Shown: positions 1-64,000 of the stretch, one piece after another
How the letters are laid out: every line of letters starts with the position of its first letter
Numbering within the stretch: the first letter of the stretch is position 1
Assembly: GCA_016186825.1 (NCBI GenBank)
Contig: JACPKW010000006.1
Span: 3,191 to 67,190 of the forward strand
Direction of reading: 5' to 3'
DNA length: 64,000 nucleotides
Source: Candidatus Giovannonibacteria bacterium
GTDB lineage: Bacteria > Patescibacteriota > Minisyncoccia > JACPKW01 > UBA11713
Made by a program: the position numbers and the translations under genes
The notes under the pieces: model-generated
Database searches by the model: none
Told to the model about the DNA's origin: nothing
Seen by the model: the letters and a program-made list of their open reading frames with translations, nothing else

Positions 1-154
1 GGAATCATTTCTTTTTTTGACCTCGGTTCGAAGCACCTCGATAATTTCCTCGTCAGAAAGGCCTTCTGTTTTTTTTAAAAGTTGGATTTCTCTGTTGTGA
101 ACAGCAGTCATCGCCATCCGCAAAACAGAAATTTTAAGAGCTGCCCCGGCTTTC
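1..154 (-). CDS. GatB/YqeY domain protein, N-terminal part (gene continues past window start)
   Basis: Minus-strand ATG at 154; translation MKAGAALKISVLRMAMTAVHNREIQLLKKTEGLSDEEIIEVLRTEVKKRNDS matches YqeY/GatB-domain pattern (..LRM..A...E.....ELSDEE...VL..E.K.R.DS); lies directly downstream of rpsU as in the Bacillus rpsU-yqeY arrangement. Confidence 0.5.
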
Positions 155-244
155 ATGGAGGTCTTTAAATCTTCGTTTAATTTTTGTTTCAGTCCTTCTG
201 CCATTACTACATTTTATCCCGAATTTTTGAATACGAAAACGGGG

Positions 245-469
245 CTATTCAATCTTCCCAAGTTTTCGCAATTTTTCCATCTCTTTTTGCCAGGCAATTC
301 GCTTCAGAGCGTCTTTTCTTTTTTTGAATTCGGATTTTTTTCGGGCGCGGAATTGATAAGAACGCGCATTGATCAAAATTTTCGAGCGCTTAATTTTACG
401 CGTAAAACGCCTGAGGAGGCTTCCTACAGTTTCATTCTCGCGTCTTTTAACTTCAACAGCTAGTGGCAT
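245..469 (-). CDS. rpsU: 30S ribosomal protein S21
   Basis: 74 aa, basic; MPLAVEVKRRENETVGSLLRRFTRK... matches bS21 N-terminal signature. Confidence 0.85.
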   Translation of the reverse strand: MPLAVEVKRRENETVGSLLRRFTRKIKRSKILINARSYQFRARKKSEFKKRKDALKRIAWQKEMEKLRKLGKIE

Positions 470-632
470 TAATTTAACTTAATAACTCCAATAAATTTAC
501 AAATCTAGTTTCCCGTGTTTTCTATATCTAACATATTTCAGAAATTTTTTAAACCCTGTTAGAAGTCTAAGCAATGTTATGTTGATAAACTAAATAAATA
601 AAGTAATTGAGAATTTCCAACTTCCAGCGGGG

Positions 633-989
633 TTAGACCTCAACGTTGCCGGGCGAACTTTCCCATCCCCCCAACAAATGGAGATGAATATGGCCAATGA
701 TCTGGCCTCCTTTCGGACCGACATTAAAAATTAATTTATATCCTTCGAGCCCCTGCCGCTCGGCAATATCCCGCGCAATGCCAATCATTTCTCCCGCCAG
801 AACTAAATCGGAAGATTTTAATTCCTTCACGGAGTCGATATGCTTTTTTGGGATAATCAGGATGTGCACCGGGGCTTTTGGCCTAATATCGCGCACCGCC
901 ATACAGTCAGGGCCTTCAAATACCTTCTCGGCGGGAATTTCTTTGTTCGCAATTTTACAAAAAAGACAGTCCATAGTTTCAATTACCAA
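633..989 (-). CDS. HIT family (histidine triad) protein
   Basis: 118 aa; ...IGHIHLHLLGG histidine triad motif, CLFCKI N-terminus typical of HinT. Confidence 0.85.
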   Translation of the reverse strand: MVIETMDCLFCKIANKEIPAEKVFEGPDCMAVRDIRPKAPVHILIIPKKHIDSVKELKSSDLVLAGEMIGIARDIAERQGLEGYKLIFNVGPKGGQIIGHIHLHLLGGWESSPGNVEV

Positions 990-995
990 TAGAGA

Positions 996-2285
996 CTAGT
1001 TTTTTGCCTTCGTTTTAATGCGGTCGATTACTTTCGGGAAAGGGATGATTTCCTGAACGCCTGAATCCATTTCGCGAATTATGATCGTTCCGTCCATCGC
1101 TTCTTTTTGCCCCAATATAAGACTGAAATCCACTTCTAGCTTCGAAGCAAGGCGAAGCTGCCCGCGAAGCGAGTCCTTTGATAGCGACTGCGCCAACGGA
1201 ATTTTGGCTTTTCTGAATTCTTCGATCAAGCATAAGCTTTTTTTCTTCGCGACTTCTCCGAGCTGGATTAAAAAGACTTTCGGGCGCTTTCCTTCTGCGA
1301 ATCCGTCCTTTTCCTTGAGCAATTCAGAAAGCCGATCCACTCCGAACGCTCCGCCAACCGCAGCCAACGGTTTTCCGGCGAGCAAATCACCCAAATAGTC
1401 ATAACGGCCTCCGCCTCCGATTTCCATTCGTTTCTCTTCGGGAGTTTTTGGCGGAATCACAAATTCAAAAACCGTCCTTGTATAATAATCGAGCCCCCGC
1501 ACCAGGTAAGGATTCAAACTGTAAGGAATTTCTGCGGCATCCATAAAATCAAGCACCTCTTTAAAGTGCGCCTTGCAGTTATCGCAGACATATTCAATCA
1601 TCTGCGGCGCGTTTTTCTTGAGCTCGACACAGCTTTCTTCTTTGCAATCGAGCAAGCGCAATGGATTTTCTTTAAGGCGGCGTTTGCAGTCTTTGCAGAG
1701 ATAATTGACATGCTTTCTATAATAGGCAATCAAATCTTTGCGATAAGCCGGGCGGCATTCCTTGTCTCCAATCGTGTTTAATTCAAGCGCCGCTTCGAGT
1801 CCGAGTTCTTTAAGAATCAAACTGAAGATTCTTATTATAGTAGCCTCTGCAACTGCCAAGTCTTCGCCCAAAATTTCAAGCCCAAATTGTCCGAATTCGC
1901 GAAAGCGTCCCTTTTGCGGCGACTCGTGGCGAAAAAAAGAGCCCACATAGTAAAGCATGACGGGCTGCGGCCAAGAGAGCATGCCGTCTTCAAAATAAGC
2001 ACGCACAATGGGGACCGTGCCTTCGGGACGCAGCGTCAGCTGATCTCCTCCGCGCGTGCGGAATGTATACATTTGTTTTTCAACTATATCCGAAGCCGCA
2101 CCCAAAGACGCTTCAAAAATTTCGGAGTGTTCAAAATGCGGGGTCTGAATTTCCTGAAACCCGTAATATTCCGCAATTTCGCGGCACTTTTCATGAATTT
2201 TTTTGCGGATAAAAAGTTCGTCGCTGAAAAGATCCCGCGTTCCCTTTGGAGTGACTAAAATTTCTTTTTTCACTAGTCTAGACAT
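996..2285 (-). CDS. hisS: histidine--tRNA ligase
   Basis: 429 aa; class II aaRS motifs (GTRDLF, RPEGT, GGGRYD), global HisRS-like. Confidence 0.9.
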   Translation of the reverse strand: MSRLVKKEILVTPKGTRDLFSDELFIRKKIHEKCREIAEYYGFQEIQTPHFEHSEIFEASLGAASDIVEKQMYTFRTRGGDQLTLRPEGTVPIVRAYFEDGMLSWPQPVMLYYVGSFFRHESPQKGRFREFGQFGLEILGEDLAVAEATIIRIFSLILKELGLEAALELNTIGDKECRPAYRKDLIAYYRKHVNYLCKDCKRRLKENPLRLLDCKEESCVELKKNAPQMIEYVCDNCKAHFKEVLDFMDAAEIPYSLNPYLVRGLDYYTRTVFEFVIPPKTPEEKRMEIGGGGRYDYLGDLLAGKPLAAVGGAFGVDRLSELLKEKDGFAEGKRPKVFLIQLGEVAKKKSLCLIEEFRKAKIPLAQSLSKDSLRGQLRLASKLEVDFSLILGQKEAMDGTIIIREMDSGVQEIIPFPKVIDRIKTKAKN

Positions 2286-2339
2286 TCTAACTTTTACAAA
2301 AAGCTCGCTCTTAATTCTTTAAGATGATTAGGCATTCGA

Positions 2340-2936
2340 TCATTGAAAACTTCCGCCCATCTGAAAATTATAAAATCCGGGAAGAAAGCTGATCCGATCC
2401 GGAGGCCATAGCCTCATCCAGACTCGCCCAACCACCAGGTTAAGCGGCAAATTGCCCCACGTCCGAGAATCAGAAGAACGAAGCCGGTTATCTCCCAAAA
2501 CAAAATATTCATCATTCTTCAGCTCAAAAATTCCGTCCGGCGTCGTCAATGCCTCTGAAAGATAAGGCTCTTTCAGTTCTTCGCGCTCTTCGCCCTTAAC
2601 AAGGAAAATTCGCGTATTTTTAACCTCAATCGTTTCGCCCGGCAGCCCAATCACGCGCTTAATATAGAATTTTGAGGTGTCATTCGGAAAACGAAACACG
2701 ACGACTTCGCCGCGTTTGGGGTTTCGCAAGTGGTAGGTAAGTTCGTCAATTATTAGATATTGGCCGTCTTCGTAAGTTGGCTCCATCGAAGCTCCTTTAA
2801 CTATGAAAGGTTGCGCTACCCAGGCTCGGATCGGAACAATGATTAGGACTGCTATTACAATGAAACGAATCAGATCTTTCCCGAAATAACTCGCATTTTC
2901 ATCAGACATGAATAAAGAGTAATGGAATTTTGCCAA
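2340..2936 (-). CDS. lepB: signal peptidase I
   Basis: N-terminal TM, GASMEPT (Ser box), KRVIGLPGE, VLGDNRLRSSDSR boxes. Confidence 0.85.
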   Translation of the reverse strand: MAKFHYSLFMSDENASYFGKDLIRFIVIAVLIIVPIRAWVAQPFIVKGASMEPTYEDGQYLIIDELTYHLRNPKRGEVVVFRFPNDTSKFYIKRVIGLPGETIEVKNTRIFLVKGEEREELKEPYLSEALTTPDGIFELKNDEYFVLGDNRLRSSDSRTWGNLPLNLVVGRVWMRLWPPDRISFLPGFYNFQMGGSFQ

Positions 2937-3015
2937 GAAATCAAGGGCTCGGGTTACAATCTTGACCGTGACATTTACACGCTTAAATTAATTTCGACGT
3001 GTTATTCTGAAATCA

Positions 3016-3414
3016 ATGAATAGATTTGGAATCTCCTTATTTATTTTATTATTTGTTTTTTGGGGCATTCTTGTTTTGTCGATAAAGTTTCTTTTCAGCC
3101 CTGTACATGGTGCGCCTGCCATATACGAAATAAGCGGGTGCGATATTTCGAGATGCTTTTACAAATTTTATCCAGCTGGAGCTATAACGGATTTAATATT
3201 GATAGTTGGATCTTTTGTAGGAGCATATTTTGTAGGAAAAAAATATAAAGATTCATTATTTAAGAAAAAAATGAGTGTCGGATTTTTATTTTTTATTTTT
3301 TTATTGGCAATAAATGGTTTAATTTTCTTTTTTGGATTTCAAATGCCACTCGATAATTTAGACAATTACAATAATGTTCCGAGTTTAGGACCAAAAAGTT
3401 CTGGGGGTATTTGA
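3016..3414 (+). CDS. hypothetical membrane protein
   Basis: 132 aa, several hydrophobic helices, no recognisable family. Confidence 0.4.
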   Translation: MNRFGISLFILLFVFWGILVLSIKFLFSPVHGAPAIYEISGCDISRCFYKFYPAGAITDLILIVGSFVGAYFVGKKYKDSLFKKKMSVGFLFFIFLLAINGLIFFFGFQMPLDNLDNYNNVPSLGPKSSGGI

Positions 3415-3420
3415 ATTAAA

Positions 3421-4026
3421 ATGAAAAAATTTTACATTATTGGACTTGGCAATCCCGATTCCAAATATATGGGAACAAGACACAATGCGGGACGAATGAT
3501 GGTCCAGCTTTTTGGAAAGAAAAATGATTTTCCGGATTTCGAGCTTCAAAAAAAATCAGCACTGGTAGCTGAAGGTAAAATAAATAAGACATCTGTCTCT
3601 CTTATTTTGCCCGAGCTTTTTATGAACAACTCTGGCAAGTCTATAAAAAATTTCATAAAACCGAAAAAAACTTTAAAGCATGTAATCGTTTTAAATGACG
3701 ACATTGATATTCCGATCGGGAAATTCAAAATCGTATTCAACCGCGGTTCAGGCGGGCATAAAGGAGTCGAATCAGTCAGGCGCGCGCTCGGCACAGAAGC
3801 ATTTGTTCGCGTGAGGGTTGGAATCTGTCCCAAGAAACCTGCCCGCAATGCTACGCATAGCGTTGCGGGCGGGAAACCGACGCATCGCGAATTGCTAAAA
3901 CTTCTCACCGCGAAATTCAAGCCATCCGAAGAGGCTGAACTCAAAAAAATTTCCAAAAAAGTTTTGGAAGCGCTCGTGATCATCATCACCGAAGGCCATG
4001 AAAAAGCAATGAGTTTGTTTAATTAA
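3421..4026 (+). CDS. pth: peptidyl-tRNA hydrolase
   Basis: MKKFYIIGLGNPDSKYMGTRHNAG... canonical Pth N-terminus. Confidence 0.85.
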   Translation: MKKFYIIGLGNPDSKYMGTRHNAGRMMVQLFGKKNDFPDFELQKKSALVAEGKINKTSVSLILPELFMNNSGKSIKNFIKPKKTLKHVIVLNDDIDIPIGKFKIVFNRGSGGHKGVESVRRALGTEAFVRVRVGICPKKPARNATHSVAGGKPTHRELLKLLTAKFKPSEEAELKKISKKVLEALVIIITEGHEKAMSLFN

Positions 4027-4077
4027 AATTGAAAATCTTTCAGTTTTCTGCTTGAATGAGTGTGACTTTTATTTTGA

Positions 4078-6027
4078 ATGACTGATCCGCCTAAAAGATA
4101 CCAGAAAATAATAATTTTTGCCCCTACCCCCTCTTTTTTGGAACGGGGCGATTTGGCATTGGAGAAAGATATTGAAAAATATCGTGCGCTTCGCATCCGA
4201 AATAATTTTTGGCAAAGAAACACGTTGATTATCGAGACCGGAAAATATATCAAACCGACAGAGCTTGCGCGTAAACTTACCGATCTCGGTTATGAAAAAT
4301 ATCCGCTCTCGGCTGAAAGCCATATCCATAAAGGAGAATTTTCCTGGACCGGCGGGCTGATTACAATTTTCCCGATCAACAGCCCTACCCCAATTACAAT
4401 CGAGTTTATCGGAAATGAAATTGCGGCTATTGAAGAAGCAAAAATCGTAAGTCACAAATCGGTTTTCGAGAAAAAGACAGAGCACAAATTCGAACCCGGA
4501 GATTTTGTCGTTCATGAAGACCATGGAATTGGAATATTTCGCAGATACAGCGACACAAACGAGCAATTTTTAATTCTGGAATACGCTCCGGCCCGGAAGG
4601 GCGGCGAGCCGGACCGCCTTTTCGTCCCCCAAAAAGTCTCGGACAAAGTTGCGCCCTATCTCGGGTTAAGGAACCCGAAAATTAATCGCTTGGGAACTCC
4701 GCTTTGGTTTCATACGAAAAAGAAAGCGAAAGAAGACATCATAAAATTCGCACACGAATTGTTAGCGCTTTACCAAACGCGCGCTGATGTGAAAAGAAAT
4801 TCATATGATGCCTCGGAACTTGAAAAAGAAATCTGGGAAAATTTTCAATTTGAAGAAACACCCGGACAGAAAAAAGCGCTCGAAGATATTTTTTCTGATT
4901 TTTCAAAAAACGAGCCAATGGAACGGCTCGTAATCGGCGATGTCGGATTTGGAAAAACTGAAGTAGCGCTTCGCGCCGCACTTCGCGTAATTTTAAATGG
5001 AAAGCAAGCTGCCCTTCTTGCGCCAACTACAGTCCTCGCGGATCAGCACGCGCAGGTTTTTAAAGAGCGCTTTGAGGCACTCGGCTTGAATGTGGCGCGT
5101 TTTACAAGGCTTGAAAAAAGTGCGGCAGTTCGCAATATTAAAAAATTCGTGCTCGAAGGGAAAACAGATATTCTAATCGGGACACATCGGGCGCTCTCGA
5201 AAGAACTTGAATTCAAATCGCTTGGCCTTTTAATTATTGACGAAGAGCAGCGCTTCGGAGTGCGGCAAAAAGAAACACTGAAGAAAAAATATCCGGAAGT
5301 AGATATTTTATATCTTTCCGCAACGCCGATTCCGCGCACACTAGCATTTTCAATTTCAAAAATTCGTCCGATGAGCTTCATCAGCGATCCTCCGGAGGGC
5401 CGAAAACCGATCGTGACCTTCATTCTTCCGCGAACGGATAAAATCATCAAAGAAGCGATTGCAAGAGAAATCGAGCGAAAAGGTCAAATTTATTTTTTGG
5501 TTCCGCGGATTGAAAAAATCGGTTTTATAAAAAATAAACTCGACAAATTATTTCCGAAAGTTAAAAAGGCCGTTCTCCACGCGCGTCTCCCCGAAAAAGA
5601 CTTGGTCAAAAGCATGCATGACTTCCGCGAAGGTTCAGTTGAGCTGTTGATTTCAACAACAATAATCGAAAACGGCCTCGACATTTCAAACGTCAATACA
5701 TTGATTGTGGAAAATTCAGCGCTCTTAGGTTTAGCTCAAGCCCATCAGCTCCGCGGGCGAATTGGAAGAAAGGAGATCCAGGCTTATGCATATTTTTTAT
5801 ATCCATCGAAAAAGTTAACTCCGCTCGCCCAAGAGCGCCTCGAAACTTTGGTTTCTTTCCAAGAACTGGGAGCGGGGTTTGAAATCGCAAAAAAAGATCT
5901 AGAGATCCGCGGTGCGGGAAACGTGTTAGGACGCGAGCAATCCGGGGTAATAAATAAAATCGGCTGGAATTTGTATTTCCAGTATTTATCGGAATCTTTG
6001 GACGAAACATCACGAATAGATATTTAA
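4078..6027 (+). CDS. mfd: transcription-repair coupling factor, short form (lacks UvrB-homology N-domains and most of the C-terminal TRCF domain)
   Basis: 649 aa; CarD/RNAP-interacting region (GDFVVHEDHGIGIF), SF2 helicase motifs DVGFGKTEVALRAA, LLIIDEEQRFGV, HQLRGRIGR; collinear with E. coli Mfd residues ~480-1000. Confidence 0.85.
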   Translation: MTDPPKRYQKIIIFAPTPSFLERGDLALEKDIEKYRALRIRNNFWQRNTLIIETGKYIKPTELARKLTDLGYEKYPLSAESHIHKGEFSWTGGLITIFPINSPTPITIEFIGNEIAAIEEAKIVSHKSVFEKKTEHKFEPGDFVVHEDHGIGIFRRYSDTNEQFLILEYAPARKGGEPDRLFVPQKVSDKVAPYLGLRNPKINRLGTPLWFHTKKKAKEDIIKFAHELLALYQTRADVKRNSYDASELEKEIWENFQFEETPGQKKALEDIFSDFSKNEPMERLVIGDVGFGKTEVALRAALRVILNGKQAALLAPTTVLADQHAQVFKERFEALGLNVARFTRLEKSAAVRNIKKFVLEGKTDILIGTHRALSKELEFKSLGLLIIDEEQRFGVRQKETLKKKYPEVDILYLSATPIPRTLAFSISKIRPMSFISDPPEGRKPIVTFILPRTDKIIKEAIAREIERKGQIYFLVPRIEKIGFIKNKLDKLFPKVKKAVLHARLPEKDLVKSMHDFREGSVELLISTTIIENGLDISNVNTLIVENSALLGLAQAHQLRGRIGRKEIQAYAYFLYPSKKLTPLAQERLETLVSFQELGAGFEIAKKDLEIRGAGNVLGREQSGVINKIGWNLYFQYLSESLDETSRIDI

Positions 6028-6036
6028 AATTACCTA

Positions 6037-6060
6037 AAAAAAATCCTCCTATAAGGAGGG
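6037..6060 (-). terminator. rho-independent terminator downstream of rpsA
   Basis: CCTCCT-ATA-AGGAGG hairpin followed (minus sense) by T8. Confidence 0.5.
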
Positions 6061-6163
6061 TCAAGAGAAGGATTCCGCAGGACGTAAGGCCAAAATATAA
6101 ATAGGGAGAGATATAGGATGCTCCTACTTGCACCGAGTCCTGGAAGTATTTTTTATTGCAATA

Positions 6164-7345
6164 CTACGCTTTCGTCTCTTCTTTCGCTTTCGCTTCATCA
6201 CCCAAATAAGAAAGTGTGAGTCTTCGTTCTTTGGGTTCAAAAAGAGTGATTTGAAATGGATATTTTCCGCCAAGTTCGAGTTTGTCGCGCATCTGTTTTT
6301 CGGATCCAAATTCAGAAATGTGGCAAAGACCAGAAACGCCTTCTTCAATCGCGATCAACGCGCCATATTTATTGAAACGGAGCACTTTTCCTTCAACAAT
6401 ATCCCCTTTCCTGTATTTTTCCGCCGCTCTTACCCACGGATCCGGCTTCAATGCTTTTACAGAAAGCGAGACACGCCCCGCATCGATGCCGATAATTTTC
6501 GCCTGCAACTTGTCTCCAACTTTAAAGTGCTCATTCGGATTTTCGATTAGCGACCAATCCAGTTCTGAAATGTGGCAGAGGCCTTCGAGCCCCTCTTCAA
6601 GTTTTATAAAAATTCCGAAGTCCACTACGCCTGTAACTTCACCTTCAATCACATTCCCAATTTCATATTTAGAAATTACTTCCTTAAATTCATCAGATTC
6701 CGCTCCTTTTTCGGAAAAAATAATTTTTTCCTCTTTAGGATCGAGCGCAATTAACGTCACGCCGAGCGTTGTTCCCACAAACTTTCTAAGTTCGTCTAAA
6801 ATGCGGTCCTTGTCTCCGCCCTCCACGCGCGGGTAATGTCCCATTTTTAACTGCGACGCCGGGAGAAAGCCTTTCATTTTTTTCCATTCGAGCACCAAAC
6901 CGCCTTTGTTCGCATCAATCACTTCCAAATTCAACGTTTCTTTTTTATTCATTAATTCTTCCGCTTCAAGCCAAACCAAATCGTTCCCTGCTTCTTTCAA
7001 AGAAAGCTCGATATACCCGTCTTCGTTTTCAAGTTCGAGCACTTTTGCAGTTACGCTGTCGCCAGCTTTCAAATTCTTTATAATTTCGCGCGCCCGCATA
7101 AATTCACGGCCATATACGATTCCAACGCCTGCCGCTCCTAAATCCACCATCAAACGCGGGCCGGAACGCCCAATCACGAGCCCTTCGATAAGCTCGCCCG
7201 CGCGCGGAATCAAAACAGGAACTTTTTTAAAAAGTTCCTCCATCAAGCTATTTTTCTTTTTTGCTTCTTCTTCCGAAATGAACGCAGCATTTAAAGTCTT
7301 AGGCGACATGCCAAAAAGTATAAACAATCTATAAAAAAGAGGCAA
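6164..7345 (-). CDS. rpsA: 30S ribosomal protein S1
   Basis: 393 aa; four S1-like OB repeats (..G.V.G.V..I..FG.FV.L..G..GL.HISE..). Confidence 0.85.
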   Translation of the reverse strand: MPLFYRLFILFGMSPKTLNAAFISEEEAKKKNSLMEELFKKVPVLIPRAGELIEGLVIGRSGPRLMVDLGAAGVGIVYGREFMRAREIIKNLKAGDSVTAKVLELENEDGYIELSLKEAGNDLVWLEAEELMNKKETLNLEVIDANKGGLVLEWKKMKGFLPASQLKMGHYPRVEGGDKDRILDELRKFVGTTLGVTLIALDPKEEKIIFSEKGAESDEFKEVISKYEIGNVIEGEVTGVVDFGIFIKLEEGLEGLCHISELDWSLIENPNEHFKVGDKLQAKIIGIDAGRVSLSVKALKPDPWVRAAEKYRKGDIVEGKVLRFNKYGALIAIEEGVSGLCHISEFGSEKQMRDKLELGGKYPFQITLFEPKERRLTLSYLGDEAKAKEETKA

Positions 7346-7384
7346 GTAGGCGCGAGACTGGGGAGCCTCAAGGGGCTTAAATAT

Positions 7385-8074
7385 TTGAGCAAAAAATGCT
7401 ATAATTTTTTAATGGTAATCACCTATTACGGAGCTTCTTGTTTCAAAGTACAATCAGGAGATCTCACCATTGCCTTTGACCCGCCTTCCAAAGGATCCGA
7501 CTTGAAACCTCCGCGTTTTGAATGCCACGTCGTCCTTTCGAGCCACGATCATCCCCTTCATAACGGATTGAAAGAGCTCCCCGGAAAAAAAGGCGAGGAT
7601 CCTTTTTTTATCTCCGGGCCGGGAGAATATGAGTATGGCGGTCTCCAAATCACCGCCATCCAGTCTTTTCACGACAACACAAGCGGCAAAAAACTGGGGA
7701 CGAATACAATATATGTAGTTGAAATGGAAAACATCCGTCTTTGTCATTTAGGCGACCTTGGGCAAGGAGAATTGGAAGCGGAATCAATCGAGGTTATTGG
7801 CAAAAGCGACGTGCTTTTTGTCCCTGTCGGAGGAAAGGACGTAATAGATGCAGAAACGGCCGCAAAAATCATCACGCAATTAGAGCCCAGAGTCGTAATT
7901 CCGATGCATTACGCCATTTTGAAAACAGCGCTAAAGGGAGCTCGCGTAGATGAGTTCTTAAAAGAGCTCGGGGAAGAAAAAATAAAACCGGAAGACAAAT
8001 TTACGTTCAAAAAGAAAGAACTCCCCGAAGACGGAATGAAAGTGGTCTTACTTGAACCAGTTATAAGCCTCTAG
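7385..8074 (+). CDS. MBL-fold metallo-hydrolase
   Basis: 229 aa; HVVLSSHDHPLHNG (HxHxDH-like) motif, beta-lactamase fold pattern. Confidence 0.7.
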   Translation: MSKKCYNFLMVITYYGASCFKVQSGDLTIAFDPPSKGSDLKPPRFECHVVLSSHDHPLHNGLKELPGKKGEDPFFISGPGEYEYGGLQITAIQSFHDNTSGKKLGTNTIYVVEMENIRLCHLGDLGQGELEAESIEVIGKSDVLFVPVGGKDVIDAETAAKIITQLEPRVVIPMHYAILKTALKGARVDEFLKELGEEKIKPEDKFTFKKKELPEDGMKVVLLEPVISL

Positions 8075-8080
8075 GGCGCT

Positions 8081-8347
8081 ATGGGTTTAATTGATAAAAT
8101 TGAAGATCTTCGGCAAAAACCTGAGCGGACGCGAAAAAAAGTTTTATTTCTAACCGTCGGTCTTTGTATGATTTTGGTTTTAACTTTCTGGGTTAGCAAT
8201 TTAAGTTTTGGAAAAAATAAAATAGCGAAAAATGCCGGCGACTCCCAGCCTTCCCCCTGGGCAGTGCTCAGAAAAACTTTTCAAAGCGGCATCAGCGATT
8301 TTAAAGCGAAGTTTCAAACCGGGGAAGTTTATCAGAAAAACGAATAA
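8081..8347 (+). CDS. hypothetical membrane protein
   Basis: 88 aa, single TM helix. Confidence 0.35.
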
Positions 8348-8352
8348 GCACC

Positions 8353-10800
8353 ATGGCTGAAGAAAAAAACGAAAAAGATTCCGTAGAAAGAAGAGACATC
8401 GTTAAAGAAATGCGCGAATCTTATCTCGATTATGCGATGTCTGTTATTGTTTCGCGCGCTCTCCCGGACGTGCGGGACGGATTAAAGCCCGTCGCGCGGC
8501 GCATTCTTTATGCGATGAACGAACTCGGGCTTTCGAGCGGCGCGAAATTCAGGAAATCTGCGCTCGTCGTAGGTGAAGTGCTGGGTAAATTTCATCCGCA
8601 CAGCGACACCGCTGTTTATGACGCGCTCGTCCGAATGGCGCAGAATTTTTCCTTGCGCTATCCCTTGATTCACGGACAGGGTAATTTTGGTTCGATCGAC
8701 GGCGACTCCGCGGCGGCAATGCGCTATACGGAAGTAAAAATGTCTTCAATATCAGCAGAGCTTCTTCGCGATATCGAAAAAGAGACTGTAGATTTCATCC
8801 CAAATTATGACGGCTCGCGCATAGAGCCCAAAGTCCTTCCGGCTGCGCTTCCGCAATTGCTGTTAAACGGTTCACTTGGAATTGCGGTTGGCATGGCAAC
8901 CAATATCCCTCCGCACAATTTAACAGAAGTGATAGATGCGACCTGCCAGCTTCTAGATCATCCAAAAACTTCCACGGACGAGCTCATGAAATTTATCAAA
9001 GGCCCGGATTTTCCGACCGGAGGCATGATTTTTTCAAAGGCTGACCTCGCCCAAGCCTACGCGACTGGACGCGGAAGCGTGATCAACCGGGGTGAGGCGG
9101 AAATTCTCGAAAAATCCAAAGGGCATTTCCAAATTCTAATCTCTTCCATTCCATATCAGGTCAATAAAGCGGAACTTATTACAAAAATGGCCGATCTCGT
9201 GCACGAAAAAAAGATTGAGGGCATTCGCGATATTCGCGATGAATCCGATAAAGAGGGTCTTTCAATTGCGATTGATCTGAAAAATGACGCAGTGCCGGAA
9301 AAAATTCTAAACAGCCTCTATAAATATACCGACCTTGAAAAAGCTTTTCACTTCAATATGATTGCGCTCGTTGACGGAATTCAGCCCCAGCTCCTTTCGT
9401 TGAAATCAATGCTCGAGCATTTCATTTCTTATCGGAAAGTTGTTGTCGAGCGGCGAGCGAAATTTGAACTTAAAAAAGCGGAAGAACGCGCGCATATCCT
9501 CGAGGGGCTGAAAAAAGCGCTGGATCATATTGATGCCGTCATTAAAACCATCAAAGCTTCGCGCGACCGGCAGGAAGCTTCAAAAAATCTAGTAAAAAAA
9601 TTCGATTTAACGGAAATCCAGGCCGGAGCAATTCTCGACATGCGCCTCTCGACGCTCGCCGGACTTGAACGGCAGAAAATTGAAGATGAACTCAAGGAAA
9701 AGCAAAAATTAATCAGAGATTTGAAAGCGCTCCTAAAAGACCCCGAAAAAATTTCAAAATTAATCGCAGAGGAGCTTCAGGAAGTAAGGAAAAAATTCGG
9801 GGACGACAGAAAAACAAAAGTGGTGGCGTCGGCAATAAAATCATTTTCGATGGAAGATTTAATTCCAGAGCGGGAAACCGTAATCGTGCTAACGCAGGGC
9901 GGATACATCAAGCGCGTGAATCCGGAAGAATACCGCACTCAAAAAAGAGGCGGGAAAGGAATTATGGGCGCAGACATAAAAGAAGAGGACGCGGTTGAAA
10001 ATTTTCTTGCGGCAAATACACATGACGATTTGCTCTTCTTCACTTCGAAAGGAAAAGTTTTCCAGACGAAAATGTATGAAATCCCGGAAGGGAAAAGGAT
10101 AACCAAAGGGAAAGCAATCGTGAACTTTCTCCCGATTTCTACAGAAGAGCGGATCACTTCCATGCTTGCAGTTCCGAAAGCGAAGAAGGGACAAATTTTA
10201 TCTCTCGTTTTAATAACAAAAGACGGAATAATAAAAAAAGTTGACGCAAGCCACTTTTCCGATGTGCGGCGTTCCGGAATCATCGCGATCAAATTGCAAA
10301 AAGATGACCTGCTCCGCTGGGTTCTGATTTCGGGCAAGGGCGATCACATTATTATGACAACCAAAAAAGGACAGGCTATCCGCTTTAAAGAGACAGACGT
10401 CAGGCAAATGGGCCGCTCCGCGCAAGGCGTCAAAGCGCTCCGCTTGAAAAAGTCGGATGAGCTCGTGGGAGCTGATGTGATCGCGGCAGACGAAAAAGAA
10501 TCAATGCTTCTGGTTGTCAGTGAAAACGGTTTTGGAAAGAAAACAAATCTTCGCCAATATCGGCTGCAGCGCCGCGGCGGATCTGGAATCAAAACTGCAA
10601 AAGTTACATCAAAAACAGGGAATCTTGTCTCGGCAAAAGTCATATCACCTGAAATTGAAGGTCTGATCGCAATTTCAAAAAAGGGCCAGGTTATTCGCAC
10701 TTCTTTGAGCGGAATTTCTGTGCTCGGGCGCGGAACGCAGGGCGTGCGTATCATGCGGCTTGACCCAAAAGACAGCCTTGCTTCGATAACATGTTTGTAA
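8353..10800 (+). CDS. gyrA: DNA gyrase subunit A
   Basis: 815 aa; [33 protein letters not shown] active-site region, C-terminal beta-pinwheel repeats. Confidence 0.92.
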
Positions 10801-11318
10801 ACCCGAACCATGCAATAGAAAACCTTGACCTTCTTCCGGGTATGACCGGAGCGGACTTCGGCGTAGGGCCCGGTTTTTACGCGCTTCCAGCCGCGAAACG
10901 GCTCGGCAACTCCGGCACGCTCTATGCTTTCGATATCAGAAAAGAGATGCTTGAGATCACGCAGTCGAAAGCAAAAAGCGAAGGGTTAACAAACATCCAG
11001 GCAATCGCCGCAGATCTTGAACTTCCTGAAGGCTCGCACTTGAAAAACGAAACCGTGGATTTTATTTTAATCGCAAATATTCTTTTTCAGGTCGAAAATA
11101 AAAAGAACTTGGCGCGCGAATCTTTCAGAATATTGAAAAAAGGCGGGAAAGTTCTTCTCGTAGAGTGGGCTGAAGAAGAAAAACCCTTCGGGCCTCCCCT
11201 GAAATACCGTATCAACCGCAAAGAAGCGGAAGAAATATTTTTGCATGAAGGTTTTTTCTTTTCCAAAGAATTCAAAGCTGGCGATCATCACTACGGGCTT
11301 ATTTTAAAGAAGACTTAA
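10791..11318 (+). CDS. class I SAM-dependent methyltransferase
   Basis: 175 aa; [14 protein letters not shown] (motif I), overlaps gyrA stop by 10 nt. Confidence 0.7.
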
Positions 11319-11365
11319 AAATTTATTGCCTGCAGCGCAGGCAATAATCTGTTATCATTTAAATA

Positions 11366-12652
11366 ATGTCCAAAGTTCAGTTTTTTATAATAGTTTTTTC
11401 GATTTTTATCGCGATTTTGGCAGTTTTAGTCCTGTCTGGAGTGCTCCCCGGATTGGATCCGCTCGGAAGCGAGAACCCGGTTGATTTAGTTATCTGGGGA
11501 ACAGTCCCTGAAAATGTTTTTGCAAATCAGGCCTACGAGTTAAAAAAACTTCGTGAAAACATTAATGTTGCTTATGTTCAAAAACCCGCCGCTGACTTTG
11601 AAAACACTGTAATAAATGCCTTGGCTTCCGGCTCCGGCCCAGACTTAGTTTTGGCGAGTTCCGACTTAATAATCAAGCATCAAGATAAATTCGAGCTCTT
11701 GGATCAGAAAACTCTCACGGAGAGAAGATTCCACGACGCGTTTCTTGACGGCGCAGACATTTTGATTAAACAAAACGGGATAATTGGATTGCCTCTCGTA
11801 ATAGACCCACTTGTTCTTTACTGGAACAAGGATCTTTTTTCTAACGAAGGACTCGCTAGCCCGCCCAAAACCTGGGAAGAGTTTCAAAACTATTCGCGCG
11901 CACTTACAAAAATTGACGGATCGGGAAATATTTTAGAGTCCGGCGCCGCTCTGGGTCTTGATAAAAACGTGAGGCATTATAAGGAAATTCTCTCGATGCT
12001 GATGAGGCAAGCCGGAAACCCAATCATTGACGCCCAAACCACCCAGCCGGTGCTTGCCGAGGAAAACAGCCAAAACGCCAGGGCCGCAGAAGACGCGCTC
12101 CGATTTTACTCTGAATTCGCGCGCCCCCAAAAAGCTTCATACAGCTGGAATTCGTCGAAGCCGGATTCGAGGCAGGCTTTTCTCGAAGGCAAGCTCGCGA
12201 TGTATTTCGGCCTCGGCTCGGATTTTCAATATTTAAGGGACGCCAATCCTCATTTAAATTTTGATATCGCATCCGTTCCGCAGAGCGGCACCGTAAAATC
12301 AACATCCGGAAAATTTCTGGCATTTGTGATCTCGAGGCAATCGCCCTATAAAGCCGAGGCCTTCCAGACCGCGAGTTATTTTGTATCCTTAAACCCAATT
12401 TCAGATATTGCCGCAAAAATTTTTCTCCCTCCCGCGCGCCGCGATTTTGCTTCAACAAAAGTCAATAATCCCGTGATGGCAGTCCTTGTTTTAGAAGCAG
12501 TGCGCGCGCGGCTTTGGCCGGACGTCAATTCGGAAAAAACTTCTGAAATTTTTTCAGACATGATAAAATCGGTTTATAGCGGCGGGAAAAGCGCCTTAGA
12601 CGCCGCGCGAGATGCGCAAAGCAAACTTGAAGCTCTCTATAATCAAAATTAA
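11366..12652 (+). CDS. ABC transporter extracellular solute-binding protein (family 1-like)
   Basis: 428 aa, N-terminal anchor/signal, SBP-like fold pattern. Confidence 0.7.
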   Translation: MSKVQFFIIVFSIFIAILAVLVLSGVLPGLDPLGSENPVDLVIWGTVPENVFANQAYELKKLRENINVAYVQKPAADFENTVINALASGSGPDLVLASSDLIIKHQDKFELLDQKTLTERRFHDAFLDGADILIKQNGIIGLPLVIDPLVLYWNKDLFSNEGLASPPKTWEEFQNYSRALTKIDGSGNILESGAALGLDKNVRHYKEILSMLMRQAGNPIIDAQTTQPVLAEENSQNARAAEDALRFYSEFARPQKASYSWNSSKPDSRQAFLEGKLAMYFGLGSDFQYLRDANPHLNFDIASVPQSGTVKSTSGKFLAFVISRQSPYKAEAFQTASYFVSLNPISDIAAKIFLPPARRDFASTKVNNPVMAVLVLEAVRARLWPDVNSEKTSEIFSDMIKSVYSGGKSALDAARDAQSKLEALYNQN

Positions 12653-13601
12653 TAAATTTTTCATTGCTTCTTTTTTAGCCATTCTTTTAGGAATGGCTTT
12701 TGTGTTCTCTTTTTCTGAAGCATACGCGCAAGCGCCCATTGTTCAGTGCGGAAACCCCGGTCAGCCCATGTGCAATTTGTGCGATCTTTATACGGGAATA
12801 CGCCGTATAATTAACTTTCTGCTCGTAGGCGTAGCAGTGCCGCTTGCAACCGCAGCTATGATCTGGGGAGGGATCGTGCTTGTTACATCTGGAAGTTCCG
12901 ACCGCCATACTTTAGGAAAAACGATTCTTTGGTATACGGCATTAGGCTTTCTTATCACACTCGGAGCGTGGCTTATTGTAAATACGATTCTTGATACCGT
13001 TGGGTTTAGACTGCCCTTCGGAACGGGCCAATGGTGGAACTATGAAATCTGCAAAAAATTTGACGAGTTTAAAACTGTAACTGGCGGACCCTCTGTCCCA
13101 ACAACCCCCACGACGCCGACGATGCCTTCAGTACCAACGACTGGTGGCCGAAATTGCCCAAACTGCACAAACCTGTCGCTTTCAGCAACGAATACAGCTT
13201 GCCGAAAAACCGCATCAGGGATCTGCCAGATTGATGCGAGCACAAATGAAAAACTAAAAACCTTGCAGAATGAATTGGGTAAGTCTGTAGAGCCCCTGTC
13301 CTTAACAATTACTGAAGCTTACCCTCCTATTCTTGTGCAATGCGCTTATCAAGGCCAAAAAGATTGTCATAAGGATGCCTGTCATTGGGACGGGACTTGC
13401 GTCGATGCTAAATTAATAGCCCCAACGTATACCGGAAAACAAATTGGTGATGTTGTAACAAGGGCAAAAAACGCCCAGCTTGACGCTTATTATGAAGTTG
13501 CCGATAAAACGCGCGCAAATAAACTGATAAGCCAAGGAGTGCCTGCAAGCAATATCTGGGTAACTGGAGCCAAGGAACACTTCCATATCCGCTCGAAATA
13601 A
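12612..13601 (+). CDS. TrbC/VirB2-like T4SS pilin domain fused to PT-rich linker and Cys-rich C-terminal domain
   Basis: N-domain IRRIINFLLVGVAVPLATAAMIWGGIVLVTSGSS..ILWYTALGFLITLGAWLIVNTIL matches the pilin family of the three downstream genes; linker PSVPTTPTTPTMPSVPTTGG; C-domain has 10 Cys; start uncertain (overlaps upstream gene). Confidence 0.5.
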   Translation: MRKANLKLSIIKINKFFIASFLAILLGMAFVFSFSEAYAQAPIVQCGNPGQPMCNLCDLYTGIRRIINFLLVGVAVPLATAAMIWGGIVLVTSGSSDRHTLGKTILWYTALGFLITLGAWLIVNTILDTVGFRLPFGTGQWWNYEICKKFDEFKTVTGGPSVPTTPTTPTMPSVPTTGGRNCPNCTNLSLSATNTACRKTASGICQIDASTNEKLKTLQNELGKSVEPLSLTITEAYPPILVQCAYQGQKDCHKDACHWDGTCVDAKLIAPTYTGKQIGDVVTRAKNAQLDAYYEVADKTRANKLISQGVPASNIWVTGAKEHFHIRSK

Positions 13602-13695
13602 TTATCCATTTCACAAAAACCGCCTGCTTGCTAAAATTATTAGTATATTACTAAGCATCAAAGGTCATATAAATTAAAGGTTTTTTAGTTAAATT

Positions 13696-14040
13696 ATGAA
13701 AAAAGTCGCAAAAAAAATATTGCCTTATGCCGCCGCAGGGCTTCTGCCCCTCTTGGCTTTTGCCCAAACGGCAGAGTCAATTATCACTAGAATTGATCGA
13801 ATTCTCCAACAAGTAATTCCTATTCTTCTGATAATCGGCACGATCGTATTTCTGTGGGGAATAATTGTTTTTATCACAGCAGGCGCTTCTGAAGAGAAAA
13901 AGAGCTATGGAAAATATTTGATTATTTACGGACTTGTTGGCCTCTTTGTGATGGTGGCGATCTGGGGAATTGTCGGAGTTCTTGTAAACACTTTCGGAGT
14001 GGGGGGTAGGCGCGTTCCTCGCGATGTTGGCGGAATATAA
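13696..14040 (+). CDS. TrbC/VirB2-like (T4SS) pilin family protein
   Basis: 114 aa; signal peptide; IPILLIIGTIVFLWGIIVFITAGASEEKKSYGKYLIIYGLVGLFVMVAIWGIV two-helix pilin signature. Confidence 0.6.
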   Translation: MKKVAKKILPYAAAGLLPLLAFAQTAESIITRIDRILQQVIPILLIIGTIVFLWGIIVFITAGASEEKKSYGKYLIIYGLVGLFVMVAIWGIVGVLVNTFGVGGRRVPRDVGGI

Positions 14041-14055
14041 GCAGCAACTTTTTTA

Positions 14056-14328
14056 ATGCCTGCATTGATTGCATACGCCAAGAGCGCGGATGAGATAATT
14101 GATATAACGATTGCCGAAGTTATCCAGCCGTTTCTGATTGTTTTATTCGCGCTCGCGGCGATTCTCTTTTTCTGGGGAGTGGTCCAGTTCATCATGAACC
14201 CCGATAGCGAGGATAAAAAGGCGAGCGGGAGGCAGCATATGATATGGGGGCTGATCGGACTTGCAATAATGTTCGGCGTAAATGGGATTATTAAAATTCT
14301 TCAAAACTTCGTAGGACAGATAAAATAA
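14056..14328 (+). CDS. TrbC/VirB2-like pilin family protein
   Basis: 90 aa paralog (FLIVLFALAAILFFWGVVQFIMNPDSEDKKASGRQHMIWGLIGLAIMFGVNGI). Confidence 0.55.
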   Translation: MPALIAYAKSADEIIDITIAEVIQPFLIVLFALAAILFFWGVVQFIMNPDSEDKKASGRQHMIWGLIGLAIMFGVNGIIKILQNFVGQIK

Positions 14329-14329
14329 T

Positions 14330-14836
14330 ATGGACTTTTTAATTCCCGTAGCTAACGCGCAGACCTTCAAAGGCGCTGCGGACAATATCACAAACGCTCT
14401 CGAATCAGTCATCCCGATTCTCTTTTTAATCGCGACAATCGTATTTCTTTGGGGCGTTGTTTTATACATCACAGCGGCAGGTTCGGAGGATAAAAATAAA
14501 AAGGGGCATAAATATATTATCTGGGGGCTAGTCGGTTTGTTTGTAATGGTTGCCGTTTGGGGACTTGTAAGATTAATCACATCACTTGTTTTTGGAACTG
14601 CGATTTTGCCCCGTTCTGCTGATATCCCGTGTTTACCCGGACAAACCTGTAGCTCGAGTAATTCCGGAAATTCCGCCGACTGGAACTCTGGAGGAAGGTA
14701 TGAAGGCTGGTATCCGGAAGACCAAGAAGATGAATCAGGAAATAGTATAAATGTCAACAGCGGCGTATTTGAAGTCCCTACTCCGACAGATCCATGCGAA
14801 GGCGACAACCCGGCATATTGGGATCCTGACTGTTAA
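14330..14836 (+). CDS. TrbC/VirB2-like pilin family protein with Cys-containing acidic C-terminal tail
   Basis: 168 aa paralog (IPILFLIATIVFLWGVVLYITAAGSEDKNKKGHKYIIWGLVGLFVMVAVWGLV). Confidence 0.55.
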   Translation: MDFLIPVANAQTFKGAADNITNALESVIPILFLIATIVFLWGVVLYITAAGSEDKNKKGHKYIIWGLVGLFVMVAVWGLVRLITSLVFGTAILPRSADIPCLPGQTCSSSNSGNSADWNSGGRYEGWYPEDQEDESGNSINVNSGVFEVPTPTDPCEGDNPAYWDPDC

Positions 14837-14973
14837 TGTATAAATCAGGACTAAAATTCAGCGCAGGCGCAATTGGTTTGATAATCATAGGAATTGCGTT
14901 TCTCCTTATTCTTCAGGCAGTGAACAAAAATTCCGAAAATCAAGCAGCAAATATTTTGCAAACTGAAAATTAA
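14836..14973 (+). CDS. small single-TM protein (45 aa), start overlaps upstream stop (TAATG)
   Basis: MYKSGLKFSAGAIGLIIIGIAFLLILQAVNKNSENQAANILQTEN; below ORF-track length cutoff, read directly from sequence. Confidence 0.3.
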   Translation: MYKSGLKFSAGAIGLIIIGIAFLLILQAVNKNSENQAANILQTEN

Positions 14974-14985
14974 TTCAAGTAATTG

Positions 14986-15056
14986 TGCGGCCAGCGAGAA
15001 TTGAACTCGCGTCTCGTCCTTGGCAAGGACGCATTCTGCCACTAAACCATGGCCGC
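14986..15056 (-). tRNA. tRNA-Gly (GCC)
   Basis: GCGGCCA/TGGCCGC acceptor, anticodon loop TTGCCAA, TTCAATT T-loop. Confidence 0.85.
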
Positions 15057-15097
15057 AATGAATATTATTTTATCTGATAAAAATCAATTTTTCAAAG

Positions 15098-15179
15098 TGC
15101 CTCCGAGAGGATTTGAACCTCTAACCCCTTCGGGACGGCGTTCTAAGCGCCGCGCGTATGCCAGTTCCGCCACGGAGGC
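15098..15179 (-). tRNA. tRNA-Leu (TAG)
   Basis: GCCTCCG acceptor, loop CTTAGAA, long variable arm GTCCCGAAGGGGTT. Confidence 0.85.
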
Positions 15180-15185
15180 ATTTTG

Positions 15186-15269
15186 TGCCCGGAGTGGGGC
15201 TCGAACCCACAAGCCCTTTCGGGCCGAGGATTTTAAGTCCTCTGCGTAAACCAATTCCGCCATCCGGGC
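15186..15269 (-). tRNA. tRNA-Leu (TAA)
   Basis: GCCCGGA acceptor, loop CTTAAAA, long variable arm. Confidence 0.85.
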
Positions 15270-15292
15270 ATTTAAGTTTTTTTAATCTTCGG

Positions 15293-15483
15293 AGGCCATG
15301 GCGGGACTCGCACCCGCGTATAGCGGTTTTGCCCGCCTGCCAGAGCTTGAGGCCTGGGAGGGATTCGAACCCTCGTATATGGGTTTTGCAGACCCATGCC
15401 TTACCTCTTGGCTACCAGGCCATATTTGCTCAGGCCGATTGCGGGCAGGCAGACCGCCGCGTTAGCTTCTTCGCCACATGGCC
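15293..15483 (-). tRNA. candidate interrupted/split tRNA (Gly-GCC-like) whose anticodon loop contains tRNA-Cys
   Basis: 5' part 15448-15483: GGCCATG-TG-GCGA..ACGC-G-GCGGT-CTGCC; 3' part 15293-15330: AA-ACCGC-TATAC-GCGGG-TGCGAGT-CCCGC-CATGGCC-T; acceptor 7/7 and anticodon stem 5/5 complementary; D/T loops non-canonical. Confidence 0.4.
15350..15421 (-). tRNA. tRNA-Cys (GCA)
   Basis: GGCCTGG/CCAGGCC acceptor, loop CTGCAAA, GGTTCGAATCC. Confidence 0.85.
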
Positions 15484-15549
15484 AGAAATCCTTTGCGATA
15501 TTATATCATTCGATGAAAATTTTAAAGACTGATTTTTTATTTATTTTTT

Positions 15550-15879
15550 TTACTTCGCTTTCTTCAAGAGGCTCTCGATTTGAAGGCGCTTCTTCTCAGA
15601 TTCGTCCAGGATAAATTCAAGTGTTGGCACGAATTTTGTTTTGATTTGAGACGCCAAATGAAAACGCATTTCTTTCTTCAAATCCTCTAAGGAGTTTAAC
15701 ACATCTTTTTCCCTCGAATCAGGCCACACAGAAAAAAATATTTTCAAATGATTTAGGTCATCCGAAATCTCAACTTTAGTCACGCTAAATGTTCCATCCT
15801 TTATGAAAAGGTTCTTTTGCAAAAAAACTGATACTGTTTCGTTATATAAAGATGCGAGTTTCTCCTGGCGATGGTTCAT
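15550..15879 (-). CDS. rbfA: ribosome-binding factor A
   Basis: 109 aa, immediately downstream of infB, RbfA-like KH fold pattern. Confidence 0.7.
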   Translation of the reverse strand: MNHRQEKLASLYNETVSVFLQKNLFIKDGTFSVTKVEISDDLNHLKIFFSVWPDSREKDVLNSLEDLKKEMRFHLASQIKTKFVPTLEFILDESEKKRLQIESLLKKAK

Positions 15880-17408
15880 CTTAAATTAAACTGAACTTTT
15901 TTAATTTCCTCTTCAAAAATTTCAAGAACGTCTCCGGGCGCGATCTCAAAAGCAATTTCAGCCAAAACCCCGAACTCACTTCCCTCTGAAACTTCCCTTG
16001 CTCTCATTTTCCCCGATTGCAGTTCTAATATCCTCCCCTCGCCTAACGGAAAATCTCTCCTTAAAAGCGTGATTCTTTTTCCCTCCGTGATTAACCCCGA
16101 TTCAACGCGGCCGCCGACAATCTGCTTTGATCCATCTTTCTTAAAAATTTTTAGAATCCGGGCGCGTCCGAGAACTTTTTTCTGTTTTTCTTCGGGCAAT
16201 CTTTTTTCTATTTCACCCTGAAGCCAATCGCCCATTTCATAAATAAGATCGAAAGTTTTTACAGTTACCATAAACCGCTCTGCCAGATCAAGCGCGCTTT
16301 TTTCTGCTTTAACCCGAAAGCCGATAATTATTGTTTCCTTCCCTCCCGCGGCAAGTTTAATATCATCTTCCGTTATGTTGCCCACTTCAGAGCGGAGATA
16401 ATTTATCGTGGCTTCAGGAATCTCAAATTTTTTTAATTCGCTCTGCAATGCCTCGAGCGATCCCGCTGTATCTGCTCTTAATATTACGGGAATGGCTTTC
16501 GCGCCCTCTCCTGAAATTTGGGCAGGCAGGGCTGAAATTTCCGGAAAATTCTTCAGCGCAAACTCTATATCTTTTTGCGTGGGAAACGTGTTAAAAACTG
16601 CGCCCACGCTAGGAATATGCTCAAACCCTACGACGCGCACAGGATTCGAAGCTCGAGCGCGCTCAATATTTTTGCCTTCAAAATTTTCAAGAATTTTGAT
16701 TTTAAGGTATGCCCCTCCTGCCAATATAAAATCCCCCTTTGAAAGCTCCCCCTCGCAGATTAAAAGAGTCGCGGCATTTCCACGTTTCGGATCCAGATGC
16801 GATTCAATAACGACACCCGAAGCTTTTTTTGATAAATCCGTTGTTAATTCTTCTAAATCAGAGAGCAATAAAATCATTTCCAACAGCTTTTCGATACCTT
16901 CTCCAGTTTTTGCCGAAACAGGTAAAACAGGAACTTTGCCGCCCCATTCCTCTATTAAAACTCCCTTTTCGCCAAGTTCTTTTTTTACGCGCGCCGAATC
17001 TGCCGTCTCCTTATCAATTTTATTCAATACAACAATGAAAGGTATTTTTGCCTCGTTGATCGCCTTGAGAGACTCCTCCGTTTGTGGCTTGACGCCATCG
17101 TCAGCCGCCACCACCAAGAGCGCGATATCGGCTACCCCCGCGCCTCTCGAACGCATTTTCGAAAATGCTTCGTGACCGGGCGTATCAATGAAAGTTATTT
17201 CATGCTCAATATTTTTTGAGTCCTTCAAGGTTATAACATACGCGCCGATATGCTGTGTTATTCCTCCGGTTTCCTTCGAGGCGATTTTGGTGTCGCGAAT
17301 TCTGTCCAAAAGGCTGGTTTTTCCATGATCAATATGCCCCAAAACAGCGATCACAGGCGGACGCTTCGTCAAAATTTTATTATTTTCTTTTACTAAATTT
17401 TTCTCCAT
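15876..17408 (-). CDS. infB: translation initiation factor IF-2 (short form, G-domain through C-terminus)
   Basis: 510 aa; VIAVLGHIDHGKTSLLD (G1), DTPGHEAF (G3), NKID (G4). Confidence 0.9.
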   Translation of the reverse strand: MEKNLVKENNKILTKRPPVIAVLGHIDHGKTSLLDRIRDTKIASKETGGITQHIGAYVITLKDSKNIEHEITFIDTPGHEAFSKMRSRGAGVADIALLVVAADDGVKPQTEESLKAINEAKIPFIVVLNKIDKETADSARVKKELGEKGVLIEEWGGKVPVLPVSAKTGEGIEKLLEMILLLSDLEELTTDLSKKASGVVIESHLDPKRGNAATLLICEGELSKGDFILAGGAYLKIKILENFEGKNIERARASNPVRVVGFEHIPSVGAVFNTFPTQKDIEFALKNFPEISALPAQISGEGAKAIPVILRADTAGSLEALQSELKKFEIPEATINYLRSEVGNITEDDIKLAAGGKETIIIGFRVKAEKSALDLAERFMVTVKTFDLIYEMGDWLQGEIEKRLPEEKQKKVLGRARILKIFKKDGSKQIVGGRVESGLITEGKRITLLRRDFPLGEGRILELQSGKMRAREVSEGSEFGVLAEIAFEIAPGDVLEIFEEEIKKVQFNLR

Positions 17409-17480
17409 GTTTTGAGACGATAATAAAAAAATCTCTGCTGATGAACTTGTTAATTTAATCCACTTATTAGCTTTGAATAA

Positions 17481-17933
17481 TCAACTTTTTCGGAGAGCGT
17501 CTTCTACCGCCTGCAGCTCTTCATTAGAAAGTTTGTAGGTCGATGTGCCCTTGTCCAACGGTTTCGCATAAATTCTCGAAGTATCTCGCCCATAAAGCGA
17601 CGAGAGTACAATTCCGTTTTTTCGCTCATCCATTATTGCCAATGCAAAGCTTTGGTCTCCGCCTGCGTCTTTGAAAGGATTAAACCGGACGATCCCGACA
17701 TGCTGGGCGGAACGATTAAGCCTTTTTTCAACTGATTCTAAATACTTTTCCATATCTTCGCGCGAGCCATGCAAAGCTTGGAGCTCACGCGCAATTTCTC
17801 TCAAAATATTTTCTAGATCGCCGGGTTTTTTTCCCCCGAATACTTTTCGCAAACGAGCTTCCAAAAAAATAGCCCAAACAATTGTTAAAAATGCGAACAC
17901 ACCGACGACATAAATTAAGATTTGCTGATTCAT
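17481..17933 (-). CDS. hypothetical membrane-anchored protein (DUF4446-like)
   Basis: 150 aa, N-terminal TM, charged coiled region. Confidence 0.4.
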   Translation of the reverse strand: MNQQILIYVVGVFAFLTIVWAIFLEARLRKVFGGKKPGDLENILREIARELQALHGSREDMEKYLESVEKRLNRSAQHVGIVRFNPFKDAGGDQSFALAIMDERKNGIVLSSLYGRDTSRIYAKPLDKGTSTYKLSNEELQAVEDALRKS

Positions 17934-17964
17934 GTATGATTTAAAAAATAAATGTTTCGCTCAC

Positions 17965-18054
17965 TGGCGGAGGCGGGAGGATTCGAACCTCCGATACCCT
18001 TTCGGATATACCGCTTTTCGAGAGCGGCCCGATCAACCACTCCGGCACGCCTCC
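17965..18054 (-). tRNA. tRNA-Ser (CGA), CCA encoded
   Basis: GGAGGCG acceptor, loop CTCGAAA, long variable arm, terminal CCA. Confidence 0.85.
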
Positions 18055-18220
18055 TTAAACGCGACCCACTAATGACCCACTAAAAAATATCTTAAATTTT
18101 AACCTTATTTCACGTTTTTTACAAGAAAATAAAATATATCGTCGGAAAACTCTAAAACAATATTAATAAAAAATCAATGCGAAAAGTCGCGTTTTAACTG
18201 ATGAAAGGAGAATTTTGAAA

Positions 18221-18247
18221 TTAGCACTCTATTGACAAGACTGCTAA
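18221..18247 (+). promoter_or_regulatory. CIRCE-like HrcA operator overlapping a TTGACA-16-TAAAAT promoter upstream of hsp20
   Basis: TTAGCACTC-TATTGACAA-GACTGCTAA (consensus TTAGCACTC-N9-GAGTGCTAA, 1 mismatch); -35 TTGACA at 18232-18237, -10 TAAAAT at 18254-18259. Confidence 0.6.
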
Positions 18248-18302
18248 TTTTAATAAAATTACGATAAAAAGGTCGAGATTTATAAAATAATATTTTACTA
18301 CC

Positions 18303-18800
18303 ATGAAAATAATCAGAAAAAATGAAGAGAATAAAAGGAGCGACGAGCAAGCTATGCGCCCTCTTCAGAAACGACATTTAATATCGCCGTGGCGCACATT
18401 TGATCGCTTCTTCGAAGATCCGTTTTGGGAATCAGATTTCCCTGTTCTTTCGCTTAAACCCTTTCGATCGATGGGATTCCCTAAAGTTGACGTTTCAGAA
18501 ACAGAAAATGAAATTAAAATCGTCGCGAATGTCCCGGGGATAGATCCAGAAAAAATCGAAATAGAAATAGACGACGACACGATCACACTCTCGGGAAAAA
18601 TTGAAAAAGAAACTGAAAAGAAAGATGAAAAAGTATATAGATACGAGCGGGAATACGGGGAATTTCGTCGGGAGTTCGCACTTCCAGCTCGAGTGAAAAC
18701 GGATCAGGTGCAGGCAAAATGCAAAGACGGTGTTCTCACAATCACGCTTCCAAAAACGGAGGAAGAAAAAAGAAAGAAAATAAAAATTGAAAAAGAGTAA
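18303..18800 (+). CDS. Hsp20/alpha-crystallin family small heat-shock protein
   Basis: 165 aa; alpha-crystallin domain (..FPKVDVSETENEIKIVANVPG..KDGVLTITLPK). Confidence 0.85.
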   Translation: MKIIRKNEENKRSDEQAMRPLQKRHLISPWRTFDRFFEDPFWESDFPVLSLKPFRSMGFPKVDVSETENEIKIVANVPGIDPEKIEIEIDDDTITLSGKIEKETEKKDEKVYRYEREYGEFRREFALPARVKTDQVQAKCKDGVLTITLPKTEEEKRKKIKIEKE

Positions 18801-18803
18801 TCT

Positions 18804-18830
18804 AAAATCCCCGCGCAGGCGGGGATTTTA
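18804..18830 (+). terminator. rho-independent terminator after hsp20
   Basis: AAAATCCCCGC-GCAG-GCGGGGATTTT hairpin with T-run. Confidence 0.6.
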
Positions 18831-18841
18831 GATTCAAGAAG

Positions 18842-18912
18842 TGGACCTAGAGGTAATCGAAACCTCGCCTCATCCATGCCATGGATGCGTTCTGCCACTG
18901 AACTATAGGCCC
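18842..18912 (-). tRNA. tRNA-Ala (GGC)
   Basis: GGGCCTA acceptor with G3:U70, loop ATGGCAT. Confidence 0.8.
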
Positions 18913-18949
18913 CCGCTGGAATTTTAGCGGATTTGTTATTTTATACAAC

Positions 18950-19201
18950 TTAAACTTGCGTATTGTCTTTTCTCGAAAAAACGTAGAGATAAAGAATTTC
19001 GAGAATCCCGACTGTGTTTATGACGAGAAGAGCTACAAACCACGCCTTCTCGCCGCGCCGCGCCGCGCGCCAGAGCGCGAGCCCTTTCCAAATAAACGAC
19101 CAGATTATCACTATTGAAAGTGAAATCCAGAACCAAGAAGGCAAATCACCCCACACGGGCTTCGCCCATCCCTGAAACGTATTTTGAAACCATTCGATCA
19201 T
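18950..19201 (-). CDS. hypothetical small membrane protein
   Basis: 83 aa, two hydrophobic helices, W-rich. Confidence 0.4.
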   Translation of the reverse strand: MIEWFQNTFQGWAKPVWGDLPSWFWISLSIVIIWSFIWKGLALWRAARRGEKAWFVALLVINTVGILEILYLYVFSRKDNTQV

Positions 19202-19216
19202 GTTATTTTTTTTTAA

Positions 19217-19798
19217 TTAATAAATAAGTTGATATGAATTAATAATTTTCTGACCAATAGTAAATTCCTCGGTTGATTCTTTTACAGATTTAGGAACATC
19301 AATATTCCAAGCGGATTGTTTCCCGTATTTTGGATCAGGGCTTCCGAAATCTGCGATAGCGTTAAAATTACCATCTATATAAATCAGAATTCGATAATTG
19401 ACCGGAACTCCTATATACCCCGGAAGATCATATCGTTTGGGGCTCTCAATATTAACTCCAATACTTTTAATATTTCCCTTATCGCTGGTCCAAACATTTC
19501 GGCTCGTATCAACCAACTTCCAACCATCCGGATATTTTACCTCAAAACCATATTCCGTATTTCTATAAGTTTTCCACCCCGCGGTTTCGTCATTCTCTTG
19601 CTCGGTCTGCTGATTTTGATTTTCGACAGGAGCTGGAGCTTCGGCCTGTTTGATCCAAATATAATATGAAACACCGATAATTATTGCGATGAGAACTATT
19701 ATTAAATCAGTTCGCTTGCTCATGAAATTTTGTAAAAAATTAACTATTAACATTATACTATAAAAAACTGTTCTGTCACACCTCACAGTAGACAACAA
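19217..19798 (-). CDS. anchored secreted protein, same family as the 32.3-37.3 kb paralog array (start probably internal Met MSKRTDLII..)
   Basis: TM anchor, QNQQTEQEND linker, WKTYRNTEYGFEVKYPDGWK motif shared with P4 (WKTYRSEKYGFELKYPLELK). Confidence 0.5.
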   Translation of the reverse strand: MLSTVRCDRTVFYSIMLIVNFLQNFMSKRTDLIIVLIAIIIGVSYYIWIKQAEAPAPVENQNQQTEQENDETAGWKTYRNTEYGFEVKYPDGWKLVDTSRNVWTSDKGNIKSIGVNIESPKRYDLPGYIGVPVNYRILIYIDGNFNAIADFGSPDPKYGKQSAWNIDVPKSVKESTEEFTIGQKIINSYQLIY

Positions 19799-19813
19799 AG
19801 AACCCCACCATAA

Positions 19814-19847
19814 ACTTCATATTTGCACGATCGTGAGAATATGAAGT
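19814..19847. repeat. nested palindromic element copy 1 (ACTTCATAT-TTGCACGATCGTGAGA-ATATGAAGT)
   Basis: 9-bp outer inverted repeat around CACGATCGTG palindrome; second copy at 50138-50171. Confidence 0.5.
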
Positions 19848-19905
19848 ATTAGGAGAACACGTCATCACTAAAAATAAGTTTAGAGTTTTTTGCGATAAAT
19901 CTTTG

Positions 19906-19977
19906 CGCCCCCGTTCCGAGTCGAACGGAAATCTAGGGCTTAGGAGTCCCTTGTTCTGTCCCTTGAACTACGGGGGC
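19906..19977 (-). tRNA. tRNA-Arg (CCT)
   Basis: GCCCCCG/CGGGGGC acceptor, loop CTCCTAA, TTCGACT T-loop. Confidence 0.8.
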
Positions 19978-20078
19978 GAAAAAAATGTTTAACGGGAAGG
20001 TTATCCCTTTATGTATAGCATATTCGGCTGATATTCTTAATTTAATCAAAAACTATTCAACAATTTAACAAACAAACC

Positions 20079-21143
20079 ATGACTGAACACGAAAAGAAGA
20101 TAATAAGCGCTGTAGATGCAGCCCTGCCGGCAGTTGTTTCAATAAGCATCACAAAAGAGGCAAATGATATTGCCCGCGATTTGCCGCTCGAGTTTTTTCG
20201 CTTGCCGCACTCGGAAGAATTTTTACAATATGAAATTGACCATGCTCCGAAAGACGACCAGGGCAGAATTAAAGTCGGCGGAGGATCGGGCTTTTTTATC
20301 TCTGCCGACGGGCTTATTTTGACAAACCGGCATGTCGTTACCGATGTTCACGCGAAATATTCTGTAGTTACGGACGGAGAAAAAAAATTTGATGCAGTCG
20401 TTCAGGCGCGCGATCCTATAAATGATGTCGCAATTCTGAAAATCGTTTCAAACGGGGGGTTTCCTTTTATAAAACTTGGCGAAACAAAAGACCTTAAACT
20501 TGGGCAAACTGTCGTCGCGGTCGGAAATGCGCTCGGAGAATTTCAAAATACGGTTTCAACAGGAGTTGTCTCGGGCCTTTCCCGATTCATTCAGGCCGGA
20601 AGCGACATGATGGGGCATCAAGAGCGTTTGCGCGGCCTTATCCAAACGGATGCCGCGATCAATCCGGGGAACTCCGGCGGACCCCTTGTGAATCTAAACG
20701 GGGAAGTGATCGGAATAAATGTCGCCGTAGTTTTCGGCGCGCAGAACATCGGCTTTGCGATTCCAATCGAACGCGCGAAGAAAGATCTGGAAGAAATTCA
20801 AAAATTCGGACGCATCCGCAGGCCGTATCTTGGGGTGCGCTATATGCTCTTAAATAAATTCCTAAAAGATCGCTTTAAGCTGCCGATTGATTATGGAGCG
20901 CTCGTGATAAATGAAGGCGCGCCTGGAGATTTCGCCGTGATTCCAAATTCCCCAGCCGCAAAAGCAGGGCTCAAAGAATTTGATGTCATAACGGGCTGCG
21001 AAGGAAAAGAGATTTCAGAGAAAGAAACTCTGGAAGACATGCTTTCTTCCCATGAAATCGGCGACGAAATCGAGCTAAAGATATATCGCGAGGGTAACGA
21101 AAAAACCGCCAGTTTGAAACTTGCGGAATTTATGCAAGTTTAG
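20079..21143 (+). CDS. HtrA/DegP-family trypsin-like serine protease with C-terminal PDZ domain
   Basis: 354 aa; TNRHVV (His), D, GNSGGPLVN (Ser) catalytic motifs. Confidence 0.85.
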   Translation: MTEHEKKIISAVDAALPAVVSISITKEANDIARDLPLEFFRLPHSEEFLQYEIDHAPKDDQGRIKVGGGSGFFISADGLILTNRHVVTDVHAKYSVVTDGEKKFDAVVQARDPINDVAILKIVSNGGFPFIKLGETKDLKLGQTVVAVGNALGEFQNTVSTGVVSGLSRFIQAGSDMMGHQERLRGLIQTDAAINPGNSGGPLVNLNGEVIGINVAVVFGAQNIGFAIPIERAKKDLEEIQKFGRIRRPYLGVRYMLLNKFLKDRFKLPIDYGALVINEGAPGDFAVIPNSPAAKAGLKEFDVITGCEGKEISEKETLEDMLSSHEIGDEIELKIYREGNEKTASLKLAEFMQV

Positions 21144-21151
21144 ACAGACTT

Positions 21152-21388
21152 TTATTTGAGGTCCAAAAGTTCGGACAGCCTTTCCTGATCAAAGCCCACC
21201 ACGATCTGCCCATCAATGATCGTAACCGGCACTCCTAGCTGGCCGGATTTTTGGATCATTTCATCCCGAGCCTTCACGTCAGAAGCCACATTGAGCTCCT
21301 TATATTCTATGTTATTTTTCGCAAAAAAATCCTTGGTCATTTTGCAGTAAACGCAGATTGGGGTCGTATAAATTGAAACGTTTTTCAT
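21152..21388 (-). CDS. glutaredoxin/NrdH-like redoxin
   Basis: 78 aa; CVYC active-site motif, thioredoxin fold pattern. Confidence 0.75.
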   Translation of the reverse strand: MKNVSIYTTPICVYCKMTKDFFAKNNIEYKELNVASDVKARDEMIQKSGQLGVPVTIIDGQIVVGFDQERLSELLDLK

Positions 21389-21426
21389 AAAAAAATTATA
21401 ACAAACTTTTTGAATAATATTGCATG

Positions 21427-22155
21427 TTAATAACCTGTAAATTCCTCGAAACGCATCTCATCTCTCGAAATCCCAACTTTTTCAAGAGATTCCGTAACGC
21501 CTTTTACCATTCCGGGAGGGCCCACGATATAAAAAATGGAACTGCTCAAGTCTTCTATTTTATTTTTTATAAAATTTTCGTCAATATATCCAGTTTCACC
21601 GCGCCAATTGTCCTCGGGGGCTACTTGAGTCATTGTCGCTATCACTTTCAAATTTGGGTTTTTGTGCTCCCAGTTATTCAGGTCACGAAGGAAAGCGGCG
21701 CCGCGCGGATTTCGATTAGAATAGAGCAGTGTAATTTTATGCGGGAGTTTTTCCTCGGTCGCATATTTGATAATGCTTCTCGATAAAGTAATCCCTATCC
21801 CGCCCGCGATGAATACAGCTTTTTTGTCTGTTTTTTCATGCAAAGAAAACATTCCAAAAGGCCCATCCGCCATAATTTCGGCTCCAAAAGGCAGCTCGAG
21901 CAAACTTCTTTTAAAAGCCGAGCCTGTCATCCTTGAAGCAATCATTATAATCCCGCGGTCATTCGGACTTGAAGCAATTGAAAAATCACGCGAATTGCCT
22001 TTTTCATCCGTATACAGAGGGTTTTCCAAAGTTAATGTGACAAATTGTCCCGCCCTAAAATTGAAATCGGGAGTGACGGAAGTATCCCAGATAAATGCAA
22101 CTGTGCCTTCTGCAACTTCATGACGCTCTTTTAACGAAAATTTATATTGAGACAT
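21427..22155 (-). CDS. FAD/NAD(P)-binding oxidoreductase (ferredoxin-reductase-type)
   Basis: 242 aa; RAGQFVTLT / RDFSIASSP FAD-binding and GGIGITL NAD-binding motifs. Confidence 0.75.
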   Translation of the reverse strand: MSQYKFSLKERHEVAEGTVAFIWDTSVTPDFNFRAGQFVTLTLENPLYTDEKGNSRDFSIASSPNDRGIIMIASRMTGSAFKRSLLELPFGAEIMADGPFGMFSLHEKTDKKAVFIAGGIGITLSRSIIKYATEEKLPHKITLLYSNRNPRGAAFLRDLNNWEHKNPNLKVIATMTQVAPEDNWRGETGYIDENFIKNKIEDLSSSIFYIVGPPGMVKGVTESLEKVGISRDEMRFEEFTGY

Positions 22156-22228
22156 TTATAAATTATAAGTAATTGTCTTTAAAAAAACAAAACGGCTCAG
22201 ACCCAAGTGAATAATATGTGAGAAAAAT

Positions 22229-22516
22229 TTAGAAAATCAAAATCGCAATTAATGCAAGAAGGGCAACAATCCCCAAAACCGCATAAAGCCGGTAACTTTG
22301 CTCTTGCACTATCTTTATTTTTTCTGATTTATTCGAAGCGACAGAATTGGAGTATGAAAGTTTCCGAAGCAAATTGTCCGAATTAAAAGTATCCTCGTAG
22401 CTCGCCAAACGTCCCACGAACAGGTTGCACGAATTGCAGAACAGCAATTCTTTTCTTGGCTCAAGACCCGTTTGGCAAATCGGGCAGCTGTGTTTTGCAT
22501 TGATTTCCATGCCCAA
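22229..22516 (-). CDS. hypothetical zinc-ribbon protein with C-terminal TM helix
   Basis: 95 aa; CPICQ...CNSC. Confidence 0.4.
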   Translation of the reverse strand: MGMEINAKHSCPICQTGLEPRKELLFCNSCNLFVGRLASYEDTFNSDNLLRKLSYSNSVASNKSEKIKIVQEQSYRLYAVLGIVALLALIAILIF

Positions 22517-22577
22517 TTCTTAGCATGTCGGTTTAAAAAAATAAAGCGGTGAAGCGCTCGTTTCTTGATAATCCTTG

Positions 22578-22650
22578 GGTGCCTATCGGGACTTGAACCC
22601 GAACCGAGAGTTCCACAAACTCTAGTGCTAACCATTACACTATAGGCACC
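22578..22650 (-). tRNA. tRNA-His (GTG) with encoded G-1
   Basis: G-1 + GTGCCTA acceptor, loop TTGTGGA, discriminator C. Confidence 0.85.
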
Positions 22651-22705
22651 ATGTTGAAACAATGAGAAAATTATTTCTCATTCGGGCGGCAAGTACAGAC
22701 CAAAT

Positions 22706-22957
22706 TTATGCTTCCAGTCTATAAACCCGCGATCCTTCCTTGGCAGCTTGAGTAACTTTCACTGCAACTTCTTTCCCCGCTTCCGCAGACTGTATCGATT
22801 TTCGATCAATCTCCATTGATTCGATATCTTGAGTAAATTCATTTCCGCCTTTTTTTATTTTTACCTGATCGCCTACAGCAAGATAACCGGAAAGTTTCAT
22901 TACTGCAACCCCGGCCTTGTCAAAATAATGAATTACTTTACCAACTTCTTGATCCAT
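22706..22957 (-). CDS. hypothetical small beta-barrel protein
   Basis: 83 aa, no confident family. Confidence 0.35.
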   Translation of the reverse strand: MDQEVGKVIHYFDKAGVAVMKLSGYLAVGDQVKIKKGGNEFTQDIESMEIDRKSIQSAEAGKEVAVKVTQAAKEGSRVYRLEA

Positions 22958-23036
22958 ATTTTTTTAAATTATGCGATGACCTTTAAAACCCGCGAGGGCC
23001 ACAACCCTATCCTACACTACAAAAAAAAGCGGTCAA

Positions 23037-23570
23037 TCAGAGTACTTTTTCAAAATGCTGCCAGTCTTTTCGATCTTGCCATTTTCCACCCCAAGACCAT
23101 CCATAGCTTTCAAAAATTTTTACAACAAGGCCATCGGCTAAAATTGTTCCAGGATGATTAGTATTATAAGACGCTCCTTTCGGCCAAACAGATTCATCCA
23201 TGGCAATGTACGGATTTAAAGCCGGATTAATATCGACCGCCAATCCTTTGGCATGGTTTGACAGGCGATTAGTTTTATAAATGAGACGGTAGTTAAAGCA
23301 TGAGGTATTATTATCCTCCATCGAACTCGCGTCATCCCAATCATATTTTGATATAGGAATAATTTTTTCTATCGGAAAACGGCCACTAACCGGAGAATCA
23401 CAAATTTTCTGAAAAATTTCTGCTATTTCGGCCGCTATTTTTTTATTAACAACCAACTCTCCCCGGCAAATTTTTTCTTCAAAAGACCAAAAAGGAACAG
23501 AAATCAATTCGAGTTCATTTAAAATTTCATCCGGAATTTCTTTTCCAAAAACCGCTTCATCAAAAGTCAT
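23037..23570 (-). CDS. M15-family (VanY/LAS-type) zinc D,D-peptidase-like protein
   Basis: 177 aa; SNHAKGLAVDIN (SxHxxGxAxD) motif. Confidence 0.65.
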   Translation of the reverse strand: MTFDEAVFGKEIPDEILNELELISVPFWSFEEKICRGELVVNKKIAAEIAEIFQKICDSPVSGRFPIEKIIPISKYDWDDASSMEDNNTSCFNYRLIYKTNRLSNHAKGLAVDINPALNPYIAMDESVWPKGASYNTNHPGTILADGLVVKIFESYGWSWGGKWQDRKDWQHFEKVL

Positions 23571-23619
23571 GTATTAATTATAGTTAACAGACCCCCTCGA
23601 TCTAGAAAAAATAATTCTG

Positions 23620-23890
23620 AACTTGTGCGCGGGAGAGCCTGCCTGCAGGCAGGGACTTGGTCACGAATAAATTCCTTCTGAATTTTTCTCGACCCCGACT
23701 CGTCTGTTCCGCTCTGCGGAACATGACTCCGGCTTGCAAGTCCTCCCGCAAGTGAAGCAGTTCACTTGCTTCCCGCGACAAAATTGCTTCGCAATTTGTG
23801 CGCGGGAGAGGACTTGCACCTCCACGTCCTTGCGGACACCAGCCCCTCAAGCTGGCCTGTCTTCTAGTTTCAGCACCCGCGCAAATTACA
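23620..23890. other. GC-rich structured intergenic element (candidate ncRNA or repeat)
   Basis: local GC far above flanks; direct repeats TTGTGCGCGGGAGAG at ~23624 and ~23806; palindrome CCTGCCTGCAGGCAGG (23642-23657); hairpin GCAAGTGAA-GCAG-TTCACTTGC (23748-23769); ends GTGCGCGGG / CCCGCGCA can pair. Confidence 0.3.
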
Positions 23891-23956
23891 ATCCGATTAT
23901 ATTCGAAGACTAAAAGAGCTTCAATGAAAAATTAAACTGGGTTTAAAAAGGATAAT

Positions 23957-24358
23957 TTATTCTGCTGGTTCGGAGGCAGCTGGGACGGCTTGCACTTGAT
24001 AGGCAACCTGACGCATTTTGCGGCGGGTTTCGCGCTGAGCTTTTTCACGAATGTAATAAAGCTTGGCACGCCGCACTTTAGCGCGGCGTAAAATTTCAAT
24101 TTTTTCAATTACAGGAGAATATAATGGAAAAACCCGCTCCACGCCGACTCCTGCTGAAACTTTTCTCACTGTAAAAGTAGCTCCTGCTTCGCGTCCGTGT
24201 TTTCGCGCCAAAACCAGCCCTTCAAAAGCCTGTAGGCGCATCTTGTCGCCCTCTTTAATTTTTTGCCAAATGCGAATTGAATCACCCGGACGAATATCCA
24301 TTTTTTTGCGCTCTTCCATATCTGTCGGTGAAAATTTTGTATTCAATATTGCAGTCAC
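23957..24358 (-). CDS. rplS: 50S ribosomal protein L19
   Basis: 133 aa; bL19 signature region. Confidence 0.85.
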
Positions 24359-25071
24359 GATTTTCCATTTATATCAGCTTCCGAAAGCTTTTGCAAGACT
24401 TTCTGCAAATCTTCCGGTAAATCTGCTTCTAGCTTTATGTTTAGTCCTGTCGGCAGAGCAAGCTCCAAAGTGGAAGCATGGAGAAATTGCCGCGCTAGTC
24501 CGAAAGGGCAGACAAATTTTTTGCCGGCATATAAAGAATCACAAACAACTGGATAACCGATTGCTGATAAATGCGAGCGAATCTGATGTGTCCTTCCGGT
24601 TTTTGGCGATACTTCCAAAAATGTGAAGCCCTTGAAACGTCCTAAAACGCGCCATTTCGTCAAAGCTTCTCTTGTTTTTCCTTTCAACCTTTTCCCGCTT
24701 ACGCGCTTTGAAGGATATTTTGTTGAACGTCCGATCGGTAAGTTGATAGTCCCGCTTTCGTTTTTTACATTTCCAACTACCAGGGCTTTATATTTCTTTT
24801 CAATTTTTCGCTCCTGAAATTGCGTTTTTAAAAAATCAAAAGTTTTCTGATTTTTTGCAATGAGAATTGCGCCTGAAGTGTCTTTGTCTAGGCGATGCAC
24901 AATGCCTGGACGCATCAGATCGCCCACTTTCTTTATTTCAGGATATTTTTCGAGAATCTCATCGATTAGCGTTCCACCGCCGCCTGGCGGATGAGCCTTA
25001 TCATGATGCACGACGACTCCCGCCGATTTATTTATCGCGAGAATATCGCAATCTTCGTAAATTATTTGCAT
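24355..25071 (-). CDS. RluA-family pseudouridine synthase
   Basis: 238 aa; HRLDKDTSG catalytic Asp motif. Confidence 0.85.
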
Positions 25072-25586
25072 TAATGGTTCACTGGAGCCTGCAGCTCGGC
25101 AGCAACTTTCACCGCCATGCGGTTTATCACAACCGCGCCAGCCATAACGATCAATGTGATTACTATCCCAACGCCAAACTTAAGCACGTCATCAGCGCCA
25201 TCCCAGCCCCAAAAATATCCATATCCAATCCCATAAGCGCCCGCAAAAATTGTCCCGGCTCCAATACTAGTTCCCAAGCCCGAAATAAAAGCAATAATTC
25301 CTAAAAGCAGAATTACAATGCCTACAACATTTGATGCGATAAAGATTTTTCCTCCATAAGTTTTCATATCTTCATCATATTGCTTTTGAGCATCCTTCAA
25401 GTCATTTTGCCTTTGGGTGTAAGTATTTTCGTCATAAGGAATAGACGGAATAGAGTAATCATAAGTGGGACGTTCCGGAGGAGGGATAAAAATCTTTAGC
25501 CCCAAAATAATGAGCACGGCCAGAACGGCGGCGATTGTTGCGCCGATGAAAAAGTTTACAATCGCAAATTTTCGCATTGGGTTCAT
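25071..25586 (-). CDS. hypothetical membrane protein
   Basis: 171 aa, 3-4 TM helices, G-rich. Confidence 0.4.
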   Translation of the reverse strand: MNPMRKFAIVNFFIGATIAAVLAVLIILGLKIFIPPPERPTYDYSIPSIPYDENTYTQRQNDLKDAQKQYDEDMKTYGGKIFIASNVVGIVILLLGIIAFISGLGTSIGAGTIFAGAYGIGYGYFWGWDGADDVLKFGVGIVITLIVMAGAVVINRMAVKVAAELQAPVNH

Positions 25587-25606
25587 AAATTAAAATTAAA
25601 TAATAA

Positions 25607-26164
25607 TTAAAAAATAGGATACAAAAGTAAAGGAGGTCTCCTGTCAGTCTTCTCATAACGGATCTGAACTTTTTCGCTGTTTTCAAACTGCAAGCCTGTT
25701 AATTCATACGTTACAGTTCCGGACCATTCTGATGCTATCTGCGGACCGCCGAATTCAAATTCCTTAATATAATTTTTCTTAAGAGTTCCGTAAACGGAAA
25801 GATTTTCTTCCCAGATCGGATTTTTATCTTTATTCAGATACATTACTTTGAAAGTCAGGCTGGTAACAATCTCGTCTCCCAAATTTTGAACCTTCCCGAT
25901 ATACTTTTTAAGGCGAGGACTGGTTTGATAGCTGTAACTTGGAACAGTCTCATTTGTAAAAGTAAACTTCAAATTCGAGAAATAATCCTTTGCTTCGTTT
26001 TCTGAAATTTCGCTATCTTGTTCAATTTTCCCTCCTTCCTCATTTGATTTTTCTCCCATATTTGATTGAGCTTTATAGAAAATCAGAAATCCCCCTCCGA
26101 TTATAAGAGCAAGAACAAGTAAGATGCTCAAAACAAAAACTTCTTTATTTTTTACCACACTCAT
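25607..26164 (-). CDS. hypothetical anchored secreted protein
   Basis: 185 aa, N-terminal TM. Confidence 0.4.
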   Translation of the reverse strand: MSVVKNKEVFVLSILLVLALIIGGGFLIFYKAQSNMGEKSNEEGGKIEQDSEISENEAKDYFSNLKFTFTNETVPSYSYQTSPRLKKYIGKVQNLGDEIVTSLTFKVMYLNKDKNPIWEENLSVYGTLKKNYIKEFEFGGPQIASEWSGTVTYELTGLQFENSEKVQIRYEKTDRRPPLLLYPIF

Positions 26165-26292
26165 TTTTTACCATAAATATGAGCTTTCGGCCATGGGGAG
26201 AATTAGGAATGCTTAGTTGGAATAATTTGTTGTTATCCTTTATCCAGAACTTCATTATTTCAGTTTACATCTAGAGGGTTGGAATCGAAGTG

Positions 26293-26364
26293 TGCGCGCA
26301 CGAGGGATTGAACCTCGGGCCTTCACAATGTCAATGTGACGCTCTACCACTGAGCTATGCGCGC
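26293..26364 (-). tRNA. tRNA-Val (GAC)
   Basis: GCGCGCA acceptor, loop TTGACAT. Confidence 0.85.
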
Positions 26365-26373
26365 ATATTATTT

Positions 26374-26703
26374 CTAATTTTTCAAAACAAAACCGATTCT
26401 CTTCATCGCAATAAAACCATAACCCCATGCGATCGGAAGCCAGAACGGGATACCCCATAGATTGGGGTTGGTAAAAGACTGATAGCCGCTCACTTGTGTC
26501 CCGATAACTTCTACAATCAATCCTATAATAATTCCGTATACAAAAATAATAAATTCTGTTTTGTCCTTATGCCAGAAAATCAGGGCGAGCGTTAAAACCA
26601 GATAAATAATAAACAGCAAAATATTATTTTGCCAAAATAAGTAAGAAAGCAAAATCCCTAAAAATATCGGCAGAGTTTCTAAAAAAATTTTGTGGCTTTT
26701 CAT
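26374..26703 (-). CDS. hypothetical membrane protein
   Basis: 109 aa, 3 TM, between two tRNAs. Confidence 0.4.
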   Translation of the reverse strand: MKSHKIFLETLPIFLGILLSYLFWQNNILLFIIYLVLTLALIFWHKDKTEFIIFVYGIIIGLIVEVIGTQVSGYQSFTNPNLWGIPFWLPIAWGYGFIAMKRIGFVLKN

Positions 26704-26704
26704 G

Positions 26705-26776
26705 CGGCCCCACCGGGAATCGAACCCGGATTTACGCCTTGAAAGAGCGCTGTCCTAACCATTAGACGATGGGGCC
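26705..26776 (-). tRNA. tRNA-Glu (TTC)
   Basis: GGCCCCA acceptor, loop CTTTCAA. Confidence 0.85.
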
Positions 26777-26827
26777 TTTATTTGCTATGAATTTCATAAT
26801 ATTACAAAAAGGCCGGATAATAAACAA

Positions 26828-27949
26828 ATGGTTATTTTGGCGATTGAAACTTCCTGCGATGAAACCGCAATCGCAATAATTGAAGCTCGCAAAGAAAAAA
26901 GCGGGACGGATTTTAAAATTCTCTCAAACCAGATTGCATCTCAAATAAAAATCCATGCGCCGTTTGGAGGGGTGGTGCCGAATCTGGCAAAAAGAGAGCA
27001 CATTAAAAACTTGCCAATATTATTATACAGAGCTCTGAAAGAGGCTAAGTTAATTCCCATTTCCAAACAAGAATCAAAAAATAGCAACCAAAACCAAAAA
27101 CTATCAACAAAAAACTATAAACTGATAGATGCGATTGCCGTAACTTACGGCCCGGGGCTCGAGCCTGCGCTTTGGACTGGAATAAATTTTGCGCGTGAGC
27201 TCGCAAAAAAATGGCGCGTGCCGCTTGCGCCGGTTAATCATCTTGAAGGGCATATTTATTCCGCATTTATGCGGGGCGCTCAATTCTCAATTCCCCCGCC
27301 TTCGCCAAGGCTTCGGCGGGCAAGCAATTTTCAAATGTTTCCCTTGCTCACATTAATTGTCTCTGGAGGACATACGGAAATGGTACTTTCGAAAAAACAT
27401 TTAAACTATAAGATTTTGGGCGAGACTTTGGACGATGCCGCCGGAGAAGCGTTTGATAAAGTCGCGCGGATGCTCGAACTCGGATACCCCGGAGGACCTT
27501 TGGTTTCCAAACTTGCCTTGAAGGGAAATCCAAACGCAATTAACTTTCCGCGCCCGATGATCCATTCAAAAGATTTGAACTTTAGTTTCTCGGGACTGAA
27601 AACATCGGTTCTCTATTATATCCGCGAATTGCCCCAAACTAAGTTTTGGGCAATGAAAACTGATATCGCTGCCTCTTTTGAAAAAGCTGTGGTGGACGTA
27701 CTCGTCAAAAAAACCTTGGATGCCGTGAAAATATACAAGCCAAGAACTGTTGCGATTGGGGGAGGCGTTGGAGCCAATAATCTTCTCCGCAGTGAGCTTG
27801 TAAAAAAAACTGGCGCTCTCTTGCCGGAGAAAAAATTCACGGGCGACAACGCTGCTATGATTGCAGTCGCAGGATACTACAGATTTCTTGCAAAGAAATT
27901 TAATAAAAATCCAAAAGCCGAAGGAAACTTAAAACTTTCAAAAACTTAG
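26828..27949 (+). CDS. tsaD: tRNA N6-adenosine threonylcarbamoyltransferase TsaD
   Basis: 373 aa; MVILAIETSCDETAIAI; contains low-complexity insert (SKQESKNSNQNQKLSTKNYK). Confidence 0.85.
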   Translation: MVILAIETSCDETAIAIIEARKEKSGTDFKILSNQIASQIKIHAPFGGVVPNLAKREHIKNLPILLYRALKEAKLIPISKQESKNSNQNQKLSTKNYKLIDAIAVTYGPGLEPALWTGINFARELAKKWRVPLAPVNHLEGHIYSAFMRGAQFSIPPPSPRLRRASNFQMFPLLTLIVSGGHTEMVLSKKHLNYKILGETLDDAAGEAFDKVARMLELGYPGGPLVSKLALKGNPNAINFPRPMIHSKDLNFSFSGLKTSVLYYIRELPQTKFWAMKTDIAASFEKAVVDVLVKKTLDAVKIYKPRTVAIGGGVGANNLLRSELVKKTGALLPEKKFTGDNAAMIAVAGYYRFLAKKFNKNPKAEGNLKLSKT

Positions 27950-27970
27950 AAAAATTGCAATAATTCCGTT

Positions 27971-30064
27971 ATGTCAGCAGACTTCACGAAACCATACGAC
28001 CCAAGAACGGTTGAGCCGGAGATCTATAAAAAATGGGAGAAGTCCGGATATTTTAACCCTGATAATTTACCTCAACCCGCCGCCGCTAAAGCTAAGGCGG
28101 GCGAAGCGGGAACTTTTACGATCGCGCTTCCACCTCCGAATGTAACCGGCTCACTTCACTTGGGCCACGCCCTTAACGCAACAATTCAAGATATTTTGAT
28201 CCGCAAAAAAAGAATGGAGGGATACAGAGCGCTCTGGATTCCCGGAACTGATCACGCAGGAATTGCCACGCAAAATATTGTAGAAAAAGAATTAAAAAAA
28301 GATGGGAAAACGCGGCACGATTTGGGTCGCGAAAAATTTTTGGAGCGCGCCTGGGAGTGGAAGGAAAAATACGGAAATATTATTTTAGACCAGTTGAAAA
28401 AACTTGGCTCATCCTGCGATTGGTCGCGAACGCGTTTCACCATGGATCCGGAATATGCCAAAGCCGTTGAAACAGCATTTTTGCACTACCATAAAAAAGG
28501 CTGGATCTATCAGGGCAAACGCGTTATCAACTGGTGCACGCGCTGCCGGACTTCGCTTTCGGATTTGGAGGTTGAATATAAACCAGAAAAGGGGAAACTT
28601 TGGTATATAAAATATCCTCTCAAGGACTCCTCGGAATTTGTAATTGTCGCGACTGTGCGGCCCGAAACCATGCTCGGCGATTCGGCAGTTGCGGTAAATC
28701 CCAAGGATGCGCGTTATAAAAATTTAATCGGGAAAATTGCAATCCTCCCGATTCAAGAGCGTGAAATCCCGATAATTGCAGACCCGCGAATCGAAACGGA
28801 GTTCGGAACGGGCGCTGTGAAAGTTACGCCCGCGCATGACATTCTGGACGAAGCAATCGCCATGGATAACAATCTGATTTCATATCAAGTTATCGGCGAA
28901 GATGGAAAAATGACCGAAGAGGCAGGAGAGAAATTTCAAGGACTCAAAGTTAAAGAAGCTCGCGAGAAAATTGTAGCGCTTCTCGAGAGCTTGGATCTTT
29001 TAGAAAAAACTGAAGATTACGAGCATAATGTCGCATTGTGTTACCGCTGCGGAACAATGCTTGAACCGCTTCGTTCCAAACAATGGTTTTTAAAAATGGC
29101 CGAGCTCGCGAAACTCGCCATCGCAGACGTGAAATCAGGAAAGGTAAAATTTCACCCTGCACGCTGGGAAAAAATTTATTTGGAATGGCTCGATCCTCCG
29201 GTTGGCGGACTCCGAGATTGGTGCGTCTCGCGGCAGATCTGGTGGGGACACAAAATTCCAATCGACGGGGTTGATGACGTTCTTGATACTTGGTTTTCTT
29301 CAGCGCTTTGGCCGTTCGCAACTCTTGGCTGGCCTTCTCAAACGGCGGATCTCAAGACTTTTTATCCGACGCAAATTCTTTCGACTGCGCGCGACATTAT
29401 AAATCTTTGGGTCGCGCGGATGGTTTTTTCATCTGAAGAATTTTTAGGAAAAGCCCCTTTTTTGGACGTAATTATTCATGCGACTATTCTTGCGAAGTCA
29501 GGCGCGCGCATGTCTAAATCGCTCGGCACGGGAGTCGACCCGATGACGCTCATTGAAAAATATGGCGCAGACGCCACACGCTTCGGTTTAATTTGGCAAG
29601 CCATGGGCGGGCAAGACATTAAGTGGTCCGAAGAACATGTTGTGGCAGGAAAGAAATTTTTAAATAAACTTTGGAACGCAAGCAGGTATGTTTTAAGCCG
29701 CAGCGATTCTTCAGATTGTGAAATTTCTAAACCGCCAGATCTAAAATCCGAATCGAATAAAAAAATAATAGCGAGCCTTGAAAAAACAGAGAAAGAAGTA
29801 AATGAGTTAATCGATTCGTATGATTTCGGGCAGGCACTTCACATTTTATATGACTTTTTTTGGCACGAATTTTGCGACAAGCACTTGGAGGAAAGCAAGA
29901 GTGACAGCTCTGAAGAAACAAAAAAAACTTTAATCTTTGTGCTTTCAACTTCTTTAAAACTACTCCATCCTTTTATTCCTCATATCACAGAAAAAATCTG
30001 GGAAAACTTATCCCGCTCTGGAGACCAAGGATACCTTATAATAGAAAGGTGGCCGAAAGCATAA
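27971..30064 (+). CDS. valS: valine--tRNA ligase (short form lacking C-terminal coiled coil)
   Basis: 697 aa; PPPNVTGSLHLGHAL (HIGH) and KMSKSLGTG motifs. Confidence 0.85.
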   Translation: MSADFTKPYDPRTVEPEIYKKWEKSGYFNPDNLPQPAAAKAKAGEAGTFTIALPPPNVTGSLHLGHALNATIQDILIRKKRMEGYRALWIPGTDHAGIATQNIVEKELKKDGKTRHDLGREKFLERAWEWKEKYGNIILDQLKKLGSSCDWSRTRFTMDPEYAKAVETAFLHYHKKGWIYQGKRVINWCTRCRTSLSDLEVEYKPEKGKLWYIKYPLKDSSEFVIVATVRPETMLGDSAVAVNPKDARYKNLIGKIAILPIQEREIPIIADPRIETEFGTGAVKVTPAHDILDEAIAMDNNLISYQVIGEDGKMTEEAGEKFQGLKVKEAREKIVALLESLDLLEKTEDYEHNVALCYRCGTMLEPLRSKQWFLKMAELAKLAIADVKSGKVKFHPARWEKIYLEWLDPPVGGLRDWCVSRQIWWGHKIPIDGVDDVLDTWFSSALWPFATLGWPSQTADLKTFYPTQILSTARDIINLWVARMVFSSEEFLGKAPFLDVIIHATILAKSGARMSKSLGTGVDPMTLIEKYGADATRFGLIWQAMGGQDIKWSEEHVVAGKKFLNKLWNASRYVLSRSDSSDCEISKPPDLKSESNKKIIASLEKTEKEVNELIDSYDFGQALHILYDFFWHEFCDKHLEESKSDSSEETKKTLIFVLSTSLKLLHPFIPHITEKIWENLSRSGDQGYLIIERWPKA

Positions 30065-30774
30065 AAAACCTTCTAATCGTTTTTTCGGCGGGTTTTTTGC
30101 CCTCGCTTTTGTGGCTTTGGTTTTGGCTTAAAGAAGACCCGCATCCGGAACCCAGAAAAACACTTCTAAAAAGCTTCCTCGCGGGAATCGCGATCGTCCC
30201 TTTTGTTTTTTTATTAGAATATGGTTTTTTAAAGCTGCTTGTAACAAATGGGGTCGTCCAAAAGTCTCAAATTGACTACCTCCCGCTTGCCCAAAGCCTA
30301 ATTCTTTTTCTGGGATGGGCGTTTATCGAAGAAATTTCAAAATTTTTTACTGCTTGGTGGGTAGATTTAAGACGCTCTGTCTATGACGAGCCGGTAGATG
30401 CCATGATCTATTTAATTACCGTATCGCTGGGCTTTGCGGCGCTCGAAAATGCTCTTTTCTTAAACAAAGTGCTCCCCGAAGGGGTAATCCAAAGCGCGAT
30501 GACCCTAAATTTGCGCTTCCTAGGAGCCACGCTTCTCCACTCCCTTACCGCCGGAGTAATGGGGGCATCGATCGCGCTCTCTTTTTTCCACAAAGAGCAT
30601 GTTCACCGCAACGTGATTGGTGGAATTATCCTCGCTACTCTATTGCACTGGAGTTTTAACGCAATTATAATTAATTCAGAAAGCGAGTTGATGTTTCAAA
30701 CTTTTTTTGCAGTATGGTCGCTCGTAGTAGTACTAATTTTTATTTTTGAACGCGTGAAGCGACTTCACGCCTAA
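30049..30774 (+). CDS. PrsW-family intramembrane glutamic protease (putative)
   Basis: 241 aa polytopic; FIEEISKF (EExxK), ALENALF, HSLTAG motifs. Confidence 0.55.
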   Translation: MAESIKNLLIVFSAGFLPSLLWLWFWLKEDPHPEPRKTLLKSFLAGIAIVPFVFLLEYGFLKLLVTNGVVQKSQIDYLPLAQSLILFLGWAFIEEISKFFTAWWVDLRRSVYDEPVDAMIYLITVSLGFAALENALFLNKVLPEGVIQSAMTLNLRFLGATLLHSLTAGVMGASIALSFFHKEHVHRNVIGGIILATLLHWSFNAIIINSESELMFQTFFAVWSLVVVLIFIFERVKRLHA

Positions 30775-30787
30775 TAAACCAACAACT

Positions 30788-31246
30788 ATGTTAAGAGATA
30801 ATCGTTCATTTTTTGAAAAACTTACTGGCTCTACTCGTATGGATGAGGAAATCACTAACGAAGAACCGCAGGCAGAACTCGCGAGATCCAAAGGCGAGTG
30901 GCTTACCTCCGATGAAGAAGGCCAGCTTACAGTAGATGTCTTCCAGACTCCGGATGAAATTATAATCCAGTCTACTGTGGCAGGCGTGAAACCTGATGAA
31001 ATGGATGTATCAATAACGCAAGATATGGTAACGATCAAAGGAAAAAGGCAGAGGGCGCATGAAGTTACAGAAAAAGACTTTTTCTATCGCGAACTGTATT
31101 GGGGGACATTCTCTCGCTCCATTCTTTTGCCCCAAGAAGTGGACGCTGACGCCGCAATAGCTAGTTTGAAAAATGGCCTGCTTACAGTTCGGCTTCCGAA
31201 ACTAGACAAATCCAGAACGCAGAAACTGAAAGTGAAAATGGAATAG
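30788..31246 (+). CDS. Hsp20/alpha-crystallin family small heat-shock protein
   Basis: 152 aa alpha-crystallin domain. Confidence 0.85.
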   Translation: MLRDNRSFFEKLTGSTRMDEEITNEEPQAELARSKGEWLTSDEEGQLTVDVFQTPDEIIIQSTVAGVKPDEMDVSITQDMVTIKGKRQRAHEVTEKDFFYRELYWGTFSRSILLPQEVDADAAIASLKNGLLTVRLPKLDKSRTQKLKVKME

Positions 31247-31248
31247 TA

Positions 31249-31293
31249 ACACAAAACTAAAATTGCCCATGATGGGCAATTTTAGTTTTGTGT
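31249..31293 (+). terminator. perfect 22-bp-arm palindrome (hsp20 terminator)
   Basis: ACACAAAACTAAAATTGCCCAT-G-ATGGGCAATTTTAGTTTTGTGT, directly after the stop codon. Confidence 0.6.
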
Positions 31294-31389
31294 GCCGCGG
31301 GGGTGATCGGTCACATGTTGGCTTCGCCACTCGCGACCCCGCCTCGCGGTCGCCTCCGGCGACATCGCTCCGGCTTTCGATTCACCACG

Positions 31390-31477
31390 CGAGCGAAGCA
31401 GTTCGCTCGCTCCCACGGCAAAATTTCTTCGCGCGAGCGAAGCAGTTCGCTCGCTCCCACGGCAAAATTTCTTCGAA
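31390..31477. repeat. 2 x 44-nt tandem repeat each with GCGAGCGAA-GCAG-TTCGCTCGC hairpin
   Basis: two identical units in tRNA-Phe trailer; not CRISPR (only 2 units, no cas). Confidence 0.6.
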
Positions 31478-31482
31478 ATTTG

Positions 31483-31554
31483 TGCCGCGGGGGTGAATCG
31501 AACACCCGACGCCTACCTCTTCAGGGTAGCGCTCTGCCACTGAGCTACCGCGGC
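31483..31554 (-). tRNA. tRNA-Phe (GAA)
   Basis: GCCGCGG acceptor, loop CTGAAGA; 3'-end 22-nt segment duplicated at 31291-31313. Confidence 0.85.
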
Positions 31555-31636
31555 AATAAAAAAAGTATAAATGATCAAAAATTTTATATCAAACTCAAGG
31601 AGGGCAACCCAAAAAACTTTTGAATTGCCCTCTCAA

Positions 31637-32101
31637 TCAGATGCTTAAGGAATTAAAAAGATCCCGAAGAAAGTTCCAGCGCCTCGAAGATTCGTATTCT
31701 TTCCACAGTCTGGAAATTATCCGAGTGATTTCGGACTTATACTCGGGTTTCGGGCATCTCGCATAAAGCTCGAACATATTCAAGAACGCCTTCATATCTT
31801 CGGGAATCTTTCCTGCAAAAACGCGCCGGAATGCATCCATTTCCAAAGAAATTCTCCGGTCAAATCTTGTTCTCATGGTGAGAAGAGAAATCGACCCGAA
31901 CTTTAATAAACAAATGGAAACGATGAGCGCTAGATACCATTGCAGAGGCCAAATAAACGCAAAGCCAAGAAGCCCAACCTGCCCCACCAAATTGAAAGTT
32001 CTGACAAAAGTCACGCATGCAATAAAATCTTTTGCGTAATAAATTCTCAATGCCGAATAAACTCGTTCTTCAGAATCCATAACTCCTCCTTGTGATTTCA
32101 A
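31637..32101 (-). CDS. hypothetical membrane protein
   Basis: 154 aa, 2-3 TM. Confidence 0.4.
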   Translation of the reverse strand: MKSQGGVMDSEERVYSALRIYYAKDFIACVTFVRTFNLVGQVGLLGFAFIWPLQWYLALIVSICLLKFGSISLLTMRTRFDRRISLEMDAFRRVFAGKIPEDMKAFLNMFELYARCPKPEYKSEITRIISRLWKEYESSRRWNFLRDLFNSLSI

Positions 32102-32104
32102 ACA

Positions 32105-32175
32105 ACACTTTTGTGCGCGCTCGAGGGATCGAACCCCGGGCCTACTCGGTGTAAACGAGTCGCTCTGCCACTGAG
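32105..32175 (-). tRNA. tRNA-Val (TAC)
   Basis: GCGCGCT acceptor, loop TTTACAC. Confidence 0.85.
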
Positions 32176-32205
32176 CTAAGCGCGCATATTTTTAATTTTC
32201 TATCT

Positions 32206-32322
32206 ATGCGCAGTATTCTTGAATTAGTCCGAACCCCGGTAGTAAAGCAAAGCTTACTACGGGGCACGGCGCATTTCGCCGCCTGCGGCGGCGAGCCTGC
32301 CTGCCGGTAGGCAGGTTTGGCG
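32206..32322. repeat. island repeat module copy (hairpin motif + CCTGCCTGCCGGTAGGCAGG palindrome) immediately downstream of paralog P1
   Basis: GCAGTATTCTTGAATTAGTCCGAACCCCGGTAGTAAAGCAAAGCTTACT..GGGG shared with 35183-35260; palindrome shared with 35443-35462 and R repeats. Confidence 0.55.
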
Positions 32323-32330
32323 GCAAATTC

Positions 32331-33021
32331 TTATTGGATAAATTTAAAACTTCCAACCAATTCTTCAAAAGCAGCATTATCAAAAATCTCACCCCGTTTA
32401 TTCATTTTTATGGTTATGCCTTCAATCTTATCTCCTCCGCGTAAATACTTTAACGCCGTAATTGGTATGTATACCACCTCTAGAATTTCGTCACTACCAA
32501 TATTTTGTTCTGTAAACCGTGTCGCTTGCATACCACTCACAAGAACCACTTCCCGAAAATTAGATGAAGCTTTTCTTCCACGATCTTTCATTTTTCCAGC
32601 CAGTTCCTTTATTGAATCAATGCTTACTGGTATCGGATATATTTCAATGCTGTTTTGTAGTGAAGTTTGTGCTAAAGAAGGGGCGAAGAATAGTTCTTCC
32701 GATTTTGCTGCTTGTTGTGCTCCGGTTAGAAAACGCAGTTCTTCATTCCTATCATTTTTTGTGACAAGAACAAATTCAGCATTTTCATCGGCAAAATTGG
32801 TAATTGGATTTGGTCCAGTCGTATTCATAAACTTTGTGTAATCCAATGCAACTCGATAATTTTTCGGCAGAGAAAATGTATAACCCAATCTATTATTTAT
32901 GTAACTCGTTTTTTGTTCTGTGGTCGTGTTCGGTGTTTGAATGTCATTATCGCTCCCCCCTTTTTTTGTTAAGAACAGATAACCTCCAATTCCAAGCACG
33001 ACAATAACAAGTAGTATTATT
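32331..33021 (-). pseudogene. paralog P1 of anchored secreted-protein family; canonical ATG replaced by ACG (possible pseudogene or rare start)
   Basis: upstream in-frame codons encode ..T-NQKGFAKILIILLVIVVLGIGGYLF.. matching MNQKGFANI.. N-termini of P2-P4, but ATG->ACG; ORF-track start is internal GTG at 32999. Confidence 0.45.
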
Positions 33022-33083
33022 AAAATTTTAGCAAATCCCTTTTGGTTCGTATTGATAAAAATTTAAGTCAATGATTAAAAAAT

Positions 33084-33206
33084 TTTTCTTTTCCCCAAAA
33101 TTAAAATATGGTTCGAGCCGACCCGCCTGCATCAGCTATGCTGAAAGCATTGCGGGCAGGTGTTTTTCTATGGGTTCTTTACCTACCGGCAGGCAGGTTT
33201 GGCGGC
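33084..33206. repeat. R repeat copy R1 (5'-leader/intergenic module)
   Basis: TTTTCCCCAAAATTAAAATATGGTTCGAGCCGACCCGCCTGCATCAGCTATGCTGAAAGCATTGCGGGCAGG..CCTACCGGCAGGCAGGTTTGGCGGC; near-identical to 33972-34095 and 37383-37500. Confidence 0.6.
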
Positions 33207-33336
33207 ATTCAATCAAAAATTCGTAGAGCGAATACTTAAAGAATATAAGATTATGACAAAAATTTCAATTTCAAAAAAAGTACGAGCCCCAAGCAGAATT
33301 GAATTCCACGAGGGGCTCGAGTGGTCACCGACGCCG

Positions 33337-33819
33337 TTAGGCGAAGATTTCGGTGGCGTAGCGCTTGGAAAAGAAACGGAACTTGATCCGGTCGAGCATG
33401 GTAAGCGTCGCCTTGCCCCACCGCGCGAGGTTCACGAACACGGTGCCGTCGTTCGAATCCATGAAGTCCTTGAACTGGTAATCCACCGGGTCGCCCTTGT
33501 GGAACTCGAGGACGACGTCCCAGCCGTCCTCAATCGCCTGCATGCCAGTGAATATGCCACAGCGAGTGGTACTGCTGAACTGGATGAACTTGTCGCCCTG
33601 CTCGCTAGTCATTCGAACATCCACCATCTCGCACATCGCGCCGTACTTGCGGATCGCCTCGTCGATCGAGATCGTCCGCCCCTTGCCGGGAGCCCACCGC
33701 AGACCCGCCAGTTGTCCATCGTCGTAGATGTTCATCTGGAAAAGCGGCATAGGGTGACCCTTGAGGTTGAGAAACTCCTGGGCCTTCTTGAGCCCGCCGA
33801 GTGTAGGTTTGTAACCCAT
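33337..33819 (-). CDS. GC-rich foreign hypothetical protein (160 aa) occupying a paralog slot
   Basis: local GC ~60% vs ~40% genome; strong SD GGAGGG 7 nt upstream of ATG; own terminator GAGCCCC..GGGGCTC+T7 at ~33262-33305; balanced aa composition whereas + strand ORF 33160-33993 is antisense-like. Confidence 0.55.
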   Translation of the reverse strand: MGYKPTLGGLKKAQEFLNLKGHPMPLFQMNIYDDGQLAGLRWAPGKGRTISIDEAIRKYGAMCEMVDVRMTSEQGDKFIQFSSTTRCGIFTGMQAIEDGWDVVLEFHKGDPVDYQFKDFMDSNDGTVFVNLARWGKATLTMLDRIKFRFFSKRYATEIFA

Positions 33820-33971
33820 AACGGTTCCCTCCTTTCAATGTGCAGTTTGATTCCATCCAAGCACCATGCCTGGATTTCCTGCTATCCAACCATAATAGGA
33901 CTTGTGTGTCAAGCGCAACAAAAAATCACCATCTCTGGTGTTTCTCATTTCTTAACTCTTTGGATTAAAAA

Positions 33972-34170
33972 CTTTTCTTTCCCCCAAAATTAAAATATGG
34001 TTCGAGTCGACCCGCCTGCATCAGCTATGCTGAAAACATTGCGGGCAGGTGTTTTTCTCCAGGTTCCCTGCCTACCGGCAGGCAAGTTTTGCGGTTTTTA
34101 TCAGCGCGAACATCTTTATCATATCACAAACAACATTCCTTTCCCAATCTGGTGCAGTATTCTTGAATTA
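33972..34170. repeat. R repeat copy R2
   Basis: same module as R1/R5 plus tail ..CTGGTGCAGTATTCTTGAATTAGTCCGAACCC. Confidence 0.6.
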
Positions 34171-34447
34171 GTCCGAACCCATTTCGCCGCCGCACCGATA
34201 ACAATTTTCCTTCAACTTCGTTCAGGATGGTGAGCTTGCCGAATCAACAAGTTTTTCTTCTTGACCTGAGCTTATCGAAGGTTGGAGGCAGGAGTTATTT
34301 ACTGACTCACAACATGTTAACTACAATATCTTTCTGTTTATTAACATGTCCAACACAAGGCATATAGTGGTGATCAGTGATCTAGTTCTCCGATAACTCC
34401 TTCAATTTTTTATATTTAAGTTCTTTCGGTATGTGCGTAATTATAGA

Positions 34448-35080
34448 CTACCTTGATGCTTGATAGAATTTAATTGTTGCAATTGCGGCTTCAGAGGAAG
34501 CAAATATCTCATCAACACGATTTTTTTCTACATTAGGACCACCAAGAACTCGTATCGTGATTCCTTTATTAGTAAGTGGATGAATAAAATAGAGATCTTC
34601 TAAAATATTAATCACCACATTTGGATCAGAAGAGAAAAACTCTGTTTTGCAACCTTGAACGGATATTCCTCCTGAAGTTTTAATCTCAATTCCACCCCTT
34701 TTTATCCCTCCGCCCAAGGTATTATCACCAGTGCATCCTGATGACTGATATTCTTTCAGAGTATGATCGTCATTAGAATAGGTCCATGTAATATAATACT
34801 TAGGGGGATTAGACGGAATTAGAGCGTTAGCTTCTTTACTATCAAGCGCGTCTCCCCCGGAAATCAAATAACTAGCCCCTACATGGGGCTTCCATTTATT
34901 AACATCGTAGTGAATTTCTATACCAAATGCGTCGCTTCGAAAAATCCCTAACCCCATGCTATCGATCGTTTTCGTTGGAGATTGACTCAGATTTTTAATA
35001 AGCGCAAAATATCCAATCGTACCTACAAGTATCACAATGACTACTATCAAAACAATATTCGCAAATCCCTTTTGGTTCAT
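34448..35080 (-). CDS. paralog P2, anchored secreted protein
   Basis: 210 aa; MNQKGFANIVLIVVIVILVG N-terminus. Confidence 0.55.
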   Translation of the reverse strand: MNQKGFANIVLIVVIVILVGTIGYFALIKNLSQSPTKTIDSMGLGIFRSDAFGIEIHYDVNKWKPHVGASYLISGGDALDSKEANALIPSNPPKYYITWTYSNDDHTLKEYQSSGCTGDNTLGGGIKRGGIEIKTSGGISVQGCKTEFFSSDPNVVINILEDLYFIHPLTNKGITIRVLGGPNVEKNRVDEIFASSEAAIATIKFYQASR

Positions 35081-35126
35081 GTTAAAAATTTATTCGCTAT
35101 TAAGTTTTCCACTCATTATTAAAAAA

Positions 35127-35260
35127 TTTTCTTCCCCAAAAATTAAAATATGGTTCGATATTCTTAGTATAGCATTATTTTTGCAGTATTCTTGAATTAG
35201 TCCGAACCCCGGTAGTAAAGCAAAGCTTACTGCGGGGCATGGCGCATTTTGCCGCACCGA
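35127..35260. repeat. R repeat copy R3 (variant)
   Basis: TTTTCTTCCCCAAAAATTAAAATATGGTTCGAT + GCAGTATTCTTGAATTAGTCCGAACCCCGGTAGTAAAGCAAAGCTTACTGCGGGG. Confidence 0.5.
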
Positions 35261-35477
35261 TGCTTGCCCCGTACCAATCCTAAGCAAGAACTCGGCAATG
35301 GTAGTATGTAAGCCGAAGGCGATATCGCGAGATAAACTTAGATTTTAGAAGCGATATATTTGGGATTGGTGCGGGGACAATTTTCCCGCCGCATATTTAA
35401 AATTTTAGAAGGCGGGATCCCGTTAAAAACGGTGACAAGTTTTTCCCTGCCTGCCGGCAGGCAGGTTTGGCGGCAAA

Positions 35478-36116
35478 TTATTTAGTCCAAACAAAGGACG
35501 AAACAATATGATCAAAAACAGAATCGTATTTACTATCAAGACCATGTGCAAATCTAAACTCTGCAGTGTAATCTCCTTTCGTAATTGTCGCAATATACTG
35601 TTCAGATCCTGGTTCTCTTTTTTGTATAAGAATTTCGGTACTGCCAGATTTTATCTTTCTCAAGGTAGTGTAAGTGTACCAAACTGGGGGCGGCGGTGTT
35701 TTTTTGTAATTGATAATTACGACAGAAATACTTTTTTGTTCAGAGGTTTCTCCTGGAGGCAAAAAATAAACACTCGTCCCAATCTCACCAGTTCCAAACT
35801 CTTTTATAGACCAATTGAGCGGATATTCAGCCGAATATCCAAACCACTGATTTGTTTTGCTATATATCTTCCAGCCGCTATCAGCTGGTTTCTTTACTGG
35901 TTCGCTCCCTCCACTTTTTATCGACTCACTGTTAACAAGTGGTTTAGGTTCACTCTGTATATTTTCCGCCGGAGTTTTATCGGAGCTTGTAGATTCGACA
36001 GGCTGATTTACAGGAGGATTCTGTGGGCGTTGCCTCAGTACAAAATATCCAGTCGCGCCAACAAGTACAACGACCAGAACAATTACGATTATATTTGCAA
36101 ATCCCTTTTGATTCAT
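35478..36116 (-). CDS. paralog P3, anchored secreted protein
   Basis: 212 aa; MNQKGFANIIVIVLVVVLVG; WKIYSKTNQWFGYSAEYPLNW motif. Confidence 0.55.
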   Translation of the reverse strand: MNQKGFANIIVIVLVVVLVGATGYFVLRQRPQNPPVNQPVESTSSDKTPAENIQSEPKPLVNSESIKSGGSEPVKKPADSGWKIYSKTNQWFGYSAEYPLNWSIKEFGTGEIGTSVYFLPPGETSEQKSISVVIINYKKTPPPPVWYTYTTLRKIKSGSTEILIQKREPGSEQYIATITKGDYTAEFRFAHGLDSKYDSVFDHIVSSFVWTK

Positions 36117-36126
36117 ATGATTAAAA

Positions 36127-36296
36127 CTTTTCTTCCCCCAAAATTAAAATATGGTTCGAGCCGATTGTTTTAACGGGTTCTATGCCTACCGGCAGGCAAG
36201 TTTTGCGGTTTTTATCAGCGCGAACGTCTTTATAATATCACAAACAATGTTCCTTTCTAAACTGGTGCAGAATTCTTGAATTAGTCCGAACCCATT
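36127..36296. repeat. R repeat copy R4 (internal deletion variant)
   Basis: CTTTTCTTCCCCCAAAATTAAAATATGGTTCGAGCCGA..CCTACCGGCAGGCAAGTTTTGCGG..CTGGTGCAGAATTCTTGAATTAGTCCGAACCC. Confidence 0.55.
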
Positions 36297-36435
36297 TCGC
36301 CGCAGTTACCGACTCTTTTTGTGGCCATATTGATGAGATGTTTTATGCTGGTAATCACCCCTTGATTTTACCAACGGCGGTGTCGCAGGGGTATTACCGA
36401 TGTATCTCATCTTCTGCAATAATTGCAATCTCTTT

Positions 36436-36690
36436 TTATAATTCGGATTTATTTTTTAAACGATTTTCGATAAAAAGCGAAACAAAAAGCAATATCAATG
36501 CCCCTAATGCGATTGGGGTCGCAAAATATTTATAAAACGGCCATGGGCAAAAACCGCGTTCATATAAAGGTGCATTCTGCATTTCTGTAATGCATTTGTT
36601 TTCAACTGTTAAAATAACGACAAGAAAAATAAAATAAAGCACGACGATCGCAAGACTTAGCAATTTGAAAAACTTTATGAAAACCACCAT
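36436..36690 (-). CDS. hypothetical small membrane protein
   Basis: 84 aa, two TM helices, Cys pair. Confidence 0.35.
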   Translation of the reverse strand: MVVFIKFFKLLSLAIVVLYFIFLVVILTVENKCITEMQNAPLYERGFCPWPFYKYFATPIALGALILLFVSLFIENRLKNKSEL

Positions 36691-36767
36691 ATGGTCTTAG
36701 AATTAAATTAATTAATAAATTTGAAAGTTAGGAGGATTTCATTAACTGTTTTCCTTTTAGCGGTAAA

Positions 36768-37328
36768 CTATTCAGCATACTTTAAGGTCTTAGCGATTGC
36801 TTCCATCTGAGAAACATGGGCATCAACGAGTGATTTATTAAAGCATCCGGAATCAAATCTATCATATCGCGTTTGACCATCAAATTTCGTGTATGCAATT
36901 TGTAGCGTTACATCATCACCCTCACATTTTATAAGAGTTTCATCTACCATCTCGCCATCGATTAAAATTTTCTTAGCCCAAACTGTGCCATAACCGATAT
37001 ATCCACCAACTTCTTTCATGCCAGCAAAAAACGTAAATTGAAAACCGGGTTTTTCAAAAATCACGTTTGTCCAAGTAGAGCCGGGTTTTTCGGATAACTT
37101 TAGCTCCAATGGATATTTTAGCTCAAATCCATATTTTTCACTTCTGTATGTTTTCCAGCTTGCAGTTTCGCTATTAGATATAGGAGGAGTTTGTGTTGTG
37201 GCTGGAGGCATTTTTTGTTCAGCAGAAGGAGCCGAGATTTTTACGAATGCAAAATATCCGCCGACAGCTACGATGGCAACGATTACTATTATCAAAACAA
37301 TATTCGCAAATCCTTTTTGATTTTTCAT
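36768..37328 (-). CDS. paralog P4, anchored secreted protein
   Basis: 186 aa; MKNQKGFANIVLIIVIVAIVAVGG; WKTYRSEKYGFELKYPLELK. Confidence 0.55.
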   Translation of the reverse strand: MKNQKGFANIVLIIVIVAIVAVGGYFAFVKISAPSAEQKMPPATTQTPPISNSETASWKTYRSEKYGFELKYPLELKLSEKPGSTWTNVIFEKPGFQFTFFAGMKEVGGYIGYGTVWAKKILIDGEMVDETLIKCEGDDVTLQIAYTKFDGQTRYDRFDSGCFNKSLVDAHVSQMEAIAKTLKYAE

Positions 37329-37382
37329 ATTAATATGATTATTAGTTAATAATTTCCGACTTTATGTTTATGATTAAAAAAT

Positions 37383-37560
37383 TTTTTTCCCCAAAATTAA
37401 AACATGGTTCGAGCCGACCCGCCTGCATCAGCTATGCTGAAAACATTGCGGGCAGGTGTTTTTCTCCAGGTTCCCTGCCTACCGGCAGGCAGGTTTTGCG
37501 GTTTTTATCAGCGCAAACGTCTTTATAATATCACAAACAACATTCCTTTCTAAACTGGTG
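37383..37560. repeat. R repeat copy R5, fused at its distal end to a tRNA 3' half
   Basis: same module as R1/R2; ends ..AAACTGGTG|CCCCCGCCAAGAATCGAACTTGG. Confidence 0.6.
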
Positions 37561-37736
37561 CCCCCGCCAAGAATCGAACTTGGATCTACTCCTTACCTGC
37601 CCACCGTTGCCTGCGCCCTCGGCAGGAATCGAACCTACATCTAGGGCTTAGAAGACCCCTATTCTATCCATTGAACTACGAGGGCAACTTAGGCAGGTGG
37701 GGAAGGGAGCTATTCTATCCGTTGAACTACAGGGGC
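37556..37736 (-). tRNA. candidate interrupted/split tRNA (Arg-like body) whose anticodon loop contains tRNA-Arg(TCT); CCA encoded
   Basis: 5' half 37701-37736: GCCCCTG-TA-GTTC-AACGGATA-GAAT-A-GCTCC-CTTCC; 3' half 37556-37592: AA-GGAGT-AGAT-CCAAG-TTCGATT-CTTGG-CGGGGGC-A-CCA; acceptor 7/7 (one G.U), anticodon stem 5/5 (one G.U); canonical D and T loops. Confidence 0.45.
37614..37685 (-). tRNA. tRNA-Arg (TCT)
   Basis: GCCCTCG/CGAGGGC acceptor, loop CTTCTAA, TTCGATT T-loop. Confidence 0.85.
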
Positions 37737-37770
37737 TTTTAAATAAAAATGCGTAAGTATTTTAACCGAT

Positions 37771-38064
37771 TTAAGGATTGGTTTCAAATCCCGCGCCATT
37801 AGCATCAAAAGCGGATTTTTTTTCGTTTATTCTTTGGAATACTTTTCGAAAACTGTCTTTTTTCAGCGTCTGTAATACGTCATCATCAGAATAGTTTTTT
37901 GCGCTGTTCCCATTCAAATTAACGGAGTAAACCCACCAGTCAAATACAAAAACAATAATAAGCAGAAGGACAGAGAAAGCAATAAGCTTGCTCCACCAGC
38001 GCCCGGGCGCCGAACTAAATACATCACTTATATTAACTGACGGTTTTTTTATATTAAAATTCAT
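37771..38064 (-). CDS. hypothetical membrane protein, first gene downstream of pilO in T4P operon
   Basis: 97 aa, one TM. Confidence 0.35.
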   Translation of the reverse strand: MNFNIKKPSVNISDVFSSAPGRWWSKLIAFSVLLLIIVFVFDWWVYSVNLNGNSAKNYSDDDVLQTLKKDSFRKVFQRINEKKSAFDANGAGFETNP

Positions 38065-38585
38065 TTTGAAAAAATATAGCTGATAAGCCTAAAGGTATAA
38101 TAAGTCTTCCAATTTCCGCTTTCCCCGGCTTCTTTCCTAAAATTTATTTTATCCATGATCATTTGATAAGGCATGTTTTCGAGTAAAAAAGAATATCGGA
38201 GCAAGCCGGAAAAAGACCCCGAAGCTTCCAGCTGGAAAGACGGCCCGAGCTCTGCAGCGTTCAAAATTCCAGTCGCTGAAGTTACCTTCAAATTTATGCC
38301 CGATAGGCGGGCGATTTCTTCTAAGTCCTCAATAAAGTGGACAAGATTTTCGTCAGTTATGAATAATTTATCAAGCATTTCTTTTTCTTCGTTTAAATCG
38401 TCCAAAGTATTTGTAATGGCTTTTACATTTCTTGTTTTAGTTTCAGCGAGTGCAATATTGCTTTTTAATATACGAACTTCTGCTTTTAAAATCTGAATCT
38501 GATTTAAAACAAAATATCCTGCGACAAAAACCGAGATTAAAATCGCCGCACCTCCCAATATTCTTTTGTCTAAAAGAATATTCAT
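38061..38585 (-). CDS. PilO-like type IV pilus inner-membrane assembly protein
   Basis: 174 aa, N-terminal TM + coiled coil, position after pilN. Confidence 0.5.
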   Translation of the reverse strand: MNILLDKRILGGAAILISVFVAGYFVLNQIQILKAEVRILKSNIALAETKTRNVKAITNTLDDLNEEKEMLDKLFITDENLVHFIEDLEEIARLSGINLKVTSATGILNAAELGPSFQLEASGSFSGLLRYSFLLENMPYQMIMDKINFRKEAGESGNWKTYYTFRLISYIFSK

Positions 38586-39124
38586 TTTAATTCTAATGTT
38601 AAAGAAAATGGAGCGTTAGAATCTTTCAATAAATTTGAGACTGGCGACTCCACTTTTTTAAAGGCGTCCACTGATTCCAAATTTTTTAAAAAAACAAGAA
38701 AATCATCTCTTCTTTGGGCTACGCCTTCTACAAAAATGATTTCTTTAGAATTCGCCGCTTTTCTTTCGTAATTTAAACTCTCGATAGCAATTCCGGAATT
38801 TTGCTTTTCTAGAATTTTTTTAAGATTCGAAGCGACTGGCCGGATTTCCCGCTCGCGCTCTTCAAAATTCGACAGCTTGGAATTGAACTCTTTTAGAGTT
38901 TTTTCAATGAGGCCGACCTCTTTGAGTTCGGGGCTTGTCTCGGCAAATTCGAGACCCCTTTCTAATCCGGTCTTTTCAATCAGAAGAGAAAAATAAACAG
39001 GCAAAATCAGAACCGTGCTGATAAAAATCGCAATTGCGATTAAAAATTCAAGCGCCATAAGAAAGCGCGCAAATCTTTCGCGCTTAAGTTTTTTTATATC
39101 TTCTTGCGGAAGGAGATTAATCAT
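38582..39124 (-). CDS. PilN-like type IV pilus assembly protein
   Basis: 180 aa, N-terminal TM, follows pilM with 8-nt overlap. Confidence 0.5.
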   Translation of the reverse strand: MINLLPQEDIKKLKRERFARFLMALEFLIAIAIFISTVLILPVYFSLLIEKTGLERGLEFAETSPELKEVGLIEKTLKEFNSKLSNFEEREREIRPVASNLKKILEKQNSGIAIESLNYERKAANSKEIIFVEGVAQRRDDFLVFLKNLESVDAFKKVESPVSNLLKDSNAPFSLTLELK

Positions 39125-40214
39125 AACTTCGTTCGGTTTTTATCGCCGCGAGCGCTAAACCAAGAGCGGTCGCATAAGAAAGCGAATTTCGGTAAGTAAT
39201 TTCGGGAATGTAGTCATTGAAATCGACAACATTAACCCACGGATTTGACATTATGATTGGAAGTTTCAGTTCGTAGGAAAGATACTCCTTAAAACCGTAA
39301 AGATTTGAATCCCCGCCGCAGAGATAAATTTTCCGCACCGAAGGGTCTGGGAAATTTACATTTTTCGCATGCTCTTTCCAAAATATCAAATGTCTCGAGA
39401 TCTCATCCCGGATCGCTGATATCGTTGGCAAAAGTGCGTCAAAAACTTCTTTGTTTTCCTCTGTTCTAACGAGACCTTTCTCATTTTTTATTCGTTCCGC
39501 TTCTTCGGGAGAAATTTTAAAAATTCTTTGAAGAACTTCGTCCAAAGCCGCGCCGGCAACAGTAACGGTTGAGGTAAATCTTACAACCCCTTCGGAAACA
39601 ATTATAAAGCTTGTGCGAGTTCGGCCAAAATCAACAACCATGACAGGTTCTCTTTCGCTTTTAGGAAGCGCCGAGCGCACCAAAGCATGCGCTTCCATTT
39701 CAAACGAAATCGGTATTAGGCCTGCCTGGCGGACGACATCGCGATAATCTTCAACCAAGGCCTTCGGAAACGCGACTACGACCAAATCCAGATTATTACT
39801 ATCTCCGGAATGCGGGATAATTTCGAAATCAAAAATCGCCTGCCGCGCGTTAAGGGGAATATGCTCTTCCAGTTGCAGCTCGAGAGCTTCACGCAAATTT
39901 TCTGAAGGCATCGCTGGCATAGTAACCACATCGACAAAAGCTTTTTCTTCCGGAAGCGAGAGAACTACTCCCCTCGAAGCATGTTTTTCAAAAACCTCTT
40001 TCAAAATCGAGGCCAGTGTGTCTTTATCCTTAATTTCCCCGGCCTTTATCACTCCGGGGGGAAGAATTTTTTCGCCGAAATTTTCAACTTCAAGATGGCC
40101 TGAACTTTCCACAAGCTCAACGTATTTCATGGAACGGTCCGAAATATCAATCCCAAAAGCAGGCATTCTTAGATAGCGTGGAGGAGGAAAAAATTTATAA
40201 ATAAGTCTATCCAT
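39117..40214 (-). CDS. pilM: type IV pilus assembly ATPase-like protein PilM
   Basis: 365 aa actin-like fold; AFGIDISDRSMKYVEL N-terminus. Confidence 0.8.
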   Translation of the reverse strand: MDRLIYKFFPPPRYLRMPAFGIDISDRSMKYVELVESSGHLEVENFGEKILPPGVIKAGEIKDKDTLASILKEVFEKHASRGVVLSLPEEKAFVDVVTMPAMPSENLREALELQLEEHIPLNARQAIFDFEIIPHSGDSNNLDLVVVAFPKALVEDYRDVVRQAGLIPISFEMEAHALVRSALPKSEREPVMVVDFGRTRTSFIIVSEGVVRFTSTVTVAGAALDEVLQRIFKISPEEAERIKNEKGLVRTEENKEVFDALLPTISAIRDEISRHLIFWKEHAKNVNFPDPSVRKIYLCGGDSNLYGFKEYLSYELKLPIIMSNPWVNVVDFNDYIPEITYRNSLSYATALGLALAAIKTERSYD

Positions 40215-40216
40215 TT

Positions 40217-42022
40217 TTATGGTAAAACTTCCCTCCAGGTATCAATCCCCCAGCCGCCGGAAGGACCGGATGTGAAATTTAGATTGGCGAGTCCAGATAC
40301 ATAATTTATTACTGCGTTGTTGTTTAAGTGCATCCCATACGCAGTCGCTTCTTTTGCCAATGCATTATTGGCAAAATCAATGCGGCCATCGGATGCATAA
40401 TAAATTACACCGTCAGAGTTGTTGGAAATATTCATAACATTTTGGCTCGGCGCATTCTTCGCGGAGAGCAAAAGAATAAAACTTTCAGGATCGCCCGATC
40501 CTTCGAAAGTGCAGTTATTTGATACCGTAATTACTCCGTCTGAAAATATTATTCCTGAATCAGCTCCATAATCCGGCGAAAGCTTAATGACGCAGTTATT
40601 GGAAAAATTTATGTCGCCTGCCACATAAATTGTACCGGACACGGTAAGTATCGCATTATTTGAAACAGTCATGCTGCCATTAATTTTTTTTGGGCCGAGC
40701 GTTGCCAAAGCCCCATTTTCTGTCAGGCTGAAATTTCCGCTCGAATCGCATAAGGGACTCAAACATTCACCCCCAATTAACGAATCAGCTCTCCAGTCCT
40801 CAATCAAGCCGGCAGAAATCGGCAATTCTTCGCGCGAAGGATTGTCCACGATGCAATACTGATTGGGACAAGCCGAGCCATGCACTATATCGTCAACGAA
40901 AAGGTTTGCGCGTCCAGTGCCCATTGTGCTGTCCCCTACAGTCAAACTCTCGATTCTCGTGTTCACCCCGCCAATCCATACTTTAAACGAAAGATCACCG
41001 CCTACATCCGTCCAGCTTGCGGATCCGGAATCCCAGTCGGAAGTGTATTTTCCTGTGTTTGAGAGGTAGCCATCCGTCGAATCTTTTTTCCAGTTCCAGT
41101 AATTTGAGGAAGAATTTGAACCATAATCAAGAATAATCCAATATTTGCTGCCGTTTGCGAGAACCGGAACTGAAGAAAAAGCCACATTAATCCAGGACGG
41201 AGTCGAACCTACTGTGCTCGGAACAATTACGGCATTTGCCAAACTTGAACTTGCCGGTTTTCCTCCGTTATCAGAAGCGATGCGCACGTTGATACTCGAT
41301 CCCGGAGACCCGACTTTTCCCAGGTAAAGAGAAATTTTTGAAAGACCCCCCGAAGCATTTGTGATAAAAGACTGTGCTATATCGCGATTAGATGCGGCAG
41401 TCGCAAAGAATTGATCCGAATCGTAACTTTCCCAAGAAAGCGATGGATCCGATGTAATTCCTCCGGCGACGATGACATCGCCAAAAACTTTTGCGCCGTT
41501 TGACCCGACAACGTTTCCGTTCGAATAAACACTCCCGTTCACAATTGCGTTATTATCCATTGTGAGACCCCCATCTCCGACCTGAATCCCATAGAAAAAG
41601 CTGACATTATCACTTCCCATAGTGAGATGGGATTCAACCGCCCTCGTTGCTCCTGAATAATCTCCCGTGGAAGTGATTACGCGCTGGGTCTGTGTAGGAA
41701 TCGAAACGTTTGTTATAGCGCTTGCCCCATCGATGGATAGCGTAAAGGATGAGGTAAGATTTTTTCCCCGTCGCAAACGGTAAACTGCGTCATCAACCCC
41801 CGCTTCAGCGACAAAGAAAGAGAGGCGGGATTTAAAATTGCTTGAGGCTACTTTTGACTCTCTAAGCGCGAAGGCAGCGGTAGAAAAAATCACGGAAAGC
41901 ATAAGAAACATAATGATGATGACAGTGAGCAGAGCGGCTTGCCCGCTATTTTTTTGATTTGAAAATTGCTTGCCCGCCGAAGCCTTGGCGAAGGCGGGGA
42001 AATTAAAAATCGAAAATTTCAT
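40217..42022 (-). CDS. large pilus-associated surface protein (possible tip adhesin / PilX-PilY-like)
   Basis: 601 aa, N-terminal hydrophobic anchor, G/S/N-rich beta-rich body. Confidence 0.4.
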   Translation of the reverse strand: MKFSIFNFPAFAKASAGKQFSNQKNSGQAALLTVIIIMFLMLSVIFSTAAFALRESKVASSNFKSRLSFFVAEAGVDDAVYRLRRGKNLTSSFTLSIDGASAITNVSIPTQTQRVITSTGDYSGATRAVESHLTMGSDNVSFFYGIQVGDGGLTMDNNAIVNGSVYSNGNVVGSNGAKVFGDVIVAGGITSDPSLSWESYDSDQFFATAASNRDIAQSFITNASGGLSKISLYLGKVGSPGSSINVRIASDNGGKPASSSLANAVIVPSTVGSTPSWINVAFSSVPVLANGSKYWIILDYGSNSSSNYWNWKKDSTDGYLSNTGKYTSDWDSGSASWTDVGGDLSFKVWIGGVNTRIESLTVGDSTMGTGRANLFVDDIVHGSACPNQYCIVDNPSREELPISAGLIEDWRADSLIGGECLSPLCDSSGNFSLTENGALATLGPKKINGSMTVSNNAILTVSGTIYVAGDINFSNNCVIKLSPDYGADSGIIFSDGVITVSNNCTFEGSGDPESFILLLSAKNAPSQNVMNISNNSDGVIYYASDGRIDFANNALAKEATAYGMHLNNNAVINYVSGLANLNFTSGPSGGWGIDTWREVLP

Positions 42023-42023
42023 G

Positions 42024-42596
42024 TTAATACATCCCCCTTAAAACCGCGCTTCCATAAAAGTTTTTCGTTCTTAGATATGCGCCCGATCCGGCTTCCAACG
42101 TAAATTCGACTTTTATTATTTCCGAATTGATAGCGCCGGAGGAAATCATCCTATAAAATTTTAAATTTGTAACTCTGGTATCCGCAGTCAAGTCATCCGG
42201 AGGATTCGCGCCGTTTTGAACTTGTAATGTACCGGATGATAAGGAAAATTTCTTGTCCCCCACTTTCAATATTCCCGGACTTGCTCCAAAAACACTGACA
42301 CCCGTGTCTGTAACATTTGCGGCGCGAATTTCGCGCACCATAGTTTCAAGCGCCACGTCACCTTCCGCCGAAAGACTCCGCTCCACGCTGGTTCGCAAAT
42401 AAACTTTATAAATTGACAAGAGCGACCCCACTGCAAGAACCGCGATAATTGCTAAAATTCCTGAATAAACCACAAGTTCAAACAAAGAATATCCGCCGGA
42501 AAAAGATTTGAAAGGATCGCGTTGCATTAGTTGCTGAAAATATTTGATAAATATGTCGAAACACCGACGCTTGGAGTCGTATAGCGCTCCTGCCAA
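42024..42596 (-). CDS. pilin-like protein (prepilin-type N-terminus; start probably internal Met at ~42524)
   Basis: FKSFSGG|YSLFELVVYSGILAIIAVLAV with Glu at +5. Confidence 0.5.
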   Translation of the reverse strand: MAGALYDSKRRCFDIFIKYFQQLMQRDPFKSFSGGYSLFELVVYSGILAIIAVLAVGSLLSIYKVYLRTSVERSLSAEGDVALETMVREIRAANVTDTGVSVFGASPGILKVGDKKFSLSSGTLQVQNGANPPDDLTADTRVTNLKFYRMISSGAINSEIIKVEFTLEAGSGAYLRTKNFYGSAVLRGMY

Positions 42597-43060
42597 TATA
42601 TACTCACTGTTATTTTTTTAGTTTCGGGGTCTACTGTGCCGCCCGACGTAACTATATCCGCATTCGAATCGCGGGAAACACTTTGAACATTCACTTTTCT
42701 TCTGAAAAGGCCGTCAATCAGCCCCGGATCGGCAGTTACGATGCTCCAAACGGATGTTCCGGCATCGAAAGAAAGATAGTAATCCGTGCCGGGAGTTAAA
42801 CTTTCAAAATTAGCACCCCAGCTTTTATCTCTCAAAAAACGCATTGCTTCGATCCCCTCCTCGGCAAGGAAGTTTGCCCTGATTCTGTCCGAAGCTTCCA
42901 TGGAAAGCCGGTTCGAAATGATAAACACGGCAAGCAAAGAAAAAACTGTCGCGCTCAAAATTGAAGCGGCGATCACAACTTCAATAAGACCGAACCCAGA
43001 CGCGTTTTTTTTCATCATTTTTCTTGATTTTAACATATTACTTTGCAATTCCGGTCGCAT
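42527..43060 (-). CDS. type IV (pseudo)pilin
   Basis: KKNASG|FGLIEVVIAASIL prepilin cleavage/methylation motif. Confidence 0.65.
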   Translation of the reverse strand: MRPELQSNMLKSRKMMKKNASGFGLIEVVIAASILSATVFSLLAVFIISNRLSMEASDRIRANFLAEEGIEAMRFLRDKSWGANFESLTPGTDYYLSFDAGTSVWSIVTADPGLIDGLFRRKVNVQSVSRDSNADIVTSGGTVDPETKKITVSIYWQERYTTPSVGVSTYLSNIFSN

Positions 43061-43484
43061 AAATCGAAATTGTGCGCGATTTTGAACTATCCGAAACGGA
43101 TTGGATTGTAAGCGTGCCCGCTGCAGAGGAATTTCCGCTCAAACGCGCAAAAATTACATCGCTCGCTCCGCCTAAACTTATTGAGCTTACTGTCAAAACG
43201 CTCGGCAACAAATAAATTTCGTTCGAAGCATCAGAAGAATCATAAAGGGCGCCCTTAAAAAAGACTGCGCGATCCGCTTCAAAATGCACGCCGTAACTTG
43301 AATTACTCTCCGAAGCAAGTGTCCGGGCGCGGGCATCACTTAATAAACCCAAAATATTCGCATGCGCCTCTGCTAAAGCATTATTTTCGTTAAGCCTCAT
43401 AAAAGAGGCAATAATAACCGCCGCAAGCGCAAAAACAATAAGGATCACGAAAATATTTTCAATTAAAGTCATCCCCGATTTCAT
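43038..43484 (-). CDS. type IV pilin
   Basis: MKSG|MTLIENIFVILIVFALAAVII prepilin motif. Confidence 0.65.
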   Translation of the reverse strand: MKSGMTLIENIFVILIVFALAAVIIASFMRLNENNALAEAHANILGLLSDARARTLASESNSSYGVHFEADRAVFFKGALYDSSDASNEIYLLPSVLTVSSISLGGASDVIFARLSGNSSAAGTLTIQSVSDSSKSRTISIYATGIAK

Positions 43485-43486
43485 TT

Positions 43487-44695
43487 TTAAAGCGCTCCCG
43501 CCAAATTATATAAGGGCGTGATCATTGAAACCGCAAAGAAACCGACCGCAATGCCAATCACGATCATCAAAACCGGCTCGATTACCGCGGAGAGATCCTT
43601 CGTCTCCGAAGAAACTTCGCTTTCATAAAAAAGAGCGAGGCGGCTAAGCATTTCGGAAAGTTTGCCTGTCTCTTCTCCAACCGCAATCATTTCTCCAACC
43701 AAAAGCGGGTAAAGTTCGGGGTGAGCGATAAAAATTTTCGAGATCAGATTCCCTTTTTCAATATCTTTTTTCGCCTGCCGGATTACTTCTTTATAGTAAT
43801 GGTTTTGGAGCACATCTTCCGTAACCGTCAGAGCTTCAAGAATTTCCACTCCGGAGCTGATAAGCGAGCCGAGCGTGCGCGCGGTTCGCGCAGCGTTCGT
43901 TTTTTTTACCAAGCCCGAGATAACCGGCATTTTAAGCCAGATGGTATCAAAAAACTTTTTTCCCGCAACGCTCCTGTGCGCGGCAGTTAAGCCGGCGATT
44001 AGTAAAACCGCGGCTATGCTCACGAAGATGTAGTTTGTACTCAAAAAAGAGCTCAGGGCGATTATAATTTTTGTCGACAAAGGAAGTTCGACATTCATTT
44101 CTTCGAAAGTTTGAACCAGAGTCGGGACTACATAGATCAGCATCAAAATTCCAATCACTATAATCGCAATCAAAATAATAATCGGATAGACCATCGCCCC
44201 GCGAACCTTCCTTCTAAGATCGTAATCGCGCTTCAGCTGGTGCGAAATCAATTTCAGCGCTTCTTCAAGTTTTCCGGTTTTTTCGCCCGCCGAAACCATA
44301 GCGCGAAAGAGCCCTGAAAAAATGTTCTGATGCTTATCCATCGCCTGGGATAAATTTTCTCCGCGGCGAATCGCATTTGCAAGATCGACTAAGACTTCCT
44401 TAAAGCGGCGGTTGGGCGTTTGCTCGGAAAGAATTTCGATCGCGCGCGCAAGCGAGACGCCCGCGGCAACCATTACGGAAAGATTCCGCGCAAAAAGCAT
44501 TTTTTCCGCAATCGGCACGCGCGAAAAAAAAGAAGGGAGCCTAAATCCGCCTGCTTTTTTCCCTTCCGAGGTCTGAATCAAAATATAACCTTCTTTTTTT
44601 AGCACGCGCGCCAAGTCGAATTTGTCCTGGGCTTCGCGCGCCCCTTTTATTTCCTCTCCGGAAAGGCTCTTCGCAACATATGAAAAATTCGGCAT
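43487..44695 (-). CDS. pilC: type IV pilus platform protein PilC (GspF family)
   Basis: 402 aa, two T2SS-F repeats, 3 TM. Confidence 0.85.
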   Translation of the reverse strand: MPNFSYVAKSLSGEEIKGAREAQDKFDLARVLKKEGYILIQTSEGKKAGGFRLPSFFSRVPIAEKMLFARNLSVMVAAGVSLARAIEILSEQTPNRRFKEVLVDLANAIRRGENLSQAMDKHQNIFSGLFRAMVSAGEKTGKLEEALKLISHQLKRDYDLRRKVRGAMVYPIIILIAIIVIGILMLIYVVPTLVQTFEEMNVELPLSTKIIIALSSFLSTNYIFVSIAAVLLIAGLTAAHRSVAGKKFFDTIWLKMPVISGLVKKTNAARTARTLGSLISSGVEILEALTVTEDVLQNHYYKEVIRQAKKDIEKGNLISKIFIAHPELYPLLVGEMIAVGEETGKLSEMLSRLALFYESEVSSETKDLSAVIEPVLMIVIGIAVGFFAVSMITPLYNLAGAL

Positions 44696-44696
44696 G

Positions 44697-46445
44697 CTAC
44701 TCGCGTGTGACTCTTAAAACTTCTTCAATCGTAGTAACACCGAGGACAGCTTTCACAATTCCATCTTCCAGCATCGTCATCATTCCTTCTTCTTTGGCGG
44801 TTTTTTCTATCTGGTCTGAAGTTGCATTCGACATAATTAACGCTCTGATGCTTTCGGTCACGGGGAGGACTTCGTGAATTCCAATCCGGTTTTCAAAACC
44901 GTCGGGCGCTTCTGATGTCGGGACGGGTTTGTAAAATGAGACATCGTCCCAGCCATCGCCCGCCTTAATAGCTTTTGTTTCATGCAAAAATTTGAGCATG
45001 CGGTCCAAATCCACTTCTTTCCCGAGTTCTCGCAATTCATCTTTTGAAATTTTATAAGGCTTTTTTGAAGAACATAATACGCGCACTAAACGCTGGCCGA
45101 TAATCACGTTCACCGTGGAAGCGATTAAAAACGGCTCCACTTTCATGTCCAAAAGGCGCGGCAACGTCCCCGCTGCAGAATTTGTGTGCAAAGTCGAGAG
45201 CACAAGATGCCCAGTGAGCGCCGCGTTGATAGCGAGCGAAGCCGTTTCATTATCGCGGATCTCGCCTACCATTATGATGTCCGGGTCTTGCCTTACGAGC
45301 GAGCGGAGGCCGTTTGCAAAGCTAAATCCGATTTCAGGCTTGACTTGAGTTTGATTAACGCGAGGCATCCTATACTCAATCGGATCTTCAATCGTCGAAA
45401 TATTTACTTCGGGAGTATTTAAAATATCAATTATCGTATACAAAGTAGTCGTCTTTCCCGAACCAGTCGGCCCGGTCGCAAGCACCATCCCCACAGGACG
45501 CTTAATCGCGTGATGCAGACGTTCCAGCGCCTCTCCTCCGAATCCAAGCCCCTCAAGTGAAAACCCCTCCGAATTTTCGGGAAGCAGACGCATCACCGCC
45601 TTTTCGCCGTCATAAATTGGGAGGATCGAAACCCTGAAAGAAAATTTCTGCTCGGAATTTTCCATTTTGAATCTCCCGTCTTGCGGCAGGCGATGCTCAT
45701 CCAATTTCAGATTCGAAAGCACTTTTATTCTGGCAATTACTCCGGAAGCTGCTTTTTTAGGCAAAATCATCGCATCGTGAAGGATGCCGTCAATCCGGTA
45801 GCGCACCAAAAGTTGATTTTCTTCAGGCTCGATATGAATGTCCGATGCCCGCTGGGTGATTGCATGTTTCAAAAGTGTTTCGACGATTCGGACAACCGGC
45901 AGATCTTCCGCCATTTTTTTCAGATCTTCAGCATCTTTCTCCGGCTCACCAGAAGTTTGGGAAATTTTAAGATTCCCCGATTCTTTTTTGATGATTTCGC
46001 CGAATTCCGCCTCGAGCGATTTATTATATTGCTTCAAAACATGCTTGATTGAGGCCGGATTAGTTAAACGCGGCAGAATTTTTAAATCCGCCTTCTTGCG
46101 GATAAACTCGATTGTCTCCAAATCCTGCGGATCGAGCATGGCGACTTCAAGGCTTGAACCCAACTTTCTGTAGGAAACGATATTATGATTACGGGCGATC
46201 GGCTCGGGAATTATGCCCAAAACGTCCTCCGGAATCTTTTCATGCTCTAAGTTGACAAAAGGGATTCCGAGCACATATGCCCGCATTTTCCCCAAGTCTT
46301 CCTCGGTAATTTTCCCATCCTTCACGAGCACATCGCCCAAATCCTTTTCTCCTACGGCTTTTTTCTCCGCTTTTTCTATATCACTCGGGCTAACAAGCTC
46401 CGAATCAATTAAAAAAGTTTTTAGTTGTTTGGCATCAACTTTCAC
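44697..46445 (-). CDS. pilB: type IV pilus assembly ATPase PilB (GspE family)
   Basis: 582 aa; Walker A GPTGSGKTT, His box, T2SSE N-domain. Confidence 0.9.
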   Translation of the reverse strand: MKVDAKQLKTFLIDSELVSPSDIEKAEKKAVGEKDLGDVLVKDGKITEEDLGKMRAYVLGIPFVNLEHEKIPEDVLGIIPEPIARNHNIVSYRKLGSSLEVAMLDPQDLETIEFIRKKADLKILPRLTNPASIKHVLKQYNKSLEAEFGEIIKKESGNLKISQTSGEPEKDAEDLKKMAEDLPVVRIVETLLKHAITQRASDIHIEPEENQLLVRYRIDGILHDAMILPKKAASGVIARIKVLSNLKLDEHRLPQDGRFKMENSEQKFSFRVSILPIYDGEKAVMRLLPENSEGFSLEGLGFGGEALERLHHAIKRPVGMVLATGPTGSGKTTTLYTIIDILNTPEVNISTIEDPIEYRMPRVNQTQVKPEIGFSFANGLRSLVRQDPDIIMVGEIRDNETASLAINAALTGHLVLSTLHTNSAAGTLPRLLDMKVEPFLIASTVNVIIGQRLVRVLCSSKKPYKISKDELRELGKEVDLDRMLKFLHETKAIKAGDGWDDVSFYKPVPTSEAPDGFENRIGIHEVLPVTESIRALIMSNATSDQIEKTAKEEGMMTMLEDGIVKAVLGVTTIEEVLRVTRE

Positions 46446-46757
46446 CCCGTTAGATATCCCAATATTTAGCCTTTAAAATAAAGACCTTTTTGTGACTTTC
46501 TGGTTTAATATTTATGATTTTCATAAAGAGATATCTGGTGAGGTGAATAGCTCTTCTTAATTATATATGAAAGAGTGCTGATTAAATGGGCATATTTTTT
46601 AGATAAAGCGCCGATTGACAAACCTAAATTAATTAACTATGCTCAAGAGAGTCCGTTCGAAAAACGGGCTTTAATTTTAAGAATTGCTAGAAATGGGGCT
46701 CAATTTTTAGCCAAAACCTTGCCCAAAATAAATTAACATAATTTTGTAAAAATTGGC

Positions 46758-48071
46758 ATGATAGACAATAAAAATTTTCAATCCGCGCTCGAAGAGCTCT
46801 TAATGGAGCGAGGAATTCCCAAAGAAAAGATTTTCGAAACAATCGAGCTTGCTTTGGCTGCGGCTTATAAAAAAGACTACGGCAAGCGCGGGCAGATTAT
46901 TCGTGCTGAATTTGATTCAAAAACCGCACAATCAAAATTTTCACAGATAAAAATAGTCGTTGATGAAAGCATGCTCAAGGGCGAAGATGAAGATGATGGG
47001 GCTGAAAATGTTGAACTTGAAAAAGAGGCTCTGGAAACGGAGGGCGAAGTGCGGAAGGTGCGCTTCAACCCCGAGCGGCACATTATGCTCGAGGAAGCCA
47101 AAAAAATTAATCCAAAAATAGAGCCCGGGGAGGAGCTCATTTTTCCGCTCGAAACAAAGGACGATTACGGACGGATCGCGGCGCAGACTGCAAAGCAAGT
47201 AATTATCCAGAGAATCCGCGAGGCTGAACGCGAGTCTGTTTTTTCCGAATTCGAATCAAAGCAGGGACAGGTTATTTCCGGAATAGTTCAGCGCATTGAA
47301 GGGCGAAACGTATTTTTGGATCTGGGACGTGCCACAGCCATTCTCCCCCGCGAAGAACAGATACGCGGAGAACGCTACAGGATCGGAGAGCGCATCAAAG
47401 CTTATCTTTTCTTGGTCGAAAAAAACCCGAAAGGGCCGGGGCTCTATCTTTCCCGCTCGCACCCGCGTTTTGTCGCGAAGTTGTTTGAAATTGAAGTTCC
47501 GGAAATCGCAAATGGGGCAGTTGAAATTAAAAACATTGCGCGCGAAGCAGGATCACGCACAAAAATCGCGGTTTCTTCGAAAGAAGAAGGCGTCGATGCA
47601 GTCGGATCGTGCGTTGGGCAAAAAGGAATCAGGGTCGGAACAGTTATTGCCGAACTCGGCGGAGAAAAAATTGACATCATTGAATGGCGCGACGATCCTG
47701 AAGAATTTATTGCAAAAAGCCTGTCCCCCGCAAAAATTCTTGAAGTCGAGGCAAATCAATCCACAAAAGAAGCAAGCGTTACGGTCGCCGAAGACCAGCT
47801 TTCTCTCGCCATCGGGAAAGGAGGACAAAACGTGAGGCTCGCGGCAAAATTAACAGGGTACAAAATCGATATTCATTCCCGCTCCGGTGAAATGGTCGCA
47901 AGCTCCGAGGAAGAAGAACAAGCAAAAGAGACCGTTGAATCTGGGGATAAAAAAGAAATTGCTGAAAAAGAAGCACAAGTAGAAACTGCCGGAGAAAAGG
48001 CGAATGAACCGCCGGGAAAAAAAGACGGCGAAGAAAAAGAAACCAAACAAAAGTCAAAAAAAATTAAATAA
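46758..48071 (+). CDS. nusA: transcription termination/antitermination factor NusA with acidic C-terminal tail
   Basis: 437 aa; NusA N-domain, S1 and two KH domains (GQKGIRVGTVIAELGGEKIDI). Confidence 0.88.
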   Translation: MIDNKNFQSALEELLMERGIPKEKIFETIELALAAAYKKDYGKRGQIIRAEFDSKTAQSKFSQIKIVVDESMLKGEDEDDGAENVELEKEALETEGEVRKVRFNPERHIMLEEAKKINPKIEPGEELIFPLETKDDYGRIAAQTAKQVIIQRIREAERESVFSEFESKQGQVISGIVQRIEGRNVFLDLGRATAILPREEQIRGERYRIGERIKAYLFLVEKNPKGPGLYLSRSHPRFVAKLFEIEVPEIANGAVEIKNIAREAGSRTKIAVSSKEEGVDAVGSCVGQKGIRVGTVIAELGGEKIDIIEWRDDPEEFIAKSLSPAKILEVEANQSTKEASVTVAEDQLSLAIGKGGQNVRLAAKLTGYKIDIHSRSGEMVASSEEEEQAKETVESGDKKEIAEKEAQVETAGEKANEPPGKKDGEEKETKQKSKKIK

Positions 48072-48085
48072 ATTAATACACAAAT

Positions 48086-50080
48086 ATGAACGACTCAATT
48101 TGGTATGTAATTGGCGTAAGCGTTATCGGACTTATCGCGGCGGCTTGGGCGCGCTTTCGCATAAGACAGATGCCTGCGGGAGATGAAAAAATGCTCTCGA
48201 TCGCGCGCGCGATCGAAGAAGGCTCGCTTGCCTATTTAAAAAGGCAATATAAAGTCGTAAGCATTGTCGCGATAATAATCGCGGCTCTCCTCTTTTATTA
48301 TTTTGGAACAAACACAGCTTTAGGATTTGTTATCGGCGCGCTGGCATCTGCGCTTGCCGGATATCTAGGAATGATGACTGCGGTTATGTCGAATGTGCGC
48401 GTCGCCCAAGCCGCAAAATCAGGCCTTTCAAAGGCTTTCCATGCTGCATATCTCGGCGGCTCCGTAACAGGTTTTCTCGTAGTAAGCCTTGGACTTTTGG
48501 TTGTCGGCGCATTCTGGATTTATACAAAAGATTTAGCCGCACTCCTCGGCCTCGGATTCGGGGGATCATTGATTTCAGTTTTCTCGCGACTTGGCGGCGG
48601 AATTTATACCAAAGGGGCGGATGTCGGCGCGGATCTTGTCGGAAAAGTTGAGGTTGGAATTCCAGAAGACGATCCAAGAAACCCTGCCGTGATTGCAGAC
48701 AATGTTGGAGACAACGTCGGCGACTGCGCGGGGATGGCTGCTGATTTATTTGAAACTTACGCAGTTACTTTAATCGCGGCGATGCTTCTGGGCTCGCTCA
48801 TTTACCCGGGAGTAGGCGCGGCGATTACGTACCCGATTTTTTTGGCGGCTGCGGGACTCGTCGCTTCGCTCGTTGGAACTTTATTTGTGCGCGCCCACGT
48901 CAAAGAAAAAATTATGGCTGGATTATATAAAGGGCTGATCGCGGCTGGCATCATTTCGATTATTCTTTTCTGGCCGGTTACGAATGCATTTGTGAAAGAA
49001 AACCAGATCCCGGGAGATTCCTTAAAACTTTTTGCATCTGCTTTAATCGGACTTGCCCTTACGCTCTCAATGGTAATTATTACCGAATACTATACTTCAA
49101 AAAAATTCCGCCCCGTAAAAAATATCGCGAAAGCTTCAACTTCGGGACATGGCACGAACATTATCATGGGGCTTGCAGTCTCGCTTGAAGCGACAGTGCT
49201 TCCGATTATCGCAATCGCGCTTGGAACTTATTTTGCTTGGCTTCTTTTCGGCCTTTACGGAATAGCAATCGCGGCGACTGCAATGCTTTCTTTGACAGGA
49301 ATTATTGTCGCGATCGATTCATTCGGTCCGATTACAGATAATGCGGGCGGAATCGCGGAAATGGCTGGCCTTTCGGCAGATGTCCGCAGCATCACCGATC
49401 CGCTTGATGCGGTTGGAAATACAACGAAAGCTATTACAAAAGGATACGCGATTGCTTCGGCCGGACTTGCCGCGCTCGTTTTATTCGGAGCATACGTTGA
49501 GGAAATTCGAGTGCACGGGGAAGCGCTGACTTTTGAGATAAATGATCCTCTGGTTTTGGTCGGGCTCTTCTTGGGCGGTATGCTCCCCTATCTTTTCGGA
49601 GCGCTTTCGATGCTTGCGGTCGGCAAAGCCGCGGGATCGATTGTGGGGGAAGTCCGCAGGCAATTTCGTGAGAAAAAAATTATGGAAGGAATCGACAAAC
49701 CTGATTACGCAAGAGCGGTAGATATTGTAACTAAAGCCGCACTTCGAGAGATGATTTTGCCCGCTCTTCTGCCAATAGCAGTCACGATTTTGGTCGCGAT
49801 AATTTTCGGCCTCAAAGCGCTGGGCGGACTATTGATAGGGGTTATCATCACAGGACTTTTCCAGGCGATTGCCATGACTTCCGGCGGTGCCGCGTGGGAC
49901 AACGCGAAAAAATATATTGAAGAAGGGAACTACGGCGGAAAAGGTTCTCCCGCGCATCAGGCCGCAGTTACAGGAGACACAGTAGGAGATCCTTACAAAG
50001 ACACCGCTGGTCCCGCCATCAACCCGATGATTAAAGTGGTGAATATAGTAGCGTTATTGCTCGTCGGGATATTACTGTAA
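48086..50080 (+). CDS. hppA: membrane-bound H+/Na+-translocating pyrophosphatase
   Basis: 664 aa; [34 protein letters not shown] motifs. Confidence 0.9.
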
Positions 50081-50137
50081 AATCTTCAACGCAAAAGATG
50101 TCATTATGTTTCATAATGTTTAAAAACTAAAACATCA

Positions 50138-50171
50138 ACTTCATATGTTCACGATCGTGTAAATATGACGT
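50138..50171. repeat. nested palindromic element copy 2
   Basis: ACTTCATAT-GTTCACGATCGTGTAA-ATATGACGT between convergent hppA and Cys-rich gene. Confidence 0.5.
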
Positions 50172-50220
50172 AGAAAGACTAAACTAGACAAACTTTTTAT
50201 TTTCAAATTTTAGATATATT

Positions 50221-52047
50221 CTAAAAAACTTCGGCTAGATAGCAGGATTCGCAATAAACTGTTTCGGGCTGATTCGGCGCATAAGTCGTCTCAAATTTTA
50301 TTTCGCAACGCACCTCGCCATGCCCGTGCTTTCCGGAATTTTTATATTTCCAATTTTCAGAGCCAACCCCCGCACATTGGCAAATCCGCGGATAAAGCTT
50401 CAACGGATTTTTCAATTTCACTCTTTCGGCATGCCTGCAATTCGGGCAAAGCCGCGGCAAAGGCAGATTCATTTTCCTCAAAAAATCGAGTTCGCGCGGG
50501 ATAATTCTGAAAGCCTCCGTGCACCCTTCATTGCATCCGACAACTGGCGGATTTTCCTGATGAGCGCATGGGATGATCTGATCCAGAATATCATCCCCAA
50601 CTTCACCAATATTGTCCGGCAATTGAGAATTGGAAATCGAAAATTGATAATTCCGTATTTCAGGCTCTTTCCAGAAATACCCTTGCTCAAGCGCTTCGGT
50701 TTTCGTCAGCGGATGATATTCCGCCGCAACAGTTTCATTATAGGCAAACGGTGAAAATTCCGGCGGAAAATATTCTCCGTATTTATAAACTCTCCCTTGT
50801 TTATCCTTATAGGGCATCGAATTCATTTGATCGGTTATTTTCGGAACCAAAGCCTCGTATTCCTCCTTCGAATACTGTTTATTCAAAATACAATAAGATT
50901 TATTTTTGAGTCCCACACAGCCGAATAAATTATTTGAGTTCTCGCACGTATCCGCATACGAACAATCGAAATCATGCCAGACGCAATATCCGGCTTTCAC
51001 ATTTCGAAGCGCGATAGCGCTTACAACTTCATAAGAAAGCTCGGAATTATCCACGACAACATAGCCGTCATAACAATCCTTCGCCTTATTTCCAAGCTGA
51101 ATAAATTTCGAATCTTCCAAGTATTCCGAATCATATGAATCATAAGTCTTTTTGGAGTTGAAAATATAATCGCCGCCGACATTCGCGTTATATTGCCCAT
51201 GAATATATTTTACGATGAATTGCGGCCAGAATTTTTCCGCCTTTTCTTTCGCTGCCGTCATTTTTTGATGCGATCCCAAGCCCAATTCCTCCAATTTTTT
51301 GAAATAATCTTCTTTGGAATAAGGCTCGTTAAAAATATGATATTGTTTGTTTCGTAAATTTACCGAGCCCACGCAGTCGTGGCAATTTACGCAATTTTTT
51401 GAGAAAAATAAATTCTGCGAATTCGCGCAATCCTGCGAGAAAAATACTCGATAGCATTTTTTGCACGTTACCGAACCATAGCAAAGTTCGCACTCGTTTG
51501 AATTGAGCGAATCAAAAGTATCCTTGCAATTAAAAATCGAATACGAGTAAGCCGAGTCTTCGTTGTGATCGCTAACGAATAAAAGATAACCGTTTTTATT
51601 GAAAGCCGAACCGTTGGTGTATTCACTATTTACATTATTGAAAACGAAAGCGTAAAGACGCGGAACTTGAAGTTGGAGTTCGCGGAACTGTTCCAAAAAC
51701 GGACGAGAAAAATCGAATTCTTTCCCATAGCTCATCGAATCCCACTTGTCACCGTGGTAACACTCAAAGCAGTAAACTTTGAAAGGCTTATCTTTCGAAT
51801 AAAGCGTTATGATATCCTTTCCGCAAAGTGCGCAATTATTTTTATAGAGCGCCCGCTCGTTTCTCCAAACTATGCGGCGAATTTGACGGCACTCCGGGCA
51901 AAAAGTTGGTAAAGGAACATTTATTTTTTTATAAAATTGCGAATCGGATTCTGTTGTTTCAAATTCCTTATGACAATTTGAGCAAACTTTTTTCATTTTG
52001 ATATTTATCCAATTACAGATTGATAAAGATAAAACCGAGAACCCCAA
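50221..52047 (-). CDS. large Cys-rich protein with paired zinc-ribbon-like modules at both ends (likely start at Met18, ~51996)
   Basis: 608 aa, ~45 Cys; N-module CSNCHKEF..PLPTFCPECRQIRR and C-module CNEGCTEAFRII..PLPRLCPNCRHAER are internal repeats. Confidence 0.5.
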   Translation of the reverse strand: MGFSVLSLSICNWINIKMKKVCSNCHKEFETTESDSQFYKKINVPLPTFCPECRQIRRIVWRNERALYKNNCALCGKDIITLYSKDKPFKVYCFECYHGDKWDSMSYGKEFDFSRPFLEQFRELQLQVPRLYAFVFNNVNSEYTNGSAFNKNGYLLFVSDHNEDSAYSYSIFNCKDTFDSLNSNECELCYGSVTCKKCYRVFFSQDCANSQNLFFSKNCVNCHDCVGSVNLRNKQYHIFNEPYSKEDYFKKLEELGLGSHQKMTAAKEKAEKFWPQFIVKYIHGQYNANVGGDYIFNSKKTYDSYDSEYLEDSKFIQLGNKAKDCYDGYVVVDNSELSYEVVSAIALRNVKAGYCVWHDFDCSYADTCENSNNLFGCVGLKNKSYCILNKQYSKEEYEALVPKITDQMNSMPYKDKQGRVYKYGEYFPPEFSPFAYNETVAAEYHPLTKTEALEQGYFWKEPEIRNYQFSISNSQLPDNIGEVGDDILDQIIPCAHQENPPVVGCNEGCTEAFRIIPRELDFLRKMNLPLPRLCPNCRHAERVKLKNPLKLYPRICQCAGVGSENWKYKNSGKHGHGEVRCEIKFETTYAPNQPETVYCESCYLAEVF

Positions 52048-52235
52048 TTCGTTTGAAATCCGATACTATTTTCCTGAATCTCAATTCCTTTAACGGTCCT
52101 TTCGGGCAGAGAAATGATATGACGCATCGCCATGTCTAAAGCCTCCTTTTTCGTGTCGCAAAATTTACGAACGCAATGTTTGCAGTCCATCATCCAACTG
52201 TCCCCGCTTTTGTAAATAATTATTTTGTTTTTCAT
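52005..52235 (-). CDS. hypothetical small protein
   Basis: 76 aa. Confidence 0.35.
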   Translation of the reverse strand: MKNKIIIYKSGDSWMMDCKHCVRKFCDTKKEALDMAMRHIISLPERTVKGIEIQENSIGFQTNWGSRFYLYQSVIG

Positions 52236-52517
52236 TTTTTTTCATCTAATCGTATTATTTTTTAATTTTTCCATAAAAATCTTCAATACTATGATGCAAC
52301 ATATTATTTAAAAACTTTGTTGGACCAAATTATAAGGAAAACTTGGCAGAAACCTTATTTCCATGGGCAAAGAACTTGACTCTTCCAGCAGAGTTTAGCA
52401 TGGCAATATTGTTCTGTCAAACAGTCATCATTAAAATATCATTATTTACCAATGGGTTTTCAGATTTTGTGGAATGGATTCGACACAAAATAAATAATGC
52501 CTTAAAATTGGGCTATT

Positions 52518-53297
52518 ATGGAAAATTCAATTAAGGCTCTCATTTCCTCTGGACTTTCGGCAAATGAAGCAAAAATATATTTGGCGCTCTTAGTATTGGG
52601 TAGAGGTACGGTTTCGGAGATTACAAGAAAAGCGAACTTGAACCGTACAACTGGCTATGACGTGCTTGATTCACTCGTGAATATTGGTCTTGCAAGCGTT
52701 TCCGGAAAAGAACCAAAGCAGGAATATATTGCGGAATCGCCAGATCGAGTAGAGGTGAACCTAAAAAATAAAATCGAACAAGACCAGAAAAATTTAAACG
52801 AAATTAAAAACCTGATTCCGGAGCTTAAATCCATCCACAATGTCGCGGGGAGGCCGAAAGTAAGATTTTATGAGGGAACCGAGGGGTTAATTCAAGTTTA
52901 TGAAGACACTCTAACCTCCTCTGAAACAATCCTTGCCTATGCGACGGTTGACGACATGCATAAAGCGCTTCCGAATTATTTCCCGAAATATTATGAGCGC
53001 CGTGCTGGAAAAGGTATCGCCATTAAAGCAATAATTCCAAAAACCGCAGCTGGTGAAGAGCGAGCAGTGCATAATGAGACGGAAAGGCGCGAAACTGCGC
53101 TAATTCCGCCCGATAAATACTATTTCTCGCCCGAAATAAATATTTACGATAACAAAGTAATGATCGCGTCTTTACGCGAAAAGCTGGGCATTATAATAGA
53201 AAGCGCTGAAATCGCAGACGCCATGAAAATTATTTATAAATTAGCATGGCCTGAAGCGAAGAGGCTCGAACAGGAGGCAGAATATATTTCAAAATGA
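52518..53297 (+). CDS. TrmB-family HTH transcriptional regulator
   Basis: 259 aa; N-terminal wHTH (NEAKIYLALLVLGRGTVSEITRKANLNRTTGYDVLDSL). Confidence 0.6.
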   Translation: MENSIKALISSGLSANEAKIYLALLVLGRGTVSEITRKANLNRTTGYDVLDSLVNIGLASVSGKEPKQEYIAESPDRVEVNLKNKIEQDQKNLNEIKNLIPELKSIHNVAGRPKVRFYEGTEGLIQVYEDTLTSSETILAYATVDDMHKALPNYFPKYYERRAGKGIAIKAIIPKTAAGEERAVHNETERRETALIPPDKYYFSPEINIYDNKVMIASLREKLGIIIESAEIADAMKIIYKLAWPEAKRLEQEAEYISK

Positions 53298-53369
53298 ACC
53301 TTTTCTTTATTATTATTCTTTCAAAATTGGGCTTTATTTTTTTATAAAAAAAGAGTAATATACACCGAC

Positions 53370-54416
53370 ATGCAAATAGAAATTAAAAAACTTTCCCCTT
53401 CCGAGGTCGAAATCACAGGCGAACTTGAAGCGGAAAAATTCGATAAATTCTGGGCGAGCGCGGTAAAAAAAGTTAACTCAAAAACAAAGCTCGACGGATT
53501 TCGTCCCGGAAACATCCCCGAGAAAGTTCTAGTTGATAGAGTAGGCGAAGCTGAAATTATGGAAGAAGCCGCCGGACTCGCGCTTTCGGATATCTGGCCC
53601 CGCATCATTAAGGAAAATAAAATCGAGGCGATCGGGCGCCCAGAAATCGTGATTACAAAAATCACAAAAGGAAATCCGCTCGGATTCAAGATCAAAACTT
53701 ACTCCCTCCCAGAAATAAATCTTCCAGACTACGCTGATTTAATAAAGCCTATTTTTTCCGCCGAAACCCCAGTTGCGGTAGAAGAAAAAGAAATTTCAGA
53801 CGCGCTCGAATACATCAGAAAAACCAAGGCAAAGATTTCCGAAAAAGTTGAAAATTCCGAAGCTCCCAAAGAGATTGAAGAACTTCCGGAGTTAAATGAC
53901 GAATTTGCGCGTAGCGTGGGGCAGTTTGAGAACCTGGAAGCCTTAAAAAATACGCTTGCAAATAACATCAAAATGGAGAAAACTATGAAGCTTCGCGACA
54001 AAAAGCGAATGGAGGCTCTTGATCTGATCGCGCATACAATCAAAATAGAAATCCCGCAGATATTGGTTGAGGCCGAGAAAGAAAAAATGATTTCCGAGCT
54101 CAAGGCGAACCTTAGCCAGATGGGCCTCGAATGGGGGCATTACCTCGAACACATCAAAAGAACAGCAGAAGACTTGAGAAAAGAATGGGCAAGCGAAGCT
54201 GAAAAAAGAGTGCGCTACGGCTTAGCAATCCGCGCGATTCGCGAAAGAGAAAAAATTACAGCGAGCGAAGAAGAACTTAAAAAAGAAGTGGAATATATAG
54301 TCTCGCGCCAGACCGCCGAAGAAAAAGGAAAGCTTGACCCCGAAAGCCTGCGCGATTACGCTTATGGTATTATCATCAATGAAAAAGTTTTTCAGGCTTT
54401 AGAAAAAAATAAGTAA
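53370..54416 (+). CDS. tig: trigger factor (short form)
   Basis: 348 aa; N-terminal ribosome-binding domain ([11 protein letters not shown]). Confidence 0.8.
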
Positions 54417-54424
54417 TTAATATT

Positions 54425-55078
54425 ATGGAAGAAGAAAATATGAGTTATTTAATTCCGACTGTCATCGAAAAATCGCAATATGGCGAGCGCGCTTACGATA
54501 TCTATTCGCGGCTATTAAAAGACCGAATTATCTTTCTTGGCGGACAAATTAACGACGCGGTCGCAAACACCGTGATTGCGCAGATTTTGTTTTTGGAGCT
54601 TCAAGACCCGAAACAGGATATAAAATTATATATAAATTCACCCGGCGGATCGGTTTCTGCTGCGCTTGCGATTTATGACACGATGCAGCACGTGCGGGCG
54701 GAGGTTTCCACGATCTGCATCGGTTTTGCGGCTTCCGCGGCGGCGATTTTGCTCGCTTCAGGCGCAAGAGGCAAGCGCTATGCCCTTCCAAACTCGGAGA
54801 TCATGATCCACCAAGTTTACGGTGCGGCGGAAGGCGTAGCGGCTGATATCAAAATTACCGCTGACCACATTATTCACGTCCGCGAAAAAGTAAATAAAAT
54901 TCTTTCATCTCACACGGGACAGACGCTTGCAAAAATTGAAAGAGATACCGACCGCGATCGCTATATGGATGCCGAGGAAGCAAAAAACTACGGGATCATT
55001 GATCAAATCGTAAAAACAAAAAACGGCTCAACAATAAAAGCCGCAAAAGAACCGAAAGAAAAAGTTTTCTCGAAATAA
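54425..55078 (+). CDS. clpP: ATP-dependent Clp protease proteolytic subunit
   Basis: 217 aa; catalytic Ser region [14 protein letters not shown], His/Asp motifs. Confidence 0.9.
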
Positions 55079-55215
55079 AAAAAGCCGGAAGTAAGAGAAG
55101 TTCTTAGGCACAAGGCCTATATCCCCCTTGCGGGGGCCCTCGAAGGAGGGACGAGGGGGACTTCCCCTACTTTCGGCTTTTTACTTGTTTAAATATACAA
55201 AACAGAAAAAAAATG

Positions 55216-56910
55216 TCAATTTTCTCGACCCATGATGCCGATTTTTTTAAGCAAACTCACGCCGCGCATTTCTTCAGGAGTTTTTAAGCCCATCAAATCC
55301 AATACCGTCGGGGCAACATCTGTTAAAACTCCGCCGACCTTGGAATAAACGCGGCGAATTTCATCCGGTTCTTTTTCTTTTTGATTCTTAAACTGCTCCC
55401 CGATCAAGTAAAACGGCACAGGATTTGAAGTGTGTTTCGTCCTTTTTTCGCCCGAGACTCTGTATCTTTTTTCTTCAGCATTGCCGTGATCTCCAGTGAT
55501 TACTAAAATCCCTCCGAGCTCAAGCACTTTTTCCATAATTTGGCCGATTTTTTCGTCAAGAATTTCAAGCGCTTTTCTGGTGGCATCAAAACTGCCTGTA
55601 TGCCCTACCATGTCGCCGTTTGCGAAATTTACGAGAATAAAATCGTAATCCCCGATTTTCTCAAGAATATTTTCGCAAATTTTGTCTGCGGACATTTCAG
55701 GATGCTCGTCAAAATGGGCACCCTGAAGAGACGGAACAAGAATCCGATCCTCCAACTCATATGGTTTTTCGATCCCGCCATTAAAAAAATAAGTAACATG
55801 AGCATACTTTTCGGTTTCCGCAACATGCAGCTGTTTTAAATTGTTCTCGGAAATAACACGCGCAAGCGGATAAGAAATATCAAGCGGCGGAAAAGCCACA
55901 AGCACAGGAAGTTTGTCATCATATCTGGTCAGAGTCGCAAAAGCCAAATCCGCAATTTTTTCGCGCGGGAAATGGTCAAAGCCGTCCGCTACAAATGCGG
56001 AACTTAGCTCAATTGCCGAATCTTCACGAAAATTAAAAAATATTACCCCGTCTCCAGTCTGAATTCTGCCTTCGGGCTTTCCATCGCTTCCCGTTAAATA
56101 CCCAGGCTCGATGAATTCATCGCTCCTGCCGCTTTTGTATTCGGAATCAAGATACGATTCCGGATTTTGAAAGCCGTTCCCCTTCCCTTCCGCAAAAAGG
56201 CGGTAGGCCTTCTCGATTCTTCCCCAGTTTCCGTCGCGATCCATGGAAAAATCGCGCCCGACGAGCGATGCTATTTTCGCGGCTGGAAAATTTTTTTCAA
56301 GCCGCCAGATTAAATTTTGTATAAAAGTTAAAGCTTCTTTGGGCGGCGCATCCCTGCCATCCGTAAAAAGATGCAAAAAAACCTGCCCGATTTCCTGCCG
56401 TTTTGAAAACTCGAGCAGGGCATATAGGTGATCCACATAGGCATGGACCGAGCCAGACGAAAAGAGACCCATCAAATGAAGGCGCGATGAACGCTTTTTT
56501 GCGTGCTCCGCAACCTCGACAAATGCAGGATTTTCAAAAAAAGTTCCGTCCTGAATTGAAACAATGATCCGCGGAAGATGGTGATACAAAACTCGCCCAG
56601 CCCCTATGGTCAAATGGCCGACTTCGGAATTCCCCTCTTCCCCCCAAGGAAGCCCGACAGCGATTCCCGAAGCTTGCAAGGTTGTAAAGGGAAAATTTTT
56701 TTCGATTTTTCGTATATTCGGCAGATTCGCCTCTAAAAAGGTTGAGCCGGGATCCTCCGAGACGCCAAAACCATCAAGGACTGCAAGCACTAGCGGCTTA
56801 GAATTTTTAGCCATTAATGCAATTCTAACCTCCTTAAAAAAATTTGGGAATACGTTTTTAGTCAACCCCGTTAGAAATCTGTTTAATTGCATATAAATTG
56901 TTATGGACAT
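55216..56910 (-). CDS. gpmI: 2,3-bisphosphoglycerate-independent phosphoglycerate mutase (likely start at Met33, ~56814)
   Basis: iPGM family; LAVLDGFGVS, metal-binding motifs. Confidence 0.88.
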   Translation of the reverse strand: MSITIYMQLNRFLTGLTKNVFPNFFKEVRIALMAKNSKPLVLAVLDGFGVSEDPGSTFLEANLPNIRKIEKNFPFTTLQASGIAVGLPWGEEGNSEVGHLTIGAGRVLYHHLPRIIVSIQDGTFFENPAFVEVAEHAKKRSSRLHLMGLFSSGSVHAYVDHLYALLEFSKRQEIGQVFLHLFTDGRDAPPKEALTFIQNLIWRLEKNFPAAKIASLVGRDFSMDRDGNWGRIEKAYRLFAEGKGNGFQNPESYLDSEYKSGRSDEFIEPGYLTGSDGKPEGRIQTGDGVIFFNFREDSAIELSSAFVADGFDHFPREKIADLAFATLTRYDDKLPVLVAFPPLDISYPLARVISENNLKQLHVAETEKYAHVTYFFNGGIEKPYELEDRILVPSLQGAHFDEHPEMSADKICENILEKIGDYDFILVNFANGDMVGHTGSFDATRKALEILDEKIGQIMEKVLELGGILVITGDHGNAEEKRYRVSGEKRTKHTSNPVPFYLIGEQFKNQKEKEPDEIRRVYSKVGGVLTDVAPTVLDLMGLKTPEEMRGVSLLKKIGIMGREN

Positions 56911-57046
56911 TTTGACGAGGTTTCTAAGGGGGCAAACCTTGCGGTTATTAATAATGGCTGGTATGATACGGACATTATATTCGTAATTTAAACGTTCTTA
57001 TATAAATTTATAAATTCGATGAACGTTTTGAAAGGAAAAATTTATA

Positions 57047-58576
57047 ATGAATTTTATCTCACCGGGTCTCGCGGCAGCCTTGGCGCTTTTGGCAGGCGCT
57101 GTAGCGGGATATGTTACGAGCCAGTTTGTGGGCTACTACCGAAAAAATTCGGTAGGATTAAAAGTAAAGCAAATCCTTCTCGATACTAAGGCCGAGGCTG
57201 TAAAAACCTTAGAAGAGTCGAAAAAAAAGGCAGAGATTTTTATTGAGGAATCGCGCAAAGAAGCGAAAGAGCGCGAAAGCCAGCTTAGAAAGTTAGAAGA
57301 AAAATTCCTTCAAAAAGAAGACCTTGCTGAAAAGAAACAGGCGGCTTTGGATTCCGAAATGGATAACCTGAAAAAGAAAGCTGAGGAAATTAAAAAGATT
57401 CGGGAAGATGCGGAGAAGCTCGAGGCTTCAAAGCGCGAGGAACTCCAGAAAATTGCGGGGCTTTCCGAATCAGAAGCAAAAAAGGAGCTCTTGGATTCGA
57501 TCGAGAAAAAATACGAATCGGACATTTTAGCTCGCATCCAAAAGCTTGAACTTTTCGGACAGGAAAAACTGGAAGAGAGAGGGAAAAATATTTTGGCGGC
57601 AGTCATCCAGCGGCTCGCCTCCTCGACTGCGTCCGAACTTACTACAACTTCTGTCCAAATCGCTTCAGAAGATTTGAAGGGAAAAATTATCGGGAAAGAG
57701 GGAAGAAACATCCGCGCTTTTGAGCGCGCGGCAGGCGTTGAAATGATCGTTGACGACACGCCTGGCACAGTTATCATTTCGAGCTTCGATCCGGTCCGCA
57801 GACATATCGCAAAAATGGCCTTGGAAAATTTAATCCTCGACGGGCGTATCCAGCCCGCACGGATTGAAGAAATGGTTGAGAAGGCAAAAATCGAAATTGA
57901 AAAAATAATCAAGGACGCGGGAGAAAAAGCCGCTTATGAAATCGGCATTTTCGATATCGACCCGCGGCTCTTGATGCTTCTAGGACGCCTCCGCTTCCGA
58001 ACTTCTTACGGCCAAAACGTGCTTCAGCATTCCATTGAAATGTCGCATCTCGCAGGAATGATAGCTTCCGAACTCGGGGCGGACGTTAACATTGCGAAAA
58101 AGGGGGCGCTTTTGCATGACATCGGAAAAGCTGTTGATCATGAAATCCAGGGCACGCATGTTGAAATTGGACGGCGAATTTTGCAGAAATTCAATGTTGA
58201 TACGCGAGTAATCCAGGCGATGCAATCGCACCATGAAGAGTATCCCTATGAAACTATCGAATCGATCATCGTCCAGACGGTGGACGCAATTTCGGCATCA
58301 CGTCCGGGGGCGAGAAGGGATACGGTAGAAAATTACTTGAAGCGCCTCGAGGACTTGGAAAGGATCGCAAATGAATTCCCGGGCGTAGAAAAATCTTACG
58401 CGATCCAGGCGGGACGTGAAATCAGAATTTTCGTGACACCTGAAAAAGTTACGGATCTTGAAATGAAAAAGATGGCGCGCGACATTGCAAACCGCATTGA
58501 GCAAGAATTAAAATACCCCGGTGAAATAAAAGTGCACATAATAAGAGAAACCCGAGTCGCAGACTATGCCCGCTAG
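57047..58576 (+). CDS. rny: ribonuclease Y
   Basis: 509 aa; N-terminal TM, coiled coil, KH (GKIIGKEGRNIRAFE), HD domain (LLHDIGK). Confidence 0.88.
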   Translation: MNFISPGLAAALALLAGAVAGYVTSQFVGYYRKNSVGLKVKQILLDTKAEAVKTLEESKKKAEIFIEESRKEAKERESQLRKLEEKFLQKEDLAEKKQAALDSEMDNLKKKAEEIKKIREDAEKLEASKREELQKIAGLSESEAKKELLDSIEKKYESDILARIQKLELFGQEKLEERGKNILAAVIQRLASSTASELTTTSVQIASEDLKGKIIGKEGRNIRAFERAAGVEMIVDDTPGTVIISSFDPVRRHIAKMALENLILDGRIQPARIEEMVEKAKIEIEKIIKDAGEKAAYEIGIFDIDPRLLMLLGRLRFRTSYGQNVLQHSIEMSHLAGMIASELGADVNIAKKGALLHDIGKAVDHEIQGTHVEIGRRILQKFNVDTRVIQAMQSHHEEYPYETIESIIVQTVDAISASRPGARRDTVENYLKRLEDLERIANEFPGVEKSYAIQAGREIRIFVTPEKVTDLEMKKMARDIANRIEQELKYPGEIKVHIIRETRVADYAR

Positions 58577-58713
58577 GAGGTGGGTTAGTTTCACAGAAGT
58601 GAAAAATAATGCGAGAAAGACCAAAATGAGCAAAGTTGTTTTCACTTTTGTAACATGTTATGATATCGCAATAAATTCAAAGGTCGTAAATCGAGAATAA
58701 AAATATATATAGA

Positions 58714-59001
58714 ATGAACAAAGTAGAATTGGCAAGCAAACTTTGGGAAATGCATTCCAAAAGCGGAATGGATGTTTCCAAAAAACATTCAGAGGAAGTG
58801 GTGGATTTCGTTTTCGATTCGATCACTGAAGCTATGAAAAGAGGCGAGGAAGTTTCGATCGCAGGCTTTGGGACTTTCGCGGTAAAACAGAGAAAGGCGC
58901 GCCAGGCGAGGAACCCTAGAACAGGCCAGACAGTAAATGTCCCCGCAATGAAAGTTCCGAAATTTCGCGCGGGCAAGGGGCTTAAAGAAGCTGTAAAATA
59001 A
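58714..59001 (+). CDS. HU/IHF-family DNA-binding protein
   Basis: 95 aa; GFGTFAVKQRKARQARNPRTGQTVNVPAMKVPKFRAGK arm. Confidence 0.85.
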   Translation: MNKVELASKLWEMHSKSGMDVSKKHSEEVVDFVFDSITEAMKRGEEVSIAGFGTFAVKQRKARQARNPRTGQTVNVPAMKVPKFRAGKGLKEAVK

Positions 59002-59012
59002 ATTCGATCTCC

Positions 59013-59055
59013 AAAATCAAAAATCCCTCGGCAGTGCCGAGGGATTTTTGATTTT
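59013..59055 (+). terminator. rho-independent terminator after HU gene
   Basis: AAAATCAAAAATCCCTCGGCA-GTG-CCGAGGGATTTTTGATTTT. Confidence 0.7.
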
Positions 59056-59109
59056 AATTGCAATTAAATAAGTCTGTTTCCATGCAGGTGATATTTCCTT
59101 CAGAGTTTT

Positions 59110-59181
59110 TTGTTTTATGTGCGGCTGGGGGTAGTCGAAACCCCGTCTCCACTTTGGAAGAGTGGCATATTGGCCGTTATA
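59110..59181 (-). tRNA. tRNA-Gly (TCC)
   Basis: GCGGCTG/CAGCCGC acceptor, loop CTTCCAA, TTCGACT. Confidence 0.8.
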
Positions 59182-59198
59182 CGACAGCCGCGAACAAC

Positions 59199-59238
59199 TT
59201 ATTGTAGTAAAAAAAATCTTCCCCGCCAATGGCGGGGA
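59199..59238. terminator. bidirectional terminator hairpin
   Basis: A7-ATCTTCCCCGCC-AAT-GGCGGGGAAGAT-T6. Confidence 0.55.
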
Positions 59239-59245
59239 AGATTTT

Positions 59246-59434
59246 TTAATCGTTTGCGTCTTTCAGAAAATCTTTGAGCTCCTTTCGAAACTCAGGCGTA
59301 TCCTTGTGTCCGTGAGCAGAAACTGCGTGCTGGATCGAAGCATCCATCACTTCGTTTTCCGTCCCAGAAATATAAAGCGAGCAATTTTTCTCGCTAGGGA
59401 AAAGACGGCAATCCGCTGATTTTCTTTGTGCCAT
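59246..59434 (-). CDS. hypothetical small protein
   Basis: 62 aa. Confidence 0.35.
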   Translation of the reverse strand: MAQRKSADCRLFPSEKNCSLYISGTENEVMDASIQHAVSAHGHKDTPEFRKELKDFLKDAND

Positions 59435-59530
59435 GGTTTTCTAGATAATTATCTTTTTAAAACGACCTTTAAAATTTTCTAATATATTTCATAATGCTTT
59501 CTTCATGCTTTATGTTTCGAGTTTAATGCT

Positions 59531-60292
59531 TTAATTTCTAATTTTATATCCACTTTTAAACAAATACCAAACCCAATATCCCAAAACTAAGATCAGTCCG
59601 ATGATAACAGTCATGCCAATTGTGCGGTTTGAATCGGAAATTCCGATCATGGAATAGCGCAGCCCATCCACAAAATAAAAAAACGGATTGAGTTTCACAA
59701 AAATGTGAAATTTTTCAGGGAGCATAGAAAGAGAATTAAAAAGTCCGCCGAGAAAAGTAAGAGGCATGATGATAAATGTCTGCGGAATCATGAGTTGCTC
59801 AAATCCTTCCGCCCAAAGCCCGACGAGCAAACCAAGTAGCGAAAAAATCAGCGCGACCGCAACAGAATAAAAGAAAAAAAGGAAAATATGCGCAACTGAC
59901 GCCGACGTGAAAAAAAGCGCAATTATGTAAACTCCCGCGGCGACGACAACGCCGCGCGCAATTCCGCCGACCACATATCCCGTAATCATTTCTAGATATG
60001 AAAGCGGGGCGGTTAAAATTTCTTCAATATGTTTTACAAAACGCTGAAAATAGAGAGACGAAGAAGTTTGTCCGAATGCAGACTGCATAACATTCATCAT
60101 CAAAAGTCCCGGAACAACAAAATCAATATATGAAACTCCGTGGATCTCCCCTATCCTCCGCCCGACAATCTCCCCGAAAATTAAAATATACAAAAGCGCC
60201 GAAATCCACGGCGTGATCAAAGTCTGAATCCAGACGCGATAAAGTCTCGAAATCTCTTGGCGAATAAAAGTATAAAGCCCGATTGAATTCAT
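59531..60292 (-). CDS. ABC-2 type transporter permease
   Basis: 253 aa, 6 TM. Confidence 0.75.
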   Translation of the reverse strand: MNSIGLYTFIRQEISRLYRVWIQTLITPWISALLYILIFGEIVGRRIGEIHGVSYIDFVVPGLLMMNVMQSAFGQTSSSLYFQRFVKHIEEILTAPLSYLEMITGYVVGGIARGVVVAAGVYIIALFFTSASVAHIFLFFFYSVAVALIFSLLGLLVGLWAEGFEQLMIPQTFIIMPLTFLGGLFNSLSMLPEKFHIFVKLNPFFYFVDGLRYSMIGISDSNRTIGMTVIIGLILVLGYWVWYLFKSGYKIRN

Positions 60293-61032
60293 GTTTTCGA
60301 AACTCCGTTTTTTTGGAGCTCGGCGTAATGCAAATAATGATCCTCGATAGATTTTCCATCTTTGATGAGCTCTTCTTTTGATTCGAGCGCGACAAGTTTG
60401 CCGTTAAATATAATGCCGATTCTTCCGCAAAGGCGCTGGGCTTCTTCGAGATAGTGCGTTGTTAGAAAAATTGTCTTTCCTTTTTTATTAAGGTCCGTTA
60501 AAATTCGCCATAATTCGTGGCGTAGTTCCACATCCACACCAGAAGTCGGCTCGTCCAGAATTAACAATTCCGGATCATGGATCATCGCGCGCGCGAGCAT
60601 TACGCGGCGCTTATATCCCCCAGAAAGCGCTCGAAAAGGCGTATCGACAAATTTTTCCAAACCCAAATCGCGAATCACCTCCTCGCTTCTTTTTTTTCGT
60701 AATTCCTTCGGCATCCCAAAATATCCGCCCACAAAATCGAGAACACGGCGCGGAGGCGCGAAGATATCTATATTAAATTCCTGCGGTGAGAGTCCGATTT
60801 TTTTGCGAGCTTCGCGGTAATCTTTAACAACATCTAGTCCAAAAACTTTAATCCCGCCTGAATCAAACTTCCCTATTCCGGTTATAGAATTAATCGTTGT
60901 GGTCTTCCCTGCCCCATTCGGACCCAAAAAACCGAAAAACTCTCCCCTGTTAATTGAAAAAGAGATGCCATCTACAGCCACTTTATCTCCATATTTTTTG
61001 ACTAAATTGTTTATTTCAAGCGCGTGATCCAT
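60289..61032 (-). CDS. ABC transporter ATP-binding protein
   Basis: Walker A GPNGAGKTT, signature LSGGYKRR, Walker B LLILDEPT. Confidence 0.88.
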   Translation of the reverse strand: MDHALEINNLVKKYGDKVAVDGISFSINRGEFFGFLGPNGAGKTTTINSITGIGKFDSGGIKVFGLDVVKDYREARKKIGLSPQEFNIDIFAPPRRVLDFVGGYFGMPKELRKKRSEEVIRDLGLEKFVDTPFRALSGGYKRRVMLARAMIHDPELLILDEPTSGVDVELRHELWRILTDLNKKGKTIFLTTHYLEEAQRLCGRIGIIFNGKLVALESKEELIKDGKSIEDHYLHYAELQKNGVSKT

Positions 61033-61047
61033 ACTTAAAAAACTCGA

Positions 61048-62553
61048 TTACAAGTCCTGCCCTTGGTAGTCCTTATACTGCTCAATCTCGCCAATTTTTG
61101 AATAAAGAATTTTCTCCGCTCTAATTCTTGAAATATTCAGCGATTGCCACCTTGAAAACAAAGGGGAATTAATTAGTTGCGCGCGCCAGTATAGGTCGCG
61201 AGCAAAACTTTTTCTCAAATCATCATCCGCTATATTCAATATTTCGACAGTGTCAGGAATCGCATCATCAGAAAGACTGTTTAAATAATGCACATCAAGC
61301 TTACCTGTGGCACCAAATCTGTCAATATTTCTGCGGGCGATAAATGCGTCGGGATTGAGAAAGTTCATCACTGCTAAAAATAATACCAGGGAAATAAAAA
61401 CCCTTAAAGCAAAAGCGTTTTCTCTTTTATCAAAAAAAATCTTAAAGAGCAATAAAAGAAAGTTAACCGCCAATAATATTATAAAGGCATGGCTATACAG
61501 CCTTAATGTTGTAAAGCCGTAAGCTTCCTCATACAGAGATAACCGCAAAAAAGCCGAAAACATTATTAGAATTACCTGCATAACTAATGCGGTGGCTAAG
61601 ATTTTGAATCCAGGCGAATGTTCGGCCTCTTTTTTTGCAGCAAACTTTTCGGTAGTTAAAAGCACCAGCAGGGAAATAATGGCAACAGCGATTAGCTCAA
61701 AAAAACCGCGACGCGCGTACTCGGCGTAAGTAAAACCTTGAGATGAAACATTATTCTCGCCGCCAAAAAAATACGTAAATTGAACAAGAACAAAGATAAA
61801 AAAAAGAATGTTGACTGACCCGAGCAGAATTGAATTTTCTATATGTCCCAAGCTATACGTTTTATTACTCGGCTGTGCAGTAATCTGGTTTTCTATTTTT
61901 CGAAAAATGTAGGAGTACGCGCCGATATAGGCAAGCGTCGCAATCAAAACCAGAGCGGACCGAAAAATTGTTTCTGGTTCAATTTTAATTAAATCCGCTA
62001 CATATTTTCGGAAAAACAGATCAGCTGAAGAAAAAAGCCATAAAAGAACAAACAGAACAGGAGCTGTTATTATTATTCCTCTAATAATCGGCGATAAAAC
62101 TTTTTGGTCTTTATTAACGCCGCGGAGGGCAAACAAATCAGACAGCGTTTTTAAAAACGGCAAAATAAACATAATCGGAAGAAAAATGACTTTTATGCAA
62201 TCCCCCAACAAAAAGTTTTTCACCTTCTTGCCAAATACAACTTCGGCTATTACGAGCAAGATTAGCAGCGAAGCTACTATATTCAGAAATGTAAGCAACA
62301 TGCTTGAACGGGCAGAAACCATTGCGCTAAAAAATATGAGCGGCGCTATAAGCAAAAAAATTTCGTTGTTTACTTGTTTCTTGAAAATGTGGGCCAGGCT
62401 AAAAAGTCCTGCCAAAATAAGAATTACATAAAAGAGAAAAGAAATTCCAGGGACTTTTCCATAAAAAAAATAATCAAAAAATAGCCCTAAAACGAGAGAT
62501 ACTATCGCTATCAGGCCGGCATTGAAAAAATTTTCTGATTGCGAATCTTCCAT
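61048..62553 (-). CDS. hypothetical polytopic membrane protein
   Basis: 501 aa, >10 TM helices. Confidence 0.45.
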   Translation of the reverse strand: MEDSQSENFFNAGLIAIVSLVLGLFFDYFFYGKVPGISFLFYVILILAGLFSLAHIFKKQVNNEIFLLIAPLIFFSAMVSARSSMLLTFLNIVASLLILLVIAEVVFGKKVKNFLLGDCIKVIFLPIMFILPFLKTLSDLFALRGVNKDQKVLSPIIRGIIITAPVLFVLLWLFSSADLFFRKYVADLIKIEPETIFRSALVLIATLAYIGAYSYIFRKIENQITAQPSNKTYSLGHIENSILLGSVNILFFIFVLVQFTYFFGGENNVSSQGFTYAEYARRGFFELIAVAIISLLVLLTTEKFAAKKEAEHSPGFKILATALVMQVILIMFSAFLRLSLYEEAYGFTTLRLYSHAFIILLAVNFLLLLFKIFFDKRENAFALRVFISLVLFLAVMNFLNPDAFIARRNIDRFGATGKLDVHYLNSLSDDAIPDTVEILNIADDDLRKSFARDLYWRAQLINSPLFSRWQSLNISRIRAEKILYSKIGEIEQYKDYQGQDL

Positions 62554-62628
62554 ATTTATAATGGCGTACGCCCATTATCAATAAATAAAACTTATGGTCT
62601 TGAAATATTTATTCTAGAATCATTGATG

Positions 62629-62699
62629 TCGGAGAGCCGGGAATCGAACCCGGGCTTCGTGCTCCCAAAGCACGTGTACTACCTCTATACTACTCTCCG
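62629..62699 (-). tRNA. tRNA-Pro (TGG)
   Basis: C1:G72 acceptor CGGAGAG/CTCTCCG, loop TTTGGGA, discriminator A. Confidence 0.8.
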
Positions 62700-62712
62700 C
62701 TCCACATATTGA

Positions 62713-63126
62713 TTACTCACTTAATATTATATTTTTTGTCCAGCGTATTTTAGCTTTCTTTGCCTCTAAATCAAGGAAAACTGCCATTACATCTACCTGC
62801 CAATCATAATCCTCAAATTTTGAGTGCTCCGCGAGCCATGTCTGAATCGCCCGCCATAACCTTCTCTTTTTCCACGAATGCACATTTTCCTCTGGCAAAT
62901 AATCAATCAACGTGTTTTCACGTGTAACTTGTCCCTTTACCTCGATAAAATGGAGTTCTGACGGATTTCTCGAAATTGCCACGATGTCGATCTCTCCCCA
63001 CTTACGAAGATAATTCCGCTCAAGAACGACAAAACCATGTTTCACTATATGTTTCACGGCAATAGTTTCACAAACGTTGCCAACTTTTCTTTTTGATGAA
63101 GGCATATAAGTTACACGTGAAAACAA
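62713..63126 (-). CDS. YraN/UPF0102-family putative endonuclease
   Basis: 137 aa; GEIDIVAI...FIEVKG motif. Confidence 0.55.
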   Translation of the reverse strand: MFSRVTYMPSSKRKVGNVCETIAVKHIVKHGFVVLERNYLRKWGEIDIVAISRNPSELHFIEVKGQVTRENTLIDYLPEENVHSWKKRRLWRAIQTWLAEHSKFEDYDWQVDVMAVFLDLEAKKAKIRWTKNIILSE

Positions 63127-63173
63127 AATTTCTATCGGTCAATGGACTATTGGACACGACCTATTATGTCCGA

Positions 63174-63734
63174 TTAGTTTGTTTCATGTGAAATCATTCT
63201 TACTTTCTTATAAACCTCATAGCATGCCATGGCATCCGCCAGCGCTGTATGATGTTTTTCATTGCTAATACCGAGCTTTTTTGCAGTTCCACCCAACCCA
63301 AGCTCACTCCATTCGTACCCGAGTTTGCTGTAAGCATATGAGGTTATGTCAAATACTCGCTTATGGAAATCGAGTTGAACGCCGGTTTTCGTGGATGCCG
63401 CGTCTAAGAAAGCATAGTCTGTTGAAATATTCCAGCCCGCGAGAATAGTATTTTGAATTTTAGCTGAAAGCATCTTCATCATTTCCTTCAGACTAACTGC
63501 GCTTTTCCAGGCATCGGCATCATAATTACTGATGCGAAGTGCTTCAGGATCAGCGTTTTCAAGTTTTTCCGGTTTTACTTTTACGTCCCAAGATTCGATA
63601 ATTTCAAGCTTAGGTTGCGAAACTTTCACCAATCCGATTTCAACAATTTCATGTTTAGACCCTTCGAGCCCCGTCATTTCGAGATCAATAAAAGAAATAG
63701 GGGATTCATTTGTTTCAAATTCCTTACCTTTCAT
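63174..63734 (-). CDS. DEDD-family 3'-5' exonuclease (DnaQ-like)
   Basis: 186 aa; Exo I FIDLEMTGL, Exo III HTALADAMACYEVY. Confidence 0.8.
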   Translation of the reverse strand: MKGKEFETNESPISFIDLEMTGLEGSKHEIVEIGLVKVSQPKLEIIESWDVKVKPEKLENADPEALRISNYDADAWKSAVSLKEMMKMLSAKIQNTILAGWNISTDYAFLDAASTKTGVQLDFHKRVFDITSYAYSKLGYEWSELGLGGTAKKLGISNEKHHTALADAMACYEVYKKVRMISHETN

Positions 63735-63861
63735 GAAATTTCATTCTCGCATGAAAAACCGGAAGCGTAAAATTAAAAACGATTCTTTAAAAAAGAGTAA
63801 AAAAAAATTCGCTGAAAGAAAAAGCTGGGTTTCGGCAACTTGCCACGCCACTTAATATTAG

Positions 63862-63932
63862 TGGACCCGGGGGGAATTGAACCCCCGCTTGCGCAATGCG
63901 AATGCGCCGTTATGCCACTTAACTACGGGCCC
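63862..63932 (-). tRNA. tRNA-Ala (CGC)
   Basis: GGGCCCG acceptor with G3:U70, loop TTCGCAT. Confidence 0.8.
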
Positions 63933-64000
63933 GTAGAATAAGTGGCGGGGTAAGATGCCGCTTTCGCCCGCTTCCTACTGCGGGCGCATTTCCGTCTATA

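Follow-up and report, generated by a model that had tools for sequence, protein, structure and literature searches.

A tRNA-Arg(UCU) gene of groundwater Giovannonibacteria split within its anticodon by an insert bearing a complete tRNA-Arg(UCU) gene

The resident tRNA-Arg(UCU) gene of a groundwater Giovannonibacteria (CPR) genome is split within its anticodon by an insert that bears a complete tRNA-Arg(UCU) gene. The nested arrangement recurs in other CPR genomes and in other tRNAs, and literature searches gave no earlier description of it, in agreement with the initial annotation of the locus, which had considered it undescribed for bacteria. The insert is probably a palindromic mini-element that disrupted the resident gene at the DNA level and carries its replacement, the inner tRNA being released by RNase P and RNase Z and the outer halves persisting as relics.

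Anatomy of the interrupted tRNA-Arg gene

The Arg nest was identified on the minus strand of the window, i.e., the whole 64-kb stretch of DNA that was analysed, and contains the following features in order of transcription:

37759..37787, minus strand: candidate sigma-70-like promoter TTGAAA-17-TAAAAT (10/12 matches), ~20 nt upstream of the outer 5' half
37702..37736, minus strand: 5' half (nt 1-35) of the outer, resident tRNA-Arg(UCU), with the acceptor 5' strand, D arm, anticodon-stem 5' strand, and loop nucleotides C32-C35
37686..37701, minus strand: 5' flank x (CCCACCTGCCTAAGTT), 16 nt, which forms the left palindrome arm and the inner tRNA's 5' leader
37614..37685, minus strand: inner complete tRNA-Arg(UCU) with discriminator G73 (ARAGORN, 37613-37685; Rfam tRNA, 66.5 bits, 37614-37685)
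37596..37613, minus strand: 3' flank y (CAGGCAACGGTGGGCAGG), 18 nt, which forms the right palindrome arm and the inner tRNA's 3' trailer
37559..37595, minus strand: 3' half (nt 36-73) of the outer tRNA-Arg(UCU), with U36 A37 A38, the anticodon-stem 3' strand, variable loop, T arm, acceptor 3' strand, and A73

The outer 5' half reads GCCCCTG-TA-GTTC-AACGGATA-GAAT-A-GCTCC-CTTC (37736-37702, minus strand) and the outer 3' half with its CCA reads TAA-GGAGT-AGAT-CCAAG-TTCGATT-CTTGG-CGGGGGC-A-CCA (37595-37556, minus strand). Every stem of the inner tRNA-Arg(UCU) pairs, and this copy is presumed to be the functional gene of the nest. The promoter candidate is the sole promoter-like site upstream of both tRNAs, a second one between the outer 5' half and the inner tRNA not being found.

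The initial annotation had proposed a split tRNA around a complete tRNA-Arg(TCT) gene, and this was confirmed by ARAGORN, by Rfam, and by joining the halves in silico; the acceptor and anticodon stem pairing that it described was likewise upheld, with the outer gene of the window pairing perfectly. Once joined, the outer halves were called as a tRNA by ARAGORN and matched the uninterrupted tRNA-Arg(TCT) that L031 carries at the syntenic locus in all but 4 of 72 positions (three differences between the respective 5' halves), such that the outer sequence represents a real split tRNA gene and not a chance resemblance. An intron-mode tRNA search had also been suggested and was informative for one of the two genes, since ARAGORN run on the native sequence with several intron settings reported the inner tRNA alone and the outer gene was shown only by in-silico splicing. 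The exon junction is CTTC^TAA (C35^U36, anticodon UCU; the caret marks the junction), the sequence GCTCC-CTTCTAA-GGAGT being uninterrupted in 19 intact CPR orthologs. The junction CC^AA given previously was wrong and would make the outer gene a tRNA-Gly(UCC), an identity ruled out by the same 19 orthologs. Two smaller corrections concern the insert, which measures 106 nt (16-nt flank, 72-nt tRNA, and 18-nt flank) and not 108 nt, and the 3' half, which in the form first written begins at 37594 and not at 37592. The encoded CCA (37558-37556) is real, but it is atypical in that just 1 of the 17 other tRNA genes of the window encodes one, and it coincides with the start of a downstream repeat (GCACCAG...).

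Filled, empty, and resolved sites

Comparison with related genomes, as the initial annotation had recommended, revealed both uninterrupted orthologs and the same nested arrangement. The Arg nest was present at the same nucleotide and with homologous flanks in three other Patescibacteria genomes (L015, L023, and L024), the PilM identity among the four nest-bearing genomes being only 37-48%. An uninterrupted tRNA-Arg occupied the syntenic locus in L031 (the pil-operon locus), L019, L006, L029, and L027. The distribution of the nest is patchy, since L006 and L019, both uninterrupted, are nearer to L023 than the window is. A resolved remnant of the nest is shown by L033, which retains flank x and a chimeric tRNA without flank y and without the 3' half; the T stem CCAAG/CTTGG of the outer 3' half is a derived state common to the intact L031 gene and the L033 chimera. 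A metagenome scan gave four hits, two of which (L025 and L026) were chance matches.

The inner tRNA of the window displayed 7 differences from the L024 inner tRNA and 10 from that of L023 compared with 17 from its own outer gene, and inner and outer genes of the same locus differed at 17-24 positions in the window, L023, and L024. Judged by these differences, the inner tRNAs of the three genomes belong to a cargo lineage distinct from the outer genes. The outer genes are each of the type resident in their clade, and that of the window is the resident ortholog. L015 has an inner tRNA of the resident type, with 5 differences from the window outer gene and 18 from the L023 inner tRNA, although the flanks of L015 and L023 are identical, i.e., the flanks are far more conserved than the inner tRNA. 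All inner Arg genes carry G73 and all inner stems are intact, whereas the outer acceptor stem has two mismatches in L023 (C1.C72 and A7.C66) and one in L024. The outer gene of L015 pairs as perfectly as that of the window, and the outer stems are kept by compensatory changes that include pair 5-68 across the split.

Two further nests were found by a deletion scan in which each tRNA was deleted with 0-40 nt of flank and ARAGORN re-run; the scan gave many false positives where tRNA genes lie <40 nt apart and is therefore not a clean control. One was a Gly(UCC) gene within a Gly(UCC) gene in genome L008 and the other a tRNA-Cys(GCA) nest in the window with the following features:

15449..15483, minus strand: 5' half of the outer tRNA-Cys(GCA), ending at C35
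15331..15448, minus strand: insert composed of flank CTGCCCGCAATCGGCCTGAGCAAATAT, a complete tRNA-Cys(GCA) (15421-15350), and flank CAAGCTCTGGCAGGCGGGC
15293..15330, minus strand: 3' half of the outer tRNA-Cys(GCA), from A36

A plain tRNA-Cys was identified at this locus (empty site) in about five relatives (L035-L040), and the inner tRNA-Cys resembles the resident tRNA-Cys of relatives. Compared with relatives, the outer tRNA-Cys displayed five compensatory double changes and zero stem-breaking changes, a hint of selection on its helices. A scan of viral contigs with the unusual T arm of this gene (GCGGGTGCGAGTCCCGC) returned 40 unrelated hits, some of them genuine phage tRNAs that share its T loop, such that the T loop alone is no proof of decay. 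The Arg, Cys, and Gly elements all lie at or adjoining position 35/36 of the cognate tRNA; repeats at the junctions were absent for Arg, amounted to 2 ambiguous nt for Cys, and consisted of the 5-nt CAAGC in the L008 Gly nest. Inner and outer anticodons were the same in 6/6 nests examined, comprising Arg(UCU) in four genomes, Cys(GCA), and Gly(UCC), as is expected if the outer gene is dead.

Palindromic repeats and the proposed mini-element

Flanks x and y are the arms of a GC-rich palindrome, CCTGCCCGCAATG...GCAGGCGGG. The window flank x is homologous to CCCGCCTGCCTACGCTAT in L015 and L023 and to CCCGCCTGCCAGAATT in L024, and the counterpart of flank y in L015 and L023, CATTGCGGGCAGG, matches the repeat motif CCTGCCCGCAATG exactly in reverse complement. 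One compensatory change is present in the pairing of flank x with flank y. Across the four genomes the flank helices reach 100% and 94% pairing, with duplex energies of -26 to -30 kcal/mol versus a median of -8.3 for 100 tRNAs. The 7-nt complementarity ACCUGCC/GGCAGGU reported earlier at the boundaries does exist, but it uses the exon nucleotide U36, and the helix that covaries is CCCRC/GYGGG, plus TGCC/GGCA. Stand-alone copies of the palindrome were also identified in intergenic DNA:

37418..37456, minus strand: stand-alone palindrome CCTGCCCGCAATG-loop-GCAGGCGGG, ~100 nt downstream of the Arg nest
34011-34049, 33122-33160, and 3838-3873: further stand-alone palindromes from the window repeat search

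The stand-alone palindrome is also present in L023, and the motif CCCRCCTGCC, with 1 mismatch allowed, gave 18 matches versus 3.2 expected. A further copy lies in frame inside pth as an insertion of 12-13 amino acids in 2 of about 15-16 homologs (absent from 13/15) and is identical at 35/36 nt between the two genomes, the rest of pth being 67% identical; a copy in frame and more conserved than its host gene is the hallmark of selfish DNA retained in the transcript. Rickettsia palindromic elements and REP/MITE-type palindromes are short, occur in many copies, are found in frame in genes and proteins, and are more conserved than their hosts. The palindrome in pth behaves like these elements; none of them is known to have a tRNA gene in its loop or to lie in the anticodon of a cognate tRNA gene. 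The palindrome family differs from genome to genome (GC-rich in the window, CCCCGT.TATAAC in L008), the palindrome is oriented oppositely in the Arg and Cys nests with the inner tRNA always co-oriented with the outer, and both insertion points are hairpin apices, one in the middle of the anticodon loop and the other in the palindrome's apical loop. No common target motif was found flanking the palindrome copies, and the D5 repeat GGGTTCGGACTAATTCAAGAATACTGCACCA yielded no fold into a tRNA 3' fragment.

The repeat has several features of selfish palindromic DNA, namely inverted-repeat ends, multiple copies including cargo-free ones, and presence/absence polymorphism with the element more conserved than the host. 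Of the two readings offered by the initial annotation, a mobile insertion and an intron or split tRNA, the former is favoured by the same-site nests in four genomes, the empty sites, the membership of the flanks in a palindromic repeat family with insertions at other places, the in-frame copy in a protein gene included, and the opposite orientations of the palindrome in the Arg and Cys nests. The insert would accordingly be a 106-nt non-autonomous palindromic mini-element placed between C35 and U36, composed of two arms from the GC-rich family with a complete tRNA-Arg(UCU) gene in the apical loop. The resident promoter upstream of the outer 5' half may drive a single transcript across the whole unit, in which the paired arms would stack on the outer anticodon stem and allow the inner cloverleaf to fold independently. 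RNase P together with RNase Z (or 3' exonucleases) and the CCA-adding enzyme could then free the inner tRNA, which would provide the UCU-anticodon function. The outer halves would stay unjoined as relics of the disrupted gene and either decay slowly or disappear through recombination, the inner and outer halves forming direct repeats. An insertion into an essential single-copy tRNA gene would be tolerated only because the element brings a replacement with the same anticodon. Spread between genomes into such a highly conserved target may have involved a trans-acting enzyme active on hairpin apices or homologous recombination via the exons.

Several observations count against a mini-element. Neither a target-site duplication nor a conserved target motif was seen, and no transposase, integrase, recombinase, or homing-endonuclease gene was found among the 60 ORFs of the window. 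Elements of three kinds (Arg, Cys, and Gly) lie at or beside the same position, the perfectly paired outer genes of the window and L015 are better preserved than old pseudogenes should be, the outer tRNA-Cys carries compensatory changes, and the L015 inner tRNA belongs to the resident type and not to the cargo lineage.

Alternative explanations and implications

The insert could instead be a bacterial tRNA intron, with one transcript giving two tRNAs of the same anticodon and the outer exons trimmed and ligated by a putative endonuclease/ligase pathway, although we consider this unlikely. The acceptor and anticodon stems together with the flank helix would hold the exons, and the inner tRNA would be released by RNase P/RNase Z. 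This would agree with the intact and paired outer halves of the window and L015, with the compensatory changes at pair 5-68 and in the outer tRNA-Cys, and with flanks more conserved than the inner tRNA. In addition, position 35/36 is favoured by the self-splicing group I introns of Patescibacteria tRNAs, which are >200 nt, follow U, and have G as their last nucleotide (Nakagawa et al., 2026; PMC13011429). The nest resembles these introns in phylum, in anticodon-loop position, and in a host gene missed by standard tRNA finders, but differs in having no catalytic core (P3-P9), a 5' exon ending in C, and 72 of its 106 nt made up of a tRNA. A group I intron was rejected as cmscan with permissive filters (E <= 10) over 37480-37800 listed no intron family, just 34 nt of the Arg insert are non-tRNA, and all Arg nests have C35 as the last nucleotide of the 5' exon, where U is required for a G.U pair in P1 (PMC13011429); the inserts end in ...CAGG (Arg) and ...GGGC (Cys, with the 35/36 junction). 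The same search (cmscan, E <= 10) gave no significant group I intron, ribozyme (small self-cleaving ones included), or other Rfam family in the region.

Archaeal intron-containing, split, and permuted tRNA genes are processed at bulge-helix-bulge motifs (reviews, PMC4090602 and PMC4390854). In such a motif a 4-bp helix lies between two 3-nt bulges that bear the splice sites. As in the archaeal genes, the halves of the nest pair via acceptor and anticodon stems and the intervening sequence adds a helix beside the anticodon stem; unlike them, the nest has no bulge-helix-bulge, a bacterial host, and an intervening sequence that is a tRNA of the same identity. Reading the junctions from the sequence, bulge-helix-bulge geometry could not be drawn at either one: for splice sites at 35^i1 and in^36, the central helix would pair C30-U33 with GGCA at 2/4 pairs, the outer helix would lie out of register with the anticodon stem, and the helices supported by covariation are different ones. 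Neither an EndA splicing endonuclease nor an RtcB-type ligase was found among the 60 ORFs of the 64-kb window. Further points against an intron are that RNase P/RNase Z cuts would leave 16- and 18-nt extensions and not exon ends, that splicing would make the invariable duplication of the outer anticodon needless, that palindrome-only "introns" in tRNAs were not seen, that the same palindrome is retained in frame in the pth mRNA and occurs in both orientations, that the outer acceptor stem of L023 is mismatched, and that the L033 nest is partly resolved. The intron or split-tRNA reading is consequently not supported. A maturation pathway of this kind, which we regard as improbable, would be a bacterial counterpart of archaeal split-tRNA maturation without the bulge-helix-bulge, and rejoined outer exons, if real, would represent a new bacterial RNA-splicing route.

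It is also improbable that the insert is the fossil of an integrase-mediated insertion, in which a prophage or integrative element with its own tRNA-Arg entered the anticodon loop, left the host tRNA unrestored, was streamlined to the essential tRNA, and was inherited vertically with occasional loss. An experimental precedent is available in mycobacteriophages, where loss of the disrupted host tRNA is complemented by an isotype-matched phage tRNA (PMC10865867). This tRNA-dependent lysogeny of actinobacteriophages involves a prophage, a tyrosine integrase, and a ~10-bp common core at attL/attR (Guerrero-Bustamante and Hatfull, 2024; PMC10865867). The nest is similar in that an essential host tRNA gene is disrupted without being rebuilt and a tRNA of matching isotype is carried as complement, but it differs in consisting of 106 nt of palindrome arms plus tRNA, inside the anticodon, without a repeated core (Arg) and without a nearby recombinase. 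The tRNA-Arg locus is an integration hot spot, with tRNA-Arg and tRNA-Val separated by 0-9 nt in L031, L019, and L006, by a 5.4-kb island in the window, and by a serine-recombinase island in L029, and small inserts flanked by duplicated tRNA 3' ends occur commonly in these genomes. Against this reading, the core that a tyrosine or serine recombinase leaves is missing from the Arg junctions, where neither a dinucleotide nor an att core is repeated (CTTC^CCC..., ...CAGG^TAA), and no integrase was found in the window. The flanks are arms of a repeat family found elsewhere and not random deletion remnants, and the clade-specific resident type of each outer gene speaks for several recent insertions over one ancient event. 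Megablast of 8 kb around the locus against a phage collection gave no match, and a scan of viral contigs for the 3' junction found nothing.

Recurrent local duplication is similarly doubtful as an explanation. A palindrome would land in or arise at the apex of the anticodon hairpin, and an error of replication or repair, with template switching at extruded hairpins, would then copy the resident tRNA in situ into the apex of the palindrome. The constant identity of inner and outer anticodons, the resident-type inner tRNA of L015, the likeness of the inner tRNA-Cys to the resident tRNA-Cys of relatives, the position of both insertion points at hairpin apices, and the genome-specific palindrome families are all in line with such events. 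Against them, a separate lineage is made up of the inner tRNAs from the window, L023, and L024, with 17-24 inner/outer differences, and independent errors would hardly yield homologous flanks at an identical nucleotide in four distant genomes. An assembly artefact or chance resemblance is extremely improbable, as despite the records being metagenome-assembled and tRNA genes being repeats prone to misassembly, the identical Arg-nest sequence is present in an independent Logan assembly (L001; contigs from other runs), ruling out an artefact of this record, the same architecture occurs in NCBI, JGI, and ENA assemblies from different sites, and the outer halves, once joined, share 68/72 positions with a real ortholog.

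Weak cmscan matches to Y RNA (E = 1.1 and 2.8) were non-significant and arise because a long end stem carries a tRNA-like module. The nest shares with bacterial Y RNAs (YrlA and Deinococcus Y RNA) this long stem of the 5' and 3' ends, but its scores are far below gathering thresholds, it contains a bona fide tRNA-Arg with an anticodon, and its outer parts are real tRNA halves.

If the insert is a palindromic mini-element with tRNA cargo, a selfish palindrome of the CPR can break an essential single-copy tRNA gene with the replacement included, and the nest would be the smallest known case of "disrupt and complement," previously known only from whole prophages. Palindromic repeats of the Rickettsia RPE type would then occur in Patescibacteria and enter both protein and RNA genes, and tRNA genes could be replaced laterally in streamlined genomes without change of gene order. 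Standard annotation would also undercount or miscall tRNA genes at such loci, for example the ARAGORN "tRNA-SeC" at 15291-15384, which is a miscall of the outer tRNA-Cys 3' half. A further ARAGORN call, a "tRNA-Pro with 94-nt intron" at 33331-33522 on the plus strand, looks spurious.

The interrupted tRNA-Arg gene and its relatives

A complete tRNA-Arg(UCU) gene on the minus strand of the window, the sole gene called between 37300 and 38000 (37685-37613/4; ARAGORN; Rfam tRNA model, 66.5 bits), is flanked by the two halves of a second tRNA gene, and this arrangement of an inner tRNA with a 5' flank (x) and a 3' flank (y) splitting an outer tRNA is here called a nest.

Halves of the outer tRNA-Arg gene
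37736-37702, minus strand: outer 5' half, GCCCCTG-TA-GTTC-AACGGATA-GAAT-A-GCTCC-CTTC, directly upstream of the inner tRNA-Arg unit
37595-37556, minus strand: outer 3' half with CCA, TAA-GGAGT-AGAT-CCAAG-TTCGATT-CTTGG-CGGGGGC-A-CCA, downstream of the inner tRNA-Arg

Run on the unaltered sequence, ARAGORN missed the outer gene, and the intron mode that the initial annotation had recommended did not recover it. Joined in silico as CTTC|TAA the halves were called tRNA-Arg(TCT), and joined as CC|AA tRNA-Gly(TCC). The 26-mer of the D arm and anticodon stem was searched for as an exact pattern, with each species represented by a single genome. This gave 20 Patescibacteria loci, and 19 of these carried an uninterrupted tRNA-Arg reading GCTCC-CTTCTAA-GGAGT. 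Because these 19 loci share this reading, the outer gene is tRNA-Arg(UCU), and the insert falls exactly between C35 and U36. The 106-nt insert comprises a 16-nt flank x, the 72-nt tRNA (G73 included), and an 18-nt flank y, with zero repeated nucleotides at the junctions (CTTC|CCCA... and ...CAGG|TAAG). The division of a tRNA gene into two halves described in the initial annotation was borne out by the call on the joined halves and by the Logan contigs, and the uninterrupted ortholog it had proposed to look for is present in relatives at the 19 loci. Its exon junction CC|AA was wrong, since the intact genes put the join at CTTC|TAA, and its 3'-half coordinates fell 2 nt short of the sequence it quoted.

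The 20th scanned locus (L015, Ca. Giovannonibacteria NC_groundwater_154; L-numbers denote sequence records from other genomes or assemblies) has the same nest architecture, the scan pattern having matched its inner tRNA. A metagenome scan for the 3' junction yielded two further Arg nests, L023 and L024, and two additional matches due to chance. An artefact is excluded, as Logan contigs assembled independently (L001) carry the nest in identical form and nests recur in both the genome and metagenome scans. Flank x reads CCCACCTGCCTAAGTT in the window, CCCGCCTGCCTACGCTAT in L015 and L023, and CCCGCCTGCCAGAATT in L024, and flank y follows the pattern CAGGCA-N4-5-G(T/C)GGGCAGG, and the flanks of the four Arg nests are homologous. 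A hand-drawn structure of both cloverleaves and two flank helices, scored on the four-sequence alignment (A1), was 98% paired with 14 pairs changed on both sides, including one in the flank helix (CCCAC/GTGGG vs CCCGC/GCGGG), compared to 38-49% pairing in slid registers. All inner stems were perfect, and outer acceptor stem mismatches numbered two in L023 (C1.C72 and A7.C66) and one in L024, where the inner tRNA also has an 83-nt insert in its 3' end. The L023 outer gene has the T loop TCCGATT, with C at the universal U55 position, as do the uninterrupted and apparently sole tRNA-Arg(UCU) genes of L003, L006, and L012.

The window, a stretch of housekeeping genes, comes from a Candidatus Giovannonibacteria chromosome, and the type IV pilus operon upstream of its Arg nest is syntenic in L015 and L023; the syntenic locus in L019, L006, L029, L031, and L027 carries an uninterrupted tRNA-Arg(UCU). 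Direct comparison of PilM proteins from the window, L015, L023, L006, and L019 gave just 37-48% identity, with the window more distant from L023 than the uninterrupted L006 and L019 were, so the nest is patchily distributed. Over 72 tRNA-Arg positions, the window outer gene differs from intact L031 at four and shares with it the derived T stem CCAAG/CTTGG; it is the resident ortholog. Its inner gene is nearest the inner genes of L024 (seven differences) and L023 (10), compared to 17 from the outer gene around it. In L015, the outer gene differs at four positions from the intact L019 and L011 genes; the L015 inner gene is the exception in being of resident type. Since outer genes match the resident type of their own clade while flanks and most inner genes are common to different nests, the sequences argue for repeated acquisition at one site rather than a single ancient event. 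L033 reads ...CTTC|CCCGCCTGCCTACGTTAT followed by a single tRNA with a resident-type T arm, lacking flank y and the 3' half, and looks like a resolved nest, the product expected of recombination between directly repeated 3' halves.

A shared palindrome and the Cys and Gly nests

A GC-rich palindrome, made of the motif CCTGCCCGCAATG and a partner, GCAGGCGGG, also occurs on its own outside nests, in the window and in L023.

Palindrome copies in the window
3838-3873, plus strand: solitary palindrome inside pth
33122-33160, 34011-34049, and 37418-37456: three copies in repeats

In L015 and L023, flank y (CATTGCGGGCAGG) equals the motif's reverse complement exactly, and flank x agrees at 15 of 18 positions with a stretch made up of the other arm and the apical stem-loop's first half. 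Because the flanks match the palindrome arms, each nest is this palindrome with a tRNA in its apical loop, the whole placed at the apex of an anticodon hairpin. The pth copy, a 36-nt palindrome (CCTGCCCGCAATGCTACGCATAGCGTTGCGGGCGGG) in frame in the peptidyl-tRNA hydrolase gene (3421-4026, plus strand), encodes the insertion PARNATHSVAGG, which neither the solved Pth structures nor 13 of 15 close homologs contain. The sole other carrier among these is the genome of L019 (Giovannonibacteria; L081), where the palindrome is identical at 35/36 nt and the remaining gene at 332/498 (67%). This copy would stay in the transcript rather than be spliced out, and in being in frame, retained, and better conserved than the surrounding gene it behaves as a selfish DNA palindrome of the Rickettsia-RPE kind.

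The pattern CCCRCCTGCC revealed a second nest in the window (15291-15483), with the same palindrome arms in the opposite orientation relative to tRNA transcription.

Features of the tRNA-Cys nest
15293-15483, minus strand: complete tRNA-Cys(GCA) inside the anticodon loop of another tRNA-Cys(GCA)
15483-15449, minus strand: outer 5' half, ending CTGC
15421-15350, minus strand: complete inner tRNA-Cys(GCA)
15330-15293, minus strand: outer 3' half, starting AAA-ACCGC

Its junction fits 35/36, with a 2-nt ambiguity permitting 33/34 to 35/36. In the outer tRNA-Cys the D-loop GG is missing and the T loop reads TGCGAGT, yet every stem is preserved through compensatory change (five double changes, no stem broken). 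Five relatives with the same IF-2/rbfA context carry a plain tRNA-Cys with a 10-21 nt spacer on each side. An overlapping ARAGORN call of tRNA-SeC (tca) at 15291-15384, minus strand, had no Rfam support and was rejected as an artefact of the outer tRNA-Cys 3' half. A third kind of nest was found in a different Patescibacteria genome (L008, 5713-5930), where a tRNA-Gly(UCC) lies inside another tRNA-Gly(UCC) between complementary, AT-rich arms of 23 bp and a 5-nt repeat (CAAGC) allows any junction from 35/36 to 40/41. Inner and outer anticodons agree in all six nests (Arg in four genomes, Cys, and Gly), as expected if the interrupted gene is dead and essential. When the leader-trailer duplexes of 100 tRNAs were ranked by strength, the Arg, Cys, and Gly nests took six of the top seven places (-26 to -30 kcal/mol vs a median of -8.3); L024 is missing there, as its additional 83-nt insertion falls within the 35 nt scored.

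Near the Gly nest (L008, 6230-6390), a tRNA-Ala(CGC) whose flanks start with the same CCCCGT.TATAAC motif as that nest is followed by the 3' half of another tRNA. In the window, a 22-nt inverted repeat with 86% complementarity (63833-63960, minus strand) carries a tRNA-Ala(CGC) (63861-63932) at its apex, a free-standing arm-tRNA-arm unit without outer halves. Between it and tRNA-Pro lie genes for a UPF0102 protein (YraN-type predicted endonuclease; 62713-63126, minus strand) and an RNase T-like exonuclease (63174-63734).

Proposed working of the nest and alternative explanations

A sigma-70-like site (TTGAAA-17-TAAAAT, 10/12 matches) lies ~20 nt upstream of the outer Arg 5' half and none was found in front of the inner gene; one transcript would run through the whole nest. 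The flank arms pair in the MFE fold, as also shown by covariation, and may shield the inner cloverleaf from the outer halves, which resemble it. The inner tRNA would then be released by RNase P with RNase Z or exonucleases and receive CCA enzymatically (among the window's 17 other tRNA genes, 16 lack an encoded CCA), leaving outer halves that are extended by 16 and 18 nt and have lost the anticodon loop. Such a nest would belong to the class of selfish elements disrupting an essential tRNA gene while carrying its complement. No description of the arrangement turned up in full-text literature searches that covered nested and tRNA-in-tRNA genes, tRNA introns in CPR bacteria, and tRNA genes with palindromic elements, in agreement with the initial annotation. 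The closest known items include tRNA-dependent lysogeny (PMC10865867) and Patescibacteria tRNA group I introns at 35/36 (PMC13011429), a position common to the Arg nest.

The relic of an integrated element of the tRNA-dependent lysogeny type fits in principle, the tRNA-Arg locus being an integration hot spot, but the junctions lack a repeated att core and the flanks are repeat arms rather than random remnants. Recurrent in situ duplication at hairpin apices fits in part, accounting for the L015 and Cys inner genes but not for the shared cargo lineage. A real intron with ligated outer exons is improbable: the remarkably intact window and L015 outer genes, the compensatory changes of the outer tRNA-Cys, and the identical flanks of L015 and L023, set against 18 differences between their inner tRNAs, speak for it, but no group I, ribozyme, or other family was detected at E <= 10, the 5' junction is preceded by C instead of U, and bulge-helix-bulge geometry is missing. 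An intron also sits poorly with a palindrome found in both orientations and retained in pth, with cargo always matching the outer anticodon, and with the damaged L023 outer acceptor stem.

Further features of tRNA loci

A 5.4-kb island (32186-37555) separates tRNA-Arg(UCU) from tRNA-Val(UAC), which lie 0-9 nt apart in L031, L019, and L006. Small proteins with an MNQKGFANI... N-terminus are encoded in its 4-5 tandem cassettes, between which lie repeats of 170-250 nt (D1-D5), and one ORF within it, at 33337-33819, has visibly higher G+C. The repeat unit starts at GCACCAG, where it overlaps with the CCA that ends the outer tRNA-Arg.

Downstream of tRNA-Leu(GAG), tRNA-Phe, and several tRNA-Arg genes lie small inserts (75-170 nt) bordered by duplicated tRNA 3' ends (15-20 nt), often with an inverted T-arm-strand copy; they look like footprints of small elements targeting tRNA 3' ends, and the 83-nt insert of L024 is of this kind.

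Duplicated tRNA 3' ends
Window, 23607-23637 and 23780-23810
Window, 31369-31386 and 31492-31509
L024, 9299-9559
L005 and L016

In L031, 3 nt separate the uninterrupted tRNA-Arg(UCU) from the end of a small GIY-YIG nuclease ORF in front of it (8493-8765), another such ORF adjoins tRNA-Ser upstream of IF-2 in L039 (L039/L040, 1944-2264), and a large serine recombinase island lies between tRNA-Arg and tRNA-Val in L029 (L029/L030, 8762-10078); these are possible players in tRNA-locus dynamics. ARAGORN intron mode identified tRNA-Phe(GAA) genes with 212-225-nt introns at 33/34 in L005 (1191-1476), L010 (3758-4055), and L013 (7334-7618), probably group I introns already described for Patescibacteria.
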